64,000 bases of DNA from an uncultured delta proteobacterium. Its GTDB lineage: Bacteria; Myxococcota_A; Polyangia; Fen-1088. Position numbers and translations under genes: made by a program. Positions 1-64,000 of the stretch are shown in pieces. Each line of letters starts with the position of its first letter. Positions within the stretch are counted from its first letter, which is position 1. The DNA lies in contig CAVTRY010000014.1 of NCBI GenBank assembly GCA_963737265.1, positions 192,001 to 256,000 on the forward strand, read 5' to 3'. The notes under the pieces were generated by a model, which did not search any database, was not told where the DNA came from, and saw nothing but the letters and a program-made list of their open reading frames with translations.

Positions 1-505
1 CCACGACCTTTTCCGATGTGCAGCACGGCACGAGAAGAATGTTGCGCGCGCGGCTGATGGTGGCCCGCTCGACCACCGCGTCCGAGGCCGGCCCGCAGGC
101 GTGAAGGGCCACCACGACGTCGGGCTCCATCGGCCACGCGGCGCTATCCGCCACGTCGGCTTCGACTACCTCGGCCGCGATCCCGGGGGCGTGCAACCGG
201 GCAAGCGCGTTTCGGCAACTGGCCGCATGGCAGGCGTCTTGCTCGATCAGGATCACGCGACCCAGGCGTGCCGCGGGGGCCAGGATGAATTCAGCGGCGA
301 GCAGCCCGACATAGGCCTTGCCCGCCGCCGCATCGACCAAGGTAGTCGGCCGATGGGGGCTGGCGGAGGCCACCGCGCGCCCGACCTCGGCCAGAATTCC
401 CACGAGCTCGGCCGCCTTCTTGAGATCCTCGTCGCGTAGAGAGGTCTCGGCGGCGCCGATGTAAAGCCGATGAAGTGCCTCTTGCACCGCGCAGAGGGAA
501 ATCAT
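1..505 (-). CDS. SAM-dependent methyltransferase (Methyltransf_32-like), truncated by the left window edge
   Basis: Not in the ORF track. Manual translation from ATG at 505 (TGATG overlap with the upstream stop): MISLCAVQEALHRLY...TLVDAAAGKAYVG...VVALHACGPASDAVV...ILLVPCC. DxxxGK, LHACG and PCC motifs; frame open to position 2. Confidence 0.75.
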   Translation of the reverse strand, partial: MISLCAVQEALHRLYIGAAETSLRDEDLKKAAELVGILAEVGRAVASASPHRPTTLVDAAAGKAYVGLLAAEFILAPAARLGRVILIEQDACHAASCRNALARLHAPGIAAEVVEADVADSAAWPMEPDVVVALHACGPASDAVVERATISRARNILLVPCCTSEKVV

Positions 506-2217
506 CACCCACGCGCGGCACGCGAAAGCTGTTCGGGCGTGACCCCTTGGCGACCACGCAAGTCCGAATAGATGCGGGCCAGCACCAGGGCTGGAATAGG
601 CAAGACCGTAACCCCGAGAAGATCGCCGATGACGCAATGAATGAAGACGACCGCTCGGCCGCCGAAAGGCGGAATCAAGAGCTCGGCCAGCGTGGCCGCG
701 GCGAAGCCGGCCAGCGCGAACGACAGGAAGGCGAGGACGATACGGATGGCATCGCTCTTCACCAGGGCGATGCTGCGCAGAAGCGCGAGCCTGCCACCCT
801 TCTTTTCGAACAGTACGACTTGGGGAACGAACAGGAAAAGCACGCTCAGCACGAGCCCCGGCAGAACGAAGAGCGCGTGTCCCACGGCTACCAACAAGGC
901 TGCCGGGATAAGCGAAACCAGGAACAGCTCGCGTCGGTTGACCAGGATTGGCCAGACGTCGGCAAGACCTGGCATGGAAGCGCCGCCCTGATGGTCCACG
1001 GTTGCCACGGCCAGGGCGCCGCAGGCAATGGGGAAGGCCAGGCCGAAAAGTAGCAAGGCTTGCACAAGGCTCGCCAGTCGTTCTCGCAGCCAGCCGACGC
1101 CCTCGCGGGCGACGCCACTCGGCGTCGGCACATACGCGGTTTCGACAGTTGTGAGCGCCGCCAACTCGGCCGCGGCCTGCCTGTCGATTTGTCCGCGGGC
1201 TTGGCTTGCTTGAATGCGGCCCGCGAGATCGGCCTTGCGCGCGGAAAAGTCCACCGTGGCAGCGCCCGGCGCGACGGCGCTGGCGGCCGAGGTTCCGGTG
1301 ATGCTGGCGACCAAACACGACTGCACGACCGAGGCGGGAAGCACGAGGAAGGCGGCTAACATGAGGAGGATCGTCGGTTTGCGCAGGTAGAGGGTGATCG
1401 CCCAATCGAGTAGCTCGATGATGCTCTTGGTGTCGGCGGCCAGGCGATCCGAGAAGCGCTCGGTCCTTTGTCGTCCGGTCGCAGCGGACGCCGCGGTGTT
1501 TTGGGCAGCGCTTTTGGCGGCGCTTTTCGGCTGCGGCAGCACGAAACGCCTGCTCTTGCCGGCATTCGGCAGGTCGATTGGCGGATCCGTGGGTGGCTCG
1601 CCCGGCGAGGCTGCGCGGACGCCGCTACCTGGTCTCGCGGGCAGATCGATGCTGGGCAGGTCGACGGGCGCGGTACCGCGGTCGAGCTCCAGTGCGGGCA
1701 ACGGGCGATTGTCGAAAAGGGAATTCTCCGATTTCACCGCGGCGTGGTTGGTGGGGGCCGAGGATTTTTCCAGGCTGACGACCAGATCGGGATTTTGCCT
1801 AGCTTCTTCCTCGCTGGGCAGCTTGTGGGCCTGACTGATCCCGTTCGGCAGTCTGGCGACTGGCGCTGTCAGGGCGGGCGAGGTTGCCACGGTCGATGGC
1901 CGTGGGGCGGCAGCTCTGGGCGGACCGGGCAAGGGTGCATTTCCGAAGAAAGTTTTCCCAAGGGCGAGGGCATCGGTACGGTTTCCCGATTGGACGGACG
2001 GTGTGGGCGGCACGGCTCCTGGGTTGATCGGCGCGACTTTTCCCGCTGCCACTTGCGGAACCGGCAAGGCGGACATGGCGGCGGACGGGATTCCGAATAG
2101 GGTTTTCCCCAATGCGGCTTGCGGCGTGCCGATGGCCTTGCCAGTTTTGGGACAGATGCGGAGGATTGCATCATGGTCCTGACCGCAGTGGGTGCAGTTG
2201 CTCGCGGGTGGGGCCAT
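505..2217 (-). CDS. Membrane protein with N-terminal zinc-ribbon-like motif, long Pro/Ala-rich linker and C-terminal multi-TM domain
   Basis: CTHCGQDHDAILRICPKTG at the N-terminus; low-complexity linker; about 6 hydrophobic helices in the last 300 aa; translationally coupled to the methyltransferase. Confidence 0.75.
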   Translation of the reverse strand: MAPPASNCTHCGQDHDAILRICPKTGKAIGTPQAALGKTLFGIPSAAMSALPVPQVAAGKVAPINPGAVPPTPSVQSGNRTDALALGKTFFGNAPLPGPPRAAAPRPSTVATSPALTAPVARLPNGISQAHKLPSEEEARQNPDLVVSLEKSSAPTNHAAVKSENSLFDNRPLPALELDRGTAPVDLPSIDLPARPGSGVRAASPGEPPTDPPIDLPNAGKSRRFVLPQPKSAAKSAAQNTAASAATGRQRTERFSDRLAADTKSIIELLDWAITLYLRKPTILLMLAAFLVLPASVVQSCLVASITGTSAASAVAPGAATVDFSARKADLAGRIQASQARGQIDRQAAAELAALTTVETAYVPTPSGVAREGVGWLRERLASLVQALLLFGLAFPIACGALAVATVDHQGGASMPGLADVWPILVNRRELFLVSLIPAALLVAVGHALFVLPGLVLSVLFLFVPQVVLFEKKGGRLALLRSIALVKSDAIRIVLAFLSFALAGFAAATLAELLIPPFGGRAVVFIHCVIGDLLGVTVLPIPALVLARIYSDLRGRQGVTPEQLSRAARG

Positions 2218-2369
2218 TGGGGCGAGATCTTAGCCCAATTTCTCCTCGTTTGCCCCGTGCTGCCGGCAGAAATTGATCGGCGGCGCGACCGCTTTGTCGT
2301 CTAAGCACCTCCCTCACCGACGCGATGCCCGTTTCCAAACGCGCCCAACCCTGACAGAATTGAAGTGTT

Positions 2370-4220
<1,851 letters not shown>

Positions 4221-4282
4221 GTGTGTCCGCGTGTCGCGGGCTCGCTCACGCCGCCCACGCGAGCCGCGCGAGCATGGCCATC

Positions 4283-5473
4283 TCAGAGCGGCGGCCTAGC
4301 GTTGTGGACGAGATCCATGAAATAGGACTCGAACCACGTGCCCGCCTGGGGCGCGCCCTTGGCGGCATCGGGATTGCCGCACATCTCGTCGAAGCGAGGC
4401 TGCGACGGATCGGACACGCCATCGGATTCTCCCGGGGGCTTGACCCAGAAATAGGCATCGATGCCCGGCTCGGGCTCGGCGCGGGGACGTTCGCCGAGTC
4501 CAGCGCCATGCACGTTGCACCAGCTGCCCCACTTGGCGCGGATGTTTCCTTTGCCATTGCGTGACGTATCGATGAGGTAACCGTGATTTTTAAAACCGTA
4601 CATCGCCAGGGTTTGGCCCAAGGTCTTGGCGTAGGTCAGCTCGTTCGGGCAGGGATTGCTTGGCTCCAGCACGGCGCCATCGCGGTTGCTGAGGTGGGTG
4701 TAGTTCGCCGTGTTGATAGCGAAACCACGAATCATCTGCGGGCCCCCGGCTTCATTGAGGACGTTCTTGAAGATCTTCGCGATCTTGGCGCGGTTGTCAT
4801 CCCAACCCAGCCAACCCGAGTGGGCAGCGTCGAGGTACACGCTGACGTTGGGTAGCGCGAATTTCTTGATCGCATACACGATGCCATTCTTGTAGGCCGA
4901 GCGCGCTTCCTGACACAGCGGCAGCGCCATGTTGGTGGCCAGGTTGCCGAGGGAGTCCGGCTCCAGCACGACCACGATGGGCTGGTCGGGATGGGCCTGA
5001 AGCTCGGCAAAAGTAGGATCGATGAACTCCGACTTGTAGCGAGCCTCGCCGTTCTCGGAAACCTTGAGCTCGCCCGCCGACGAAGCCGCCGAGCAGTCGC
5101 GGTTGGGCAGGTCGTAGACGACGACCACGGTGAGGGTGGGCTGTCCACTGGCATCTTGCTGCTTCTTGGCCTCGTCCAGCCAACCCTTGAGGTTCGCCAC
5201 GTGGGCGATGGAATCGAGCCAGACGGCCGTCGGGTACTGCTCGACCTTGCGAATAAGATCGGCCTCGTCCGGGTGTTTTTTGGCGGTGGCCTCGACATTG
5301 GCGACGTACTCGGGATTGATGAAGTAGCGCACGCCCTTGAAAGGATTCTCTTTGGAGCCAGCGCCCGCCGATCCTGGCGAACCAGTTCCGACTTGGCCGA
5401 TGCTGGACCCGCAGGCGGACGCTGCGAGGATAGCGAGGAACGCTGCGTTTGCTACGATACGTTGTGGCATCAT
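4283..5473 (-). CDS. Glycoside hydrolase family 6 (cellobiohydrolase/endoglucanase), lipoprotein
   Basis: VVVYDLPNRDC, VLEPDSL, YLDAAHSGWLGW, IDTSRNG, WVKPPGESDG and APQAGTWF motifs; lipobox-like LAASA-C. Confidence 0.95.
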   Translation of the reverse strand: MMPQRIVANAAFLAILAASACGSSIGQVGTGSPGSAGAGSKENPFKGVRYFINPEYVANVEATAKKHPDEADLIRKVEQYPTAVWLDSIAHVANLKGWLDEAKKQQDASGQPTLTVVVVYDLPNRDCSAASSAGELKVSENGEARYKSEFIDPTFAELQAHPDQPIVVVLEPDSLGNLATNMALPLCQEARSAYKNGIVYAIKKFALPNVSVYLDAAHSGWLGWDDNRAKIAKIFKNVLNEAGGPQMIRGFAINTANYTHLSNRDGAVLEPSNPCPNELTYAKTLGQTLAMYGFKNHGYLIDTSRNGKGNIRAKWGSWCNVHGAGLGERPRAEPEPGIDAYFWVKPPGESDGVSDPSQPRFDEMCGNPDAAKGAPQAGTWFESYFMDLVHNARPPL

Positions 5474-5605
5474 TCGAACTCTCCTGCCGAGGTGGCAAGA
5501 CCGTTCGCCAGGACACCCTGGCGGACGCCGCCGCGTCGGTGCGGCGGATACTACACCAAGTCGCCGCGAGTTGGTGCTGGCGCGCGAAAGATCAAAGCGT
5601 GGGCT

Positions 5606-5986
5606 TCACGCCTGAATCGAGATGATCTCGTTGGCCAGGCAGGCGAGCGCGTTTAGGCTTCGCCGCTGCCAGTACACGGCGGGGCTCGACACGAACACGA
5701 TGCGGTACCTGCCGTCGCCGACCTGTTCCTGAACCGCGCCGATCCACCACACGAAGCACTTGAGGCACGACGAGTTCATGAATTCAAGCTGGCGCACATC
5801 GACGGTGACCTCCTCGGCCAAACGGCGCTGCGCCTCGCTGTGAACATCGCGCAGGAAGCGGTCGAGCTGGACCCTGACCGTGAGATCTGCCGTGCCGGTC
5901 AGGTTCACTTGGATGCGCCGATCCCTGGCGCTCGCCTGGGCGGCAAAATCGCTTTCCTTCATGGTCTCAGCCCAATCGCTAGGCAT
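5606..5986 (-). CDS. STAS/SiaC-like anti-sigma-antagonist protein
   Basis: VTVDVRQLEFMNSSCLK resembles the STAS DLxxLxFMDSSG and SiaC YFNTSS phospho-acceptor loops; AAGGAG RBS upstream of ATG 5986. Confidence 0.75.
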   Translation of the reverse strand: MPSDWAETMKESDFAAQASARDRRIQVNLTGTADLTVRVQLDRFLRDVHSEAQRRLAEEVTVDVRQLEFMNSSCLKCFVWWIGAVQEQVGDGRYRIVFVSSPAVYWQRRSLNALACLANEIISIQA

Positions 5987-6470
5987 GCTGGTGTCTCCTT
6001 GAGGGCGGGCAACTGGCGACGATGGTCACCGTGCTGCCTTCAATTTCGAGCGAAAGGTCGAGCTCGCCTTCGGCCCGGATGCGCGCCAGGCCCAGTCCGG
6101 ATTCCTCTTGAATGCCGAAGGTTCTTCGCATCAGGGTCTGATAGAGCAGGGACGGCTCCGCGCTGTCCTGAATCTCCGCGATGCAAGCGCGCAATCGTTC
6201 GATGTGCTCCGGCGTGGTCTGGTTGGTCAGGGTGACGCTGGCGGCGTGGCCGGTGGATTCGCAGTAGACGGAAAGGCCGGTCTTGTTGCCGACGGAATAT
6301 TTCGCGGCGTTTTCCAAGAGCTCGTGCACCGCCAGCGAAACGCGAAACACGGCGTCGGGATCGCCCACCAGCTTCTCGAAGCTTTCCTCCACGAACCGGC
6401 GGACGATCGAGACCATGCGCGGCTGCGGCTGGATTTGTAATCCGAAGCTTAGGGCTTGGCTTTCAGGCAT
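5979..6470 (-). CDS. HATPase_c Ser/Thr kinase, anti-sigma-factor/SiaB-like
   Basis: N-box VHELLENAAKY and G-box ESGLGLARI; no His-kinase dimerisation domain. Start placed at MPESQAL (6470) rather than the ORF-track start. Confidence 0.78.
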   Translation of the reverse strand: MPESQALSFGLQIQPQPRMVSIVRRFVEESFEKLVGDPDAVFRVSLAVHELLENAAKYSVGNKTGLSVYCESTGHAASVTLTNQTTPEHIERLRACIAEIQDSAEPSLLYQTLMRRTFGIQEESGLGLARIRAEGELDLSLEIEGSTVTIVASCPPSRRHQHA

Positions 6471-6617
6471 GGGAAACCGCTCTTCCCGCCATCGGCAGAC
6501 AAGGCGCAGGAGTTGAGCGGCAAAGTCGGCGAGATCGGCCCACGACGTTGGCCGCGCGCTGGACTTCGACGGCACCGCCGGGCGATAGTTCGTCCGACGT
6601 GCGGACGCGAGGCAACC

Positions 6618-8297
6618 ATGCGCGGTGTCGGTAGCCCAAGAGTGGGCGGCCCGATCTCGCTCATCTTGGCGCTGGTTTTTCCCGCCATGATAGCGGCTGC
6701 GGTCGCCTTGGCCTATTACGGGTTCAAGCACGCCGAGGACGTGTCTCGCCCGGTCGAGCAGCTTTTTCGCCAGGAGTGTCAGGACTACGCCGAAGGGCTG
6801 GCGAAATCGGTCGAGGCCAAACTGGATCGCGAAGCCCTATCGCTTTTTGCTCAAGTCTCGGCGCGCGAGGACGATCCCGCTTCGACCGATCCCTGCGATC
6901 TCGATCCTGGGCCGGGCATCGATTCCTTCGTGGTCTTGGGCGACGCTCGGCGCATCGCGTGCAGCTGGCCACGCGTGCGCGAACCCGATGCCAAGAAGCG
7001 GCGGAACGCCGAGCCCGCCCAGCCCAAGAGCCCGTGGCTGGGAAAGATCAAGAACTTGTCGTGGGCGCAGGTCGACCTCGACAACTTCGCCTACCACCAC
7101 GAGGTGCTCGATAGCGGCGGCTCGGTGCTGCTCGCCTACACAATTCGCCGGTCGGCCGACGGTGACCTGTACCACGTGGTGGCGCGGCTCAAGCTCGACT
7201 TCATCGGCAAACAGTGGGCCGAAAACGACCTCGGCCCTGGGCGCAAGAACCGTCGCGTGGCCATCCTCGACGAATCGAGCAATCTGGTGGCGGGCGTGCA
7301 CCTGGGCGGCCCCGAGGCGCGGCCGGGCGGCCGCTTTTTCTACGAGGGACCCTTCGGCAAGGCGCTCTATCGTTGGCGCATTCAAATGGTGCCGCAAAAT
7401 GCCGAGGAATTTCAGGCGCAGTGGGAGCGCACGAAGAGCGTGCGCCGCGTTCTCATTCTGCTCGCGACCGTGATCATCGTCGTGGGCCTCGTGCTGGTGT
7501 GGTTGGCCATTCTCACCGAGCGCCGAGCGTCGCGCATGAAGAGCGACTTCATCGCCAACGTGTCGCACGAGCTCAAGACGCCCCTATCCCTTATCCGCAT
7601 GTTCGGCGAGATGGTGGCCACCGGCCGCCACAAGGGCGAAGAGGCCGCGCGTGAGTACGGCGGCATCATCACGCGCGAATCGGAGCGCCTGTCCCATCTC
7701 ATCGACAATGTGCTCGACTTCTCACGCCTGGAGCGCGGCAAGGCCAGCTATCACTTCGCCGAGGGCGATCTGGCGGACGTGGTCGAGCGCGCGCTCGACG
7801 TGTGCCGCTATCGCTTGGAACGCGAGAAAATGAAACTTGCCGTCGCCATCGAGCCAGACCTACCCGCCGTGCGCATGGATGAAAACGAGATGACGCTGGT
7901 CGTGCTCAACCTCGTCGACAACGCTATCAAGCACGCCGTGGACGGTGGCAAGGTCGAGGTCGGTGTGTTGCGTTGGCCCGGCTTCGTCGTGCTTTCCGTG
8001 CGCGACTTCGGACCCGGCATCTCGCGCGAGGAGCAGGCGCGCATTTTCGAACGCTTCTACCGCTCGCACAGCACGCGCGAGCGCAACGTGCGCGGGAGCG
8101 GTATCGGGCTGGCCCTGGTCAAACACATCGCCGAGGCCCACGGTGGGCGAGTGACGGTGACGAGTCCCGTCCCAGGATCGGCCGGCTACGAGCAAGGCGC
8201 CCTCTTTAAGGTCTTCATCCCGGCGCCGGTGCCGGAGGCGGCCGCAGCCCGCGAGCAGTACGGTGCTCCGACATTGCCCCGTGACGTTGTAAAGTAG
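6618..8297 (+). CDS. Membrane sensor histidine kinase
   Basis: Two TM helices; H-box [14 protein letters not shown]-box [26 protein letters not shown]. Start at MRGVGSP with GAGG RBS. Confidence 0.93.
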
Positions 8298-8305
8298 GGA
8301 AGCTC

Positions 8306-9034
8306 ATGAGCAACGGCACTTCTTCGAATACCTCCAGCACCTCGGCCGCGCTTCGCCGCCGCATCCTCGTCGTCGAAGACGAACCCGACATCGCGCGCGG
8401 TCTGCGCGACGCCCTGGAATTCGAGCAGTTCGAGGTCACCACCACGGGCCGCGGCCGCGACGGCATCAAGAGCCTGCGCGAGCGCGGCGCCGATCTCGTT
8501 ATTCTCGACCTCATGCTGCCCGACATCAACGGCTTCACCGTGTGCGAGGAGATTCGGCAAAGCCATCCCGTGGTGCCCATCATCATGCTCACGGCGCGCT
8601 CGCAAGAGACCGACAAGATTCGCGGGCTCGAAGCCGGTGCCGACGACTACGTGACCAAGCCGTTTTCCATTGGCGAGCTGGTGGCGCGCATCAACGCGAT
8701 CTTCAGGCGCCTGCACCGCACCGTCGGCGCCGACGAAGTCATTCAAATCGGTCAAGCCACGATCTTCCCGCGCCGGCACGAGCTGGTGCGAAATCGCAGG
8801 ACCGTATCTTTGTCGTTCTACGAGGTGGAGCTGGTTCGACTGCTGCACGAGCGGGCCGGCGAACCCGTTACGCGCGACGAAATCCTGGAAAAGATTTGGG
8901 GCCTGACCGGACACGGCAGCAGTCGGTCGGTCGACAACTTCGTCGTCAAGCTTCGAAAGAAGATCGAAGAGGACGCTTCAAGTCCCCGCCACATCGTGAC
9001 GATATATGGGACAGGTTACAAGTTACTGGTGTAA
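8306..9034 (+). CDS. OmpR/PhoB-family DNA-binding response regulator
   Basis: [27 protein letters not shown]; winged-helix end [15 protein letters not shown]...IYGTGYK. Confidence 0.95.
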
Positions 9035-9106
9035 TCGAGGCGCTGGGTGTTGGTTTCGGCCGGCAGCCAAGCCGAATGACCGACTACTCGATTTCAAGAT
9101 GGCAAC

Positions 9107-9502
9107 ATGATCGTCAACGCTATTTCTGCGGATGGGGGCAGGGCTTCGCTGCAAGTGGATGGAAACGTCGTCACGATTCGTGGCGAGATCGATCAGGCCA
9201 ATCCCAAGGTATTTCTGGCGCCCTTTCTCGAAGAAATCCACGTCGCGGCCGAACGGGAAGGGCTGCGCGAGGTGAAAGTGGACATCCGCGGGCTGTCGTT
9301 TCTCAACTCGTCGGCGGTTAAAGAGCTTATTGGCTGGGTGCTCAAGCGCAACCGCATGCCCGCCGGCAAGAAGTACGTGCTCGAATTCGTCTACGATTCT
9401 TCCGTTCTCTGGCAGCGCGTGACCATCCCCACGCTGAGCCAGCTCGACGCCGGTTTCGTCGTGCTCAGCGACCGCAGCAAGACGGCGGCGAGGAATCGGT
9501 AG
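9107..9502 (+). CDS. Second STAS/SiaC-like protein (paralogue of 5606-5986)
   Basis: VKVDIRGLSFLNSSAVKELIGWV...YVLEFVYDSSVLWQR aligns by eye with VTVDVRQLEFMNSSCLKCFVWWI...YRIVFVSSPAVYWQR. Confidence 0.75.
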   Translation: MIVNAISADGGRASLQVDGNVVTIRGEIDQANPKVFLAPFLEEIHVAAEREGLREVKVDIRGLSFLNSSAVKELIGWVLKRNRMPAGKKYVLEFVYDSSVLWQRVTIPTLSQLDAGFVVLSDRSKTAARNR

Positions 9503-9544
9503 GCTTTCCTTTCCGCTTGACTGGCACCCGCCAAGCGCGGACTT

Positions 9545-10990
9545 ATGACAGCCATGTCGGTTCGCGTTCGCATTGCTCCGTCGCCTACCGGCGATCCCCA
9601 CGTGGGGACCGCCTACATCGCCCTGTTCAACTACGTGTTCGCCAAGAAGCACGGCGGCCAGTTCGTCCTGCGCATCGAGGACACCGATCGCGCGCGCTCG
9701 ACGCCCGATTCCGAGGCTGCCATCCTGCGTGCCTTGCGCTGGGTGGGCCTCGGCTGGGACGAAGGTCCGGATATCGGCGGTCCGAGCGGGCCGTACCGGC
9801 AGTCGGAGCGCAGCGAGATCTACCGGCGCGAGCTTGGCAAGCTGGTGGAATCGGACGCGGCCTATCGCTGCTTTTGCACCGCCCTCCGGCTGGAACAGAT
9901 GCGCGCCGCCGCGAAGGGCAAATCCTTCGTGGGCTATGACGGCCTTTGCCGCGGCGTCGGCAGGGCCGAATCCGATCGCCGGGCAGCCGCAGGTGAAGCC
10001 CACGTTATTCGCCTGGCCATGCCCAAGACGGGCGAAACCGTGTTCACCGACCGGCTGCGCGGTGAAGTCCGCTTCGACAACAGCCAGATCGACGACCAGA
10101 TCCTGCTCAAGAGCGACGGCTTTCCGACCTACCACTTGGCCAACGTCGTCGACGACCACCTGATGGGCATCACGCACGTGATTCGCGCCGAGGAATGGTT
10201 GTCGTCCACGCCCAAGCACGTGGAGCTCTACAAAGCGTTCGGTTGGCGGGCGCCGGAGTGGATTCACATGCCGCTTCTGCGCAACGCCGACAAGTCGAAG
10301 ATTTCCAAGCGCAAGAACCCCGTGTCGCTCGACTATTACCGCGCGGCCGGATTCCTGCCCGAGGCGCTGCTCAACTACCTCGGCACCATGGGCTGGTCCA
10401 TTGCCGGCGACCGCGAACACTTCACGCTGGCCGAAATGATCGACGCCTTCACCTTCGACCGCATGAGCTTGGGCGGCCCGGTGTTCGACCTAGTCAAGCT
10501 GTCCGCCATGAACGCCGACTACCTGCGCGCGCTCGACGACGACGCGCTGGTAGCGCGCCTACATGCGTGGCGGCTGGGCGACGACTACCTTCGCCAGCTC
10601 GTGCCGCTCGTGCGCCAGCGCGTGCAGCGCCTGGACGAATTTGTTCCCATGACCGAGTTCTTCTTCTCGGGCGACCTCGACTACACCGCACTGGTCAAGG
10701 ATCTCGTGCCCAAGAATCGCACGGCTAAGGACGTGGTCGAGGCGCTGCTCGGCTTCGTGGACGCGCTCGATGTGCAGCGCGATTTCTCGCATGCGGCACT
10801 GGAAGCCGCCACGCGGGCCTACGCCGAGAAGATCGCCTGGGATCCCAAAGAACTGTTCATGGTGGTGCGCATGGGGGCCACGGCCCGCAAGGCCACTCCA
10901 CCCCTCTTCGAAACCCTGGCCGTCCTCGGCCGCGACCTCGTTCGGCGGCGTCTGCGCCTGTGCGGCGAGCTCATGAAGACAGAGCGCTGA
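9545..10990 (+). CDS. gltX: Glutamate--tRNA ligase
   Basis: [13 protein letters not shown] (HIGH-like), [30 protein letters not shown]; full-length anticodon-binding domain. Confidence 0.96.
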
Positions 10991-11083
10991 GGGGGCAACG
11001 AGCGCAGAGGGCGGCGCATCAGGACCACCCCCTGTGCCCTCATAGGCATTAACCGGATGGGCAACGAAAGATCGAGCATGTCG

Positions 11084-11146
11084 CCTCGCCCCGCGAAGCG
11101 GCCGCGAAGTGGGGAGAGGTCGCCTCGCGCAGCGAGGCGGGTGAGG
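11084..11146. repeat. REP-like double hairpin (CCTCACCC...CCTCTCCCC...GGGGCGAGG family, reverse orientation)
   Basis: CCTCGCCCC-n-GGGGAGAGG followed by CGCCTCGC-gca-GCGAGGCG-GGTGAGG; same architecture as 31331-31390. Confidence 0.65.
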
Positions 11147-11258
11147 CTGCGCCGGCACAAACCGGCGGAAGACTGTAGGTGAGTACGATGAACTGACACC
11201 AGGGAAACGAAGCAAGTCCTACCCCGGGAGGAGCCCACCCACCCTGTGCCCTCTCCTT

Positions 11259-11301
11259 CTGACAAAGAATCACGAATGATTACAATTGGGTGACAATTGG
11301 G
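11259..11301 (+). promoter_or_regulatory. Putative sigma70-like promoter with an 11-bp-period direct repeat upstream of the GT2 gene
   Basis: CTGACA-16 nt-TACAAT; ACAATTGGG at 11282-11290 and 11293-11301. Confidence 0.4.
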
Positions 11302-11317
11302 ATCGTAGTCTCGGCGC

Positions 11318-13000
11318 ATGGATACTTCCAGCGCGCTCACCGCGCTCTACCTGGTCATTCTCCTCGCTCTCGCAGTCTACGGATTCCATCGTTCGTCGCT
11401 GGTTTTTCTTTACTACCGCCATCGCGACAAGCAGCCGGTCGAGACGGGCAAGTTCGCCGAGTTGCCCGCCGTCACCATCCAGTTGCCGCTTTTCAACGAG
11501 ATGTACGTGGTCGAGCGCCTACTCGATGCGGTGGTGGCGATAAGCTACCCGCGCGACCGTCTCCAGATTCAGGTTCTCGATGATTCCACCGACGAAACCT
11601 GCGACATCTGCCGCGACAAGATCGCCGAGATCGTGGCGCGCCACCCGGACCTCGACATCGAGTACGTGCACCGCCGCGAGCGCACGGGCTTCAAGGCAGG
11701 CGCGCTGGAAAATGGCTTGCGCACCGCCAAGGGCGAGCTGGTGCTCATCTTCGACGCGGATTTCGTTCCCCACGCCGACATTCTCGAACGCACCGTGCAC
11801 CACTTTCTCGACCCCAAGGTCGCGGTGGTGCAGTGCCGCTGGGAGCACATCAATCGCGATTTCTCGGCGCTGACCGAGGCGCAGGCATTGATGCTCAACG
11901 GCCACTTCATCATGGAGCACGCCGGACGCAACCGGTCGGGCCGCTTCTTCAACTTCAACGGTACCGCCGGCCTGTGGCGACGCGCCGCCATCGTGGATGC
12001 GGGGGGCTGGCACCACGACACGCTGACCGAGGACATGGATCTTTCCTACCGCGCCCAGCTGCGCGGCTGGCGTTTCATCTACTTGCCCAACATCGCGGCG
12101 CCGGCCGAGCTTCCGGTGGAGATGTCCGCCTTCAAGGCGCAGCAGTTCCGCTGGGCCAAGGGATCCATTCAGGTGGCACGCAAGCTCTTGCCGCGCATCC
12201 TCGCCTCCAATGCGACCTTCGCCCAGAAGACCGAAGCCTTCTTTCACCTGACCAACAATTTCGCGTATCCGCTTTTGCTTCTGCTCTCGTTGCTGCTGCT
12301 GCCGAACCTCGTCTTTCGCACCACCCACGGCGTGCGCGAAGTGCTGATGATCGACCTGCCGCTCTTCTTCGGCACCACGCTCAGCATCGCTTCGTTCTAC
12401 CTCGCCTCCGAGCGCGAGGTGGCGCTCCTGAGCGGCGACAAGTCGCATTCGGGTTGGCACATCTTGCGCAAGCTTCCCCTCGTCCTCTCGCTCGGTATCG
12501 GGCTGTGCGTAAACCAAACGCGCGCGGTGCTGGAAGCCGTCTTCGGCCGCGAAACCGAGTTCGTTCGCACCCCGAAGCACGGCATTCGCGGCAAGCTGGA
12601 AAAGTGGTCGGGCAAGAAGTATCGCGCCGCCAAGTCGTTGACCCCGTTCTTCGAGCTGCTGATGGCCGCCTACTTCGTCGTCGCGGTTCACGTCGCCATC
12701 AGCAACGGCCATTTCCTGTCGGTGCCGTTCCTGCTGCTGTTCCTATTCGGCTTCGCCTATGTCGGGGTCGTGTCGGCATGGCAGGGCGGATTCGGCCAGG
12801 CCCTGCGCGGTCTGTGGGAACGCCCCAGCCGGAACGTGGCGTTGCCCATGCTATCCGGGGCGATGGTGGCGGCGATGCCCGACGCTACGCCGGGCCCGGT
12901 TTTGCTTGCGCAGGAGATGCTTTCTTCTCCACTTTCTTCTCCTCGGACGACGGCTCGGGCACGAGGGGGAAGCGATCCCCACGAACACGCCGCTGTTTGA
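11318..13000 (+). CDS. Processive GT2 glycosyltransferase, cellulose-synthase/CslA-like
   Basis: QLPLFNE, QVLDDSTD, GFKAGAL, IFDADF, TLTEDMDL, QQFRW (D,D,D,QxxRW signature); several TM helices. Confidence 0.93.
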   Translation: MDTSSALTALYLVILLALAVYGFHRSSLVFLYYRHRDKQPVETGKFAELPAVTIQLPLFNEMYVVERLLDAVVAISYPRDRLQIQVLDDSTDETCDICRDKIAEIVARHPDLDIEYVHRRERTGFKAGALENGLRTAKGELVLIFDADFVPHADILERTVHHFLDPKVAVVQCRWEHINRDFSALTEAQALMLNGHFIMEHAGRNRSGRFFNFNGTAGLWRRAAIVDAGGWHHDTLTEDMDLSYRAQLRGWRFIYLPNIAAPAELPVEMSAFKAQQFRWAKGSIQVARKLLPRILASNATFAQKTEAFFHLTNNFAYPLLLLLSLLLLPNLVFRTTHGVREVLMIDLPLFFGTTLSIASFYLASEREVALLSGDKSHSGWHILRKLPLVLSLGIGLCVNQTRAVLEAVFGRETEFVRTPKHGIRGKLEKWSGKKYRAAKSLTPFFELLMAAYFVVAVHVAISNGHFLSVPFLLLFLFGFAYVGVVSAWQGGFGQALRGLWERPSRNVALPMLSGAMVAAMPDATPGPVLLAQEMLSSPLSSPRTTARARGGSDPHEHAAV

Positions 13001-13373
13001 TCATCATCCAGCGTCCGCCGCGAAATTCCCAGAGCTGCTGCAGCGTCGCCTGGCGCACGATGGGATCGCTTTTCTTGTACCATTCTAGCTTCACATCCAC
13101 GGTTGCGGCCTGCGAGCCTTGCAGGAACTTAACCGACGTGACTTCGTAGTCCGCCAGCACCAGGTTGTCGTCGACCAGGTTCTTGCGCTCCTGAAACAGG
13201 GCGTTTTCCTCGGGTGTCATCGACTGGCCGAGGATGTCCCAGCGCCCCCAGCGGAAGTCGTCGTTGAACATGCGCGCGTCGCGAAGCAGGTCGTCCTCGC
13301 GCCGTTGCCCCGGGGACATGCAGCCAATCGCGATCGCGGCCTGTAAGAGAAAAAACAGTCCCGTTCTGGTCAC
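12885..13373 (-). CDS. Hypothetical lipoprotein
   Basis: GTG start overlapping the prmC stop; signal peptide with lipobox-like AIAIG-C; globular-looking sequence. Confidence 0.75.
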   Translation of the reverse strand: MTRTGLFFLLQAAIAIGCMSPGQRREDDLLRDARMFNDDFRWGRWDILGQSMTPEENALFQERKNLVDDNLVLADYEVTSVKFLQGSQAATVDVKLEWYKKSDPIVRQATLQQLWEFRGGRWMMIKQRRVRGDRFPLVPEPSSEEKKVEKKASPAQAKPGPA

Positions 13374-14269
13374 TGGCCGGTGCCTCCGTGCGCGTAAGCC
13401 ACCCGTTCGATGCCCGCCAGATCGCGCCGCGTCCCCGCGCCCGCGTATCCGGCGCGGTGAAAAAGCCCGCTGACCTCGGTCGCCTGGCCCGCGCCGATTT
13501 CCATCGCCAGCGCGCCTCCGGGACCGAGCACATGCAGCGTTTCGGCAACCAAGCGGCGCACGAGGTCGAGCCCATCGCCGCCGCCGTCGAGGGCAAGGCG
13601 CGGCTCGCAGCGCACCTCGGCCGGAAGGCCGTCGATGTCGGCGCTGGCAATATAGGGTGGATTGCTCATCACGAGATCGAAGGGAGCAAGGCCCGCAAGC
13701 GGCTGGACGAGGTCGCCCTCGAGAAACGTAATAGCGAGGCCAAGCCGGTCGGCGTTCTCTCGCGCCACGTCTAGCGCGCCGGGGGAAACATCGATGGCGA
13801 AAACCTCGTCGCTCGGCCGTTCCTTCTTTAGCGCAACGGCCAGTGCGCCCGATCCCGTGCCCACATCCGCGATGCGCAGCCCCGCTTCCCGCGCCGGCAT
13901 TGCTTGCAGCAAGGCAAGCGCTTGTTCGACCAGCGTCTCGGTGTCGGGCCGCGGAACCAGCACCCGCCCGTCGACGTGCAAATCGAGGCTCCAGAATTCC
14001 TTGCGGCCAAGGATGTAGGCCACCGGTTCGCCCGCCAGCCGCCGGCGCACGAGCTCGCGATAGCTGGCCAGCTCCGGTTCCGTGAGCGGCCGGTCGAAGT
14101 GCATGTAGAGCTCCACGCGCGAAAGGCCGAATGCCTGTGCCGCCAGCAACTCGGCATCGAGCCGAGCGCTTTCCACGCCGCGCTTTTCGAAGCGACCCAC
14201 GGTCCAGCGCAGGACTTCCAGAATCGTCCAGGTTTGCTGGCGCGCGGGCGGCGATGGAACGGGCAACAC
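13370..14269 (-). CDS. prmC: Release-factor glutamine methyltransferase
   Basis: RRLAGEPVAYILG, VLVPRPDTE, DVGTGSG, SNPPY, EPRLALDGG. Confidence 0.96.
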   Translation of the reverse strand: MLPVPSPPARQQTWTILEVLRWTVGRFEKRGVESARLDAELLAAQAFGLSRVELYMHFDRPLTEPELASYRELVRRRLAGEPVAYILGRKEFWSLDLHVDGRVLVPRPDTETLVEQALALLQAMPAREAGLRIADVGTGSGALAVALKKERPSDEVFAIDVSPGALDVARENADRLGLAITFLEGDLVQPLAGLAPFDLVMSNPPYIASADIDGLPAEVRCEPRLALDGGGDGLDLVRRLVAETLHVLGPGGALAMEIGAGQATEVSGLFHRAGYAGAGTRRDLAGIERVAYAHGGTGQ

Positions 14270-14331
14270 CGGTTGATTGTGCCGGAAGGATCCCCGGATA
14301 GCGAGATCCGCGCGTTTGCGCGCCGGGGCGA

Positions 14332-14721
14332 CTACTTTGCCGGCTTGGCCTTGGCCTTCGCCGAAGCCTTCGACTTCTTGGCCGCGCCCTTCTTCACTTT
14401 GCGCTCCGTCGCTTGCGCAAGGTCGACCAGGCGGGCGTCCGAGTAAGCAGTGAGGCGCTCGACGAAGGTCTTGTCCTTGGCGCGGTTCAGGGCCGTGACG
14501 ACCTGGGTCACCAGCGCCTCGCGCGAGCCGTACTTATCCTTGACCGTGGCCGCGACCTGGTGGAGGTGCAGCAGCTTGCCGTTGGCAGCGGTGGAGAGGC
14601 GCTTGCGCAGATCATCCTTCGATTCGTCGCCGCGATCGAGAAGGCCGACCAGCTTGTCCACCAGCTTGTCCTTGGCGCCGAAGGTTTCGTTTACGAGTGC
14701 GAGGGGTGATTTCTGCGACAT
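14332..14721 (-). CDS. Small basic hypothetical protein with Lys/Ala-rich tail
   Basis: Good GC3 codon usage, GGAG RBS; C-terminus KVKKGAAKKSKASAKAKAKPAK. Confidence 0.8.
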   Translation of the reverse strand: MSQKSPLALVNETFGAKDKLVDKLVGLLDRGDESKDDLRKRLSTAANGKLLHLHQVAATVKDKYGSREALVTQVVTALNRAKDKTFVERLTAYSDARLVDLAQATERKVKKGAAKKSKASAKAKAKPAK

Positions 14722-14756
14722 GGTGGGTCTCCGTCTTGTGCTGGGGAGGGCGCTTC

Positions 14757-16050
14757 TTACCTTAAATCGTGCCCAGCCGCCAGTGTCTCTTCGACGGCGG
14801 CCACAAATGAATCGATTTCAACATCAGTATGCGCCATGGAAACGAAGGCGGCTTCCAGATGAGCGGGCGGAAGGTAGAAGCCGCGCCCCAGCATTCCGTG
14901 GAAGAAGTCCGCGTAATGCTTGGGATCTGCGAGCTTCGCCGAGGCGAAATCCGTCACTGGCCCAGCGCAGAAGAAGATGGTGAAGGCGGAGCCGACGCGC
15001 TGAATGCACGCGGTGACACCGGACTTGACAAACGCGTTATTGACTCCGGATTCCAACCGCGCTGCAAGGACTTCCAGGCGTGCATAGCCTTCCGCGGTTA
15101 GCTGCTTCAGCATGGCCAGCCCCGCCGCCATGGCGAGAGGATTTCCCGAAAGTGTTCCGGCTTGGTACACGGGTCCGTCAGGCGCGACCACCTTCATGAT
15201 GTCGGCCCGGCCGCCGTACACGCCAAGCGGCAAACCGCCGCCCACGATCTTTCCCAGGCACGTCATGTCCGGCCGCACGGCGAACAAACCCTGCGCCCCG
15301 CCGCGGCCCACGCGGAACCCGCTAATGACCTCGTCGAAGATCAGCAGCGCGCCTTCGTCGTCGCACAGCCGGCGCAAGGCTTGGAGGTAACCCGGCTTGG
15401 GCGGCACGAGCCCCATGTTTCCCGGAATGGGCTCGATGATGATGGCCGCCACCTGGCCCTTGTGGCTGGCGAAGGCCGCGCGCATGGCGTCTTCGTCGTT
15501 GAAGGGAACGATGATGGTGTCGGCCACGGCCGCGGCGGTCACGCCTGCCGAGCCGGGAATACCAAGGGTCGCGGCGCCCGATCCGGCGGCGGCCAGTAAC
15601 ATGTCGGCGTGGCCGTGGTAGCCGCCGTCGATCTTGATCAGCTTGCTTCGTCCGGTGAATCCGCGCGCCACCCGCAGCGCAGACATGGTTGCCTCGGTCC
15701 CCGACGAGACGAAGCGCATGCGCGCCAGCGACGGAAATGCGGCGCGGATCGCCTCGCCAAGCTCGAACCTCGCGCTCGGTGGACGCGCCGAAGGTCGTTC
15801 CGCCCGCGGCAGCTTCGGCAATGGCCGCCACCACCTCGCGGTTGGCGTGTCCAAGGACGAGCGGCCCCCACGAACCGAGAAAGTCGGCGTAGCGATTGCC
15901 GTCCGCATCCCAGACGTAGGCGCCTTCGCCACGCGCCAGGAAGACCGGCGTGCCGCCCACGGCCTTGAAGGCGCGCACCGGAGAGTTCACGCCGCCGGGG
16001 AAGAGTTTGCTGGCCTGCTCGAAGAGCTGCCGAGATTTCGCATCGTTCAT
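14757..16050 (-). CDS. hemL: Glutamate-1-semialdehyde 2,1-aminomutase (one +1 indel at about 15766, probably a sequencing error)
   Basis: N-part [12 protein letters not shown]...SWGPLVLGH; C-part [46 protein letters not shown]. Deleting one A at 15766/7 gives EREVELGEAIR. Confidence 0.95.
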
Positions 16051-16069
16051 TGGTCAATCCGGATTTTTC

Positions 16070-16182
16070 ACCACCGAGAGCGCAGAGGTCGCAGAGGCCG
16101 GAGAAGAAGGGTTCCGGATCTTGAATCCGAGTTCCTCCCATCCGAGCCTCTTCCGTCTCCGTGCCCTCTGTGTTCTCTGTGG

Positions 16183-16183
<1 letters not shown>
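16070..16183. repeat. Intergenic palindrome with 9-nt-periodic (CACAGAG-type) arms between gyrA and hemL
   Basis: Left arm ACCACCGAGAGCGCAGAGGTCGCAGAG (16070-16096); reverse complement of the right arm (16157-16183) ACCACAGAGAACACAGAGGGCACGGAG; 21/27 identical. Confidence 0.75.
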
Positions 16184-18873
<2,690 letters not shown>

Positions 18874-19273
18874 GCGGTGGCGCGAAAACTATCAAGGAGC
18901 GCGGTTCAAGTCACGGCTTCCCGCCATGGCGCGGGCTTCGGGCGCCCTTGCTCTCGCTTGTTTGTCGCTTGTCTGTCGCTAGGGATACCCGGACATCCGT
19001 GAGCAGCGGAATTGTTTTCGCGACAGTAATTGTGTTCTTGGCAACATTTGCGACAACCGCTTCCGGGTTCTGCACGCAAATTCTGCGCCAGGTCAACTGA
19101 CGTCTGCCGAGCGAACCTACATTTCCGCCCAAAATCCGGGTCAACACTCGTAAGAAAGCGCACTTTAACGTTTTTTTTCTTGCGGTTTCGGGGACCGGCC
19201 ACAAAATGTTCCGGCTGCTGCAATGCGCTCGCATTGCGGAACAAGAAAAATGGGTTTCGACGGAGGCTATTCC

Positions 19274-22200
19274 ATGACGTGTTCTAAGAACTTCGGACGG
19301 TTGCTCCAGGTCGGTTGCCTGGGGCTCATAGGTACGCTGGCTGCGGCCGGCTGCGGAGGGAGCGAAAGTCCCTCCACCAAGACGGATGGTGCCGTCGGTC
19401 TTGACGGCGGCGGTGGGACCGCCGGCACGGCGGCCCTGAAGGTCGACAAGCCAGTCGTAGACATCGGATCGGTTGACCTGGGCCAGAGCGGGACGGCCAC
19501 GGTTGTCGTGACGAACATCGGTACCGCCCCCTCGGGCACGCTCAGTATCGCCGCTGGCGCGGGCGTGACCACCACCGGCTGCACCGGCACTCTTGCCGTG
19601 AGCGCCAACTGCTCATTGATCATCACCGCAACGCCGACCGCAATCGGCTCGTTCAACAGCTCTGTCTCCATCTCGGCCAATCCAGGCGCCGTAACGCCGC
19701 TCCAGATTTCGGTCACCGGTTCGGCGGTTCAGGGCGGTGTCTTCACCGTCACGCCTGCCTCCATCAGTCTTGGTAACGTCCTGGTCGGCGCTGCTGTTGC
19801 CAAGCAAACCCTGAGCATTACTGCCGGCGTGGCCCTAACGGATCTGGCAATTGGCCTCAACGGCGCAGATATCACCAAAGACGCGACGAGCACCTGCACG
19901 GCGAATCTTGGCACGACCACTCCTTGCACCGTGGTGATCGACCTCGCCTACACGTCGGGTGGCGCGAAAACCGACAGCGTCGTCATCAGCGCTGGTGGCG
20001 CGAATGGTGTGACCAAGACGGTGGTCATCACCGCAGTGGCGCAGAATCCCGCCAAGCTCGTGGTCAGCCCCAGCACGCCGCAATCTCTCGCGACCTCGGT
20101 GGGCTCGCCGAGCTCGCCCGTTGTCTTCGGCGTCAGCAACTCGGGCGACCTCGCGACCGGCGCCCTCAAGGTCTCCTTCACTGGTGCCAATGCCGCGGAT
20201 TTCTCCGCGACGTCGAGCGCTGGTTGCACCTTGATTGCTCCTCTTGGGACATCTTGCAGCATCTCCGTGGTCTTTTCCCCGGCAACGGCGAGCACCACGG
20301 CTGAGACCGCGACGTTCGTCGTGACCGACACCGGCACCGGCGCATCCACCGTATCCGTTCCGCTCTCCGGCACGGCCTACGGACCGAGTGTCCTCGCGAT
20401 TACGCCGGCAGCGTCGGATCTCGGCACTGTGCTAGTTGGCGCAACTGGCGTAGTCACCACCTTCACGGTAACCAACAGCGGCGCGACGGCGTCCGGTGCA
20501 TTGACCGTGAATATCACTGGCGATCCGGCGGAGGTTCTCAAGGCTACGGATACGTGCACAGGAGCGTCTCTGGCCGCAGCAGGAACCTGCACGGTCGGCC
20601 TCCAGCTAAAGCCCACAACCGTCGGCGCAAAGAGCGCGATCCTTACGGTTGGCGCAACTGGTGGCAACCCGGCGGTCAAGACCGTCACCGGCACCGCAAT
20701 CTCCAGCGCAACCCTCACGGCCTCGCCGGTTGCGCTCGATTTCGGCACCGTGCGCGTGAACAACGTGGGCACTGCCCAGACAGTTACCGTCACCAACAAG
20801 GGTGGCATCGCGACCGGCGTCCTCACCTTCACCAAGACCGGCGACTTCGGTATGTTCCCGATCGCGGCCAACACCTGCTCGGCAGCCTTGGCCCCGGCCT
20901 CGACCTGCACCTTCACGGTGAACTACGCACCGACGGTCGGAGCGGTCAGTAACGCCGCTACCTACACGGTAACCGACGGTGTAGCCGGAGCCACGGTCTC
21001 TCTGTCTGGTGTTGCCGGCTCACCTTCGACCATCTCCATCGACCCGACGGTTGTCAAGTCCTGCGTGCGCCCAGCCAACGGGCCAGGCGCAGCTGCTGCC
21101 ACCATCTGCTTCAACGACACCGTCATTGGCGGAGCCAGCTCGGCGCAAGCCACCTTCACGGTGACTGCTGACACCACTCTTCCGGCTGGAACCTCCGACA
21201 CCGGCGCGATTGCGGCGAAGCTCATCGGTGCCAACGCCGCTGATTTCGCAGTCGTGACCAACGGCTGCAAGACGGCACTCTTGGCAGGCTCCTCCTGCCA
21301 GATCACGGTGTCCTTCTCCCCGGCGGCGGTTGGCCTTAGTCAGGCCGGCCTGAGCGTGACCACCGCCAATGGCGGCTCCGCCACATCATCCTTCCAGGTC
21401 AACGGCCTCGCGGTGATCCAGATCGTTGCTGGAAACCTTGTCGACACGCCTCCTACCGCCGTCGTGACGGCGCCCAAGGCCGCTGACCTCGACTTCGGCC
21501 AGGTCCCGAACCTCACGGATGGCACGCGTCCGAACAAGTTCTTCACCATCATCGTGCGCGGGCCAACTGCAGCCGCTACACCCTTCCCGACCACGACCAT
21601 CACCGCGACCTTGACCAATCCTGGGACACCTTCGGACTTCGACTATGTCCCAGGTGGCCAGACGACCAACAACCCGTGCATGGGCGCGATCCTCACGCCA
21701 TCCACCCCGGGAACCGTTGGCAACTGGCAGCCGCTCGCCAGCGAGTACGGGATAATGTGCATCTTCGAGGTCGAGTTCTTCCCACAGACTGGAAAGGGCG
21801 CCAAGACGGCGACAATCTCGGCCACGGGTACCGGCGGCGGTTCGGATACCCAAACGCTGACCGGCACTGCGACCGGGCCGTTGACTCTCAGTCCGTCTAC
21901 GACGGCTTTCGCGGATACTTCGGTTGGCACATCCACCAACGATCCCGAAGTTGACGCGGACCTCACGTTCACGCTGACGAACAACGGCCAGTCGACGCAA
22001 GGCCCCTTCACGACGTTGCTCGGTGGGACCGATGCCGGTCAATTCCACATCGTCTCCGAAACGTGCAGCACGTCAAATTCTGGGAGCGCCACCACAATCG
22101 GTACCCTGACTCAGGGGCAGGCCTGCCAAGTCGGCGTTGCGTTCACGCCGACCACCATCGGTGCCAAGAACGGATCTCTGACGGTCACGGCGGCTAGCGG

Positions 22201-24793
22201 CGAAACCGCGACTGCTACCTTCACGGGGAACGGAACCACCGGCGTTTCCATCAGCGTCACCCCCGTCACGCAGGACTTCGGCACGATCATCGAGACCCAG
22301 GCCAGTACGTGGCAGACGATCACCGTGAGCAACCCAGCCGGCGCCCCAACCACCGGCCAGATTACGTACTCGATCGTGTCGACGGCGGGCACTAGCCACG
22401 TGGCCGCATTCACGACGGCGACCGCCAATAGTCCGGCCATCGGCACCTGTGGCCTCTCGGGTACCGTCAGTCTCGCGGCTACCAAGAGTTGCACTATTCT
22501 TGTGCAATTCAACCCGGCGAGCACTGACGCCCCCGGGGCAATCATCGGAACCGGCGACAAGACGGTTCTTCGTGTCGACTCAGGCTCGACCACCGGATCT
22601 CAGGATGTCCCCCTGACCGGAACGGTAGCCAGCATGCTGACTGTCTCTCCAGCGACGCTCAACTTCGGAAACGTAGTAGTCAATGGGGTTAGCGCGGCGC
22701 AATCGTTGAGGGTTAATAACCTCGGGGCCGCAGCCGCAACGCTGAGCTTCGCCAATGTCGGCGCATTCTCGTCGGTGACGGGCACCACGTGCGTGACGAC
22801 GGCTGGCGGCTTGGCCGCTGGCGCATCGTGCGTGGTCGCACTGCAAATGGGCGGTTCTACCACCGTGGGCACGGCGGTTAGCCAGGCCTACAACGTCACC
22901 TACAGTGGGGCGATTGCGACCGCAACACTCACCGGAACCACTGTGAGCGCGGCAAATCTCGTCGCTGTCGGCGTGAATCAAACCACGCCGGGAACGATTG
23001 ACCTCGGCGGCGTCCGCGTTGGATCCACCTCGGGATCTGTGGTGCTCACCTTCCAGAACACCGGTGGCCAGGCGACCACGCCAGTCCAATTTATGTGGGA
23101 CACCACCGCCCCAGGCACTGCGGATCCAGAGTTCCTGCTCGGTGGCGAGACGGGAACCTGCATCGGCAGCTTGGTTCAGCCCGCCAAGACCTGCACCGTG
23201 ACCATCAACTTCAAGCCTGGGGCGACGCTTGGGCTTCGTGGGCCGAAGCTGCTCACCCTCTCGGCTGCCGCTGGTGGCTCGGTCGCACTGTTCAACCTCC
23301 AAGGTACCTCGCTCAGCGCGACGGCAAGCGCTTGGACCACCACCGCGGTGGGCACTATTAACGGGTTCTCGGCTTTGACCGGCACGACACCCACAGGCGG
23401 AACCACCACTCAGGAGCTGCTCTTCACGAATGGATCCGGTGCAAACCTGACGGATTCGGCCGTGGCGATCGCAGGAGGAAACACCTTCAATTCGGAGTTC
23501 ACCGTCGATCTGTCGGACGGTGGCGCTGCAACGAAGTGTGCGGACACCTCTGCGGCAACGACCATCACCCTCGCCAATGGACAAAGCTGCACGATGCTCG
23601 TGTCGTTCAAGCCGGTGGCGGTCTATTCGACGACCAATTTCTACCGCTGGGCTTCCGTCACGATCGCCGGGGCAACCCAAACTGTGTTCGGCACGGTCCA
23701 GTCGCCTGCCAGCTTGACCGCAGCTCCCGCTCCAGTCTCGCCGGCAACGAGCGTGTCGCTCGGCGAGGTGGCCCTCAATTCGACTAAGGCCCTTGCGTTC
23801 GTCGTAACGAACGGTGGTCAAACGGCGACGCAGACGCTGGCGGTTACGTCAAGCGATCCTGCGTACACCGTCGATACTGGCTGCAACGTTGCGCTCGCAG
23901 CAGGGCAGACTTGTACGGTGAACGTCACGGTTCACAGTGGCGGAACCCTGGGGCCAATCCCTGCCGGTGGCCCCGCCACCATCTCCCTGGACGACACCGG
24001 TGCAACGCCCACGGCTGGCACTACCACGGCTACCTTCGACGTAACTGCCACTGGCGTGATTAACGCTGCGCTCAGCCTTCCAGTTGGGCCGGTAACCTTT
24101 GGTACGGTCATTGTTGGAAATAGCACTACGACTGCACCTACCGCCATCACCGTGACGAACGTCGCTCATGGGCAAACGACCGGACCGCTGGCCGTGACGC
24201 TCGATGATGCGGTGAACTTCACCATTACCAACAACTACTGCAAGGACGTCAACGGTGTTGCACTGACCCTTGATGGCAACGGAAACTCCGTTGCTGCGAT
24301 CCCTGCCACATCGACCACGCCAAGCGCTCCTCAGCGAACCAGCAGTACTTGCGAGGTATGGGTGGCGTACAAGCCACAAACCGTCCCGGCCACGGGCGGC
24401 GCAACGGCGCACCTGAGCGTTGCCGGAACGCCAGGTGGAACAGCGACGGTGACCCTGACCGGCACCCCGCAATCCGCGCTGACCTTCGCGTTGGCCGGCA
24501 GTCCACAAACACCGGCGGTAACCGGGACGTCGTTCACGGTGAACATGGCTGACACCACGGCGGGCAAGGCCACAGCGCTTCTCCTGCCGGCCAGCCTTAG
24601 CGGCACCGGGGCAGCTCTCTTCGAGGTTGTCAACGACGGATGCTACGGCGCCTCTTTGCCGGCGGATGGAACGGGCACTTGCACCGTGACCGTTCAGTAC
24701 ATCGGCGGAACAGCGACCGGAACGGCAATGTTGACCGTGTCGGATGGATCGACCGGAAACGGGAATACCGCGACGCTCACTCTGAGCCACTAG
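19274..24793 (+). CDS. Giant Thr/Gly/Ala-rich surface lipoprotein of tandem Ig-like (choice-of-anchor D / ASH-Cep192-like) domains; S-layer/adhesin candidate
   Basis: GGAGG RBS before ATG 19274; lipobox LAAAG-C; more than 12 repeats of about 100-120 aa with DFGxV...TVTNxG..TG.L...CxxxLxxxxxCxxxVxFxP...LTGT; very few charged residues. Confidence 0.9.
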   Translation: MTCSKNFGRLLQVGCLGLIGTLAAAGCGGSESPSTKTDGAVGLDGGGGTAGTAALKVDKPVVDIGSVDLGQSGTATVVVTNIGTAPSGTLSIAAGAGVTTTGCTGTLAVSANCSLIITATPTAIGSFNSSVSISANPGAVTPLQISVTGSAVQGGVFTVTPASISLGNVLVGAAVAKQTLSITAGVALTDLAIGLNGADITKDATSTCTANLGTTTPCTVVIDLAYTSGGAKTDSVVISAGGANGVTKTVVITAVAQNPAKLVVSPSTPQSLATSVGSPSSPVVFGVSNSGDLATGALKVSFTGANAADFSATSSAGCTLIAPLGTSCSISVVFSPATASTTAETATFVVTDTGTGASTVSVPLSGTAYGPSVLAITPAASDLGTVLVGATGVVTTFTVTNSGATASGALTVNITGDPAEVLKATDTCTGASLAAAGTCTVGLQLKPTTVGAKSAILTVGATGGNPAVKTVTGTAISSATLTASPVALDFGTVRVNNVGTAQTVTVTNKGGIATGVLTFTKTGDFGMFPIAANTCSAALAPASTCTFTVNYAPTVGAVSNAATYTVTDGVAGATVSLSGVAGSPSTISIDPTVVKSCVRPANGPGAAAATICFNDTVIGGASSAQATFTVTADTTLPAGTSDTGAIAAKLIGANAADFAVVTNGCKTALLAGSSCQITVSFSPAAVGLSQAGLSVTTANGGSATSSFQVNGLAVIQIVAGNLVDTPPTAVVTAPKAADLDFGQVPNLTDGTRPNKFFTIIVRGPTAAATPFPTTTITATLTNPGTPSDFDYVPGGQTTNNPCMGAILTPSTPGTVGNWQPLASEYGIMCIFEVEFFPQTGKGAKTATISATGTGGGSDTQTLTGTATGPLTLSPSTTAFADTSVGTSTNDPEVDADLTFTLTNNGQSTQGPFTTLLGGTDAGQFHIVSETCSTSNSGSATTIGTLTQGQACQVGVAFTPTTIGAKNGSLTVTAASGETATATFTGNGTTGVSISVTPVTQDFGTIIETQASTWQTITVSNPAGAPTTGQITYSIVSTAGTSHVAAFTTATANSPAIGTCGLSGTVSLAATKSCTILVQFNPASTDAPGAIIGTGDKTVLRVDSGSTTGSQDVPLTGTVASMLTVSPATLNFGNVVVNGVSAAQSLRVNNLGAAAATLSFANVGAFSSVTGTTCVTTAGGLAAGASCVVALQMGGSTTVGTAVSQAYNVTYSGAIATATLTGTTVSAANLVAVGVNQTTPGTIDLGGVRVGSTSGSVVLTFQNTGGQATTPVQFMWDTTAPGTADPEFLLGGETGTCIGSLVQPAKTCTVTINFKPGATLGLRGPKLLTLSAAAGGSVALFNLQGTSLSATASAWTTTAVGTINGFSALTGTTPTGGTTTQELLFTNGSGANLTDSAVAIAGGNTFNSEFTVDLSDGGAATKCADTSAATTITLANGQSCTMLVSFKPVAVYSTTNFYRWASVTIAGATQTVFGTVQSPASLTAAPAPVSPATSVSLGEVALNSTKALAFVVTNGGQTATQTLAVTSSDPAYTVDTGCNVALAAGQTCTVNVTVHSGGTLGPIPAGGPATISLDDTGATPTAGTTTATFDVTATGVINAALSLPVGPVTFGTVIVGNSTTTAPTAITVTNVAHGQTTGPLAVTLDDAVNFTITNNYCKDVNGVALTLDGNGNSVAAIPATSTTPSAPQRTSSTCEVWVAYKPQTVPATGGATAHLSVAGTPGGTATVTLTGTPQSALTFALAGSPQTPAVTGTSFTVNMADTTAGKATALLLPASLSGTGAALFEVVNDGCYGASLPADGTGTCTVTVQYIGGTATGTAMLTVSDGSTGNGNTATLTLSH

Positions 24794-24831
24794 TCGACGA
24801 AACCCTGCCGTGACTGGCAGGTAAGAAGATG

Positions 24832-24865
24832 AACCCCGGTGGTAACCCCATCGGGGTTTTTCTTT
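24832..24865 (+). terminator. Rho-independent terminator
   Basis: AACCCCGGTGG-taacc-CCATCGGGGTT followed by TTTCTTT; a small hairpin CCTGCC-n6-GGCAGG (24804-24821) precedes it. Confidence 0.85.
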
Positions 24866-24954
24866 GGTGCGCTTGCAAAGATGCCAATACGAACGACGCT
24901 TTCTAGCGAACGAAACAGACCGGGTTACAATTGAAGGCGATGTCCCGGAAGGGT

Positions 24955-27900
24955 ATGACATTTGGCGGAATGGACGGCGGGGGGCCCAGCCATGCCCGGC
25001 TGATGCTTCTAACAGTTGCGTTGTCCTACCTTGGAGGCTGCAGCAGCGCCGGTAGCGTGGGCGGATCCGGCGACGCCCAGAACAGTTCTCTCGATGCGAC
25101 CGTCATCACCCTCGGCGCCCAGGAGGCGGGCGGACAAACGGACGGCTGTGCGCCGCTTACGCAGCTCGCATGCGCGTCGCAAGGTGGGCGTTACTGCGGA
25201 ACCATCGGCGACAATTGCAACGGAACCCTCGAGTGCGGTGGGTGTCTGAACGGCCAGTCCTGTGTAAACGACATTTGTGGCGGCATCCAGGTGGACTGCG
25301 ATGCGGGCGGGTTGACTACGTGCCAGGTTCCAGGCGGTCAATATTGCGGCAGCATCGGCAACGGGTGCGGTGGGCGGCTTGAATGCGGCGCCTGTCCCGG
25401 CGACGACATCTGCACCGCCAACGTCTGCAAAGGCGGGTCGAGCTGCGTTCCCGTAACCTGCGGTACTGGCGCCGGCAAGTATTGCGGCACGATCGGCGAT
25501 GACTGCGGCGGCAGCCTCGATTGCGCCACTTGCGTCGCCGGCGAGATTTGCCAGAACCACCAGTGTGTGCCGGCGGGCGTCTGCACCCCGCTTACGTGCA
25601 GGCCAACGGGCGGACAGTATTGCGGCGGTGTTCTGGGCGACGGCTGTGGCGGGACCTTGAGTTGCGACGATGACTGCCCAGCGGGCTGGCAGTGCACCAG
25701 CCATCTGTGCCAGGGCGGTTCTTCGTGCGTCGAGGTTGCGTGCGGCACGGGTTCGGGAAAGTACTGTGGCTCGATCGGCGACGGTTGCGGTCGCAGCGAG
25801 GATTGCGGCGCCTGTATCGCAGGCGAGACCTGCCAAAAAGGGCAATGCGCGCCCGTCAATTGTAGCCCACTGACTTGCAATCCCGCCGGCGGTCAGTACT
25901 GCGGAGGCGAGATCGGCGACGGCTGTGGTGGAGAGATTCTCTGTGCTGCCGACTGCCCGGCCGGATGGTCCTGCAACAATCACCTGTGCGTAGGAGGCAG
26001 CAGCTGCGTTCCCCTCACCTGTAGCGCCGGATCTGTCCTCTATTGTGGCCTGATAGGTAACGGCTGCGGCGGCGGCCTCGATTGCGGCACCTGTCCCAGT
26101 GGCGAGGTCTGCACGAACAACCTATGCGTGGCGCAAAACTGCACGCCGGTCACGTGCGCTTCCCCTGGCGGCCAATACTGCGGCGGCACCCTTGGGGACG
26201 GCTGCGGCGGCACCCTCAACTGCAACGCTGCCTGTCCGAATGGTTGGTCCTGCCAAAACCACTTGTGTGTCGGAGGACCAACCTGTGCGCCGGTTGCGTG
26301 CAATTCCCCCGGCGGCCAATACTGCGGCGGGACTCTCGGCGACGGTTGCGGCGGTTCCATCAATTGCAGCGCCGATTGCCCGAGCGGCTGGTCTTGCCAG
26401 GGCAACCAGTGTGTGAGCGGCTCAAGCTGCGCTCCGGTTACTTGCTCGAACCCAGGTGGCGATTACTGCGGTGTCGTGGGGGACGGTTGCGGCCATGCGC
26501 TGGCCTGCGACAGCGATTGCGGCGCAGGCAAGCAGTGCAGCAACCATTTGTGCGTCAGCAGCTCGGCCTGTGTACCGCTGACCTGTGTTGCGTCGACCGG
26601 CGGCCAATATTGTGGCGGCGTCATTGGGGACGGCTGCGGTGGCTCCATCGCCTGTAACGCCGACTGTCCGACCGGCGCCATCTGTCAGGACCACGTGTGC
26701 GTGTGCAGCGGAATCCAGTGCCAGGTCGCAAGGTGCGATGCCGGCACGACCACGGTCGCTGGCAAGGTCTACGACCCGGCCGGCATCAATCCGCTCTACG
26801 GTGCGATGGTCTATATCCCGAACACCACCCTCGATCCGATAGCGCATGGTCCGACCTGCGCCGGGTGCGCGACTCCGTCCGGCCAGCCAATCTCCGCCGC
26901 GCTCTCGGGGACGGACGGCAGCTTTGCCCTCGGCAACGTTCCGAGCGGCAGCAACATTCCGCTGGTCGTCCAGATTGGCAAGTGGCGGCGCCAGGTGAAG
27001 ATCCCGACGGTCAACGCCTGCCAGAACAACGTTCTTACCGACATCAACCTGACCCGCCTGCCTCGCAATCAAACCGACGGCGACGCCGGAACCGTGTCCC
27101 TGCCCACGATTGCGCTCGCCTCGGGCGCAGCCGACAAGCTGCAGTGCCTGCTCTTGCGCATGGGCATCTCGCCCTCGGAGTTCACCAACCCGGGCGGGAC
27201 CGGTGCGATCAGCTTCTACCAGCAGAGCGAAAGTCCCGGAACCTGCGTGGGCTACGATCAGAATTCGATAACCTATCCGATGGCGGACACGAACCTGTGG
27301 GACAGCACCGCTCACCTCGGCCAGTACGACATGGTCATTCTCAATTGCGGCGGAAATCCAGATGCCTACGACCCCACCAACGCCAGCAACGTCATCACGG
27401 ATGCCATGAAGCAAAACATGGTGGCCTACGTGAACGCTGGCGGACGTGTGTTTGCCGAGCACTTTCACTGGGCCTGGATTCGCACCTTCAAGGATGCCAC
27501 GACGACCTATGCGTCGCCATTCACCGACGTGGCCACCTGGATCGATCCCATCAACATCGACACCATCGGCAGTGGACCACGAGCAACCACCATCGACCAG
27601 TCCCTGCCCAAGGGCCAGGCCTTCGCATCCTGGCTCGCCAACGTCGGGGCCTCCTCCACCAAGGGAACTCTCGTCATCTCCCAGGGGGTCAAGTACTCGG
27701 CGGTGGACCAGATTGTTCCCAAGTCGCAGCGCTGGATCTACGAACCCATCGATTACGCCAAGCCGACGGGCGCCGCGCAGTACACACACTACTTCAGCTT
27801 CAATGCCCCCGTGGGCGCGGACCCGACCAGCCAGTGCGGGCGCTTCGTCTATACCGGCCTGCATGTCAGCGATGTCTATCCAGGCTTCACCCCCGATCCG

Positions 27901-28266
27901 GGCAACACCAGCTTCCCGAGCTGCTGTACCACGCAAAGGGGGCTGAGCCCGCAAGAGAAGGCTCTCGAGTTCATGCTGTTCGATCTTTCGTCGTGCATCA
28001 GCAACCCCGCTCTCCCGCCTTCGACCGTCCCGACCCTGCCGCCGCCGGTCGCGCCGCCCGTTGCGCCGCCCTTCGCGGCGCCGCCGGCTGAGCCTCTCCC
28101 CGTTCTGGCCGCGCCGCCGTCCGCGCCACCGCTGCCCGTTTTGGCCGTACCACCGCCCGCACCGCCACCACCCGTTACCGCTTCACCACCGCCCGCGCCG
28201 CCACCCCGCTCGGTGGCGCCGCCGCCGCCGTTGCCGCCCCCGCCAGCGCCGCCGCCGATACCGTGA
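24955..28266 (+). CDS. Myxobacterial Cys-rich repeat lipoprotein with carboxypeptidase-regulatory-like domain, conserved C-terminal domain and Pro-rich tail
   Basis: Lipobox YLGG-C; 11 repeats of about 46 aa with 8 Cys each (CxPxTC...YCGxxGDGCGGxLxC..C..C..C); GKVYDPAGINPLYGAMVYIP, IPLVVQIGKWRRQ, QEKALEFMLFDLSSCI; poly-Pro end. Start uncertain (24940-25003). Confidence 0.88.
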   Translation: MTFGGMDGGGPSHARLMLLTVALSYLGGCSSAGSVGGSGDAQNSSLDATVITLGAQEAGGQTDGCAPLTQLACASQGGRYCGTIGDNCNGTLECGGCLNGQSCVNDICGGIQVDCDAGGLTTCQVPGGQYCGSIGNGCGGRLECGACPGDDICTANVCKGGSSCVPVTCGTGAGKYCGTIGDDCGGSLDCATCVAGEICQNHQCVPAGVCTPLTCRPTGGQYCGGVLGDGCGGTLSCDDDCPAGWQCTSHLCQGGSSCVEVACGTGSGKYCGSIGDGCGRSEDCGACIAGETCQKGQCAPVNCSPLTCNPAGGQYCGGEIGDGCGGEILCAADCPAGWSCNNHLCVGGSSCVPLTCSAGSVLYCGLIGNGCGGGLDCGTCPSGEVCTNNLCVAQNCTPVTCASPGGQYCGGTLGDGCGGTLNCNAACPNGWSCQNHLCVGGPTCAPVACNSPGGQYCGGTLGDGCGGSINCSADCPSGWSCQGNQCVSGSSCAPVTCSNPGGDYCGVVGDGCGHALACDSDCGAGKQCSNHLCVSSSACVPLTCVASTGGQYCGGVIGDGCGGSIACNADCPTGAICQDHVCVCSGIQCQVARCDAGTTTVAGKVYDPAGINPLYGAMVYIPNTTLDPIAHGPTCAGCATPSGQPISAALSGTDGSFALGNVPSGSNIPLVVQIGKWRRQVKIPTVNACQNNVLTDINLTRLPRNQTDGDAGTVSLPTIALASGAADKLQCLLLRMGISPSEFTNPGGTGAISFYQQSESPGTCVGYDQNSITYPMADTNLWDSTAHLGQYDMVILNCGGNPDAYDPTNASNVITDAMKQNMVAYVNAGGRVFAEHFHWAWIRTFKDATTTYASPFTDVATWIDPINIDTIGSGPRATTIDQSLPKGQAFASWLANVGASSTKGTLVISQGVKYSAVDQIVPKSQRWIYEPIDYAKPTGAAQYTHYFSFNAPVGADPTSQCGRFVYTGLHVSDVYPGFTPDPGNTSFPSCCTTQRGLSPQEKALEFMLFDLSSCISNPALPPSTVPTLPPPVAPPVAPPFAAPPAEPLPVLAAPPSAPPLPVLAVPPPAPPPPVTASPPPAPPPRSVAPPPPLPPPPAPPPIP

Positions 28267-28528
28267 AAGGCGCCTTCCATTCGATGGCGCAGCACCCCGC
28301 GCGATCTTTGGAGATGACGCGATGACTGGCAGAAGGTCTCCAGTGTCGCACGGCGCATTCCCCCCCCGGCATAATGCCTGGCAGTATCGAAGCTGGAACC
28401 TGGAGCAGGGCCGGCGGCAAACGATGCAACATTTTGCACGGTTAGGAGCGCGGTTCGAAGAACGCATCGACCCGCGTTCTTCTCAACCACAAATTGCGGC
28501 TGGCTTATCCAAGTGTTCCCAGATGAAG

Positions 28529-28566
28529 GAAATACTCGGCACGCTGTTAGGTGGCTAAGCAAAGAG
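28529..28566 (+). repeat. Degenerate copy of the 3' end of abiEii (direct repeat with 31074-31111)
   Basis: GAAATACTCGGCACGCTGTTAGGTGGCTAAGCAAAGAG vs GAAATACTCGGCAAGCTGTTAAGCAGCTAAGCAAAGAG, 34/38 identical, including the stop codon. Confidence 0.8.
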
Positions 28567-28624
28567 TATCGAGGTCAAGAGCACGCCCCGTTGGAAGACA
28601 GAGTATTCGCGCCCGTTAACCTTC

Positions 28625-28755
28625 TTGGCGAAGGATCTGTCAGCAAGGCGTTCGGCGTGTACTTCGGGCAGCACGAGCTCAAGGATCGTGGTGTGCATGT
28701 CCTGCCGCTCGCCGCCTTCCTGGCCGCGCTCGCAGGCGGCGACGTCATCGGCTGA
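28625..28755 (+). pseudogene. C-terminal fragment resembling AAA_14/DUF4143 ATPase tails
   Basis: KAFGVYFGQHELKDRGVHVLPLAAFLAALAGGDVIG* with no N-terminal ATPase domain; family assignment from memory. Confidence 0.45.
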
Positions 28756-28787
28756 CGCTGGTCCGCTTCGGGCGTCGTATTGCGTTC

Positions 28788-29177
28788 CTACAAGCGCAAC
28801 AGCGACAGTTTGGTGTGACGGGCTGCGAGGCGAAAGGTGGCGTCCTCGGACAGGAGGTCGGCGCCGAGGTCGAGCGCGCACTGGGCGACGTGCGCGTCGG
28901 GGGTCGAGATGGCGAGGCCCTTGGTGGCAAGCGAGCTGCGCAATCTGCCCACACGAAACCAGTGCGCCACGTCCGCCTGGCAAAGGGGAAGCGTGAGCAG
29001 GAATCCTTCGAGCTCGCCGCGCGCGCGTTCGGTCATCCGGCCGGATAGAAGCTCGGCCGCTACCACGGGCGGCAGGTACACCGTCCCGTCCTCCAGAGCG
29101 GGCTCGATGATGGCATCGCCGCCCCCGTCGCGGAAGAAGGTGATCCAGGACGAAGTGTCAATGACGAGGGCGCTCAC
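28788..29177 (-). CDS. vapC: PIN-domain toxin (VapC family)
   Basis: LVIDTSSWI, VAAELLSG, ISTPDAHVA, LLSEDATF: the conserved PIN acidic residues. Confidence 0.92.
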   Translation of the reverse strand: MSALVIDTSSWITFFRDGGGDAIIEPALEDGTVYLPPVVAAELLSGRMTERARGELEGFLLTLPLCQADVAHWFRVGRLRSSLATKGLAISTPDAHVAQCALDLGADLLSEDATFRLAARHTKLSLLRL

Positions 29178-29379
29178 GCGAGGTCTCGATATCGATGGTC
29201 AGCCGGAGCTTTCCCTTGAGAGCGCGCGCCTTGGCGGCCGCAGCCGAGCGTGCCACCCGTTCCAACCCGGCCACGAGGGTCTCGGTGATGCCCTTGCCGG
29301 TTACCTGACACGCTTCATCAACCAGCTTGACGGGGAGGTTGGCGGTTACCCGCCGTGTTCCCGATGCCGCGTGATTCAT
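29158..29379 (-). CDS. Putative VapB-like antitoxin (RHH-like)
   Basis: 73 aa, RRVTANLPVKLVDEA, overlaps the vapC start; TGTAYGTAY direct repeats immediately upstream. Confidence 0.78.
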   Translation of the reverse strand: MNHAASGTRRVTANLPVKLVDEACQVTGKGITETLVAGLERVARSAAAAKARALKGKLRLTIDIETSRERPRH

Positions 29380-29629
29380 ACCATGATACATACAACCGTA
29401 CGTACAAGCGGTCAAGGCCACGACCGGATGGGGCGCACGTCAGGGATGTGCGACGAGCCCGACCACTCGAAGCGCGTCCGGGGCGGCGGCGCGCTGGCAG
29501 CGCGACGAGGCGGCGCTCGGTGCCCATGGGATCGGCGGCTTTCGAAGCCGATCGCAGCAAGCAGATCACCATTGCGGATGGCACAGCGGCCGGCCTTGGT
29601 CCAGTCGAATCGGGCGAATCGCACAATTG

Positions 29630-29664
29630 TTGCATTAACATATCCAATATGTAATCTAAATAGT
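29630..29664 (+). promoter_or_regulatory. abiE promoter/operator, probably leaderless
   Basis: TTGCAT-16-TAATCT-7 nt-ATG; inverted repeat ACATAT-cca-ATATGT (29638-29652) in the spacer. AbiEi proteins are known to autorepress via promoter inverted repeats. Confidence 0.6.
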
Positions 29665-30300
29665 ATGAAGTTTGAGGCGCTTCTCGCGCTTGTCGCCGAC
29701 GAGCCTGTGTTCCCGTCCGCCCTGTTGCTGGCCGGAGATGTCTCATGTGCTCAGGTTCGCCTGCAACTGTCGCGCTGGGTGAAGGCTGGCCGGCTGCTAC
29801 AACTGCGACGCGGGCTCTATTCGCTGGCGCCGACCTGGCGGAAAGTGGAGGCGCATTCGTTCCTTGTGGCCAACCGGCTTCAGCGTGGATCCTATGTGAG
29901 CCTACAGTCTGCCTTGGCCTTTCACGGGGTTATACCGGAACATGTGCCGGTCGTGACCAGTGTCGGGCCAGGACGACCAGAGACGGTTCGAAATCCCTTG
30001 GGTGTCTTTCAGTTCAACCACATCGTCGGAACGCTCTGCTTTGGCTATTCCCGGACCGAGGTCGCCGCAGGGCAGTTCGCTTTCGTGGCCTTGCCGGAAA
30101 AGGCGCTGCTCGATCTCATCCACCTCACACGAGGTGCGGATTCCGAGGACTTCCTCCGAGAGCTTCGCTTGCAAAACTGGGCGGCCATCAGACCGTCGGT
30201 GTTGGTAGGACTTGCGCGACGAAGCGGTAAAGCCAAGCTGCTGCGGGCAGCCCGACTGGTAGAGCGCCTGGCCACGGTGGAGGAGGGAGAGACGCAATGA
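29665..30300 (+). CDS. abiEi: Type IV TA antitoxin, AbiEi-like
   Basis: Start MKFEALL; LSRWVKAGRLLQLRRGLY, SYVSLQSALAFHGVIPE, ALPEKALLD; ATGA overlap with the toxin gene. Confidence 0.88.
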   Translation: MKFEALLALVADEPVFPSALLLAGDVSCAQVRLQLSRWVKAGRLLQLRRGLYSLAPTWRKVEAHSFLVANRLQRGSYVSLQSALAFHGVIPEHVPVVTSVGPGRPETVRNPLGVFQFNHIVGTLCFGYSRTEVAAGQFAFVALPEKALLDLIHLTRGADSEDFLRELRLQNWAAIRPSVLVGLARRSGKAKLLRAARLVERLATVEEGETQ

Positions 30301-31103
30301 AGGATTATCTGCGGCAACTTATCGCACAAGCGGACGGCGACCTCGCTCGCGGGTGTCTGGTTCGGGAATACCTCCAAGCGCGCGTCCTCGAGTCGCTACA
30401 GGACGAGGGCGTGTTTCTACGTTGGGCTTTCGTGGGCGGCACCGCCTTGCGATTCCTCTTCGCCATTCCGAGGTTCTCGGAGGATCTCGACTTCTCCCGG
30501 ATCGCGCCTGGGGACGACCCTGGGTTCAGGAAGGCTTTGACCGCGGTGAAGCGGCTATTCGAACACGAAAGCTACCGGGTTGAGGTCAGCGTCAGCGAAC
30601 AGAAAATGGTGGCCTCGGCGTGGGTGAAGTTCCCCGGACTGCCGCACGAACTCGGTCTCTCGCCACGCGCGTCCCAGTCCCTCTCCATCAAGGTGGAAGT
30701 AGACAAGAACCCGCCCGCGGGAGCATGCATCGAAACCTCCGTCGTCCGCCGACATGTGACGGTGCACCTCTGCCATCATGACAAGTCTTCCCTTCTGTCC
30801 GGAAAGCTCCACGCCATCTTGGTCCGGCCGTGGACGAAGGGGCGCGACCTTTACGATCTCGTTTGGTATCTGGCGGATCGCACCTGGCCGCCTCCCAACC
30901 TAGACTTGCTCAACTCTGCCCTCGCGCAGACCGGCTGGAAAGGTGCCATCATGACGACAACGAATTGGCGGGAACAAATCCGCCAGCGCATGGAAACGCT
31001 CGACTGGGAACGTGCTCGCGCCGATGTGCGGCCATTTTTGGAACGGCAGCGCGACCTCGATCTGGTGAGGAACGAAATACTCGGCAAGCTGTTAAGCAGC
31101 TAA
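30297..31103 (+). CDS. abiEii: Type IV TA nucleotidyltransferase toxin, AbiEii/AbiGii family
   Basis: REYLQ, FVGGTAL, RFSEDLDF, KLHAIL, KGRDLYDL. Confidence 0.93.
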   Translation: MKDYLRQLIAQADGDLARGCLVREYLQARVLESLQDEGVFLRWAFVGGTALRFLFAIPRFSEDLDFSRIAPGDDPGFRKALTAVKRLFEHESYRVEVSVSEQKMVASAWVKFPGLPHELGLSPRASQSLSIKVEVDKNPPAGACIETSVVRRHVTVHLCHHDKSSLLSGKLHAILVRPWTKGRDLYDLVWYLADRTWPPPNLDLLNSALAQTGWKGAIMTTTNWREQIRQRMETLDWERARADVRPFLERQRDLDLVRNEILGKLLSS

Positions 31104-31330
31104 GCAAAGAGGAGGTGCTGGCGACCACGCTGGTGTCGGCCACACCGGCCAACGATGTTGGCCTGGAGGCGGGCAGTCAGGCAACACCCCTTTCAAGGTC
31201 TTGAGACGTTCGATTCTGAAGCCGGGAGCGCTTCCCAGAACGGCCATACCGGTGCGCCCCGCGGCCGCGCAGGGAGGCCGACGCGAGGCGCGGCCAGTGA
31301 GGGCAGAAGAATTCGCCTCTATACCCGTGG

Positions 31331-31504
31331 CCCCTCACCCGCCGACGCAGACGTCGTCGGCCTCTCCCCGACGAGGACGTCGGGGAGAGGCGCAGATCTA
31401 GTCCACCGCCCACACCTTGAAAGGGGGTAGCATTTAGGCGCTGGCGAAAGTCTGGGTGATGTCGGCCTCCCCGACGGGGACGTCGGGGAGAGGCGCAGAT
31501 ATAG
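31331..31504. repeat. Two tandem REP-like hairpins (CCTCACCC...CCTCTCCCC-n-GGGGAGAGG family)
   Basis: 31356-31401 GTCGGCCTCTCCCCGACGAGGACGTCGGGGAGAGGCGCAGATCTAG and 31461-31504 GTCGGCCTCCCCGACGGGGACGTCGGGGAGAGGCGCAGATATAG are near-identical. Confidence 0.75.
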
Positions 31505-31515
31505 ACGGGCCGAGT

Positions 31516-31637
31516 AGCGTTCTCGTCAGCGGATGCTGGTACCCGCAGGGGATTGCCACCGACGGTTCGAACGTGTACTGGACCGATTACGGAAATCCCG
31601 CGGTCGCCGGCCAGCAAAAGCCCGGCTCTGGAGTGGT
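31516..31637 (+). pseudogene. Fragment of a YWTD-type beta-propeller gene, interrupted by the MITE
   Basis: VLVSGCWYPQGIATDGSNVYWTDYGNP...PGSGV; continues in frame as VRKCAIG after 32225 once the element and one TSD are removed. Confidence 0.6.
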
Positions 31638-32216
31638 GGGTGCTTCCCTGAAACGGGGGCCCCAGCCGGGGGCTCGGTGAGGTAGCAACTTCTGGCGGAG
31701 TGCCGCCGAAAACGCAGATATGGAACAGCGAGGAACGGAGAAACAGAGACAGGATGACTTTACTGGGCAAATTATCGCCGCCTGCATCGAAGTCCACCGT
31801 CACCTCGGTCCCGGGCTGCTTGAGTCGGCCTACGAGCACTGCCTGGCGCGCGAGCTAGGCCTGCGTGGATTTCGCACGCAACGTCAGGTCGCGATTTCTC
31901 TGCAGTACAAAGGCATTGACCTCGACTGCGGCTATCGCCTCGACCTCATGGTGGAAGGCCGTTTGGTCGTCGAAGTCAAGGCGGTAGAGCAGTTGCTTCC
32001 TGTCCACTTGGCACAGGTCATTACCTATCTCAAGCTCCTACGACTGCCGGTGGGCCTGCTCGTCAATTTCCACGTCCCCGTACTTCGCGAGGGTCTCCGC
32101 CGCCTCGTCAACCCAACCCGTGATTCCTCTGGTCCTCCGTTCCTCCCTGTTTTTCCCTCCGATCCCACCTGCGCGGGGCGAGGTGAAGCCCCAGCCCCCA
32201 TTTCAGGGAAGCACCC
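31638..32216. mobile_element. 579-bp non-autonomous TIR element (MITE-like) carrying a GxxExxY gene
   Basis: TIRs GGGTGCTTCCCTGAAACGGGGGC (31638-31660) and GCCCCCATTTCAGGGAAGCACCC (32194-32216), 22/23 match; TSD TGGAGTGGT at 31629-31637 and 32217-32225; no transposase. Confidence 0.85.
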
Positions 32217-32298
32217 TGGAGTGGTGCGTAAGTGCGCAATCGGTGCTAGAAAAGGCTGCGCTGGCCGCCCGGATTTCGCTGCGGCATGGGGACGTTGA
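31720..32298 (+). CDS. GxxExxY protein (PD-(D/E)xK nuclease-like); conserved part ends at about 32115 and the ORF runs on through the TIR
   Basis: [64 protein letters not shown]. Confidence 0.9.
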
Positions 32299-33343
32299 GA
32301 TGCTCGAAGGCATGGGGCGTGGCCTGACGGCCGCGCGGCGTGCGCACGAGGAATCCTTCCTGAATGAGATAGGGCTCGTGCACGTATTCGAGAGTGTCGC
32401 GATCCTCGGCCAGCGCGGCAGCCAGTGACTCGATCCCGACCGGGCCGCCGTCGAAGCGCTCCACGATGGCGCGCAGAAATCGGCGGTCGCCGTCGTCGAG
32501 CCCGAGGGCATCGACGCCGAGGCGGCGAAGCGCATAGTCGGCGGCCTCGCGCGTGACGGTGCCGTCGCCGCGCACGACGGCGAAATCGTGCACCCGCCGC
32601 AGCAGGCGATTGGCGATGCGAGGCGTGCCGCGCGCGCGCCGGCCCAGCTCTTGCGCGCCCGCCTCGTCGCACGTGATGCCAAGCAGTTTGGCCGAGCGCT
32701 TGATGATGGTGCAAAGCTCGTCGGGCGCGTAGAAATCGAGGCGTTCTACGATGCCAAAGCGCGAGAGCAGCGGCGAGGTGAGCTGGCCCGTGCGCGTGGT
32801 CGCGCCCACCAAGGTGAATCGTTCGATGGGGACGGTGATGGCGCTGGCGCCAGCGCCCATGCCGGTCACGATCTCGATGTGAAAGTCCTCCATCGCGGGA
32901 TAGAGGCTTTCCTCGATGATGGGCTGCAGGCGGTGGATCTCGTCGATAAAGAGAACGTCGCCGCGCCCAAGCGAGGTGAGGATGCCGGCGAGATCGCCCT
33001 TGCGTTCGAGCGCCGGCCCCGACGTCACGCGCGCCACCGTGCCCATCTCGTGCGCGATGACGTGGGCCAGGGTCGTCTTGCCCAAGCCGGGAGGTCCGGA
33101 AAGCAGCACATGGTCGAGCGTGCCCGTGCGCTTCTTTGCCGCCGCGACGTAGACCTCCAAATTCTCCGCCACCTTGCGCTGCCCGACGAATTCCGCGAAG
33201 GTGCGCGGCCGCAGCGCGGATTCCTCGTCGCTCGATAGGGCTTGGCCACCGGTGATCTGTTCGGCCAGGCTCTCGGCCGACACGTCGGGCGCGGCCGCGA
33301 GCGGAGCCGCCGCGACACCGTCGTCGTGCCGCTTGCGTGCCAC
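32246..33343 (-). CDS. ruvB: Holliday junction branch-migration ATPase
   Basis: [53 protein letters not shown]. Confidence 0.97.
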
Positions 33344-33945
33344 TACTTTCTCCTCAGCGCAGCCAGCGCCTGCTTGATCAGCTCGGCGAGATGCTGGGTT
33401 TCATCCAATTTGGACAACACGGCGTCGAACTCCGACGGCTTGTAGCCGAGCGCCATGAGAGCACCATGGACTTCGCCGATGCGCCCAGGCGGCACGAAGC
33501 CAGACGGCACGGTTCCACCCTGATTGGCCTGAGCGCCCGCGACGCCGATCTTGTCGCGCAACTCGACCGACATGCGTTCCGCGATCTTGCGGCCCACACC
33601 GCGAATCTTGGTCAGGGTCGCGATGTCGCCCGCGCTGATGGCGCGCACCAATTCGCCGGTGGGCAGGCTGGAAAGAACGGCAATGGCGACCTTCGGCCCC
33701 ACGCCTTGCACGCTGAGCAAGGTCTGGAACACGCGGCGCTCTTCCGCTTCGACGAAACCAAAGAGCTGTTGTGGCCCGTCTTGAACCGAGTGGGTGTGGA
33801 TGAGCAGGAACGCGGTCGAGCCGAGGGGCGGAAGCGCGCGCTGAGCCGCCGCGGTAATGGTCACCGCGTAGCCAACGCCGCCGGCCTCGATTACGACCGA
33901 ATCGGGACTGCTTTCAAGAAGTGCGCCGCGCAAGCTGGCAATCAT
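33343..33945 (-). CDS. ruvA: Holliday junction DNA-binding protein
   Basis: [43 protein letters not shown]. Confidence 0.95.
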
Positions 33946-33952
33946 GACGGCA

Positions 33953-34489
33953 TCATCGCACGCGCGGGCGCGCCGGTCGCGTTTCTGCTGTGCGCACGGC
34001 AAGGGCGTGGTGGCGGGCATGGCAGATAGCGATGGCGAGCGCATCCGCTGCGTCGGCATCCGGCACGCGCCGCAGCGACAGGAGCGCACGGACGAGATAG
34101 CCGACCTGCTGCTTGGTCGCCGCGCCGTGCCCGACGATGGTTCGCTTCACGCGCGCGGGCGCATAGCCCGAGACCTTGAGCCCGACATCGGTCACGATGA
34201 AGGTCACCATGCCGCGCGCCTCGCCCAGCGCCAGCGTGGCCTGCACGTTCTTGCCGAAGAAGGCCTGCTCCATGGCGACCTCGTCGGGGTGCAGCTCGGC
34301 GACCAGCTCGCGCAGGCTTCGGCCGATGGTCATGAGGCGTTCGGGCCGGTCCATGCCCGCCGGCGCGGAGATCACCCCGCACTCGACGTAGGCAAGCTGC
34401 GCGGGGCCGGTGCGGTCGACGATGCCGTAACCCAAGCGCAACGACCCCGGATCGATGCCCAGTATTCGGACGCGGCCATGCACCGCCAT
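33953..34489 (-). CDS. ruvC: Holliday junction resolvase
   Basis: ILGIDPG, AMEQAF, LGEARG, GHGAATKQQV, DAADALAIAICH. Confidence 0.96.
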   Translation of the reverse strand: MAVHGRVRILGIDPGSLRLGYGIVDRTGPAQLAYVECGVISAPAGMDRPERLMTIGRSLRELVAELHPDEVAMEQAFFGKNVQATLALGEARGMVTFIVTDVGLKVSGYAPARVKRTIVGHGAATKQQVGYLVRALLSLRRVPDADAADALAIAICHARHHALAVRTAETRPARPRVR

Positions 34490-34518
34490 CGACTTGGACG
34501 CCCCGTCAATCGCCTCGG

Positions 34519-35262
<744 letters not shown>

Positions 35263-35348
35263 GGCCAACTATCTAACACCTTTCTCGGCAAAAATCGCCC
35301 AAACAGGCAGGCCTGGCGACCTATGGCGCGGGTTGTTGGAGGCCAAGG

Positions 35349-36566
35349 TCACCAGCCCGGCGTGGCGGGGCTGGGCGTATGGCTCCAGGCGTCCGGGCCA
35401 TCGCAAGCGTCGACGCTTATTCTGTACACGCTCTTACCGGACCAGGCGGTGGCGCTGACGTCCACCCATCCGCCATACTGGCTGATCACGTAGCCGTCAG
35501 CCGAAAGCAATTGCACCAGTTCGCCGGTGTTGGACAGGCCGTCGCCCGCCAGCCGCCCTGACAGCGGCAGCACCAGGGTTCCATCCCGTGGCGGCGTATC
35601 CTTCCCATCCGCGTCATTGTAGTTTCGCGGCACCAGGAGACCGTAGGCGCCGGCCGGCAATGCGGCGTCCGGCAATACGTCGCTTCTTGCCTTGTCCGCC
35701 AAGCGCATGCCACCAAGCGCTACGGACTCGCCACCGGCGTTGTAGATTTCGACGAATTCCTGCGTGATCTCCGAACCAGCGGGATTGGCCAGGACTTCGG
35801 TGATCACGATGCGCGGAAGCTGCGGCGGCAAATCCAGCACGACTGGGGCAGACACGGTTGAATTGCCAGCGCGATCGACGATTTGAGCTACCACCTCAGC
35901 TTGAACGGCCGCGGGCAGGTCGGGCATTCGCTTGGCGAAGTCGAGCGTGCTGGCAAGGCTGTCAGAAGTTACGCTCGCCTGGGCGTCGCTGGCGCCGAGC
36001 TCGACCTCCGCGCGAACCACCTCGTCCGCTGCCAGATGCACACGCACGCAACCCTCCGCAGCCGACACCGTGAAGGCTTCGATGCGTGGGGCGAATAGAT
36101 CCGCGCTGCTATCGGTGGTGAACGAGCCGAGACTGGCGGCTGGAATCGGTTTCCCGTCGAGAAAATGCAACGAACCGGCCAGAATCTCCACCGCGTACGA
36201 GGTTGAGGGCGCAAGCTGGCCGCAGGGCACGGTGGCGTAGCAAGTTCCGGCGCAAGACACGGCGGCACCAAGCTGCGCCGACACGCTGTCGCCGCTGTCC
36301 GGCCGCAGCGCAAACGGCGAGCTCCCGGCCGCGGCCGTCACGAGCTCGGGAAAGCTCAGGACGAGACTCGCGAGATTGGTCGGGATTCCGACCGCGCCGC
36401 TTGGCGGATCAACTAGCTGGCCCACCTGAGCCTCGGACGAAGGACCGGCAGACTGGCCAGAGTTGGCCGCGGAGGCTGCGGCCTGGCTCTGGTCGTGTTG
36501 CAGGTCCGTCTCGGGACTACAAGAAACCAAGGCCACCCATGTGATGGAATATTGGAAAGTGCGCAT
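35349..36566 (-). CDS. Lipoprotein with Ig-like domain and C-terminal lamin-tail domain
   Basis: WVALVS-C lipobox; IVITEVLANPAG...EFVEIYN, LSNTGE and ATPG are lamin-tail-domain motifs. Confidence 0.82.
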   Translation of the reverse strand: MRTFQYSITWVALVSCSPETDLQHDQSQAAASAANSGQSAGPSSEAQVGQLVDPPSGAVGIPTNLASLVLSFPELVTAAAGSSPFALRPDSGDSVSAQLGAAVSCAGTCYATVPCGQLAPSTSYAVEILAGSLHFLDGKPIPAASLGSFTTDSSADLFAPRIEAFTVSAAEGCVRVHLAADEVVRAEVELGASDAQASVTSDSLASTLDFAKRMPDLPAAVQAEVVAQIVDRAGNSTVSAPVVLDLPPQLPRIVITEVLANPAGSEITQEFVEIYNAGGESVALGGMRLADKARSDVLPDAALPAGAYGLLVPRNYNDADGKDTPPRDGTLVLPLSGRLAGDGLSNTGELVQLLSADGYVISQYGGWVDVSATAWSGKSVYRISVDACDGPDAWSHTPSPATPGW

Positions 36567-36641
36567 CGCCAGAGATATCGGAAACGCCCGCCACAAGTTG
36601 CGCGCGTTCGCAGCGCGCCTGCCCTATGCTGCCGCCGCCGA

Positions 36642-36829
36642 CAGACTTCAGGCTTCAGGCTTCAGGCCATGGTGGTGGCGGCTGAGTCGAGATCCCGCAA
36701 GGCTTCGGGCTGCAAGCACAGGTCCGGCGGGCAGCCGTCCGGTCCCGACGAACATCGTGGAAGATCGCCGCTCTTGACCAGAGCACCTGAAGCCCTCCTG
36801 GAGCCTGGAGCCTGACGCCTGGAGCCTGA
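36642..36829. repeat. Intergenic palindrome with heptamer-periodic arms
   Basis: Left (CAGGCTT)x3-4 at 36642-36667; right CCTGAAGC...(CCTGGAG)n-like at 36786-36829, the reverse complement of the same heptamer; about 120 nt between the arms. Confidence 0.72.
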
Positions 36830-36870
36830 CACTTGGGTTGCGGGCGGAGCCCGCGCTATGCTTGCCTGGC

Positions 36871-38122
36871 GTGCAGGAAGACAAGGCCACGCCGCCACAA
36901 GCGGCCCTTGACCCGTCGAGCGGCGGCATCGACGGATCTCGCCCGCTCGGGGTGTATGTGCATTTTCCCTTTTGCACGGCACGCTGCCCCTACTGCGATT
37001 TCGCCGTGACGGTGCGGCCCGAGATCCCGCACGATGCCTATGCGGACGCCGTGCTGGCGGAGTTGAACGTCCGCGGGGCTTGGTTCAAGGGCGACGACGG
37101 ACCTCGTCTCGTTTCGATCTACTTTGGCGGCGGCACGCCCGGACGCTGGCGCGCAGATGCGCTCGGCCGGGTGCTCGCGGCCACGCAGCAGACGTTCGAC
37201 AGCGGCGCCGAGCTCGAAATCACCGTCGAGGCCAATCCGGGCGATCTCGAAAGCTCGACCCTGCGCGAGCTGTGCGCGCGTGGGGTGAATCGTCTGTCCT
37301 TCGGCGCCCAGGCATTTCAAGATCGCCTGCTGCAAAGCCTGGGACGGCAGCACGATGCCGCGGCCATCGCCCACGCCTTCCGCGCCGCCCGCGCGGCTGG
37401 CTTCGACAACCTGTGCGCGGATTTGATGTTCGGCCTGCCCGGCCAGAAGATGAACGACTGGCGGGAATCGCTAGCCGCCCTGTGCGCGCTGGCGCCGGAG
37501 CACATCACCGCCTACGCCTTGACGGTGGAATCGGGCACGCCGTTCGGGGTGCTGCAACGCGCGGGCAAACTGCGCCGTCCCGGCGACGACACCGTGGCCG
37601 CCATGTATTCCCTGTGCCACGACGAGCTGACCGCGGCTGGGTACGAGCACTATGAGATATCGTCCTACGCGCGCCCCGGCCGGCGCAGCGTGCACAACAG
37701 CCTCTACTGGACCATGGGCGCCTACCTCGGGCTCGGTGTTTCGGCGTCGTCGTTTCGCCCGCTTGCCAGCAGCGACGGCTGGCGCTTCGCCAATCCTCGA
37801 TCGTTTGGAACGTATGCGCGCCAGCTGGCTGCGCACGCTGGCGCCGTGCCGCCCGTGCACGTTCGAGCGTCGCTCGCCCGCGCAAGTCGAAGACGAGGCG
37901 CTGTGGCTCGCCCTGCGCATGTCCGACGGCGTGGATCGCCAAGCCCACCAGCGCCGTCACGGCGTCGACCCACTCGCACTTCCCGAGCGCGCCGCCGCGG
38001 CCGCCTTGTGCGAGAAAGCCGGCTGGCTCGAAATTACGCCGCGCACGCTGCGCCTGCTGCCCGCTGGATTCCTGTTCGCCGACGAGGTCGCGGTTCGGCT
38101 GGCGCGAACCTTCACGGGGTGA
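36871..38122 (+). CDS. hemW: Radical SAM heme chaperone (one +1 indel at about 37862)
   Basis: YVHFPFCTARCPYCDF, YFGGGTP, EANP, DLMFGLPGQ, YEHYEIS, HNSLYW. Deleting one T at 37862/3 restores HVERRSPAQVEDEALWLALR. Lies upstream of hrcA. Confidence 0.9.
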
Positions 38123-38181
38123 CGGGTGACGTAACCCCTGATGCCTTGGCTCCCGCGTGATTTTAGGGTTAGATCAACGTC

Positions 38182-39213
38182 GTGAACGACATCAGCATTC
38201 GCGCCAAGAAGGTTTTGCATGCTGTCGTTTCCGAGTATCTTTCTACCGGGGACGCTGTCGGGTCGCAGACCGTGGCGCGGCGCTACCCGCTCGAAGTTTC
38301 GGCGGCCACGGTTCGCACGGTGATGGGCGAGCTTGAGGAGGAAGGGCTGTTGCGCCACCTGCATACGTCGGCGGGCCGCATCCCGACCGATCGCGGCTTG
38401 CGCCTGTACGTGGACACGCTGCTGCGCGTGCGCAGCCTATCCGCTTCCGAAAAGGACGATATCCGCGGGCGGCTCGGCCCGGCCACCGAAACGCAGGATG
38501 TCATGCAACGCGTGGCGCGCCTGCTGCGCGAGCTTTCTCACCTGGCGGTGGTGGTGCAAGCCCCGCGCCCGGAGTCCGACGCGGTTTCGCACATGGAATT
38601 CGTGAAGCTGCGCGAAGGGCAGCTGCTCGCGGTGATCGCGTCGTCGAGCGGGCAAATCCAGAACAAGCTCATCCACGCCGATTTTTCCCTTGCGCCCGGC
38701 GATCTCGATCGTATCAACAACTATCTCAACAGCCTGGTGGCAGGTCTGACGGTGGACCAGATGCGGGCGCGACTGCTGCAAGAAATTGAACGGGAAAAGG
38801 AACGCTCGGCCAGCGATCCCATGCTGGCGCGCGCGCTCGGCCTGGCCGCCGCCGCCGTGCCCACCGCCGACACCATCGGCGAGATCCTGCTCGACGGCCA
38901 ATCGAACCTTGTCGCCGATGCCGCCGATCTCGACCGCGTGCGCCGCGTGCTACGCACCCTGGAAGAAAAGGATCAAATCGTCAAACTGCTGGATCGATCC
39001 CTGGCCGCGCCCGGCATTTGCGTGTTCATCGGCGCCGAGGCCAAGCTTGCCGACCTCAGCGACATTTCCGTGGTGGCCAGCAGCTACGGCACCGAGGATC
39101 GCCCGCTCGGCGCCATCGGGGTCATCGGTCCATCGCGAATGGACTATTCCAGGGTCATCCCTCTGGTAGACTTCACCGCCGACGTGATTACCGAGATCCT
39201 TCCCAGGATCTAG
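38182..39213 (+). CDS. hrcA: Heat-inducible transcription repressor
   Basis: VGS, SAATVRTVM, HTSAGRIPTDRGLRLYVD, IGVIGPSRMDY. Confidence 0.96.
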   Translation: MNDISIRAKKVLHAVVSEYLSTGDAVGSQTVARRYPLEVSAATVRTVMGELEEEGLLRHLHTSAGRIPTDRGLRLYVDTLLRVRSLSASEKDDIRGRLGPATETQDVMQRVARLLRELSHLAVVVQAPRPESDAVSHMEFVKLREGQLLAVIASSSGQIQNKLIHADFSLAPGDLDRINNYLNSLVAGLTVDQMRARLLQEIEREKERSASDPMLARALGLAAAAVPTADTIGEILLDGQSNLVADAADLDRVRRVLRTLEEKDQIVKLLDRSLAAPGICVFIGAEAKLADLSDISVVASSYGTEDRPLGAIGVIGPSRMDYSRVIPLVDFTADVITEILPRI

Positions 39214-39260
39214 GTGTAGCCCGATCTAGGCCTCGACCCTGAGTTTGGAGCCGATCATTC

Positions 39261-39902
39261 ATGAGTGAAGACCAAGAGAAACCAGCCGACAACGACCAGC
39301 CGATTTCCACGCCCACCAACGCCAGCGCCCCGGAAACGAGTACCGAAAACGCATCCTCTCGCGATGCCACGCCGCCGACGCCCGAAGAACGCATCGCGAT
39401 CCTCGAGGTCGAAAAGTCCGAGGCCAGAGACCGCATGCTTCGCATCGCCGCGGACTTCGACAACTGGAAAAAGCGAGCGCGCAAGGACCAAGCCGACGGA
39501 GAAATGCGCGCCAAGGAGTCCGTGCTGCGCGATTTCCTGGAAATCATCGACAACCTGGAACGCGCGACTGCATCGTGGAGCGAGGGCAAAGAAGGTGACG
39601 CCAAATCGATCAGGGACGGCGTCGACCTCGTGCTGCGGCAGTTCCGATCGAAGCTGGAACGCTACCAAGTGAAGTCCGTCGAAGCGGCCGGGCTGCCCTT
39701 CGATCCGCGTATGCACGAGGCGATCTCGCAGGTGCCAACCGCCGACGTGAAGCCGGGCTCGGTCCTGCACGAGCTGCAAAAGGGCTACCTCATCGGCGAC
39801 AAGCTGCTTCGTCCCGCCATGGTCGTCGTCGCGGCGGCACTGCCCGCCACGAAGCCTCAGGACAGCGAACCCGCCGCCAGCAAGACCGATGGAGAAGACT
39901 AA
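39261..39902 (+). CDS. grpE: Nucleotide exchange factor
   Basis: [38 protein letters not shown]. Confidence 0.96.
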
Positions 39903-39907
39903 CCACC

Positions 39908-41758
39908 GTGGGCCGAATCATCGGTATCGATCTTGGCACGACCAACTCGTGCGTGGCAGTGGTTGAGGGTCTCGAACCGCTGGTCATTCCCAACGGCGAA
40001 GGGTCGCGCACAACACCGTCGGTCGTCGCCTTCACCGGCGAAGGCGAACCGCTGGTGGGGCAGATCGCGAAGCGACAAGCGGTGACCAACGCGGAAAACA
40101 CCGTGTCCGCCGTGAAGCGGCTCATGGGGCGAAAGTTCGCCGACGGCGAGGTCAGCCGGCACGCCAAAAACTCGACCTACGAGATCGCCGTGGCCGACAA
40201 CGGCGACGCCTGGGTTCGCGTGCAGGGGCAGGGTTATGCGCCGGCGCAGATTTCGGCCTACATCCTCGATCGCATGAAGCGAACCGCCGAGGACTACCTC
40301 GGCGAGCCCGTCACCGATGCGGTCGTCACGGTTCCCGCCTACTTCGGCGACAGCCAGCGCCAGGCCACCAAGGACGCCGGCCGTATCGCGGGCCTCAACG
40401 TCAAGCGCATCATCAACGAGCCCACCGCCGCCGCACTTGCCTACGGGCGCTTGTCCGTGGTGTCCGACGCCAAAATCGCGGTCTACGACCTGGGCGGCGG
40501 CACTTTCGACGTCTCGCTGCTCCACCTGCACGAAGGCGTGTACCAGGTCACCGCGACCAGCGGCGACGGCTTTTTGGGCGGCGAAGACATCGACGCTCGC
40601 ATCGTCAGCCATCTGGCGGAAGCCTTCCAGGCCCAGCACGGCGTCGACTTGCGCGCCGACCGAATGGCCTTGCAGCGCCTCCGCGAGGCCGCCGAACGCG
40701 CCAAGCACGAGCTGTCGACCAGCCTCGAAACCGAGATCAACCTGCCCTTCATCGCCGCCACCGCCGACGGTCCCAAGCATCTCATGCTCACGCTCACGCG
40801 CGGCAAGCTGGAAACCATTTCGGAAGACATCATCGGCCGCACCCTGCCGCTGTGTGAAAAGGTGCTGAAGGACGCGGGCTGGAAGGTCGCGGACATCGAC
40901 GAGGTCATCCTGGTGGGCGGCCAGACCCGTATGCCGCGCGTCCAAGATTTGGTGACGTCCTTCTTTGGCAAGAAAGGCTCGCGCGCGGTCAACCCCGACG
41001 AAGCGGTCGCGGTGGGCGCGGCCCTGCAAGGCGCCGTGCTGTCGGGCGACCGGCAGGATGTGCTTCTTCTCGACGTGACGCCGCTGTCGCTTGGCGTGGA
41101 AACCGCGGGGGGCGTTTTCACGCGCCTAATCCCGTACAACACGACGATCCCGGTGCGGCGGGCGAAGGTCTTTTCCACCGCGGTCGATAACCAGCCCTAC
41201 GTCAACGTGCACGTGCTGCAAGGCGAGCGCGAAATGGCCGACGACAACAAAAGCCTGGCGCACTTCCAGCTCACCGGCATTCCACCAGCGCCGCGCGGCT
41301 CGCCCCAGATTGAAGTGTCCTTCGACATCGATTCCAACGGCATCGTGAGCGTATCGGCTAAGGATCTTGGAACGGGCAAGGAACAGAGCGTGACGGTGAA
41401 GCCGACCTCGGGCCTGACCGAGATGGAGATCAAGAAGTTCATCGCCGACGCCGACAGCAACCGTTTGGCCGACCAAGCCAAGAAAGAGCTGGCGGACATG
41501 CGCAACAACGCCGAGACGCTCATCTACGGCGCGGAAAACACCTTGCGGGAATTCGGCGAAAAGCTCGATCCCTTGGCACGCGAACGCGTCCAGCTTGCCC
41601 TCGACGAATGCAAGTACGTCGTCGAATCGGACAGCGACAATGTCAGCCGCCTGCGCGAATCGCTCGGCCGCCTCGAGGCCGAGGCGCACGTCCTGTTCTT
41701 GTCTTTGCAGGGGGGCTCGGCGAGCGACGGAAGCTCCTCAACTGGCGGCAGCTCGTAG
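39908..41758 (+). CDS. dnaK: Hsp70 chaperone
   Basis: [52 protein letters not shown]. Confidence 0.97.
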
Positions 41759-41761
41759 CGC

Positions 41762-42866
41762 ATGCGAGGCGCGCCGGCACGCGATCCCTACGATGTCCTG
41801 GGCGTCGATCGCCAGGCTGTGGCGGCCGACATCAAGGCCGCTTACCGCAAGCTGGCCTTGCAGCACCATCCTGATCGCAATCCGGGCGATCATGCCGCCG
41901 AGGAAAAATTCAAGGAAGTCTCGCGCGCCTACGCCGTGCTGAGCGACGAGGGCAAGCGCGCCAACTACGATCGCTTCGGCGCCACCGCGACCGACATACC
42001 GTTCGGTGCCGACGCCGACCTGCGCACGGTCACCAATTTCTTCGACGCCGTGTTTGGCGACCTTTTCGGCACCGGCCGCAAGCGGGCCGCGGGCCAGGAT
42101 TTGCGCTACACCCTCGAGCTCGGCTTCGAGGAAGCGGCCTTGGGTTGCGAGAAGGAAATTCACTTCACGCGCACCGGCGACTGCGAGAGTTGTCGCGGCA
42201 CCGGAGCCGAGGGCGGCGCCGCGGGCCTCGTGCCTTGCTCAAGCTGCGATGGCCAGGGTTTCACGCGGCAGAAGACCGGCTTTCTTTCGACCCGAAGCGA
42301 ATGCCGGACGTGCGGCGGCGCCGGCGAAGTGGCGCGCGTGCGCTGCAAGGCGTGCGCGGGCGCCGGGCTCACCGAAGGCGAACGCGCCTTCACCGTGCGT
42401 GTGCCACCGGGATCGCAGGCCGGCACCACCCAGCGTGTGCCCGGCGAGGGATCTCCCGGTTGGCGCGGCGGCCCGGCCGGGGATCTGCACGTCATTGTGC
42501 GCGTGAAGCCGCACCCCTTCTACCGGCAAGAGGGCGACATCCTGGTGTGCGAAGCGCCGCTGTCCTTCGACGAAGCCGCGCTCGGCACCGAGCTCGAAGA
42601 TTCCGCTCCTCGACACGCGGGTGCGCATGAAGATCCCCGCTGGCACCCAATCGGGCAGTGTGTTTCGCGTTCGCGGCAAGGGCCTGCCGCGCGCCTCGGG
42701 CGCCGGCCGCGGCGACGCCCACGTACACATTAGCGTCGAGATTCCAACCGAGGTGTCCGGCGAAGCACGCACGCTTCTTGCGAAACTCGGGGCAACGCTC
42801 GGCGACGCCGCTTATCCTCGGCGAAAGGCCTTCCGCGCCCGTGCGCCGAAGGCCGGTCAAGAGTAA
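41762..42866 (+). CDS. dnaJ: DnaJ chaperone (one +1 indel at about 42597)
   Basis: J-domain HHPDRN; four CxxCxGxG motifs. Deleting one base at 42597-42599 restores [22 protein letters not shown]...RGKG. Confidence 0.93.
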
Positions 42867-42875
42867 AACAAGACC

Positions 42876-43844
42876 ATGCCCATCCTGAATATCGCGCTGT
42901 TCCTGACCACCCTGCTGACCACCACGGTCCAGGGCGCGCTCATGCAGCACGGCGGCTCCGGCATGTTTCCGCTCAGCGACGGGCTTTCCTTCTCCCTGCC
43001 GCTCATGGCGATCCTGCTGTGCCACGAGATGGGCCACTATGTGGCCGCCCGCATTCATCGCGTGCCCGCGTCGCTGCCCTACTTTGTCCCCTTGCCGCCC
43101 GGCCTCGGCATGTTCGGCACCATGGGCGCGGTGATTCTTCAGTCGCGCACCACCGATCGCCGCAAGCTCATCGACATCGGCGCCGCCGGTCCCCTGGCGG
43201 GCCTCATCGTGGCAATCCCGGTGCTCGCCTACGGCCTCCATCTTTCGCCGGTCGGCCCCATCGAGGGCGGTTTCCAAGAAGGCAACTCGCTGCTCTATGC
43301 GGTGCTGAAACGACTGGTTTGTGGGGCGTGGCTGCCCCAGCAGGGCATCGACGTAAACTTACATCCGGTTGCCTTTGCCGGCTGGGCCGGGCTGCTCGTG
43401 ACCATGCTGAATCTTTTGCCCATTGGGCAGCTCGATGGTGGTCACGTGGCGATCGCGTTCTTCGGCAACGTGTACGGTCGTGCGGGCCAGTTCCTCCGCC
43501 GCATGTTGCTGCCGCTGTCGCTGGTAGTGACCGCGGCCGTGTACTACAGTGTGTCGCAGGAGCTGGCCCGTGCCGATCCGACGCAGCGGTTTTCGCCGTG
43601 GTCCATCGCCATTCCGGCCGGAAGCGTTTGGCTCGTGTGGTTCATCATGCTCGGCGTTCTCCGCCGCGTGTCGGGCGGAGTCGACCATCCGCCGGTCGAC
43701 GACCGTCCCCTGCCGCAAAGTCGCGCCGTCCTGTTTTGGACCGTCGTGATCACCTTCGTCTTGATCTTCATGCCCGTCCCGTTCCGCACCAACATCGGCC
43801 CGATGCCCAAACCGGACATCCCGGCGCTGGGCAAAATGCCGTAG
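42876..43844 (+). CDS. Site-2 protease (M50) family membrane metalloprotease
   Basis: HEMGH, AGPLAG, NLLPIGQLDGGH; multiple TM helices. Confidence 0.93.
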   Translation: MPILNIALFLTTLLTTTVQGALMQHGGSGMFPLSDGLSFSLPLMAILLCHEMGHYVAARIHRVPASLPYFVPLPPGLGMFGTMGAVILQSRTTDRRKLIDIGAAGPLAGLIVAIPVLAYGLHLSPVGPIEGGFQEGNSLLYAVLKRLVCGAWLPQQGIDVNLHPVAFAGWAGLLVTMLNLLPIGQLDGGHVAIAFFGNVYGRAGQFLRRMLLPLSLVVTAAVYYSVSQELARADPTQRFSPWSIAIPAGSVWLVWFIMLGVLRRVSGGVDHPPVDDRPLPQSRAVLFWTVVITFVLIFMPVPFRTNIGPMPKPDIPALGKMP

Positions 43845-43904
43845 CGGCGGCTGCCCGGCGGTGAAGGTAGTTTGTCCCGTTGGCCAGTACCAGCATGCTG
43901 GGAA

Positions 43905-44003
43905 AGAAGGACCTCGGAGGCAATAGATCAGCGTACCATCAAATCCTGCCAGAAGTCCGAAAGACGCCAAATTTCGGCTATTGCAGCTCTGCGATTGACC
44001 TCG
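43905..44003. repeat. 99-bp direct repeat, copy 1: displaced 3' end of the hydrolase gene at 47486-48682
   Basis: 97/99 identical to 47463-47561. Confidence 0.9.
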
Positions 44004-44696
44004 CTTACGGACCCGTGGTTCACGGAGACTGAAGAGTACCGTCACGGCGAGCCGCTTGGGATCGGCCTCGCTGACCTGCCGAAACTGACAGCGGTCATTT
44101 CGAGCCATGCGCACTACGACCACTTCGATATCGATGCGTTCGCAGCGTACCCGGATAAGTCAGTCCCCTTCTTCGTCGCACCGGGGATGGCCGCGGCGGC
44201 GCGCAAGGTAGGCTTCACAAACGTCCACGAACTCGCACCCTGGCAATCGGCTACCGCTGGCACGCTCACCATCACTGCCGCACCGGGAGCCCACGGCGTC
44301 GAGGAAGTTACCTACGTCGTCCAGGGCAAGGGGGATAGTGTGTACTTCGGAGGCGACACCGAGCTGATTCCACCACTTGAAACCGAGCTCCCGAAGCGTT
44401 TCCCTGTGATCGACCTCAAGCTGCTCTCGGTCAACGGCTTGCACGCAGGCGGGACTCAGGTGGTGATGACCGACCAAGAAGCGGCCAAGCTTGCGGGCGA
44501 GTTGCACGCAGCGGTCGCCGTCCCGATTCACTATAAGTTCCGGGGCGGCATCATCGCGGATACCTTCATCCCCTCATACCACGGGACGGCGGAAGGATTC
44601 CTTGAGGCGGCGACGCGTCGCGGCCGGGCGGGCCCCCTCCCAAGTTGCGAGGTAGGCCTCGGTGCCGAGGAGGTCGTCGTGGCCCATGCACGCTGA
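44004..44696 (+). pseudogene. 5'-truncated MBL-fold hydrolase (UlaG-like)
   Basis: Begins abruptly at LTDPWF right after the repeat; SHAHYDHFD, GAHG, YFGGDT, VPIHY. Confidence 0.75.
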
Positions 44697-44732
44697 AAGC
44701 CAGAACCGTCCCGAGGGGCGCCTGATCACCGG

Positions 44733-45113
44733 ATGCCGACCATGACCTTTCGATTGATGGCACTTGTGATGACGTGTGCCGGCTGCGTACTCGGCCTCCG
44801 CTTCATTTTCACCGGGAGTTCCGTGCTCCGCGAGTGGGGCATCGAGTCGACCGCTGGATCGCTGGTCGTAGCTCGTCGGATTGGCGTAATCTATCTCAGC
44901 CTCGCCCTCGCGTTCTTCCTTGGTAAATCCGCCGGACCCTCGGACATCCGCTCGGCGGTGTGTTTGGCGACGGGCGGAGCAGTCGCGCTGCTCGCGTCTC
45001 TTGGGCTCCTCGAGTTCTGGGCTGGACGAGTCACGGCTGGCATCATCCGCTCTGTCGCCGCAGAGGCGGTGCTCGCGGCGGCCTTCGTCTGGGTGTGGTG
45101 GAGCGGGCGATGA
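44733..45113 (+). CDS. Small 4-TM membrane protein
   Basis: 126 aa, four hydrophobic segments. Confidence 0.65.
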   Translation: MPTMTFRLMALVMTCAGCVLGLRFIFTGSSVLREWGIESTAGSLVVARRIGVIYLSLALAFFLGKSAGPSDIRSAVCLATGGAVALLASLGLLEFWAGRVTAGIIRSVAAEAVLAAAFVWVWWSGR

Positions 45114-45212
45114 CCAATGAAGGTGGTGGGCTCCAAACAGCCTGGAACTGCGAGACAGAAGATCCCCGGGTATAGGAGATACCTTGGCCAAGATCGACGT
45201 GTAGGCCGGCCC

Positions 45213-45590
45213 TTATGGTCGCGCGGGTCCGATTGGCAGAATCCGAACGCGCGATGTGACCTTGTCGATGGACACCACCGCGCCTGCTTCTATCTCGGCC
45301 GTACAGAGGCGCAATACACGGACCACATCCCGCCCGATTACCGACGGCATCACGTCCTGTGTCCGGACCTGAACGATGCTCGGTCCGGCCGCTTGAGAGG
45401 CGGCAAGCAAGGCTGAGAAATCCAGATCGTGCGTGAAGATGACGAATCCGTTGTCGTACGACCAGGTCATGATGACCGAGTCAGAGGCTCTTGGGTCACC
45501 TACCTCACTCCAGTGGACGGACTCGAAGCCCTCCTGTCGCAGGAAGCCGACCCAACTCGTGGGAAGGTTCATATCGAGCAGGATCTTCAT
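45213..45590 (-). CDS. DUF5615 PIN-like (Mut7-C) toxin
   Basis: MKILLDMNLP, ASDSVIM, IFTHDLDF, RVRILPI; overlaps the DUF433 gene. Confidence 0.9.
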   Translation of the reverse strand: MKILLDMNLPTSWVGFLRQEGFESVHWSEVGDPRASDSVIMTWSYDNGFVIFTHDLDFSALLAASQAAGPSIVQVRTQDVMPSVIGRDVVRVLRLCTAEIEAGAVVSIDKVTSRVRILPIGPARP

Positions 45591-45811
45591 ATCAGCGGAA
45601 TTTCGACTTCCTCGGCCCGCCACGCAGCGTAGGAAAGGGCGGCTTGAACGTCGTCCTTCTCAAGGTAGGGGTAAGCCTTGAGAACCTCGTCCACGCTGTG
45701 GCCCGAGGCCAGGAGCCCAACGACAGTTCCTACAGTCACGCGCATTCCACGAATGCAGGGCCGTCCGCCCATCACGGCGGGATCATGTGTGATCCGCTCC
45801 AAGAGTTGCAT
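45587..45811 (-). CDS. DUF433 antitoxin
   Basis: RITHDPAVMGGRPCIRGMRVTV...YPYLEKDDVQAALSYAA; upstream TTGGCT-16-TATACT-7-ATG. Confidence 0.93.
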   Translation of the reverse strand: MQLLERITHDPAVMGGRPCIRGMRVTVGTVVGLLASGHSVDEVLKAYPYLEKDDVQAALSYAAWRAEEVEIPLI

Positions 45812-46131
45812 AACTCGAAGTATACCCTCACTTCCAAGGTAGCCAACACGTGGGCGCCCCGTGCGACTTGGCTTCGCCGGAATATCGCGAACCTGGCAAA
45901 TCGATCACTGAAGTGGACCCCTTTGGTAGGACCAGAAATGGCCCGAGCTAAGAGAGAGTCCGCGTGGGTTTGTTTGTAGATCCGGGTGAGCCTCGCCGGC
46001 AAGGAAATTGTTGAGAGCGGAGGCATGCTGATGGCTGCTGTCCACGGATGCAATGCGCGCACGGCCCCACAGAAGCAGGTGAACGCGTTGCAGTTGTGGG
46101 CAGCGTGCCATCAGCATGATGCAGCGGCGAT

Positions 46132-46969
46132 TTAGGCGGCCTCTTTCATCGCCGACTTCTTTAGTTCGAATTCGTAAAACGCTACGGGTGTCTGAAATCC
46201 AAGGGTTTGGTGAGGCCGCCTGTGGTTGTACTTGTCCAGGTAGATCGCGATGCCACTGCGGGCGTCGGCCACGTCTCGGTAGTCGTTCAAGTAGACCTCC
46301 TCGCATTTGACAGACCGCCATAGACGCTCGAACGAAGATGTTGTCCATGAATCGGCCGCGACCGTCCATGCTGACCTTTACGCCCTTGTCCAGCAAAACC
46401 GATGTGAAGTTGTCGTCGGTAAACTGCGACCCCTGGTCGGTGTTGAAGATCTCCGGCAAGCCGAAGTTCGCAAGAGCTTCTTCCACGACCTCGATGCAAA
46501 AACGGCTGTCCATCGTGTTTGAAATGCGCCAGGACAGAACCCGGCGCGTGTACCAATCCATCACGGCGACCAGGTAGCAATGCCCCTGTCTCGTCGGGAT
46601 GTACGTGATATCCGAGGCCCACACCTGATTGGGCCGAATGATCGCGAGATGGCGCAGCAAGTACGGGAATTTCGTATGTTCCGGCGCGGGGACGGTCGTC
46701 CGTGGTTTGGGCGCCAGCGCTTCGATGCCCATGATTCGCATCAGTCTCTGCACCCGTTTGCGATTCACCGTCTGCCCCTGTGCCTTTAGCAACCGTGACA
46801 GCTTCCGGCTGCCGAATGCTGGCAATTCGAGATGCAGCTTGTCCAGCTCCTTGCAGATGGCCAGATCTTCCTCTGCCATCGGCATCGGCTCCCAGTAGAT
46901 GCCCGATCTCGCAAGATTCAGCAGCTCGCACTGCCGACGGACAGATAGGTCGTTGTGGGGCTCGATCAT
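46132..46969 (-). CDS. IS3 OrfB DDE transposase (one +1 indel at about 46331)
   Basis: NQVWASDITYI, FNTDQGSQFT, MDGRGRFMDNIF. Deleting one base restores FVERLWRSVKCEEVY...YNHRRPHQTL...MKEAA*. Confidence 0.9.
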
Positions 46970-46983
46970 GGCGCGCTTCTCCG

Positions 46984-47277
46984 TCAGCGAATGCGCGCGA
47001 GCCCGCGTGCTAAAAAATCATTCTCCAGCGTCAGCTGCCCCACCTTGCGCAGCAATTCCGATTCGCGTTCGGCGTTCGCCGATTCCTCTGCATTTGCATG
47101 GCCTGGTTCGAAAACCATGGCCAGCCGTGTGACGGCTTCCTTCTTCCACTTGTGAACCAGGTTCGGGTTGATCTTGTATCGGCGCCCGATCTCCACAACC
47201 GTTGCCTGCTCCCGCATGGCTTCGAGAGCTACCTGCGCCTTGAAGAGTGCTGTGTGCTTTTGGCGGTTCGTTTTCAT
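46984..47277 (-). CDS. IS3 OrfA (HTH)
   Basis: RQKHTALFKAQVALEA...KVGQLTLENDFL; T6 slippery run near the end. Confidence 0.92.
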   Translation of the reverse strand: MKTNRQKHTALFKAQVALEAMREQATVVEIGRRYKINPNLVHKWKKEAVTRLAMVFEPGHANAEESANAERESELLRKVGQLTLENDFLARGLARIR

Positions 47278-47462
47278 CGTGTCCTGCCTCGTTGTTGAGG
47301 CGGACTACACCTTAGCTCCTGGTCCCATTTTTGGGGTCCACTTCACACAGCCTTCAGTCGCGAGCCGGTCGCCGAGCTAACGGATGGGGCTTCCTTTAGC
47401 GTCTACGCAACGGCTGCGCAGGTGAAACGAGCAGCGCGCGGCGTACCTACCAGCGTCTGGAT

Positions 47463-47561
47463 AGAAGGACCTCGGAGGCAATAGATCAGCGTGCCATCAA
47501 ATCCTGCCAGAAGTCCGAAAGACGCCAAATTTCGGCTATTGCAGCTCCGCGATTGACCTCG
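47463..47561. repeat. 99-bp direct repeat, copy 2 (includes the stop codon of the hydrolase gene)
   Basis: 97/99 identical to 43905-44003. Confidence 0.9.
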
Positions 47562-48682
47562 GCGTGCGTGATGAGGCGGCTGGCGAGGGCGCGCACGCGT
47601 GTCGTCTGTCGCAATCGCTGCGCAAGAAACAAGGTCTCGGACGCAGGCACGACGGAATCGTCGGCGCCGTGTAGAAGAAAGACCGCAGTCGACGGCGCGG
47701 GAGAGCGGGCGGGCGAAAGGGCAGGAGGCAGATCGATGCTCGCGAGCCAAGGCGCGATGGTCTCGCCCAGCTTTTCCACGTTCCGCTGGTTCACGTACGT
47801 CATCAGGCTTCGTGCGGGGTCTGGCAAGGCGTCGCCTAGATCGCGCGCCCGCGCGAAGACTGATTTGGCCTTGGCGGGGTCCAGTCGGTCGATGCTGGAG
47901 GCCTGCAAGAAGGCGGTGATGGCCTGCTGGAGCGGAGCTACTTGCGCATCGGGCACGGCTCGCTCGGCCAAGTTCAACAGCGTGACCACGGCGCCGTAGT
48001 CGTGCGGTTTTGGAATAGTAATGTTTTCGCCGCCGGTGGCGAGGGCTCGTGCTTCGGCGGCCGAGGGCAGCGCGTCCGTGCTTCCCTGGCAGAGATAGCG
48101 AAGCACACGACCGAGGTCATCGTGGCCGCCGAAGGAAAGCACGAAGGCGACGCGGTCGCGCACGGCAGGTCGGCCGGCAGCGACGAGCGCGAGCCCACCC
48201 GAGAAGCTGATTCCCATGAGCCCGACGCGGCCGTCGGGTGCGAGGTCGGGCCGCGCCGAGGCCCAGGCGACGGCGTCCTCCAGCATGTCCGTGCTGTCAG
48301 GTGTGATGCGATAGCTGGCCAGATCCGGCGGTGCCACGGTGAGGACCTGCATCCCCGACGCCGCGAGCTCCCTGGCTAGGCCCACCAGGCGCTCTTCGTT
48401 GATGCCGTCCATGTGAACGCCCGGGACCAAAATCGCCGTTCGTCGCGCCCGCCTCTCCGGTCGGTAGAGGCGCGTTGGCATCGGCCCGTGGCGAGTAGAA
48501 ATGGAAAGGATGGGGCCTTCGTGGACCTTCTCGGCGGCCAGACGGGCCAGGCGCGCCCACGGCCCCTCCTGCTTGGCCACCCGCACGATGAGCGCCAGTG
48601 CCGCCAGTCTGGGAAGGAAATGCCACACCATCAGTCCGGCAGCTAACGCGATGGGAAGAACGATGTACGCGACTCTTCGCAT
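47486..48682 (-). CDS. Membrane-anchored alpha/beta hydrolase
   Basis: N-terminal TM helix; GLMGISFSGG nucleophile elbow, LLHGADDSVVP, ITHAE. Confidence 0.8.
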   Translation of the reverse strand: MRRVAYIVLPIALAAGLMVWHFLPRLAALALIVRVAKQEGPWARLARLAAEKVHEGPILSISTRHGPMPTRLYRPERRARRTAILVPGVHMDGINEERLVGLARELAASGMQVLTVAPPDLASYRITPDSTDMLEDAVAWASARPDLAPDGRVGLMGISFSGGLALVAAGRPAVRDRVAFVLSFGGHDDLGRVLRYLCQGSTDALPSAAEARALATGGENITIPKPHDYGAVVTLLNLAERAVPDAQVAPLQQAITAFLQASSIDRLDPAKAKSVFARARDLGDALPDPARSLMTYVNQRNVEKLGETIAPWLASIDLPPALSPARSPAPSTAVFLLHGADDSVVPASETLFLAQRLRQTTRVRALASRLITHAEVNRGAAIAEIWRLSDFWQDLMAR

Positions 48683-48752
48683 GGATGGGAACCATATTGC
48701 CTAATCTGGCTTCCTGCCCAAAGCCAGAACCTGTGACCCGAGAAAGGTCAGG

Positions 48753-49484
48753 TCAGTCGCGTCGCCGGTTGCCGAAGATGCGCAGAAGCATGAGGAACAG
48801 ATTGATGAAGTCGAGATAGAGAATGAGCGCGCCTTGCAAGGCCAGCTTAGTTCGGTTGTCGCCTGCTTCGACGTTCGCGCCTAGCTGTTTCAATTTTGCG
48901 GTGTCGTAGACGGTGAGGCCAGTAAAGACGATGACACCGGCGAAGGTGGTCAGCCAGTACAGCATGGGGCTGCCGAGGAAGATGTTGACGATGGAGCCGA
49001 GGATCATGCCCCACAGGCCCATGATGCAGAAGCTACCGACACTGGTGAGGTCGCGCTTGGTGACCGCGCCGTAGGCCGACAGGCCGGCGAACATGCCGCC
49101 CGTCACGACGAAGGTACCGCCGATCGATCCCATGGTGTAGCGCAGGAAGATGACCGAAAAGGTGACTCCGCTGAGGGCCGCATAACCGAAGAACATCATG
49201 GCCGCGGTGCCGGCGCTGACCCGGGCAGCGACGGGCGCGAAGGCCACGACCAAAACCAACTCCGCGATCATGAGGCCGATGAACACCAGTGGGTTGCCAA
49301 ACACGAAGCTGAGCGCCGCCGGGCTGGAAACCATGGCCAGCGCCACCAGGCCCGTGGTGGCAAGCCCGAAGCTCATGAACATATGCACGCGCTGTAGGAA
49401 CGCCCGCGCCGCTTCGTCGCTACGCGTGCCGATCCCGGCGGTGACGAATTGCGCTCTCGTCTGATTCTGTCCGATCCATGCCAT
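48753..49484 (-). CDS. Bax inhibitor-1/YccA family membrane protein
   Basis: 7 TM helices; TKRDLT, YDTAKLK, GALILYLDFINLFL. Confidence 0.94.
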   Translation of the reverse strand: MAWIGQNQTRAQFVTAGIGTRSDEAARAFLQRVHMFMSFGLATTGLVALAMVSSPAALSFVFGNPLVFIGLMIAELVLVVAFAPVAARVSAGTAAMMFFGYAALSGVTFSVIFLRYTMGSIGGTFVVTGGMFAGLSAYGAVTKRDLTSVGSFCIMGLWGMILGSIVNIFLGSPMLYWLTTFAGVIVFTGLTVYDTAKLKQLGANVEAGDNRTKLALQGALILYLDFINLFLMLLRIFGNRRRD

Positions 49485-49541
49485 GGCTCCTATCTACCAC
49501 AGGAGCGCCTCGGCGCACGTCGCGGCGAGCCGGGACAGTAT

Positions 49542-49889
49542 CTAGGCGGCACGCATGAACGCACCCGAGATGTCGTCGACGAACCCGTGGAACGAGGGGT
49601 TCGCGCGTTCCAGCTTCAGCGCGAAGCCCTGCTCGTCGGTGCGCACCACGCGGCCACACGCCGTGCAAACCGAGCGTTCCGCCATGACGAAGCCAAAGGC
49701 GACGTATTGGCCGACGCGCGGACGGCGCCCCGAAGGTCTGAAGTGGTTGAAGTAGCTGCCGCCGGCCGAGACATCGACGAGCTCCAACGTCAAGGAGCGA
49801 GGTTCGCCGGCGAGATGTACGCGGACGGGGACGCCCAAGAAAATGCGAGGATAGCGCCGCCTCTCCGTCGGCGACGCGTGCGCGTTCAT
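49542..49889 (-). CDS. Stand-alone PilZ-domain protein
   Basis: ERRRYPR (RxxxR) and DVSAGG (DxSxxG) c-di-GMP-binding motifs; GRVVR. Confidence 0.85.
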   Translation of the reverse strand: MNAHASPTERRRYPRIFLGVPVRVHLAGEPRSLTLELVDVSAGGSYFNHFRPSGRRPRVGQYVAFGFVMAERSVCTACGRVVRTDEQGFALKLERANPSFHGFVDDISGAFMRAA

Positions 49890-50004
49890 GGCTTGGCTCC
49901 AGCTTGGTCCATAGTTCTTAGAATCGCCTTTATGATTTCAGTTAGCCTGTTTGCATCGGACCTTTGCTGCGGATCTTGAGGGCCTTGTGCCATAGTTCCT
50001 GCCA

Positions 50005-51060
50005 ATGACAGGTTTGCTTCTGTGCAATCTCGGAACGCCGAGCGATCCCAGTCCGGCGTCGGTGCGTCGCTACCTGCGCCAGTTTCTCGCCGATCCGCGC
50101 GTCTTGGATATCAATCCGGTCGGCCGCTGGGGACTGCTGAACCTGATCATACTGCCCCTGCGTCCGCGCAGAAGCGCCGCCGCGTACAAGAAAATCTGGA
50201 CCGAGCGCGGATCGCCCCTGCTGTGGAATAGCGAGGATCTGGTCCTCGCCGTGCGCGAGCGGCTCGGTCCAAGCTGGGCCGTGGAACTGGCCATGCGCTA
50301 CCAGCAACCGTCGATTGCGTCGGCGCTGGAGAAGCTGCGCAACGCCGGAGCCGATCGCGTGGTGGTCTTTCCCCTCTATCCACAGTACGCGGCATCGTCC
50401 ACCGGCTCGACCGTCGAGGAGGTATTTCGTGTCGTGGCCCCGGCGTGGGTGCCGCCGACGCTGACCTTTGTCGGGCCCTTTTATGACGACCCAGGGTTCA
50501 TCGACGCCTTTGCCACCCAGGGCGAGCCGATTCTGCGGTCCGAGAAACCCGATCACGTGCTGATGAGCTTCCACGGTCTGCCGGAGCGGCACATGCGCAA
50601 AACCGATGCGACCGGGCGCCATTGCCTGGCGGCACCGGACTGTTGCGAGCGCATCGTGCCGGCCAACCGCCACTGCTATCGGGCACAGTGCTTTGCCACC
50701 GCGCGCGCGCTGGCGGCGCGGCTGGCGCTGCCGGCGGGAAGCTGGAGCGTGAGCTTTCAGTCGCGCTTGGGGCGCACACCGTGGATTCATCCCTACACGG
50801 ATCGCGTAATCCTGGAATTGGCCGCACAAGGGAAAAAGCGGCTGGTGGTGTTCTCGCCCGCCTTCGTCGCCGACTGCTTGGAGACGCTGGAGGAGATTGG
50901 CATGCGCGCCCGGCATGACTTCATCGCCACCGGCGGCGAGCGCTTGACGCTGGTGCCATCGCTCAACGCAAGCCCCACCTGGGCGGACGCGGTCGTGCGC
51001 TTGGTTCGCCGTCACGTTCCGCGGGAAGACCCAAGTGCGGGTTCGACGACTCATCCGTGA
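50005..51060 (+). CDS. hemH: Ferrochelatase
   Basis: LCNLGTP, YLRQFLAD, GSPL, AMRY, PLYPQY, SFHGLP, FQSRLG, FVADCLETLEE. Confidence 0.96.
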   Translation: MTGLLLCNLGTPSDPSPASVRRYLRQFLADPRVLDINPVGRWGLLNLIILPLRPRRSAAAYKKIWTERGSPLLWNSEDLVLAVRERLGPSWAVELAMRYQQPSIASALEKLRNAGADRVVVFPLYPQYAASSTGSTVEEVFRVVAPAWVPPTLTFVGPFYDDPGFIDAFATQGEPILRSEKPDHVLMSFHGLPERHMRKTDATGRHCLAAPDCCERIVPANRHCYRAQCFATARALAARLALPAGSWSVSFQSRLGRTPWIHPYTDRVILELAAQGKKRLVVFSPAFVADCLETLEEIGMRARHDFIATGGERLTLVPSLNASPTWADAVVRLVRRHVPREDPSAGSTTHP

Positions 51061-51135
51061 TTTGCGGCTTCAGGATGTTGGCGCGTAGGTATTCTCCTCT
51101 CGAAGACACAGAACTTTCTAGCTAGACACAGGTTC

Positions 51136-52074
51136 ATGGCCACAACAAACACGACACCACGCGCAGGCATCGACGAGCTGACGCACTCCCTGCTAGCATC
51201 GTACCGGGCCATCGGCGGCATCAACCATGTCGACGGCAAGAGCTTGCCCTCCAAGGCGGCCATCGCGGGTGTCATCCAGAGCATTCTTCGCCTGCTTTTT
51301 CCAGGTTTTCTCGGGGATCACCTCATGCGCTCCGGCGCGCTCGAAGTCGAGACTCGGGCACTCCTGGCATCCGTCCAATGCGCGCTCGAACGCGAGATCC
51401 GCCATAGCTTTGAGTACGCGCCGCCCGATGGAGCTGCACGCGAAGAGCTCGGGCGGCTGGCCGAGGATGTAACTGCTGCTAGTCTCGCCGAGCTGTTCCA
51501 AGTTCGAGAGCTCTTGCAGACTGATGCGGAGGCCGCGTTCGCAGGAGATCCGGCGGCGCTGAGCACCGATGAGATCATTGTTGCTTACCCCTTCATCGAA
51601 GCCATCGCGGTCCAGCGCTTCGCCCACGAGCTCTATCGGCGCCAGGTCCCGCTCATTCCACGCATCATGACTGAATGGGCTCATTCGCGCACGGGGCTCG
51701 ATATTCATCCCGGCGCCGAGATCGGTTCCCACTTTTTCGTGGACCACTGCACCGGCACCGTCATCGGGGAGACCGCGCTCATCGGCAGCCACGTCAAGAT
51801 GTACCAGGGGGTTGGTCTGGTGGCGCGATCGTTGTCGGGCGGACAAGCCCTGCGCGGCAAGAAGCGCCATCCCACCATCGGTGACCGGGTCACCATCTAT
51901 GCCAATGCAACCATCGTGGGTGGCGAAACGGTGGTGGGCTCGGGCAGTACCATCGGCGCCAACGTCTTTCTCATGCAGTCCATTCCACCGGACTCGCTGG
52001 TGGTTTACGAACCGAGCGGCATTCGCATGACATCGAAGGTGCGCACGGAAGCGCCGCTCGATTTCCAGATCTAG
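51136..52074 (+). CDS. cysE: Serine O-acetyltransferase
   Basis: GDPAA, TGLDIHPGAEIG, DHCTGTVIGET, KRHPTIGD. Confidence 0.92.
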   Translation: MATTNTTPRAGIDELTHSLLASYRAIGGINHVDGKSLPSKAAIAGVIQSILRLLFPGFLGDHLMRSGALEVETRALLASVQCALEREIRHSFEYAPPDGAAREELGRLAEDVTAASLAELFQVRELLQTDAEAAFAGDPAALSTDEIIVAYPFIEAIAVQRFAHELYRRQVPLIPRIMTEWAHSRTGLDIHPGAEIGSHFFVDHCTGTVIGETALIGSHVKMYQGVGLVARSLSGGQALRGKKRHPTIGDRVTIYANATIVGGETVVGSGSTIGANVFLMQSIPPDSLVVYEPSGIRMTSKVRTEAPLDFQI

Positions 52075-52174
52075 GACATCAGCCAGCCCGGCCGTCGTCT
52101 TAGCCGAACCTGCGGTATACTATCTTTGAGGTGCGCGCCGCGGTCTTTGCAGCGCGGTTGAAAGAGGGTTTCAC

Positions 52175-53338
52175 ATGAGCAAGGCGATCACGCTTCGACT
52201 GGGAATCCTGGTGGGCATGCTGGTGGTCGTCGCCGACTGCGGCGGGAAAGCGCCGGACTCCTCGGTTGGCGGGGCGGAATCCACCGGCGGCGTGCAAGCT
52301 GCCGGCGGTGCTCGGGCGACAGGTGGCGCGCAAGCTCCGGGTGGTGTTCGGGCGACGGGTGGCATGCAGGCCGCGGGCGGTGCTCCGTCCGCGGGGGGCG
52401 CCGCTGGTTCGTCGACCGTAGCGGGATCGTCCGATGCAGCGGCCGCGACGGGCGGCGCCGGCGCGGTCGCAGACGCGGGTTCCACGTCCGCCGACCTGGC
52501 GGCGCCGGTCAGTTGCCCAGCGCCGCCCGCGGGCGCCTCGGCCGATGCCGTCACCGCGCTCAATGCCGAGAACGCCGCGCGCGTGGCCATGGGTATTCCT
52601 TGCGCCTCGTTGGTGCTGACCTTGTGCATATCGGCGCAAAATCACTGCGACTACTACACGACCAACCAAGGCAGTGCGACCTGTCAGGCCGCCAGTGCAC
52701 ACAATGAGGTCGCCGGCTGTCCGCAATTCACCGGCGCGGATCCCGGCGCTCGCATCAAGGCCGCCGGGTACGTTGGCAACGGCTGGAGCGAGTGCATGGC
52801 GTTCCTTGGCGATCCCGCGGGCGCGGTCCGGACCTTCATCGACTCGGTCTATCACCGCACCGCGGTTCTTTCGCCCTGGTACCGCGACATGGGCTACGGC
52901 GGCGGAGTCGGCTGCGACACTATCGATTTCGGCCCGGGCGCCGCGACGGCGAAGACCGTGACCGCGTTCTACCCCTACGACGGTCAGATCGGAGTGCCGC
53001 TTTCCTTCAACGGCGCGCAGGAGGGCCCAACCCCGCCTGTGCCTTCGACCGGTTGGCCGAGCGGCTATCCCATCACGCTCTACGGTCAGGGGATTACCGT
53101 CAGCGCGCACCAGATCGTCGTGGACGGCACAACCACGCCGCTTGCCCATCTTTGGTTGGACGGCGACGCCACGCTTGGCCCGACCGCGAAGGTGCTCTAC
53201 ACCGAGGCACCGCTGAGCGCGAACACGACCTACCGGGTGACCATCGACGGAACCACCTCGGCGGGCAGCGTCCACTTCGATTGGACGTTTACGACCGGGG
53301 CCGCGCCGACCAAGCCAGGCAACGGTCGGCGCGGGTAG
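52175..53338 (+). CDS. CAP (SCP-like) domain lipoprotein with Gly-rich linker
   Basis: Signal peptide ending at Cys; TGGxQAxGG repeats; SAQNHCDY, RIKAAGY, SVYHR..LSP; C-terminal Ig-like GYPITL...WTFTT. Confidence 0.78.
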   Translation: MSKAITLRLGILVGMLVVVADCGGKAPDSSVGGAESTGGVQAAGGARATGGAQAPGGVRATGGMQAAGGAPSAGGAAGSSTVAGSSDAAAATGGAGAVADAGSTSADLAAPVSCPAPPAGASADAVTALNAENAARVAMGIPCASLVLTLCISAQNHCDYYTTNQGSATCQAASAHNEVAGCPQFTGADPGARIKAAGYVGNGWSECMAFLGDPAGAVRTFIDSVYHRTAVLSPWYRDMGYGGGVGCDTIDFGPGAATAKTVTAFYPYDGQIGVPLSFNGAQEGPTPPVPSTGWPSGYPITLYGQGITVSAHQIVVDGTTTPLAHLWLDGDATLGPTAKVLYTEAPLSANTTYRVTIDGTTSAGSVHFDWTFTTGAAPTKPGNGRRG

Positions 53339-53643
53339 GCCGGGGCTCGGGTCGGTCGCCCTTTGTCGGTCTGGTCAGGCACGAAATGGGTGCCCCTTAG
53401 TCGCTTCGTCAGTGTGCGCGGAATTCCGGCTGCATGGTGGCTGTAAAACCGGGAGCGCGAAGCAGGAGATTTCGACGTCGAAAAGTGACGCCGCCGAGGT
53501 CCATGATTTCACAGATGTTAGGTGACAGGCTAACGCTATGCCATCATGCTGTGGCGTCTTGTCGATCGGGATGTTGCTCACGCCGGCGCCCGCCCGATGC
53601 CCCTGAGCGTCAACGCGCACCCATGACCCGCGCGCTGTGAGCT

Positions 53644-54930
53644 CTACTCACCCAGCGCGCGGGCCAGGCTCATGCGCGCAAGCGCGTATTCGTAGCGGGC
53701 GCGCGCGAAGTTGAGGCGGGCCTGAGTAAGCGCTGACTGCGCGTCGAGAAGGTCGGTGGTGTTGGCGCTGCCGGCGGCGAGCAGGACGGTGGTCACGCGG
53801 TAGGCTTCTTCGGCGCTGCCAATGGCGGTGCGGCCGGTTTCAAGCGCGCTGGCGGTCGCGCGCACGTTGGCGAGCTTGGCGGCGACATCCATCTCGACAT
53901 GGCGGCGGGCATCGTCGGCCTGCTCGCTCGCGGCGACGGCTTGCCCCTCGGCGGCGCGGTGTTGGTACCAGCGCGCGCCCCAGTCCCAGATTTGCCAGCC
54001 CGCCTTGAGGCCGATGAATACCGCGTCGGTCTTCGCCAGCGGCTGCCCAGTCATGTGCATGTAACCAGCTTCGAGATCGACGTCGGGCAATAGATCGTAG
54101 GAGCGGGCGCGCGAGCTGGCGACGGCTGCTTCCGCCGAAAGGGTTGCGCTGCGAATCTCACTGCGTTGGTGGAGTGCCTTGGAGACGAGCTGCGCCAAAT
54201 TGCTCTCGGTGCTGTCGGCGGACTCTGGCGTAACTGGCTCAACAAAGGCCACGGCTTCGTCTTGGGGCCCGCGACCAAGTGCGATGAGCAGGCTCGCGCG
54301 CGACACCTGCTCGGCTGCCGAGGCTTGAATCTCTTGTTGTTTGGCATTGGCCGCGGCCACGTCGAGACGCAAAACATCCGCCGGTGTGAGCACACCCGCA
54401 GCAAGCTTTTCTTTCGCAACCTGCAACTGTTCGACCAACTGTACTTGCGAAGCACGCGCGACTCCGGCCAGTGCTCGCGCCTCGAACATGCGCAGGAACT
54501 GTGTTCGCACGTCGTCTCGCAGGTTGGCCTCTTGGGTTTGCACGTCGAAGGCCGCTGCTTCGGCTGAATTTGACAGGGCGTTGTGATCGGACGACAGGTG
54601 CAGAAGACCGAGCAGGGGTTGTCCCAGAGCAGCGACGAACGTGTTGGTGGTCAGATCTCGTGCGAGAAACGACACCGATCCGGTGGGAAGATCAAGCTTC
54701 GGATAGAATTGTGAATCCCACCTCTGCCACTCATCCGAAAGATTCACCGACGGTAAGAGCCGGCCGCGCACACTCTTGGCCTGATCTTCGCTGGCGCTGG
54801 CGCGCGCGCGGGCGGCCTTGAGCGCGCTGCTCGATTCCACCGCCAGCCGCACCACCTCGTCCATGGTCAGGCGCGCGGGCGCATCGGCTGTTTCAAAGGC
54901 CAGCAGGGCCAGCACGGCGAACACGGACAT
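53644..54930 (-). CDS. TolC-family outer-membrane efflux protein
   Basis: Signal peptide; LLPSVNL, WQIWDWG, TDLLDAQ; last gene of the efflux operon. Confidence 0.9.
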   Translation of the reverse strand: MSVFAVLALLAFETADAPARLTMDEVVRLAVESSSALKAARARASASEDQAKSVRGRLLPSVNLSDEWQRWDSQFYPKLDLPTGSVSFLARDLTTNTFVAALGQPLLGLLHLSSDHNALSNSAEAAAFDVQTQEANLRDDVRTQFLRMFEARALAGVARASQVQLVEQLQVAKEKLAAGVLTPADVLRLDVAAANAKQQEIQASAAEQVSRASLLIALGRGPQDEAVAFVEPVTPESADSTESNLAQLVSKALHQRSEIRSATLSAEAAVASSRARSYDLLPDVDLEAGYMHMTGQPLAKTDAVFIGLKAGWQIWDWGARWYQHRAAEGQAVAASEQADDARRHVEMDVAAKLANVRATASALETGRTAIGSAEEAYRVTTVLLAAGSANTTDLLDAQSALTQARLNFARARYEYALARMSLARALGE

Positions 54931-54932
54931 AC

Positions 54933-56153
54933 CTAGTTCTCCTTGCGCACGTAGACCGTGACGTCGGTGGAAAGACCCGCTTGCAGCGGAAGGTCTGGAC
55001 GCGAGGTCCACGCGATACGCACGGGCACGCGCTGCACGACCTTGACGAAGTTGCCCGAGGCATTGTCGGGCGGAAGCAGAGAAAAACGCGCGCCGGTGCC
55101 GCCGGCCACGCTCTCGACCTTGCCTTCGATCTCGACGCCAGGGAAGGCATCGATGCGCATGCGCGCGGCCTGGCCGGGGCGCAATCGGCCCACCTGGGTT
55201 TCCTTGAAATTCGCGACGACGTAGGTGCGATCCGGCACCAGCTCGGCAAGCGGCTGGCCGATTTGGATCATCTGGCCTGGCTGCACGGACAGTCTCGTCA
55301 CCAGCCCATCTTCCGAGGCCACCACCTTGGTGTAGCCCAGTTGCAATTTGGACAATTCCAACGCGGCCTCGGCCACCTTGATGCGTGCGTGGGCCAGCTC
55401 GGCGTTGGCTTGCGCGGCGGCGATCTGCGCCGCGATGGGCGTACTCTGATCCAGCCGGCCGCGCGCTTCGTCGACGCGCGTGCTGGCCAGACGGCGCATC
55501 TCCGCCGCGGCTTCGACCTGCGCCTGGGCCTGGGCCAGCGCCGCCTGGGATGCGTCGTAGGCGACCTGGGCATTGTCCAGGCGCTCGCGCGGCAAGGCAT
55601 TGCCGGCCACGAGTTGCTTGGTTCGTTGCAAATCCAGCTCACCCTTGTGCGCTTCGGCCTTCGAGCGTTCGAGCCCGGCACGCGCGGCCGCGAGCTGGGC
55701 AGCGGCGTTGGCCACCCCCATCGACGATCCCGAAAAACTCGCTCGCGCCGTCTGCAACCCACCCTTGGCGCTGGCATCGACGACGTGGACCTGGGCATCG
55801 GCCGCCGCGGCCTGGGCACGCGCGGTTTCGAGTTCCGCCTCGGCCTGTTTGGTGCGCGCGGCGAAGTCCGCTTCGTCGATCTGAATGAGAACGTCGCCCT
55901 TCTTCACGCGCTGATTGTCTTCGACCAGGCGCTTGGCGATTTGGCCGTTCACCCGCGCGGCGATGGGGACGACGTCGGCCTCGACCTGCGCGTCGTCGGT
56001 GCTTTCCTGATTTGCGGTGACGAGCAGGTACACGCCGGTGACGATTCCGAACAGTACGACGAGGGCGCCAAGAATGAAAAATGGTTTCTTGTCGCGCCGG
56101 GGCGCTGGTGCCGCGCTTTCGAGCTTGGCGGCAGGGGCTGCGTTGGCTTCCAT
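54933..56153 (-). CDS. EmrA/HlyD-family periplasmic adaptor
   Basis: ESTDDAQV, VANFKETQ, FSLLPPDNASGNFVKVVQRVPVRI. Confidence 0.94.
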   Translation of the reverse strand: MEANAAPAAKLESAAPAPRRDKKPFFILGALVVLFGIVTGVYLLVTANQESTDDAQVEADVVPIAARVNGQIAKRLVEDNQRVKKGDVLIQIDEADFAARTKQAEAELETARAQAAAADAQVHVVDASAKGGLQTARASFSGSSMGVANAAAQLAAARAGLERSKAEAHKGELDLQRTKQLVAGNALPRERLDNAQVAYDASQAALAQAQAQVEAAAEMRRLASTRVDEARGRLDQSTPIAAQIAAAQANAELAHARIKVAEAALELSKLQLGYTKVVASEDGLVTRLSVQPGQMIQIGQPLAELVPDRTYVVANFKETQVGRLRPGQAARMRIDAFPGVEIEGKVESVAGGTGARFSLLPPDNASGNFVKVVQRVPVRIAWTSRPDLPLQAGLSTDVTVYVRKEN

Positions 56154-56156
56154 GAA

Positions 56157-57752
56157 CTACTCCAAATGAATGGGTGCGGATGGCCGGCGGTTGCGAGCGA
56201 TTCTAAGAAAGTAAAGCAGAGGCAGGACGGTGAGAAAAACGATGCCGGCCAGATAGAAAGTCCGCTCGAAGGCGAGCGTCATGCCCTGGCCGAAGACGAG
56301 GCCCGAGAGCGCCTTGAAGGCTCCGCTCTGCGCCGAGGCGCGATCGAGGCCGCGCGCGCCAAGGCCAGCCGTGATCTGGCCGAGGCGAGTTGCAACCTCG
56401 GGACGAAGCTGGGTGATGTGTACGCCGAGGCTGGCGCGCGCGACCGTGCCGTAGCGGGTGAGCAAGGTGGCGAAGATGGCAAGCCCGACAGATCCGCCGA
56501 GCTGGCGAAACAGGGAGTTGAGCCCAGCGGCGTCGGCTAGACGCTGCTTGGGAATGTAAGTCAGCGCCGCGGCGGCGAGCGGAATGAAGAGACACGAGAA
56601 GCCGACGCCCTGGATGAGGGTGGCGAAAATGATCGAGCGCAGGCTGGTCTGCAGCGTGAAGGTAGCCATGGCGAAGGAGCCCAACGACACACCGACCACG
56701 CCGCCGCCGACCAATAGGCGCAGGGAAACGCGACCGTAGAGCTTGCCCACGATGGGATTGACCACGAACATGATGGCCGCGCGCGGAAGCAGCGCCAGCC
56801 CGGTGTCGAGCGCCGAATAGCCGAGCATTTCCTGCATGAAGACCGGCAGCAGAAACAGATTGGCCATCAAGATGGCGAATTGCACGGCGCCGATGAGGGT
56901 GGCGGACAGGAAGGTCCTCTCCTTGAACAAGCGCAAGTCGACGGCGGGCGATGCCGCCGTCAGCTCGCGAATCACGAAGGCGATAAGCGCGACGACACCC
57001 ACCACCATGCAGGCGCAAATCACGCGCGACTCGAACCAGTCGTCGCGCGTGCCTTCCTCGAGCACGTACTGAACCATGGCCAGCCCAATCGCCAACACCG
57101 CGATGCCGGCCCAGTCGATGTTCTTCTTTTCGCGCGCGGCCTGAAGGCGATTGGCGTGCAGGATCTCTTCGTCTTCGTGCACGAAGGTGGTGACCATCAG
57201 AAGGCCAAGCGCACCAACGGGCAGGTTGACGAAGAAGATCCACGGCCAACTGTAGTGGTCGATGATGAAGCCGCCGAGCGTCGGCCCGACCGCTGGCCCG
57301 AGCACGACGGCCATGCCGAACACCGCCATCGCCATGCCTTGCTCGTGGGGTGGGAAAGTCCGGCGCAAAATGGCCTGCTCGGTGGGTTGCAAGGCGCCGG
57401 CGCCCAAGCCCTGCAGCACGCGAAAGAACGCCAGCATGGGCAGCGAGCGCGCGGTTCCGCACAGGGCCGAGCCGATGAGAAACACCACGAGCGACGTCAA
57501 GTAGACGCGTTTTTGTCCGAACATGCGGCTCAAGAATCCGGTCAGCGGCATCACGATGACGGTGGCCACCACGAAGCCGGTCGTGATCCAGGTGATCTCC
57601 TCCAGGGTTGCGCCCACCGAGCCGCGAATGTGCGGCATGGCCACGTTGACAATGGACGCGTCGATGGTGCCCATCAGGGTGCCGAAGGTCACCGACAGGG
57701 TCACCAGCCACTTGTTCACCTTGGGCCGAGGCGCGGTCGTCGCCGCAGTCAT
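56157..57752 (-). CDS. EmrB/QacA (DHA2) MFS efflux permease
   Basis: IDASIVNVAMP, FRVLQGLG, GPTLGG, WPWIFFVNLPVG, RQLGGSVG; start MTAATT overlaps the TetR stop. Confidence 0.94.
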   Translation of the reverse strand: MTAATTAPRPKVNKWLVTLSVTFGTLMGTIDASIVNVAMPHIRGSVGATLEEITWITTGFVVATVIVMPLTGFLSRMFGQKRVYLTSLVVFLIGSALCGTARSLPMLAFFRVLQGLGAGALQPTEQAILRRTFPPHEQGMAMAVFGMAVVLGPAVGPTLGGFIIDHYSWPWIFFVNLPVGALGLLMVTTFVHEDEEILHANRLQAAREKKNIDWAGIAVLAIGLAMVQYVLEEGTRDDWFESRVICACMVVGVVALIAFVIRELTAASPAVDLRLFKERTFLSATLIGAVQFAILMANLFLLPVFMQEMLGYSALDTGLALLPRAAIMFVVNPIVGKLYGRVSLRLLVGGGVVGVSLGSFAMATFTLQTSLRSIIFATLIQGVGFSCLFIPLAAAALTYIPKQRLADAAGLNSLFRQLGGSVGLAIFATLLTRYGTVARASLGVHITQLRPEVATRLGQITAGLGARGLDRASAQSGAFKALSGLVFGQGMTLAFERTFYLAGIVFLTVLPLLYFLRIARNRRPSAPIHLE

Positions 57753-58330
57753 CGACGTCCCCGCGCTGGGGCGATGCCCTGCCAAAGCCCCGCCACCAGG
57801 CGGCGAGCAAACGCGTCCGCCGACAACGAACGATCCCTTGCCACGGTCTGCAGAAAACAGAAGTTCCACACCGCGCCCATGAAGATGCGTGCCGCGATGG
57901 CTGGATCTCCGTCGACGCGGCCGAGAGCCTTTTCGGTTGCGAAGAAATTCGTCAGGCTGTCCAAGATTTCGCGCGGATGGTGGCACACCTTGCCACTGGT
58001 GGAGCTGTCGCGCTCGGACCAACGCAACATCAGCTTGGGCAGAAACCGGTTGAGAAAGCGGATGCTGTCGAGAGTGATTCGGACGAGATTCCGGCGCAGA
58101 TCCCCTTTGCCCACGAATCGGTCGAGGGTCAGCACGGGCGGCAACGCCTCGTCCATGGCGGTGCGGAACAGCTCATCCTTGGTCGGAAAGCGATTGAAGA
58201 TGCTGCCCTCGGACACGCCGGCGCGCCGGGCGATCTGCACCGTGCTGGCCTTGGTGAAGCCGTGGGCGAGAAACTCGGCCCGTGCGGCGTCGAGGATCTG
58301 CTGATTGGAGATTGTGGGCGTGCGTGCCAT
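57749..58330 (-). CDS. TetR/AcrR-family regulator
   Basis: ILDAARAEFLAHGF...IARRAGVSEGSIFNRFPTKDELF. Confidence 0.94.
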   Translation of the reverse strand: MARTPTISNQQILDAARAEFLAHGFTKASTVQIARRAGVSEGSIFNRFPTKDELFRTAMDEALPPVLTLDRFVGKGDLRRNLVRITLDSIRFLNRFLPKLMLRWSERDSSTSGKVCHHPREILDSLTNFFATEKALGRVDGDPAIAARIFMGAVWNFCFLQTVARDRSLSADAFARRLVAGLWQGIAPARGRR

Positions 58331-58333
58331 TTC

Positions 58334-58347
58334 TGAGTAGGGACTCA
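58334..58347. promoter_or_regulatory. Putative TetR operator
   Basis: Palindrome TGAGT-aggg-ACTCA, 3 nt upstream of the TetR start codon. Confidence 0.55.
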
Positions 58348-58548
58348 ACTATGGGCAATGGCGAACCGTTCGGCAAGCAGAATCAGAACCGGGAGGCCAG
58401 CCCGTGCGGAGGCGCCCTGGCGGGAAACGCCCTTCCACCAGAACGCGCGGAAAAAGAAGGGTTCGGAATCTAGACCTAAACGCGGGCAGGTCGTTCGAGG
58501 ATTCAAGGTACGTTGTTGTCGGCAGAGTTCGCTATAGTTGTGGATCGC

Positions 58549-60876
58549 ATGGAGGCCGAAGAAGACACCGAGGCGATCCCCTTCGAGGAAGAGCGACTTC
58601 TCGAGCGGGTGAAGAATAGCCTTCGTGCGGCGGCGGCGCGTACGCCAAGCGAGCGGCCTCGTCAGGCGGATGAAGCGTTGGTCGCCTTGCGCGACGAAAT
58701 CGGCGAGGCCCGTCTCGAAGATGTTCCCGCCCTCGTGGCCGAGATGGAGCGCATGCAACAAGTGGCGCTCACCCGCGCGGATCTGGAGACCTTCCTCGTC
58801 GACCCACGGTCGCCGTACTTTGGACACCTGCGCCTGCGCGAGCGCATCGCCGGCCGGGGCGAGACCGAGCGCGACATCTTCATCGGCCGCGCCACCTTCA
58901 CCGACGCTAAGGCGCGCATCTTCATCGTCGACTGGCGCAACGCCCCGGTCAGCGAGCTTTACTACCGCTACAGCGAAGGCAGCGACTACGAAGAAACCTT
59001 CGGCGAGCGCGAGGTGGAGGGCGACATCGTGGCGCGCCGGACCGTGACCATCGAAGAGGGCGAGCTTGTGCGCGTGGCCAGTGGCCAGGGCGCGTGGGTG
59101 AAGCGGAAAAGCACATGGCATCGCACCGACGTTCCCGTGCGCGAGCTGGCGGGTGGCGAGCGAACCGCCACGCGGCCGGCTCCCCGTCGGGGCGTGCTGG
59201 GCGCGGCTGCCGAAGACGAGCAACGCTTGGATCGACACCTACCCGAGATCGCGGCGCTCATCGATCCCCGCCAATTCGAAATCATGACCGCACGCCATTC
59301 CGGCGTCGTGGTGATTCAAGGCGGCGCGGGCAGCGGCAAGACCACCATTGGCCTGCATCGCCTGGCCTATTTGAATTACGCCCACCCCGACCTCTTCCCC
59401 GCCAGGCGCATGGTGGTGGTGACCCAGGGAACCGCGCTCGCCGCCTACATCGGTCAAGTGCTGCCGGCGTTGGGTGTGCCGGGCGTGCGCGTGCTGACCT
59501 TTCAGGAATGGGCGGAAAAGGAATTGGAGCGGGCCATTCCCTGGATTCGCGCCACGGTCACCAGCGACGTCGTCCCTGCCGTCACGCGCGTAAAGAGTCA
59601 TCCCGCCCTGCTACACGAGCTGGAGCGGCGGGCGCTTCTGCCCAAGGCCAAGCGCGGCCGCAATGCCGTGGTCGAGCTGTGGGCCGATTTGCTGACCGAT
59701 CGGAAGTTGCTGATGTCGCTGATGCGCGATGATCCGGAGCTGCGTGTCTCGGAAGCCGACATCGAGGAAGCCCATCGCCTCCTCGTGACCCGGGTCAGCG
59801 CCATCGTCAGCCGCGATCCTCGCGAACGACCGTCCGAAACAAAGAAGCTGCGGCCAAAGAAGGTAAACCGACAAAGGGAGCTGGACGAAATTAAGAGCTG
59901 GACCGGGCTCGGCCCTTCCGAGGGAGCGCGGGCCAAGACGGTGGATTCCGATCTGCCCGAGCACGTGCGGCGGGTGGAATCGGAGCGCGACGAGGTGGAC
60001 GACGACGAGAACGTGCGCGGCGAGATCGGCATCGATGGCCAACGCACCGAGGACGACCTGCCCATTCTGGACGTGGACGACTTGGCCATTCTGTTGCGGG
60101 CCAACCAACTATTGCGGCAGCCCGAGACGCCTCTCTGCCACCTGTTCGTGGACGAAGCGCAGGATTTGTCGCCCATGAAACTGGCCGCGCTCATCGGTCG
60201 CACCACGCCGAGTGGTCGCGCGGACAATGTCCGGCAGGTTCCGTCGATCACTTTGGCGGGCGACACGGCCCAGCGACTCTTTCTCGACAATGGCTTTGGC
60301 GACTGGCGAGCCGTGCTCGGGCACCTGGGCCTGTCCCACATTGCGGTGGAGCCCCTGCGCATCGCCTACCGATCGACGCGGGAAATTTTGGAGCTCGCTC
60401 GCCACGCCATGGGTCCGCTGCCCATCGACGTGCCGGCGGAGGCCAAGCGCACCGGCGCACCGGTGGAAGCGTTTCGCTTTTCGGCGGTGGGCGCGGCGGT
60501 GGCATTCCTCGGCGAGGCGCTACGCGATCTTTCGGTCCGCGAACCGCGCGCGACCGTGGCTCTGCTCGCCCGCTACCCCGAGCAGGCCGACCGCTATTTC
60601 GAGGGCCTGCGCAGAGCCCAGGTGCCCAGCCTGCGCCGTGTGCGCGTTCAGGATTTTTCCTTCCGCCCCGGCATCGACGTGACCGATGTACGCCAAGTCA
60701 AAGGCCTGGAATTCGACTACGTGGTCATGCTCGACGTGAACGCCCAGAGCTACGGCCCCGACGACGAATCCCGCCACCTCTTCCACATCGCCGTCACCCG
60801 CGCCGCCCATCAACTGTGGTTGCTGGTCACGGGTCGCCCGTCGCCGCTCGTTCCCAGCGAGTGTTTACGCGACTGA
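58549..60876 (+). CDS. HelD-like SF1 helicase/ATPase (RNA polymerase recycling factor family)
   Basis: SPYFGHL, IVDWRNAPVSELYY, QGGAGSGKTT..LHRLAYL, VDEAQD, AGDTAQ, YRST, KGLEFD, AVTRA. Confidence 0.85.
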   Translation: MEAEEDTEAIPFEEERLLERVKNSLRAAAARTPSERPRQADEALVALRDEIGEARLEDVPALVAEMERMQQVALTRADLETFLVDPRSPYFGHLRLRERIAGRGETERDIFIGRATFTDAKARIFIVDWRNAPVSELYYRYSEGSDYEETFGEREVEGDIVARRTVTIEEGELVRVASGQGAWVKRKSTWHRTDVPVRELAGGERTATRPAPRRGVLGAAAEDEQRLDRHLPEIAALIDPRQFEIMTARHSGVVVIQGGAGSGKTTIGLHRLAYLNYAHPDLFPARRMVVVTQGTALAAYIGQVLPALGVPGVRVLTFQEWAEKELERAIPWIRATVTSDVVPAVTRVKSHPALLHELERRALLPKAKRGRNAVVELWADLLTDRKLLMSLMRDDPELRVSEADIEEAHRLLVTRVSAIVSRDPRERPSETKKLRPKKVNRQRELDEIKSWTGLGPSEGARAKTVDSDLPEHVRRVESERDEVDDDENVRGEIGIDGQRTEDDLPILDVDDLAILLRANQLLRQPETPLCHLFVDEAQDLSPMKLAALIGRTTPSGRADNVRQVPSITLAGDTAQRLFLDNGFGDWRAVLGHLGLSHIAVEPLRIAYRSTREILELARHAMGPLPIDVPAEAKRTGAPVEAFRFSAVGAAVAFLGEALRDLSVREPRATVALLARYPEQADRYFEGLRRAQVPSLRRVRVQDFSFRPGIDVTDVRQVKGLEFDYVVMLDVNAQSYGPDDESRHLFHIAVTRAAHQLWLLVTGRPSPLVPSECLRD

Positions 60877-61131
60877 CGGAACTACGTCGGCTTCGCGGAT
60901 CCAACCATGATGTTGGGGCTTGCAAGAACGGCGGAATGCTCGACTGTTCTGGTTCTTGTGTCGCGACCGTATCGGGTCTGGGGAACTCGTCACTATGGCA
61001 CCCGAGCCCCGCGCCGAACGGAATGTGGCGTATGGTCGTGGACGGCTTCGAATCTCGCGAAACCAGAGGTCCTGATCGTCAACGACGCAGGATCTCCTCA
61101 AGGCGCTGTTTGATGGTAATCTGGTTTGCCC

Positions 61132-62325
<1,194 letters not shown>

Positions 62326-62413
62326 AGCTGACGGCTTACCAGACGTGTGGGCCGGCGTCTAGTCGTGGTCGCGGCGGCAGCTTAGCCCGCCGAAGCCAGC
62401 GCGCGGGAGGGAT

Positions 62414-62436
62414 TGGGAACCCTTTCAGGGTTCCCA
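62414..62436. other. Perfect 10-bp hairpin between the TPR-like gene and argG (REP-like or RNA stability element)
   Basis: TGGGAACCCT-ttc-AGGGTTCCCA, 2 nt from the stop codon; no U-tract. Confidence 0.55.
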
Positions 62437-62438
62437 TC

Positions 62439-63308
62439 TTAGAGAGCCGGCAGAATGTCGATGGCCTTACTTCGCCGCAACGCCGCCAGAATGCGGACAG
62501 CCTCGAAGCGGGGCATACCCGAGCTGTCGATGAGATCGGCGAGGCTAGTCATCCCGTCCATGCGCGACGTAAGCAATGCCGCGCGCTGATCGAGCCCGTG
62601 ATCGGCTAGGGTCTCGGTTGGAATCGCGCGGATCGGGCATGCATGCGGATTGCCCATGCAGGCACGAAAGGCACGCTCGAACAAAGCGCGCGACGGTTCG
62701 ATGAGGTCGTCCACACCGGGCGGCGGTGCGCGCTCGGACAGGTGCAGGGCCAGGTCGGCCGCCAGCGCGGCTGGATCGGCGCGATTGTCGTTCAGCGCTG
62801 ATCGGCACTCACCGATGAGCTCGCTGGCGCTGGCACGCAGATCCTCCGCGTGAACGTGCAGGTCTTCGAACGTGTCGGGGGCCGCCGCGGAATCGTCTCC
62901 CGCTAGTTGCGACAGTTGCCCGTCCATCGAATGCTGCTTGGTCACGATGCCCCAGCCGTTTTCCGGGGTCAGGTTGTCGTCGATTGAAGACCTGACGGCC
63001 GGTCCGTCATGCCGGGGCGACGCGGCGATCGTCACCTTGTCCGACTTGCGTTCGGTCAATGCGGCGAGGAACTGCGGAATCGGCGATTTCAGTGTATCCC
63101 TGCGCGCACGGGAAGGATGCTCACCGGCCTCGATTTCGCTCACCCGCTGGCGGCCAAAGGCGACCAGTCGCCGCGCCTGAAGATTGCCAGGTGCCAGCCG
63201 CTGGGCGGTTTCCCAGTCCTCCAGCGCGTCCTGGGATCGGCCATCTTCGTGGTGCTCAAGCCCACGCTGGACCAGTTGTCGGATCTCCAGCGTTACGTCC
63301 TTGGCCAC
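62439..63308 (-). CDS. Hypothetical protein with N-terminal TPR-like helices and C-terminal winged-helix-like segment
   Basis: GLEHHEDGRSQDALEDWETAQRLAPGN; C-terminal LDQRAALLTSRMDG..LADLIDSSGMPRFEAVRIL; directly downstream of the dnaK paralogue. Confidence 0.75.
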   Translation of the reverse strand: MAKDVTLEIRQLVQRGLEHHEDGRSQDALEDWETAQRLAPGNLQARRLVAFGRQRVSEIEAGEHPSRARRDTLKSPIPQFLAALTERKSDKVTIAASPRHDGPAVRSSIDDNLTPENGWGIVTKQHSMDGQLSQLAGDDSAAAPDTFEDLHVHAEDLRASASELIGECRSALNDNRADPAALAADLALHLSERAPPPGVDDLIEPSRALFERAFRACMGNPHACPIRAIPTETLADHGLDQRAALLTSRMDGMTSLADLIDSSGMPRFEAVRILAALRRSKAIDILPAL

Positions 63309-63322
63309 GGCAACCTCGATCC

Positions 63323-64000
<678 letters not shown>

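Follow-up and report, generated by a model that had tools for sequence, protein, structure and literature searches.

A GxxExxY gene cassette with periodic inverted repeats, carried by a probable ISKra4-group derivative in an uncultured delta proteobacterium

The transposon families that include ISKra4-group insertion sequences (p-MULT 4, with Mutator-like DDE transposases) are bounded by inverted repeats 18-39 bp long, in which the terminal base is C, and have direct repeats of 8 or 9 bp, according to the portion of Guerillot et al. 2014 (PMC3942029) available to us. The same portion describes members of the ISKra4 group that insert in one orientation 13-17 bp upstream of sigmaA promoters, at more than 20% of their sites (PMC3942029). 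MITEs and mobile insertion cassettes (MICs), as outlined in excerpts of sources such as PMC3913671, are bounded by TIRs, lack a transposase and at times carry passenger genes. For systems in which a single gene is associated with a population of short palindromic repeats, we used REPIN-RAYT systems as the comparison, as they are presented in partial texts of PMC3116915, PMC3337134 and bioRxiv 10.1101/2022.05.22.493013.

The locus described here lies in a window of 64,000 nucleotides (the whole stretch of DNA that was analysed) from an uncultured delta proteobacterium, and it centers on a GxxExxY gene. GxxExxY proteins, the function of which is unknown, form a large family that is rich in paralogs in environmental bacteria. 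In the literature retrieved under the names GxxExxY, PDDEXK_3, PF13366 and TIGR04256, to the extent that its text was available, no function for the family was found. A first-pass annotation of the window had described a target-site duplication, TIRs, an inner inverted repeat and a GxxExxY gene at 31629-32225, and all four are present where it placed them. Of the two lengths it gave for the duplication, 9 bp is correct and 11 bp is not, because the additional flanking bases match by chance. The features of the locus are these:

31438..31637, + strand: 5' part of the interrupted host frame, a remnant of a YWTD-like repeat; the frame resumes at 32226-32298
31629..31637, no strand: target-site duplication, left copy, TGGAGTGGT, 9 bp, direct repeat
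31638..31660, + strand: left TIR, 23 bp, of ISKra4 type; the same TIR bounds genes for 463-aa ISKra4 transposases on metagenome contigs
31638..32216, + strand: non-autonomous element of 579 bp (mobile insertion cassette or gene-carrying MITE), one of ~40 copies
31678..32173, + strand: putatively captured type-2 GxxExxY cassette at element positions ~41 to ~536, in which a leader and the left arm precede the gene and the right arm follows it; relatives have the same cassette without the outer TIRs
31720..32298, + strand: GxxExxY ORF, with the PF13366/TIGR04256 domain at 31756-32103
31724..31748, + strand: inner left arm, purine-rich, with periodic units of the AACRGAG type; it overlaps codons 2-10 of the ORF
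32127..32151, + strand: inner right arm, pyrimidine-rich, complementary to the left arm
32194..32216, - strand: right TIR, 23 bp, complementary to the left TIR
32217..32225, no strand: target-site duplication, right copy, TGGAGTGGT, 9 bp, direct repeat

The two TIRs are complementary at 22 of 23 positions (96%), and the inner inverted repeat is complementary at 22 of 25 (88%). The ends of the element read GGG...CCC; with its terminal C and its length of 23 bp, the TIR falls within the 18-39 bp range. The GxxExxY gene is the sole ORF, a DDE transposase gene being absent. No stop codon is found for this ORF within the element, and the frame exits through the right TIR into the flanking DNA.

The element is repeated throughout its genome. 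A BLAST search of the assembly, which consists of 25 contigs, gave 44 segments, and the copies number 31 that are full-length (92.7-100% identity) and 9 that are partial or interrupted. An exact 9-bp direct repeat abuts the TIRs in 29 of the 31 full-length copies; one of the remaining two has a 10-bp repeat, and the repeat of the other is degraded (7/9 by eye). The 29 exact duplications represent 28 distinct sequences without a strong consensus, and the copies are located in intergenic or coding DNA. Among the 41 genomes searched, the TIR-bounded 579-bp unit is confined to this one. We conclude that this is a real and recently active mobile element, and that a recent burst produced its approximately 40 copies.

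TTGAC is found exactly 16 bp past the right end of six of the 31 full-length copies (19%), on the right-end side in all six. The probability of this count against the expectation from genome frequency is about 7e-14, for a motif that was noticed post hoc and was scored as the -35 motif alone. At C17:62354-63520 two copies that belong to different subfamilies lie head to tail; an identical 9-mer precedes, separates and follows them, and TTGAC is located downstream, an arrangement that is consistent with a strong site preference.

The first-pass annotation had also pointed out that excision of the element would rejoin a reading frame. In silico removal of the element and one duplicate does restore an open frame of 90 codons, which aligns across the junction to two paralogous YWTD-like repeats at C11:1306633-1307517 (E = 1e-5 and 5e-5). 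The rejoined host frame is a short remnant only. An ortholog of this frame was not found at the locus in any of 16 relatives, in which ruvB alone is syntenic. In soil-metagenome contigs from public runs, depth is greater over the element than over its flanks, and the contigs branch into the flanks of other copies; no contig in the runs examined joins across the insertion point as an empty site would. Fragments in one public RNA library are only 90-95% similar, one of them with an internal skip of 222 nt, and these fragments do not establish transcription of the window element. A search of 31300-32600 against Rfam yielded no rRNA or other family, the low-scoring whalefall-1 (22 bits, cut-off 37) and a miRNA model both being irrelevant.

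The origin of the outer shell was approached through its TIR. A search of the genome for a partner with this TIR had been suggested by the first-pass annotation; allowing up to five mismatches, it returned the many copies of the element, one unpaired site with five mismatches, and one other TIR pair, which belongs to a diverged ISKra4 element. This pair bounds 2120 bp at C20:66979-69098 and has its own 9-bp duplication. Its TIR is identical to that of the window element at 19 of 23 positions (4/23 differ at each end), and the 466-aa ORF it encloses scores 256.9 bits on the ISKra4-family model NF033572 (cut-off 205). An autonomous element with the exact TIR is absent from the 25-contig assembly. 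Metagenomes supplied such elements: a scan with the exact TIR found 11 contigs, and in four of them a TIR pair 1999-2148 bp apart encloses an ISKra4-type transposase gene. The transposase is an intact ORF of 463 aa in three of the four (241.7-244 bits on NF033572) and is split in L171; the protein from L164 shares 73% identity with that of the C20 element. Over its last 54 bp (positions 526-579) the window element agrees at 92.7% with the right end of the L167 autonomous IS, and by this comparison the right IS end within the element starts at about position 526. No clean target duplications were seen around the four metagenomic elements.

We estimate a probability of roughly 0.87 that the 579-bp unit is a transposase-less, non-autonomous derivative of the ISKra4 group that is moved in trans and carries a captured GxxExxY cassette. 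The shell is assigned to the ISKra4 group because its TIR is identical to those of ISKra4 elements, its duplications are 9 bp long, and its targeting is apparently promoter-proximal. For the same reasons, and because the cassette occurs without TIRs in relatives, the evidence supports the first of two alternatives offered by the first-pass annotation, namely a MITE moved in trans by an enzyme of the ISKra4/IS256 type, which had either captured a GxxExxY cassette or been invaded by one. Of an ISKra4-group insertion sequence (Mutator-like DDE) the shell would have kept only the two ends. It would be moved by a transposase provided in trans, through 9-bp staggered cuts, with a preference for sites ~16 bp upstream of -35 boxes of the sigma-70 type. 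A complete GxxExxY cassette, comprising the gene and its periodic inverted arms, would have been captured by this IS derivative or inserted into it, and would now hitch-hike; the order of capture, with the IS derivative either capturing the cassette or being invaded by it, we can only infer. The driver would be either the diverged C20 element, on the assumption that a C20-type transposase can cross-mobilise the 579-bp unit, or an exact-TIR copy that was lost or is unassembled. An abundant 1782-bp ISKra4-like IS (TIR start GGGTGGGTTGCACGGG) was considered as a driver and rejected: apart from GGGTG its TIR shows no relationship, and its transposase reaches just 29.5% identity to the exact-TIR type.

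The protein encoded by the cargo was examined by profile and structure comparison. The window ORF scores 138.5 bits on PF13366 (cut-off 22) and 140.3 bits on TIGR04256 (cut-off 35), and residues E35, D75, E85 and K87 are invariant in a 29-sequence alignment of homologs. With profile scores above the cut-offs and invariant residues of catalytic type, the GxxExxY and PD-(D/E)xK assignment made in the first pass is sound. The AlphaFold2 model of the protein has a pLDDT of 95.2, and its best Foldseek matches are Cas4, lambda exonuclease and Hjc, which are generic PD-(D/E)xK proteins and all weak matches (E = 1.2e-3 or worse); a sequence search of the PDB gave no match at E up to 1. As modelled, the protein has a PD-(D/E)xK nuclease fold with conserved acidic and lysine residues, and it is a predicted nuclease. 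The dN/dS ratio of the gene is 0.14 in comparison with G009, 0.40 with G005, and 0.43 between two subfamilies of this genome. The gene evolves under purifying selection across species.

Within the genome the integrity of the gene varies among copies. The full-length domain match is retained in 20 element copies. A single 1-bp deletion, at alignment column 383, is common to 8 of the 31 full-length copies, all of which are at different sites, and 10 of the 43 TIGR04256 matches in the genome end at profile position 89. Because frameshifted copies have spread, the nuclease appears to be dispensable in cis, and the gene is best regarded, from these alignments, as probable cargo that the shell does not need in cis for its movement. 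Intact GxxExxY copies may trans-complement the frameshifted ones.

Related genomes hold the cassette in other settings. In G005, element positions 41-514 recur at 91% identity with the TIRs absent and a solo right arm in front, and G009 has two TIR-less copies of the cassette at about 82% identity. At least 11 derivatives in G003 and G004 lack the middle of the gene (positions 80-180 joined to 455-536), and these are embedded in a different MITE that has another TIR. In a Waddliaceae MAG an identical GxxExxY cassette is found near the end of a larger, repeated, IS630-like IS. GxxExxY cassettes repeatedly end up inside other mobile elements.

The inner arms are a feature of the GxxExxY family as a whole. 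A survey of the flanks of GxxExxY genes, an idea already present in the first-pass annotation, covered the best 80 of 583 confirmed matches; these come from many phyla and are biased towards relatives of the query motifs. Repeats of the inner type, defined as an upstream array and a complementary downstream array of at least two units each, are present at 55 of the 80 loci (best 80 of 583). The opposite arrangement of arrays also occurs, in 10 of these best 80 of 583, some of them from neighbouring cassettes. When 5' flanks were compared with 3' flanks for inverted matches without gaps, the best score per locus had a median of 19.25, versus 9.0 in mismatched locus pairs, and it exceeds the 95th percentile of the control in 42 of the 78 usable loci drawn from the best 80 of 583. 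Three units per arm are found at 44 of the 55 arm-bearing loci. The spacing between units is 8 nt in 67 cases and 9 nt in 35, and the commonest units, CACAGAG, CGCAGAG, CACGGAG, CGCGGAG, CGCAAAG and CACAAAG, are of the CRCRRAG type. A stop codon precedes the right arm at 43 of the 55 loci, and the left arm is translated at 21 of the 55. Because the variable spacing of 8 or 9 nt shifts the reading frame, the constraint on the arms acts on nucleotides and not on the peptide.

The arms in the window, with their AACRGAG-type units, are a diverged version of the CRCRRAG pattern. In the two subfamilies of this genome arm pairing is kept at 22/25 and 23/25, with changes on both arms. The sole GxxExxY gene outside the element in this genome, at C22:198320-198790 between comM and recA, is flanked by a periodic inverted repeat of ~44 bp. 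Inner inverted arms are a cross-phylum hallmark of GxxExxY cassettes and are not special to the window element. A search of the literature under the family and motif names found no description of this association between GxxExxY genes and flanking repeats.

Two other explanations of the 579-bp unit were weighed. The second alternative in the first-pass annotation was that the nuclease helps to spread the unit. Stated in full, the unit would be a self-mobilising minimal transposon, in which the GxxExxY nuclease cuts the outer TIRs and no DDE transposase is involved. The conserved catalytic residues, the purifying selection on the gene, the 20 copies with a full-length domain match, and the absence of an exact-TIR transposase gene from the assembly all speak for such a transposon, but the unit has the outer TIR, the duplication length of 9 bp and the apparent promoter-proximal targeting of the ISKra4 group, and the same gene without these TIRs is present in single or low copy in G005 and G009. 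The lineage of eight copies that share one frameshift and occupy different sites (8/31) leaves the alternative unsupported, and we consider it very improbable. Scarcely credible at all is a one-off accident, in which a single internal-deletion derivative of an IS trapped a gene and the link between GxxExxY genes and repeats is not general. The first-pass annotation had named this as the outcome that would count against its proposal, and one part of it is correct, in that the TIR belongs to a known IS family. However, the element is no one-off derivative, there being about 40 copies of it, and the general link is not absent: arms are found at 55 of 80 GxxExxY loci across phyla (best 80 of 583 matches), and GxxExxY cassettes or their remnants lie within two other mobile elements, the MITE of G003/G004 and the IS630-like element of the Waddliaceae MAG. 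An ISKra4-group derivative moved in trans is the reading that we retain for the shell.

The arms are also found as palindromes without an intact gene. In this genome arrays of at least three units are rare, and all four of the convergent pairs (4/4) are in purine-then-pyrimidine order; three of the four are hairpins of ~100-160 bp that retain a trace of the 5' end of the gene. The corresponding minis of the genus are ~115 bp long and dispersed, with sharp ends (TTTCACC...GGTGAAA) and unrelated flanks. The numbers of mini matches (E = 1e-6 or better) in eight genomes of the genus that have an intact GxxExxY gene are 66, 66, 58, 54, 42, 15, 13 and 12, and in five without an intact gene they are 3, 1, 0, 0 and 0, where the counts could overstate the copy number by a factor of up to two because palindromes can match both strands. 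A ruvB tree places G001, in which a deletion scar is all that is left between comM and recA, as the sister of three genomes rich in minis (97/97 support). No target duplication was readable for inner cassettes or minis at comM-recA, at C11:175583, or in G004 versus G003, where sites are empty or decayed and flanks are too diverged or rearranged; for the cassette or mini locus at C11:208579 there were no informative relatives for a comparison of occupied and empty sites.

Similar arrays are present in MAGs of unrelated phyla. Exact arm arrays number 139 in a betaproteobacterial MAG, alongside 6 gene matches; with a single gene each, an alphaproteobacterial MAG contains 19 arrays and one from the Gemmatimonadales contains 12. 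Convergent pairs 50-120 nt apart are common among them. Two further genomes of unrelated phyla have few arm arrays. In a sample of 151 genomes from the phylum, 10 have both arrays and the gene, 10 the gene alone, 9 arrays alone (at most 7 arrays) and 122 neither; the co-occurrence (Fisher P = 7e-6) is a correlation only, the genomes being related. All seven genomes of this sample with at least 8 arrays carry the gene, and they represent seven families. A mismatch is seen in G137, which has 61 arrays and 1 gene: the visible arm of the gene is of another unit type, and its left arm was not seen. Both genes of G009 are of the second arm type. High numbers of arms-only minis were confined to gene-bearing genomes (8/8 vs 0/5 in the genus, and 7/7 of the arm-rich genomes among the 151).

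By analogy with REPIN-RAYT systems, we tentatively suggest, as something possible rather than probable, that GxxExxY genes, together with their arms, are compact elements, mobile or semi-domesticated, that make up a widespread class based on a PD-(D/E)xK enzyme. No account of such a class was found in the literature searched. In such a class the arms would typically consist of three tandem CRCRRAG units per side, inverted and ending in TTTCACC. The nuclease would recognise the arms and propagate both the full cassette and the ~115-bp minis, probably via hairpin or cruciform DNA, and the window element would be one mobile element inside another. The role of the arms, like any action of the nuclease upon them, is something that we infer. 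TIGR02436 four-helix-bundle genes, a family known from 23S rRNA intervening sequences, may with their own periodic arms be a sister class. In all, 19 of 26 TIGR02436 loci of the same phylum are above the 95th percentile of the control for inverted flanks, with units that vary from locus to locus.

The arms might instead act as RNA, with no role in DNA mobility. They would then form a closing stem of ~24 bp around the coding region, comparable to the stems of 23S rRNA intervening sequences, that limits translation or directs processing by RNase III. We think this unlikely, though there is evidence in its favor: the MFE fold of the transcript and its centroid fold both join the two arms, the arms closely bracket the ORF, with a stop codon before the right arm at 43 of 55 loci, and TIGR02436 genes have the same architecture with other unit sequences. 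However, mismatches within the arms show no sense-strand bias towards G-U (47 compatible vs 49 A-C, in 44 loci), the CRCRRAG unit sequence is conserved across phyla beyond what a stem needs, and gene-less, arms-only palindromes are dispersed in tens of copies.

The outer element appears to be of an ordinary kind, a clean and recently active gene-carrying MITE of the ISKra4 group that seems to have kept the promoter-proximal targeting, an unusual trait, of the group. The wider interest is in its cargo, a predicted nuclease family of unknown function that is tied across phyla to periodic inverted repeats and palindromic minis. Should the nuclease act on these arms, the GxxExxY family would gain a function, a second enzyme class would join the few systems that maintain populations of palindromic repeats in bacterial genomes, and there would be an explanation for one class of repeats and for unusual low-complexity termini of proteins in many phyla.

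Comparison with known systems places the shell and its cargo separately. The element resembles ISKra4-group insertion sequences, as these are described in the portion of PMC3942029 available to us, in its 23-bp TIR ending in C and in its 9-bp direct repeats, and possibly also in its insertion, which at 6 of 31 sites is 16 bp upstream of a -35-like TTGAC in one orientation. It also shares its exact TIR with metagenomic elements that encode NF033572 transposases. It differs from them in having no transposase gene, in its length of 579 bp, and in an interior that has been replaced by an unrelated nuclease cassette. With MITEs and MICs the element shares TIRs, a target duplication, the absence of a transposase, a passenger gene, presumed mobilisation in trans and high copy number, but its passenger is itself a repeat-bounded cassette from a family that resembles mobile elements, so that the elements are nested. 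Mobile insertion cassette is a more fitting class for it than strict MITE, because a strict MITE is non-coding and this element carries a conserved gene. We know of no earlier MIC derived from an ISKra4-group IS.

Like the ORF-bearing intervening sequences of 23S rRNA, GxxExxY cassettes place a small ORF within a long inverted repeat, but those described here lie outside rRNA. TIGR02436 genes of the same phylum likewise have periodic inverted flanks; their arms vary from locus to locus, whereas GxxExxY arms share one conserved unit. The closest parallel to the cassettes, as distinct from the shell, is with REPIN-RAYT systems, to the extent that the partial texts of the sources given above describe them. 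As in those systems, a vertically inherited gene in one or a few copies lies between inverted arms, and palindromic doublets of these arms, which are short, are dispersed in tens of copies; the near absence of the repeats from genomes without the gene would be a further likeness. The enzymes differ, the GxxExxY protein having a predicted PD-(D/E)xK nuclease fold in place of the HUH/Y1 (IS200/IS605-like) tyrosine transposase of the RAYTs. The arms differ as well, being made, typically, of three tandem units of 8-9 nt and not of a REP hairpin, and the link between protein and arm is correlative here; in G137 the arm type of the gene is unlike that of its minis. On these likenesses and differences, GxxExxY cassettes would be an analogue of REPIN-RAYT systems and not a member of them.

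Several copies of the 579-bp transposase-less element in the genome of the window (G000) lie in tandem with another copy or are themselves interrupted. The relevant loci are as follows.

C17:62354-63520, head-to-tail pair of element copies belonging to different subfamilies, separated by 9 bp
C20:14118-16133, element copy interrupted by about 1.4 kb of inserted sequence
C23:162554-164571, element copy likewise interrupted by about 1.4 kb of inserted sequence

One 9-mer is shared by all three sides of the pair, with the -35-like motif TTGAC 16 bp downstream, and the arrangement looks like a single preferred site that was hit twice. The insertion in the C20 copy codes for a 438-aa IS4-like DDE transposase (PF01609), and two further copies of the element carry insertions of 116 and 187 bp.

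There are hints that an intergenic site occupied by minis, the arms-only palindromes, has also been used repeatedly. At the site orthologous to G000 C11:175583-175686, most species of the genus have a mini of the CACAGAG type, the relative G006 has one of the other arm type (AACAGGGAGG...; locus L214), and the site is empty in G010 and G005. In G137, from the phylum sample, minis of the CACGGAG type, hairpins of about 100 nt, are repeated in tandem at intervals of roughly 155 bp (L260, C7:150380-151050). In a Waddliaceae MAG, a larger repeated element is present in four identical copies (L146, L147, L151 and L152); it has a complete GxxExxY cassette close to one end and, on the opposite strand, a gene for a transposase that by eye appears IS630-like. 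Periodic inverted repeats also lie on both sides of the TIGR02436 four-helix-bundle genes in a sample of 30 loci from the same phylum as the window genome (L175-L204), where the units are 6-8 nt long and vary between loci (for example GTCAGAG, TCAGCGG and GGCGAAT).

Within the window, the sequence just upstream of the 579-bp element contains the following features.

28837-31103, genes for an AbiEi-like antitoxin and an AbiEii toxin
31185-31508, REP-like palindrome pair with a 38-nt direct repeat and 14-bp perfect hairpins

A stretch of about 240 bp in the REP-like region recurs many times in relatives, including G008, G004 and G009, and its end motif (CACCTTGAAAGGGG) is similar to the terminal sequence of the second MITE family, that of G003 and G004. 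The AbiE genes are a predicted type IV toxin-antitoxin pair; the nucleotidyltransferase toxin matches its profile at 87.9 bits and the antitoxin weakly, at 20.7 bits, under the cut-off. The AbiEii part is present in G002 and G008, at other places in those genomes.

G000 also contains other ISKra4-type sequences.

C20, second ORF of the resident ISKra4 element, 141 aa (L031 2537-2962)
C2:48037-49818, full copy of a 1782-bp ISKra4-like IS

The 141-aa ORF had no match in Pfam or NCBIfam. The 1782-bp IS is active in G000: it has 8 more full copies and one 939-bp partial copy (C18), and 9-bp direct repeats, judged by eye, flank several of them. Its TIR begins GGGTGGGTTGCACGGG, and its transposase scores 177.9 bits against the ISKra4-family model NF033572, below the cut-off of that model.
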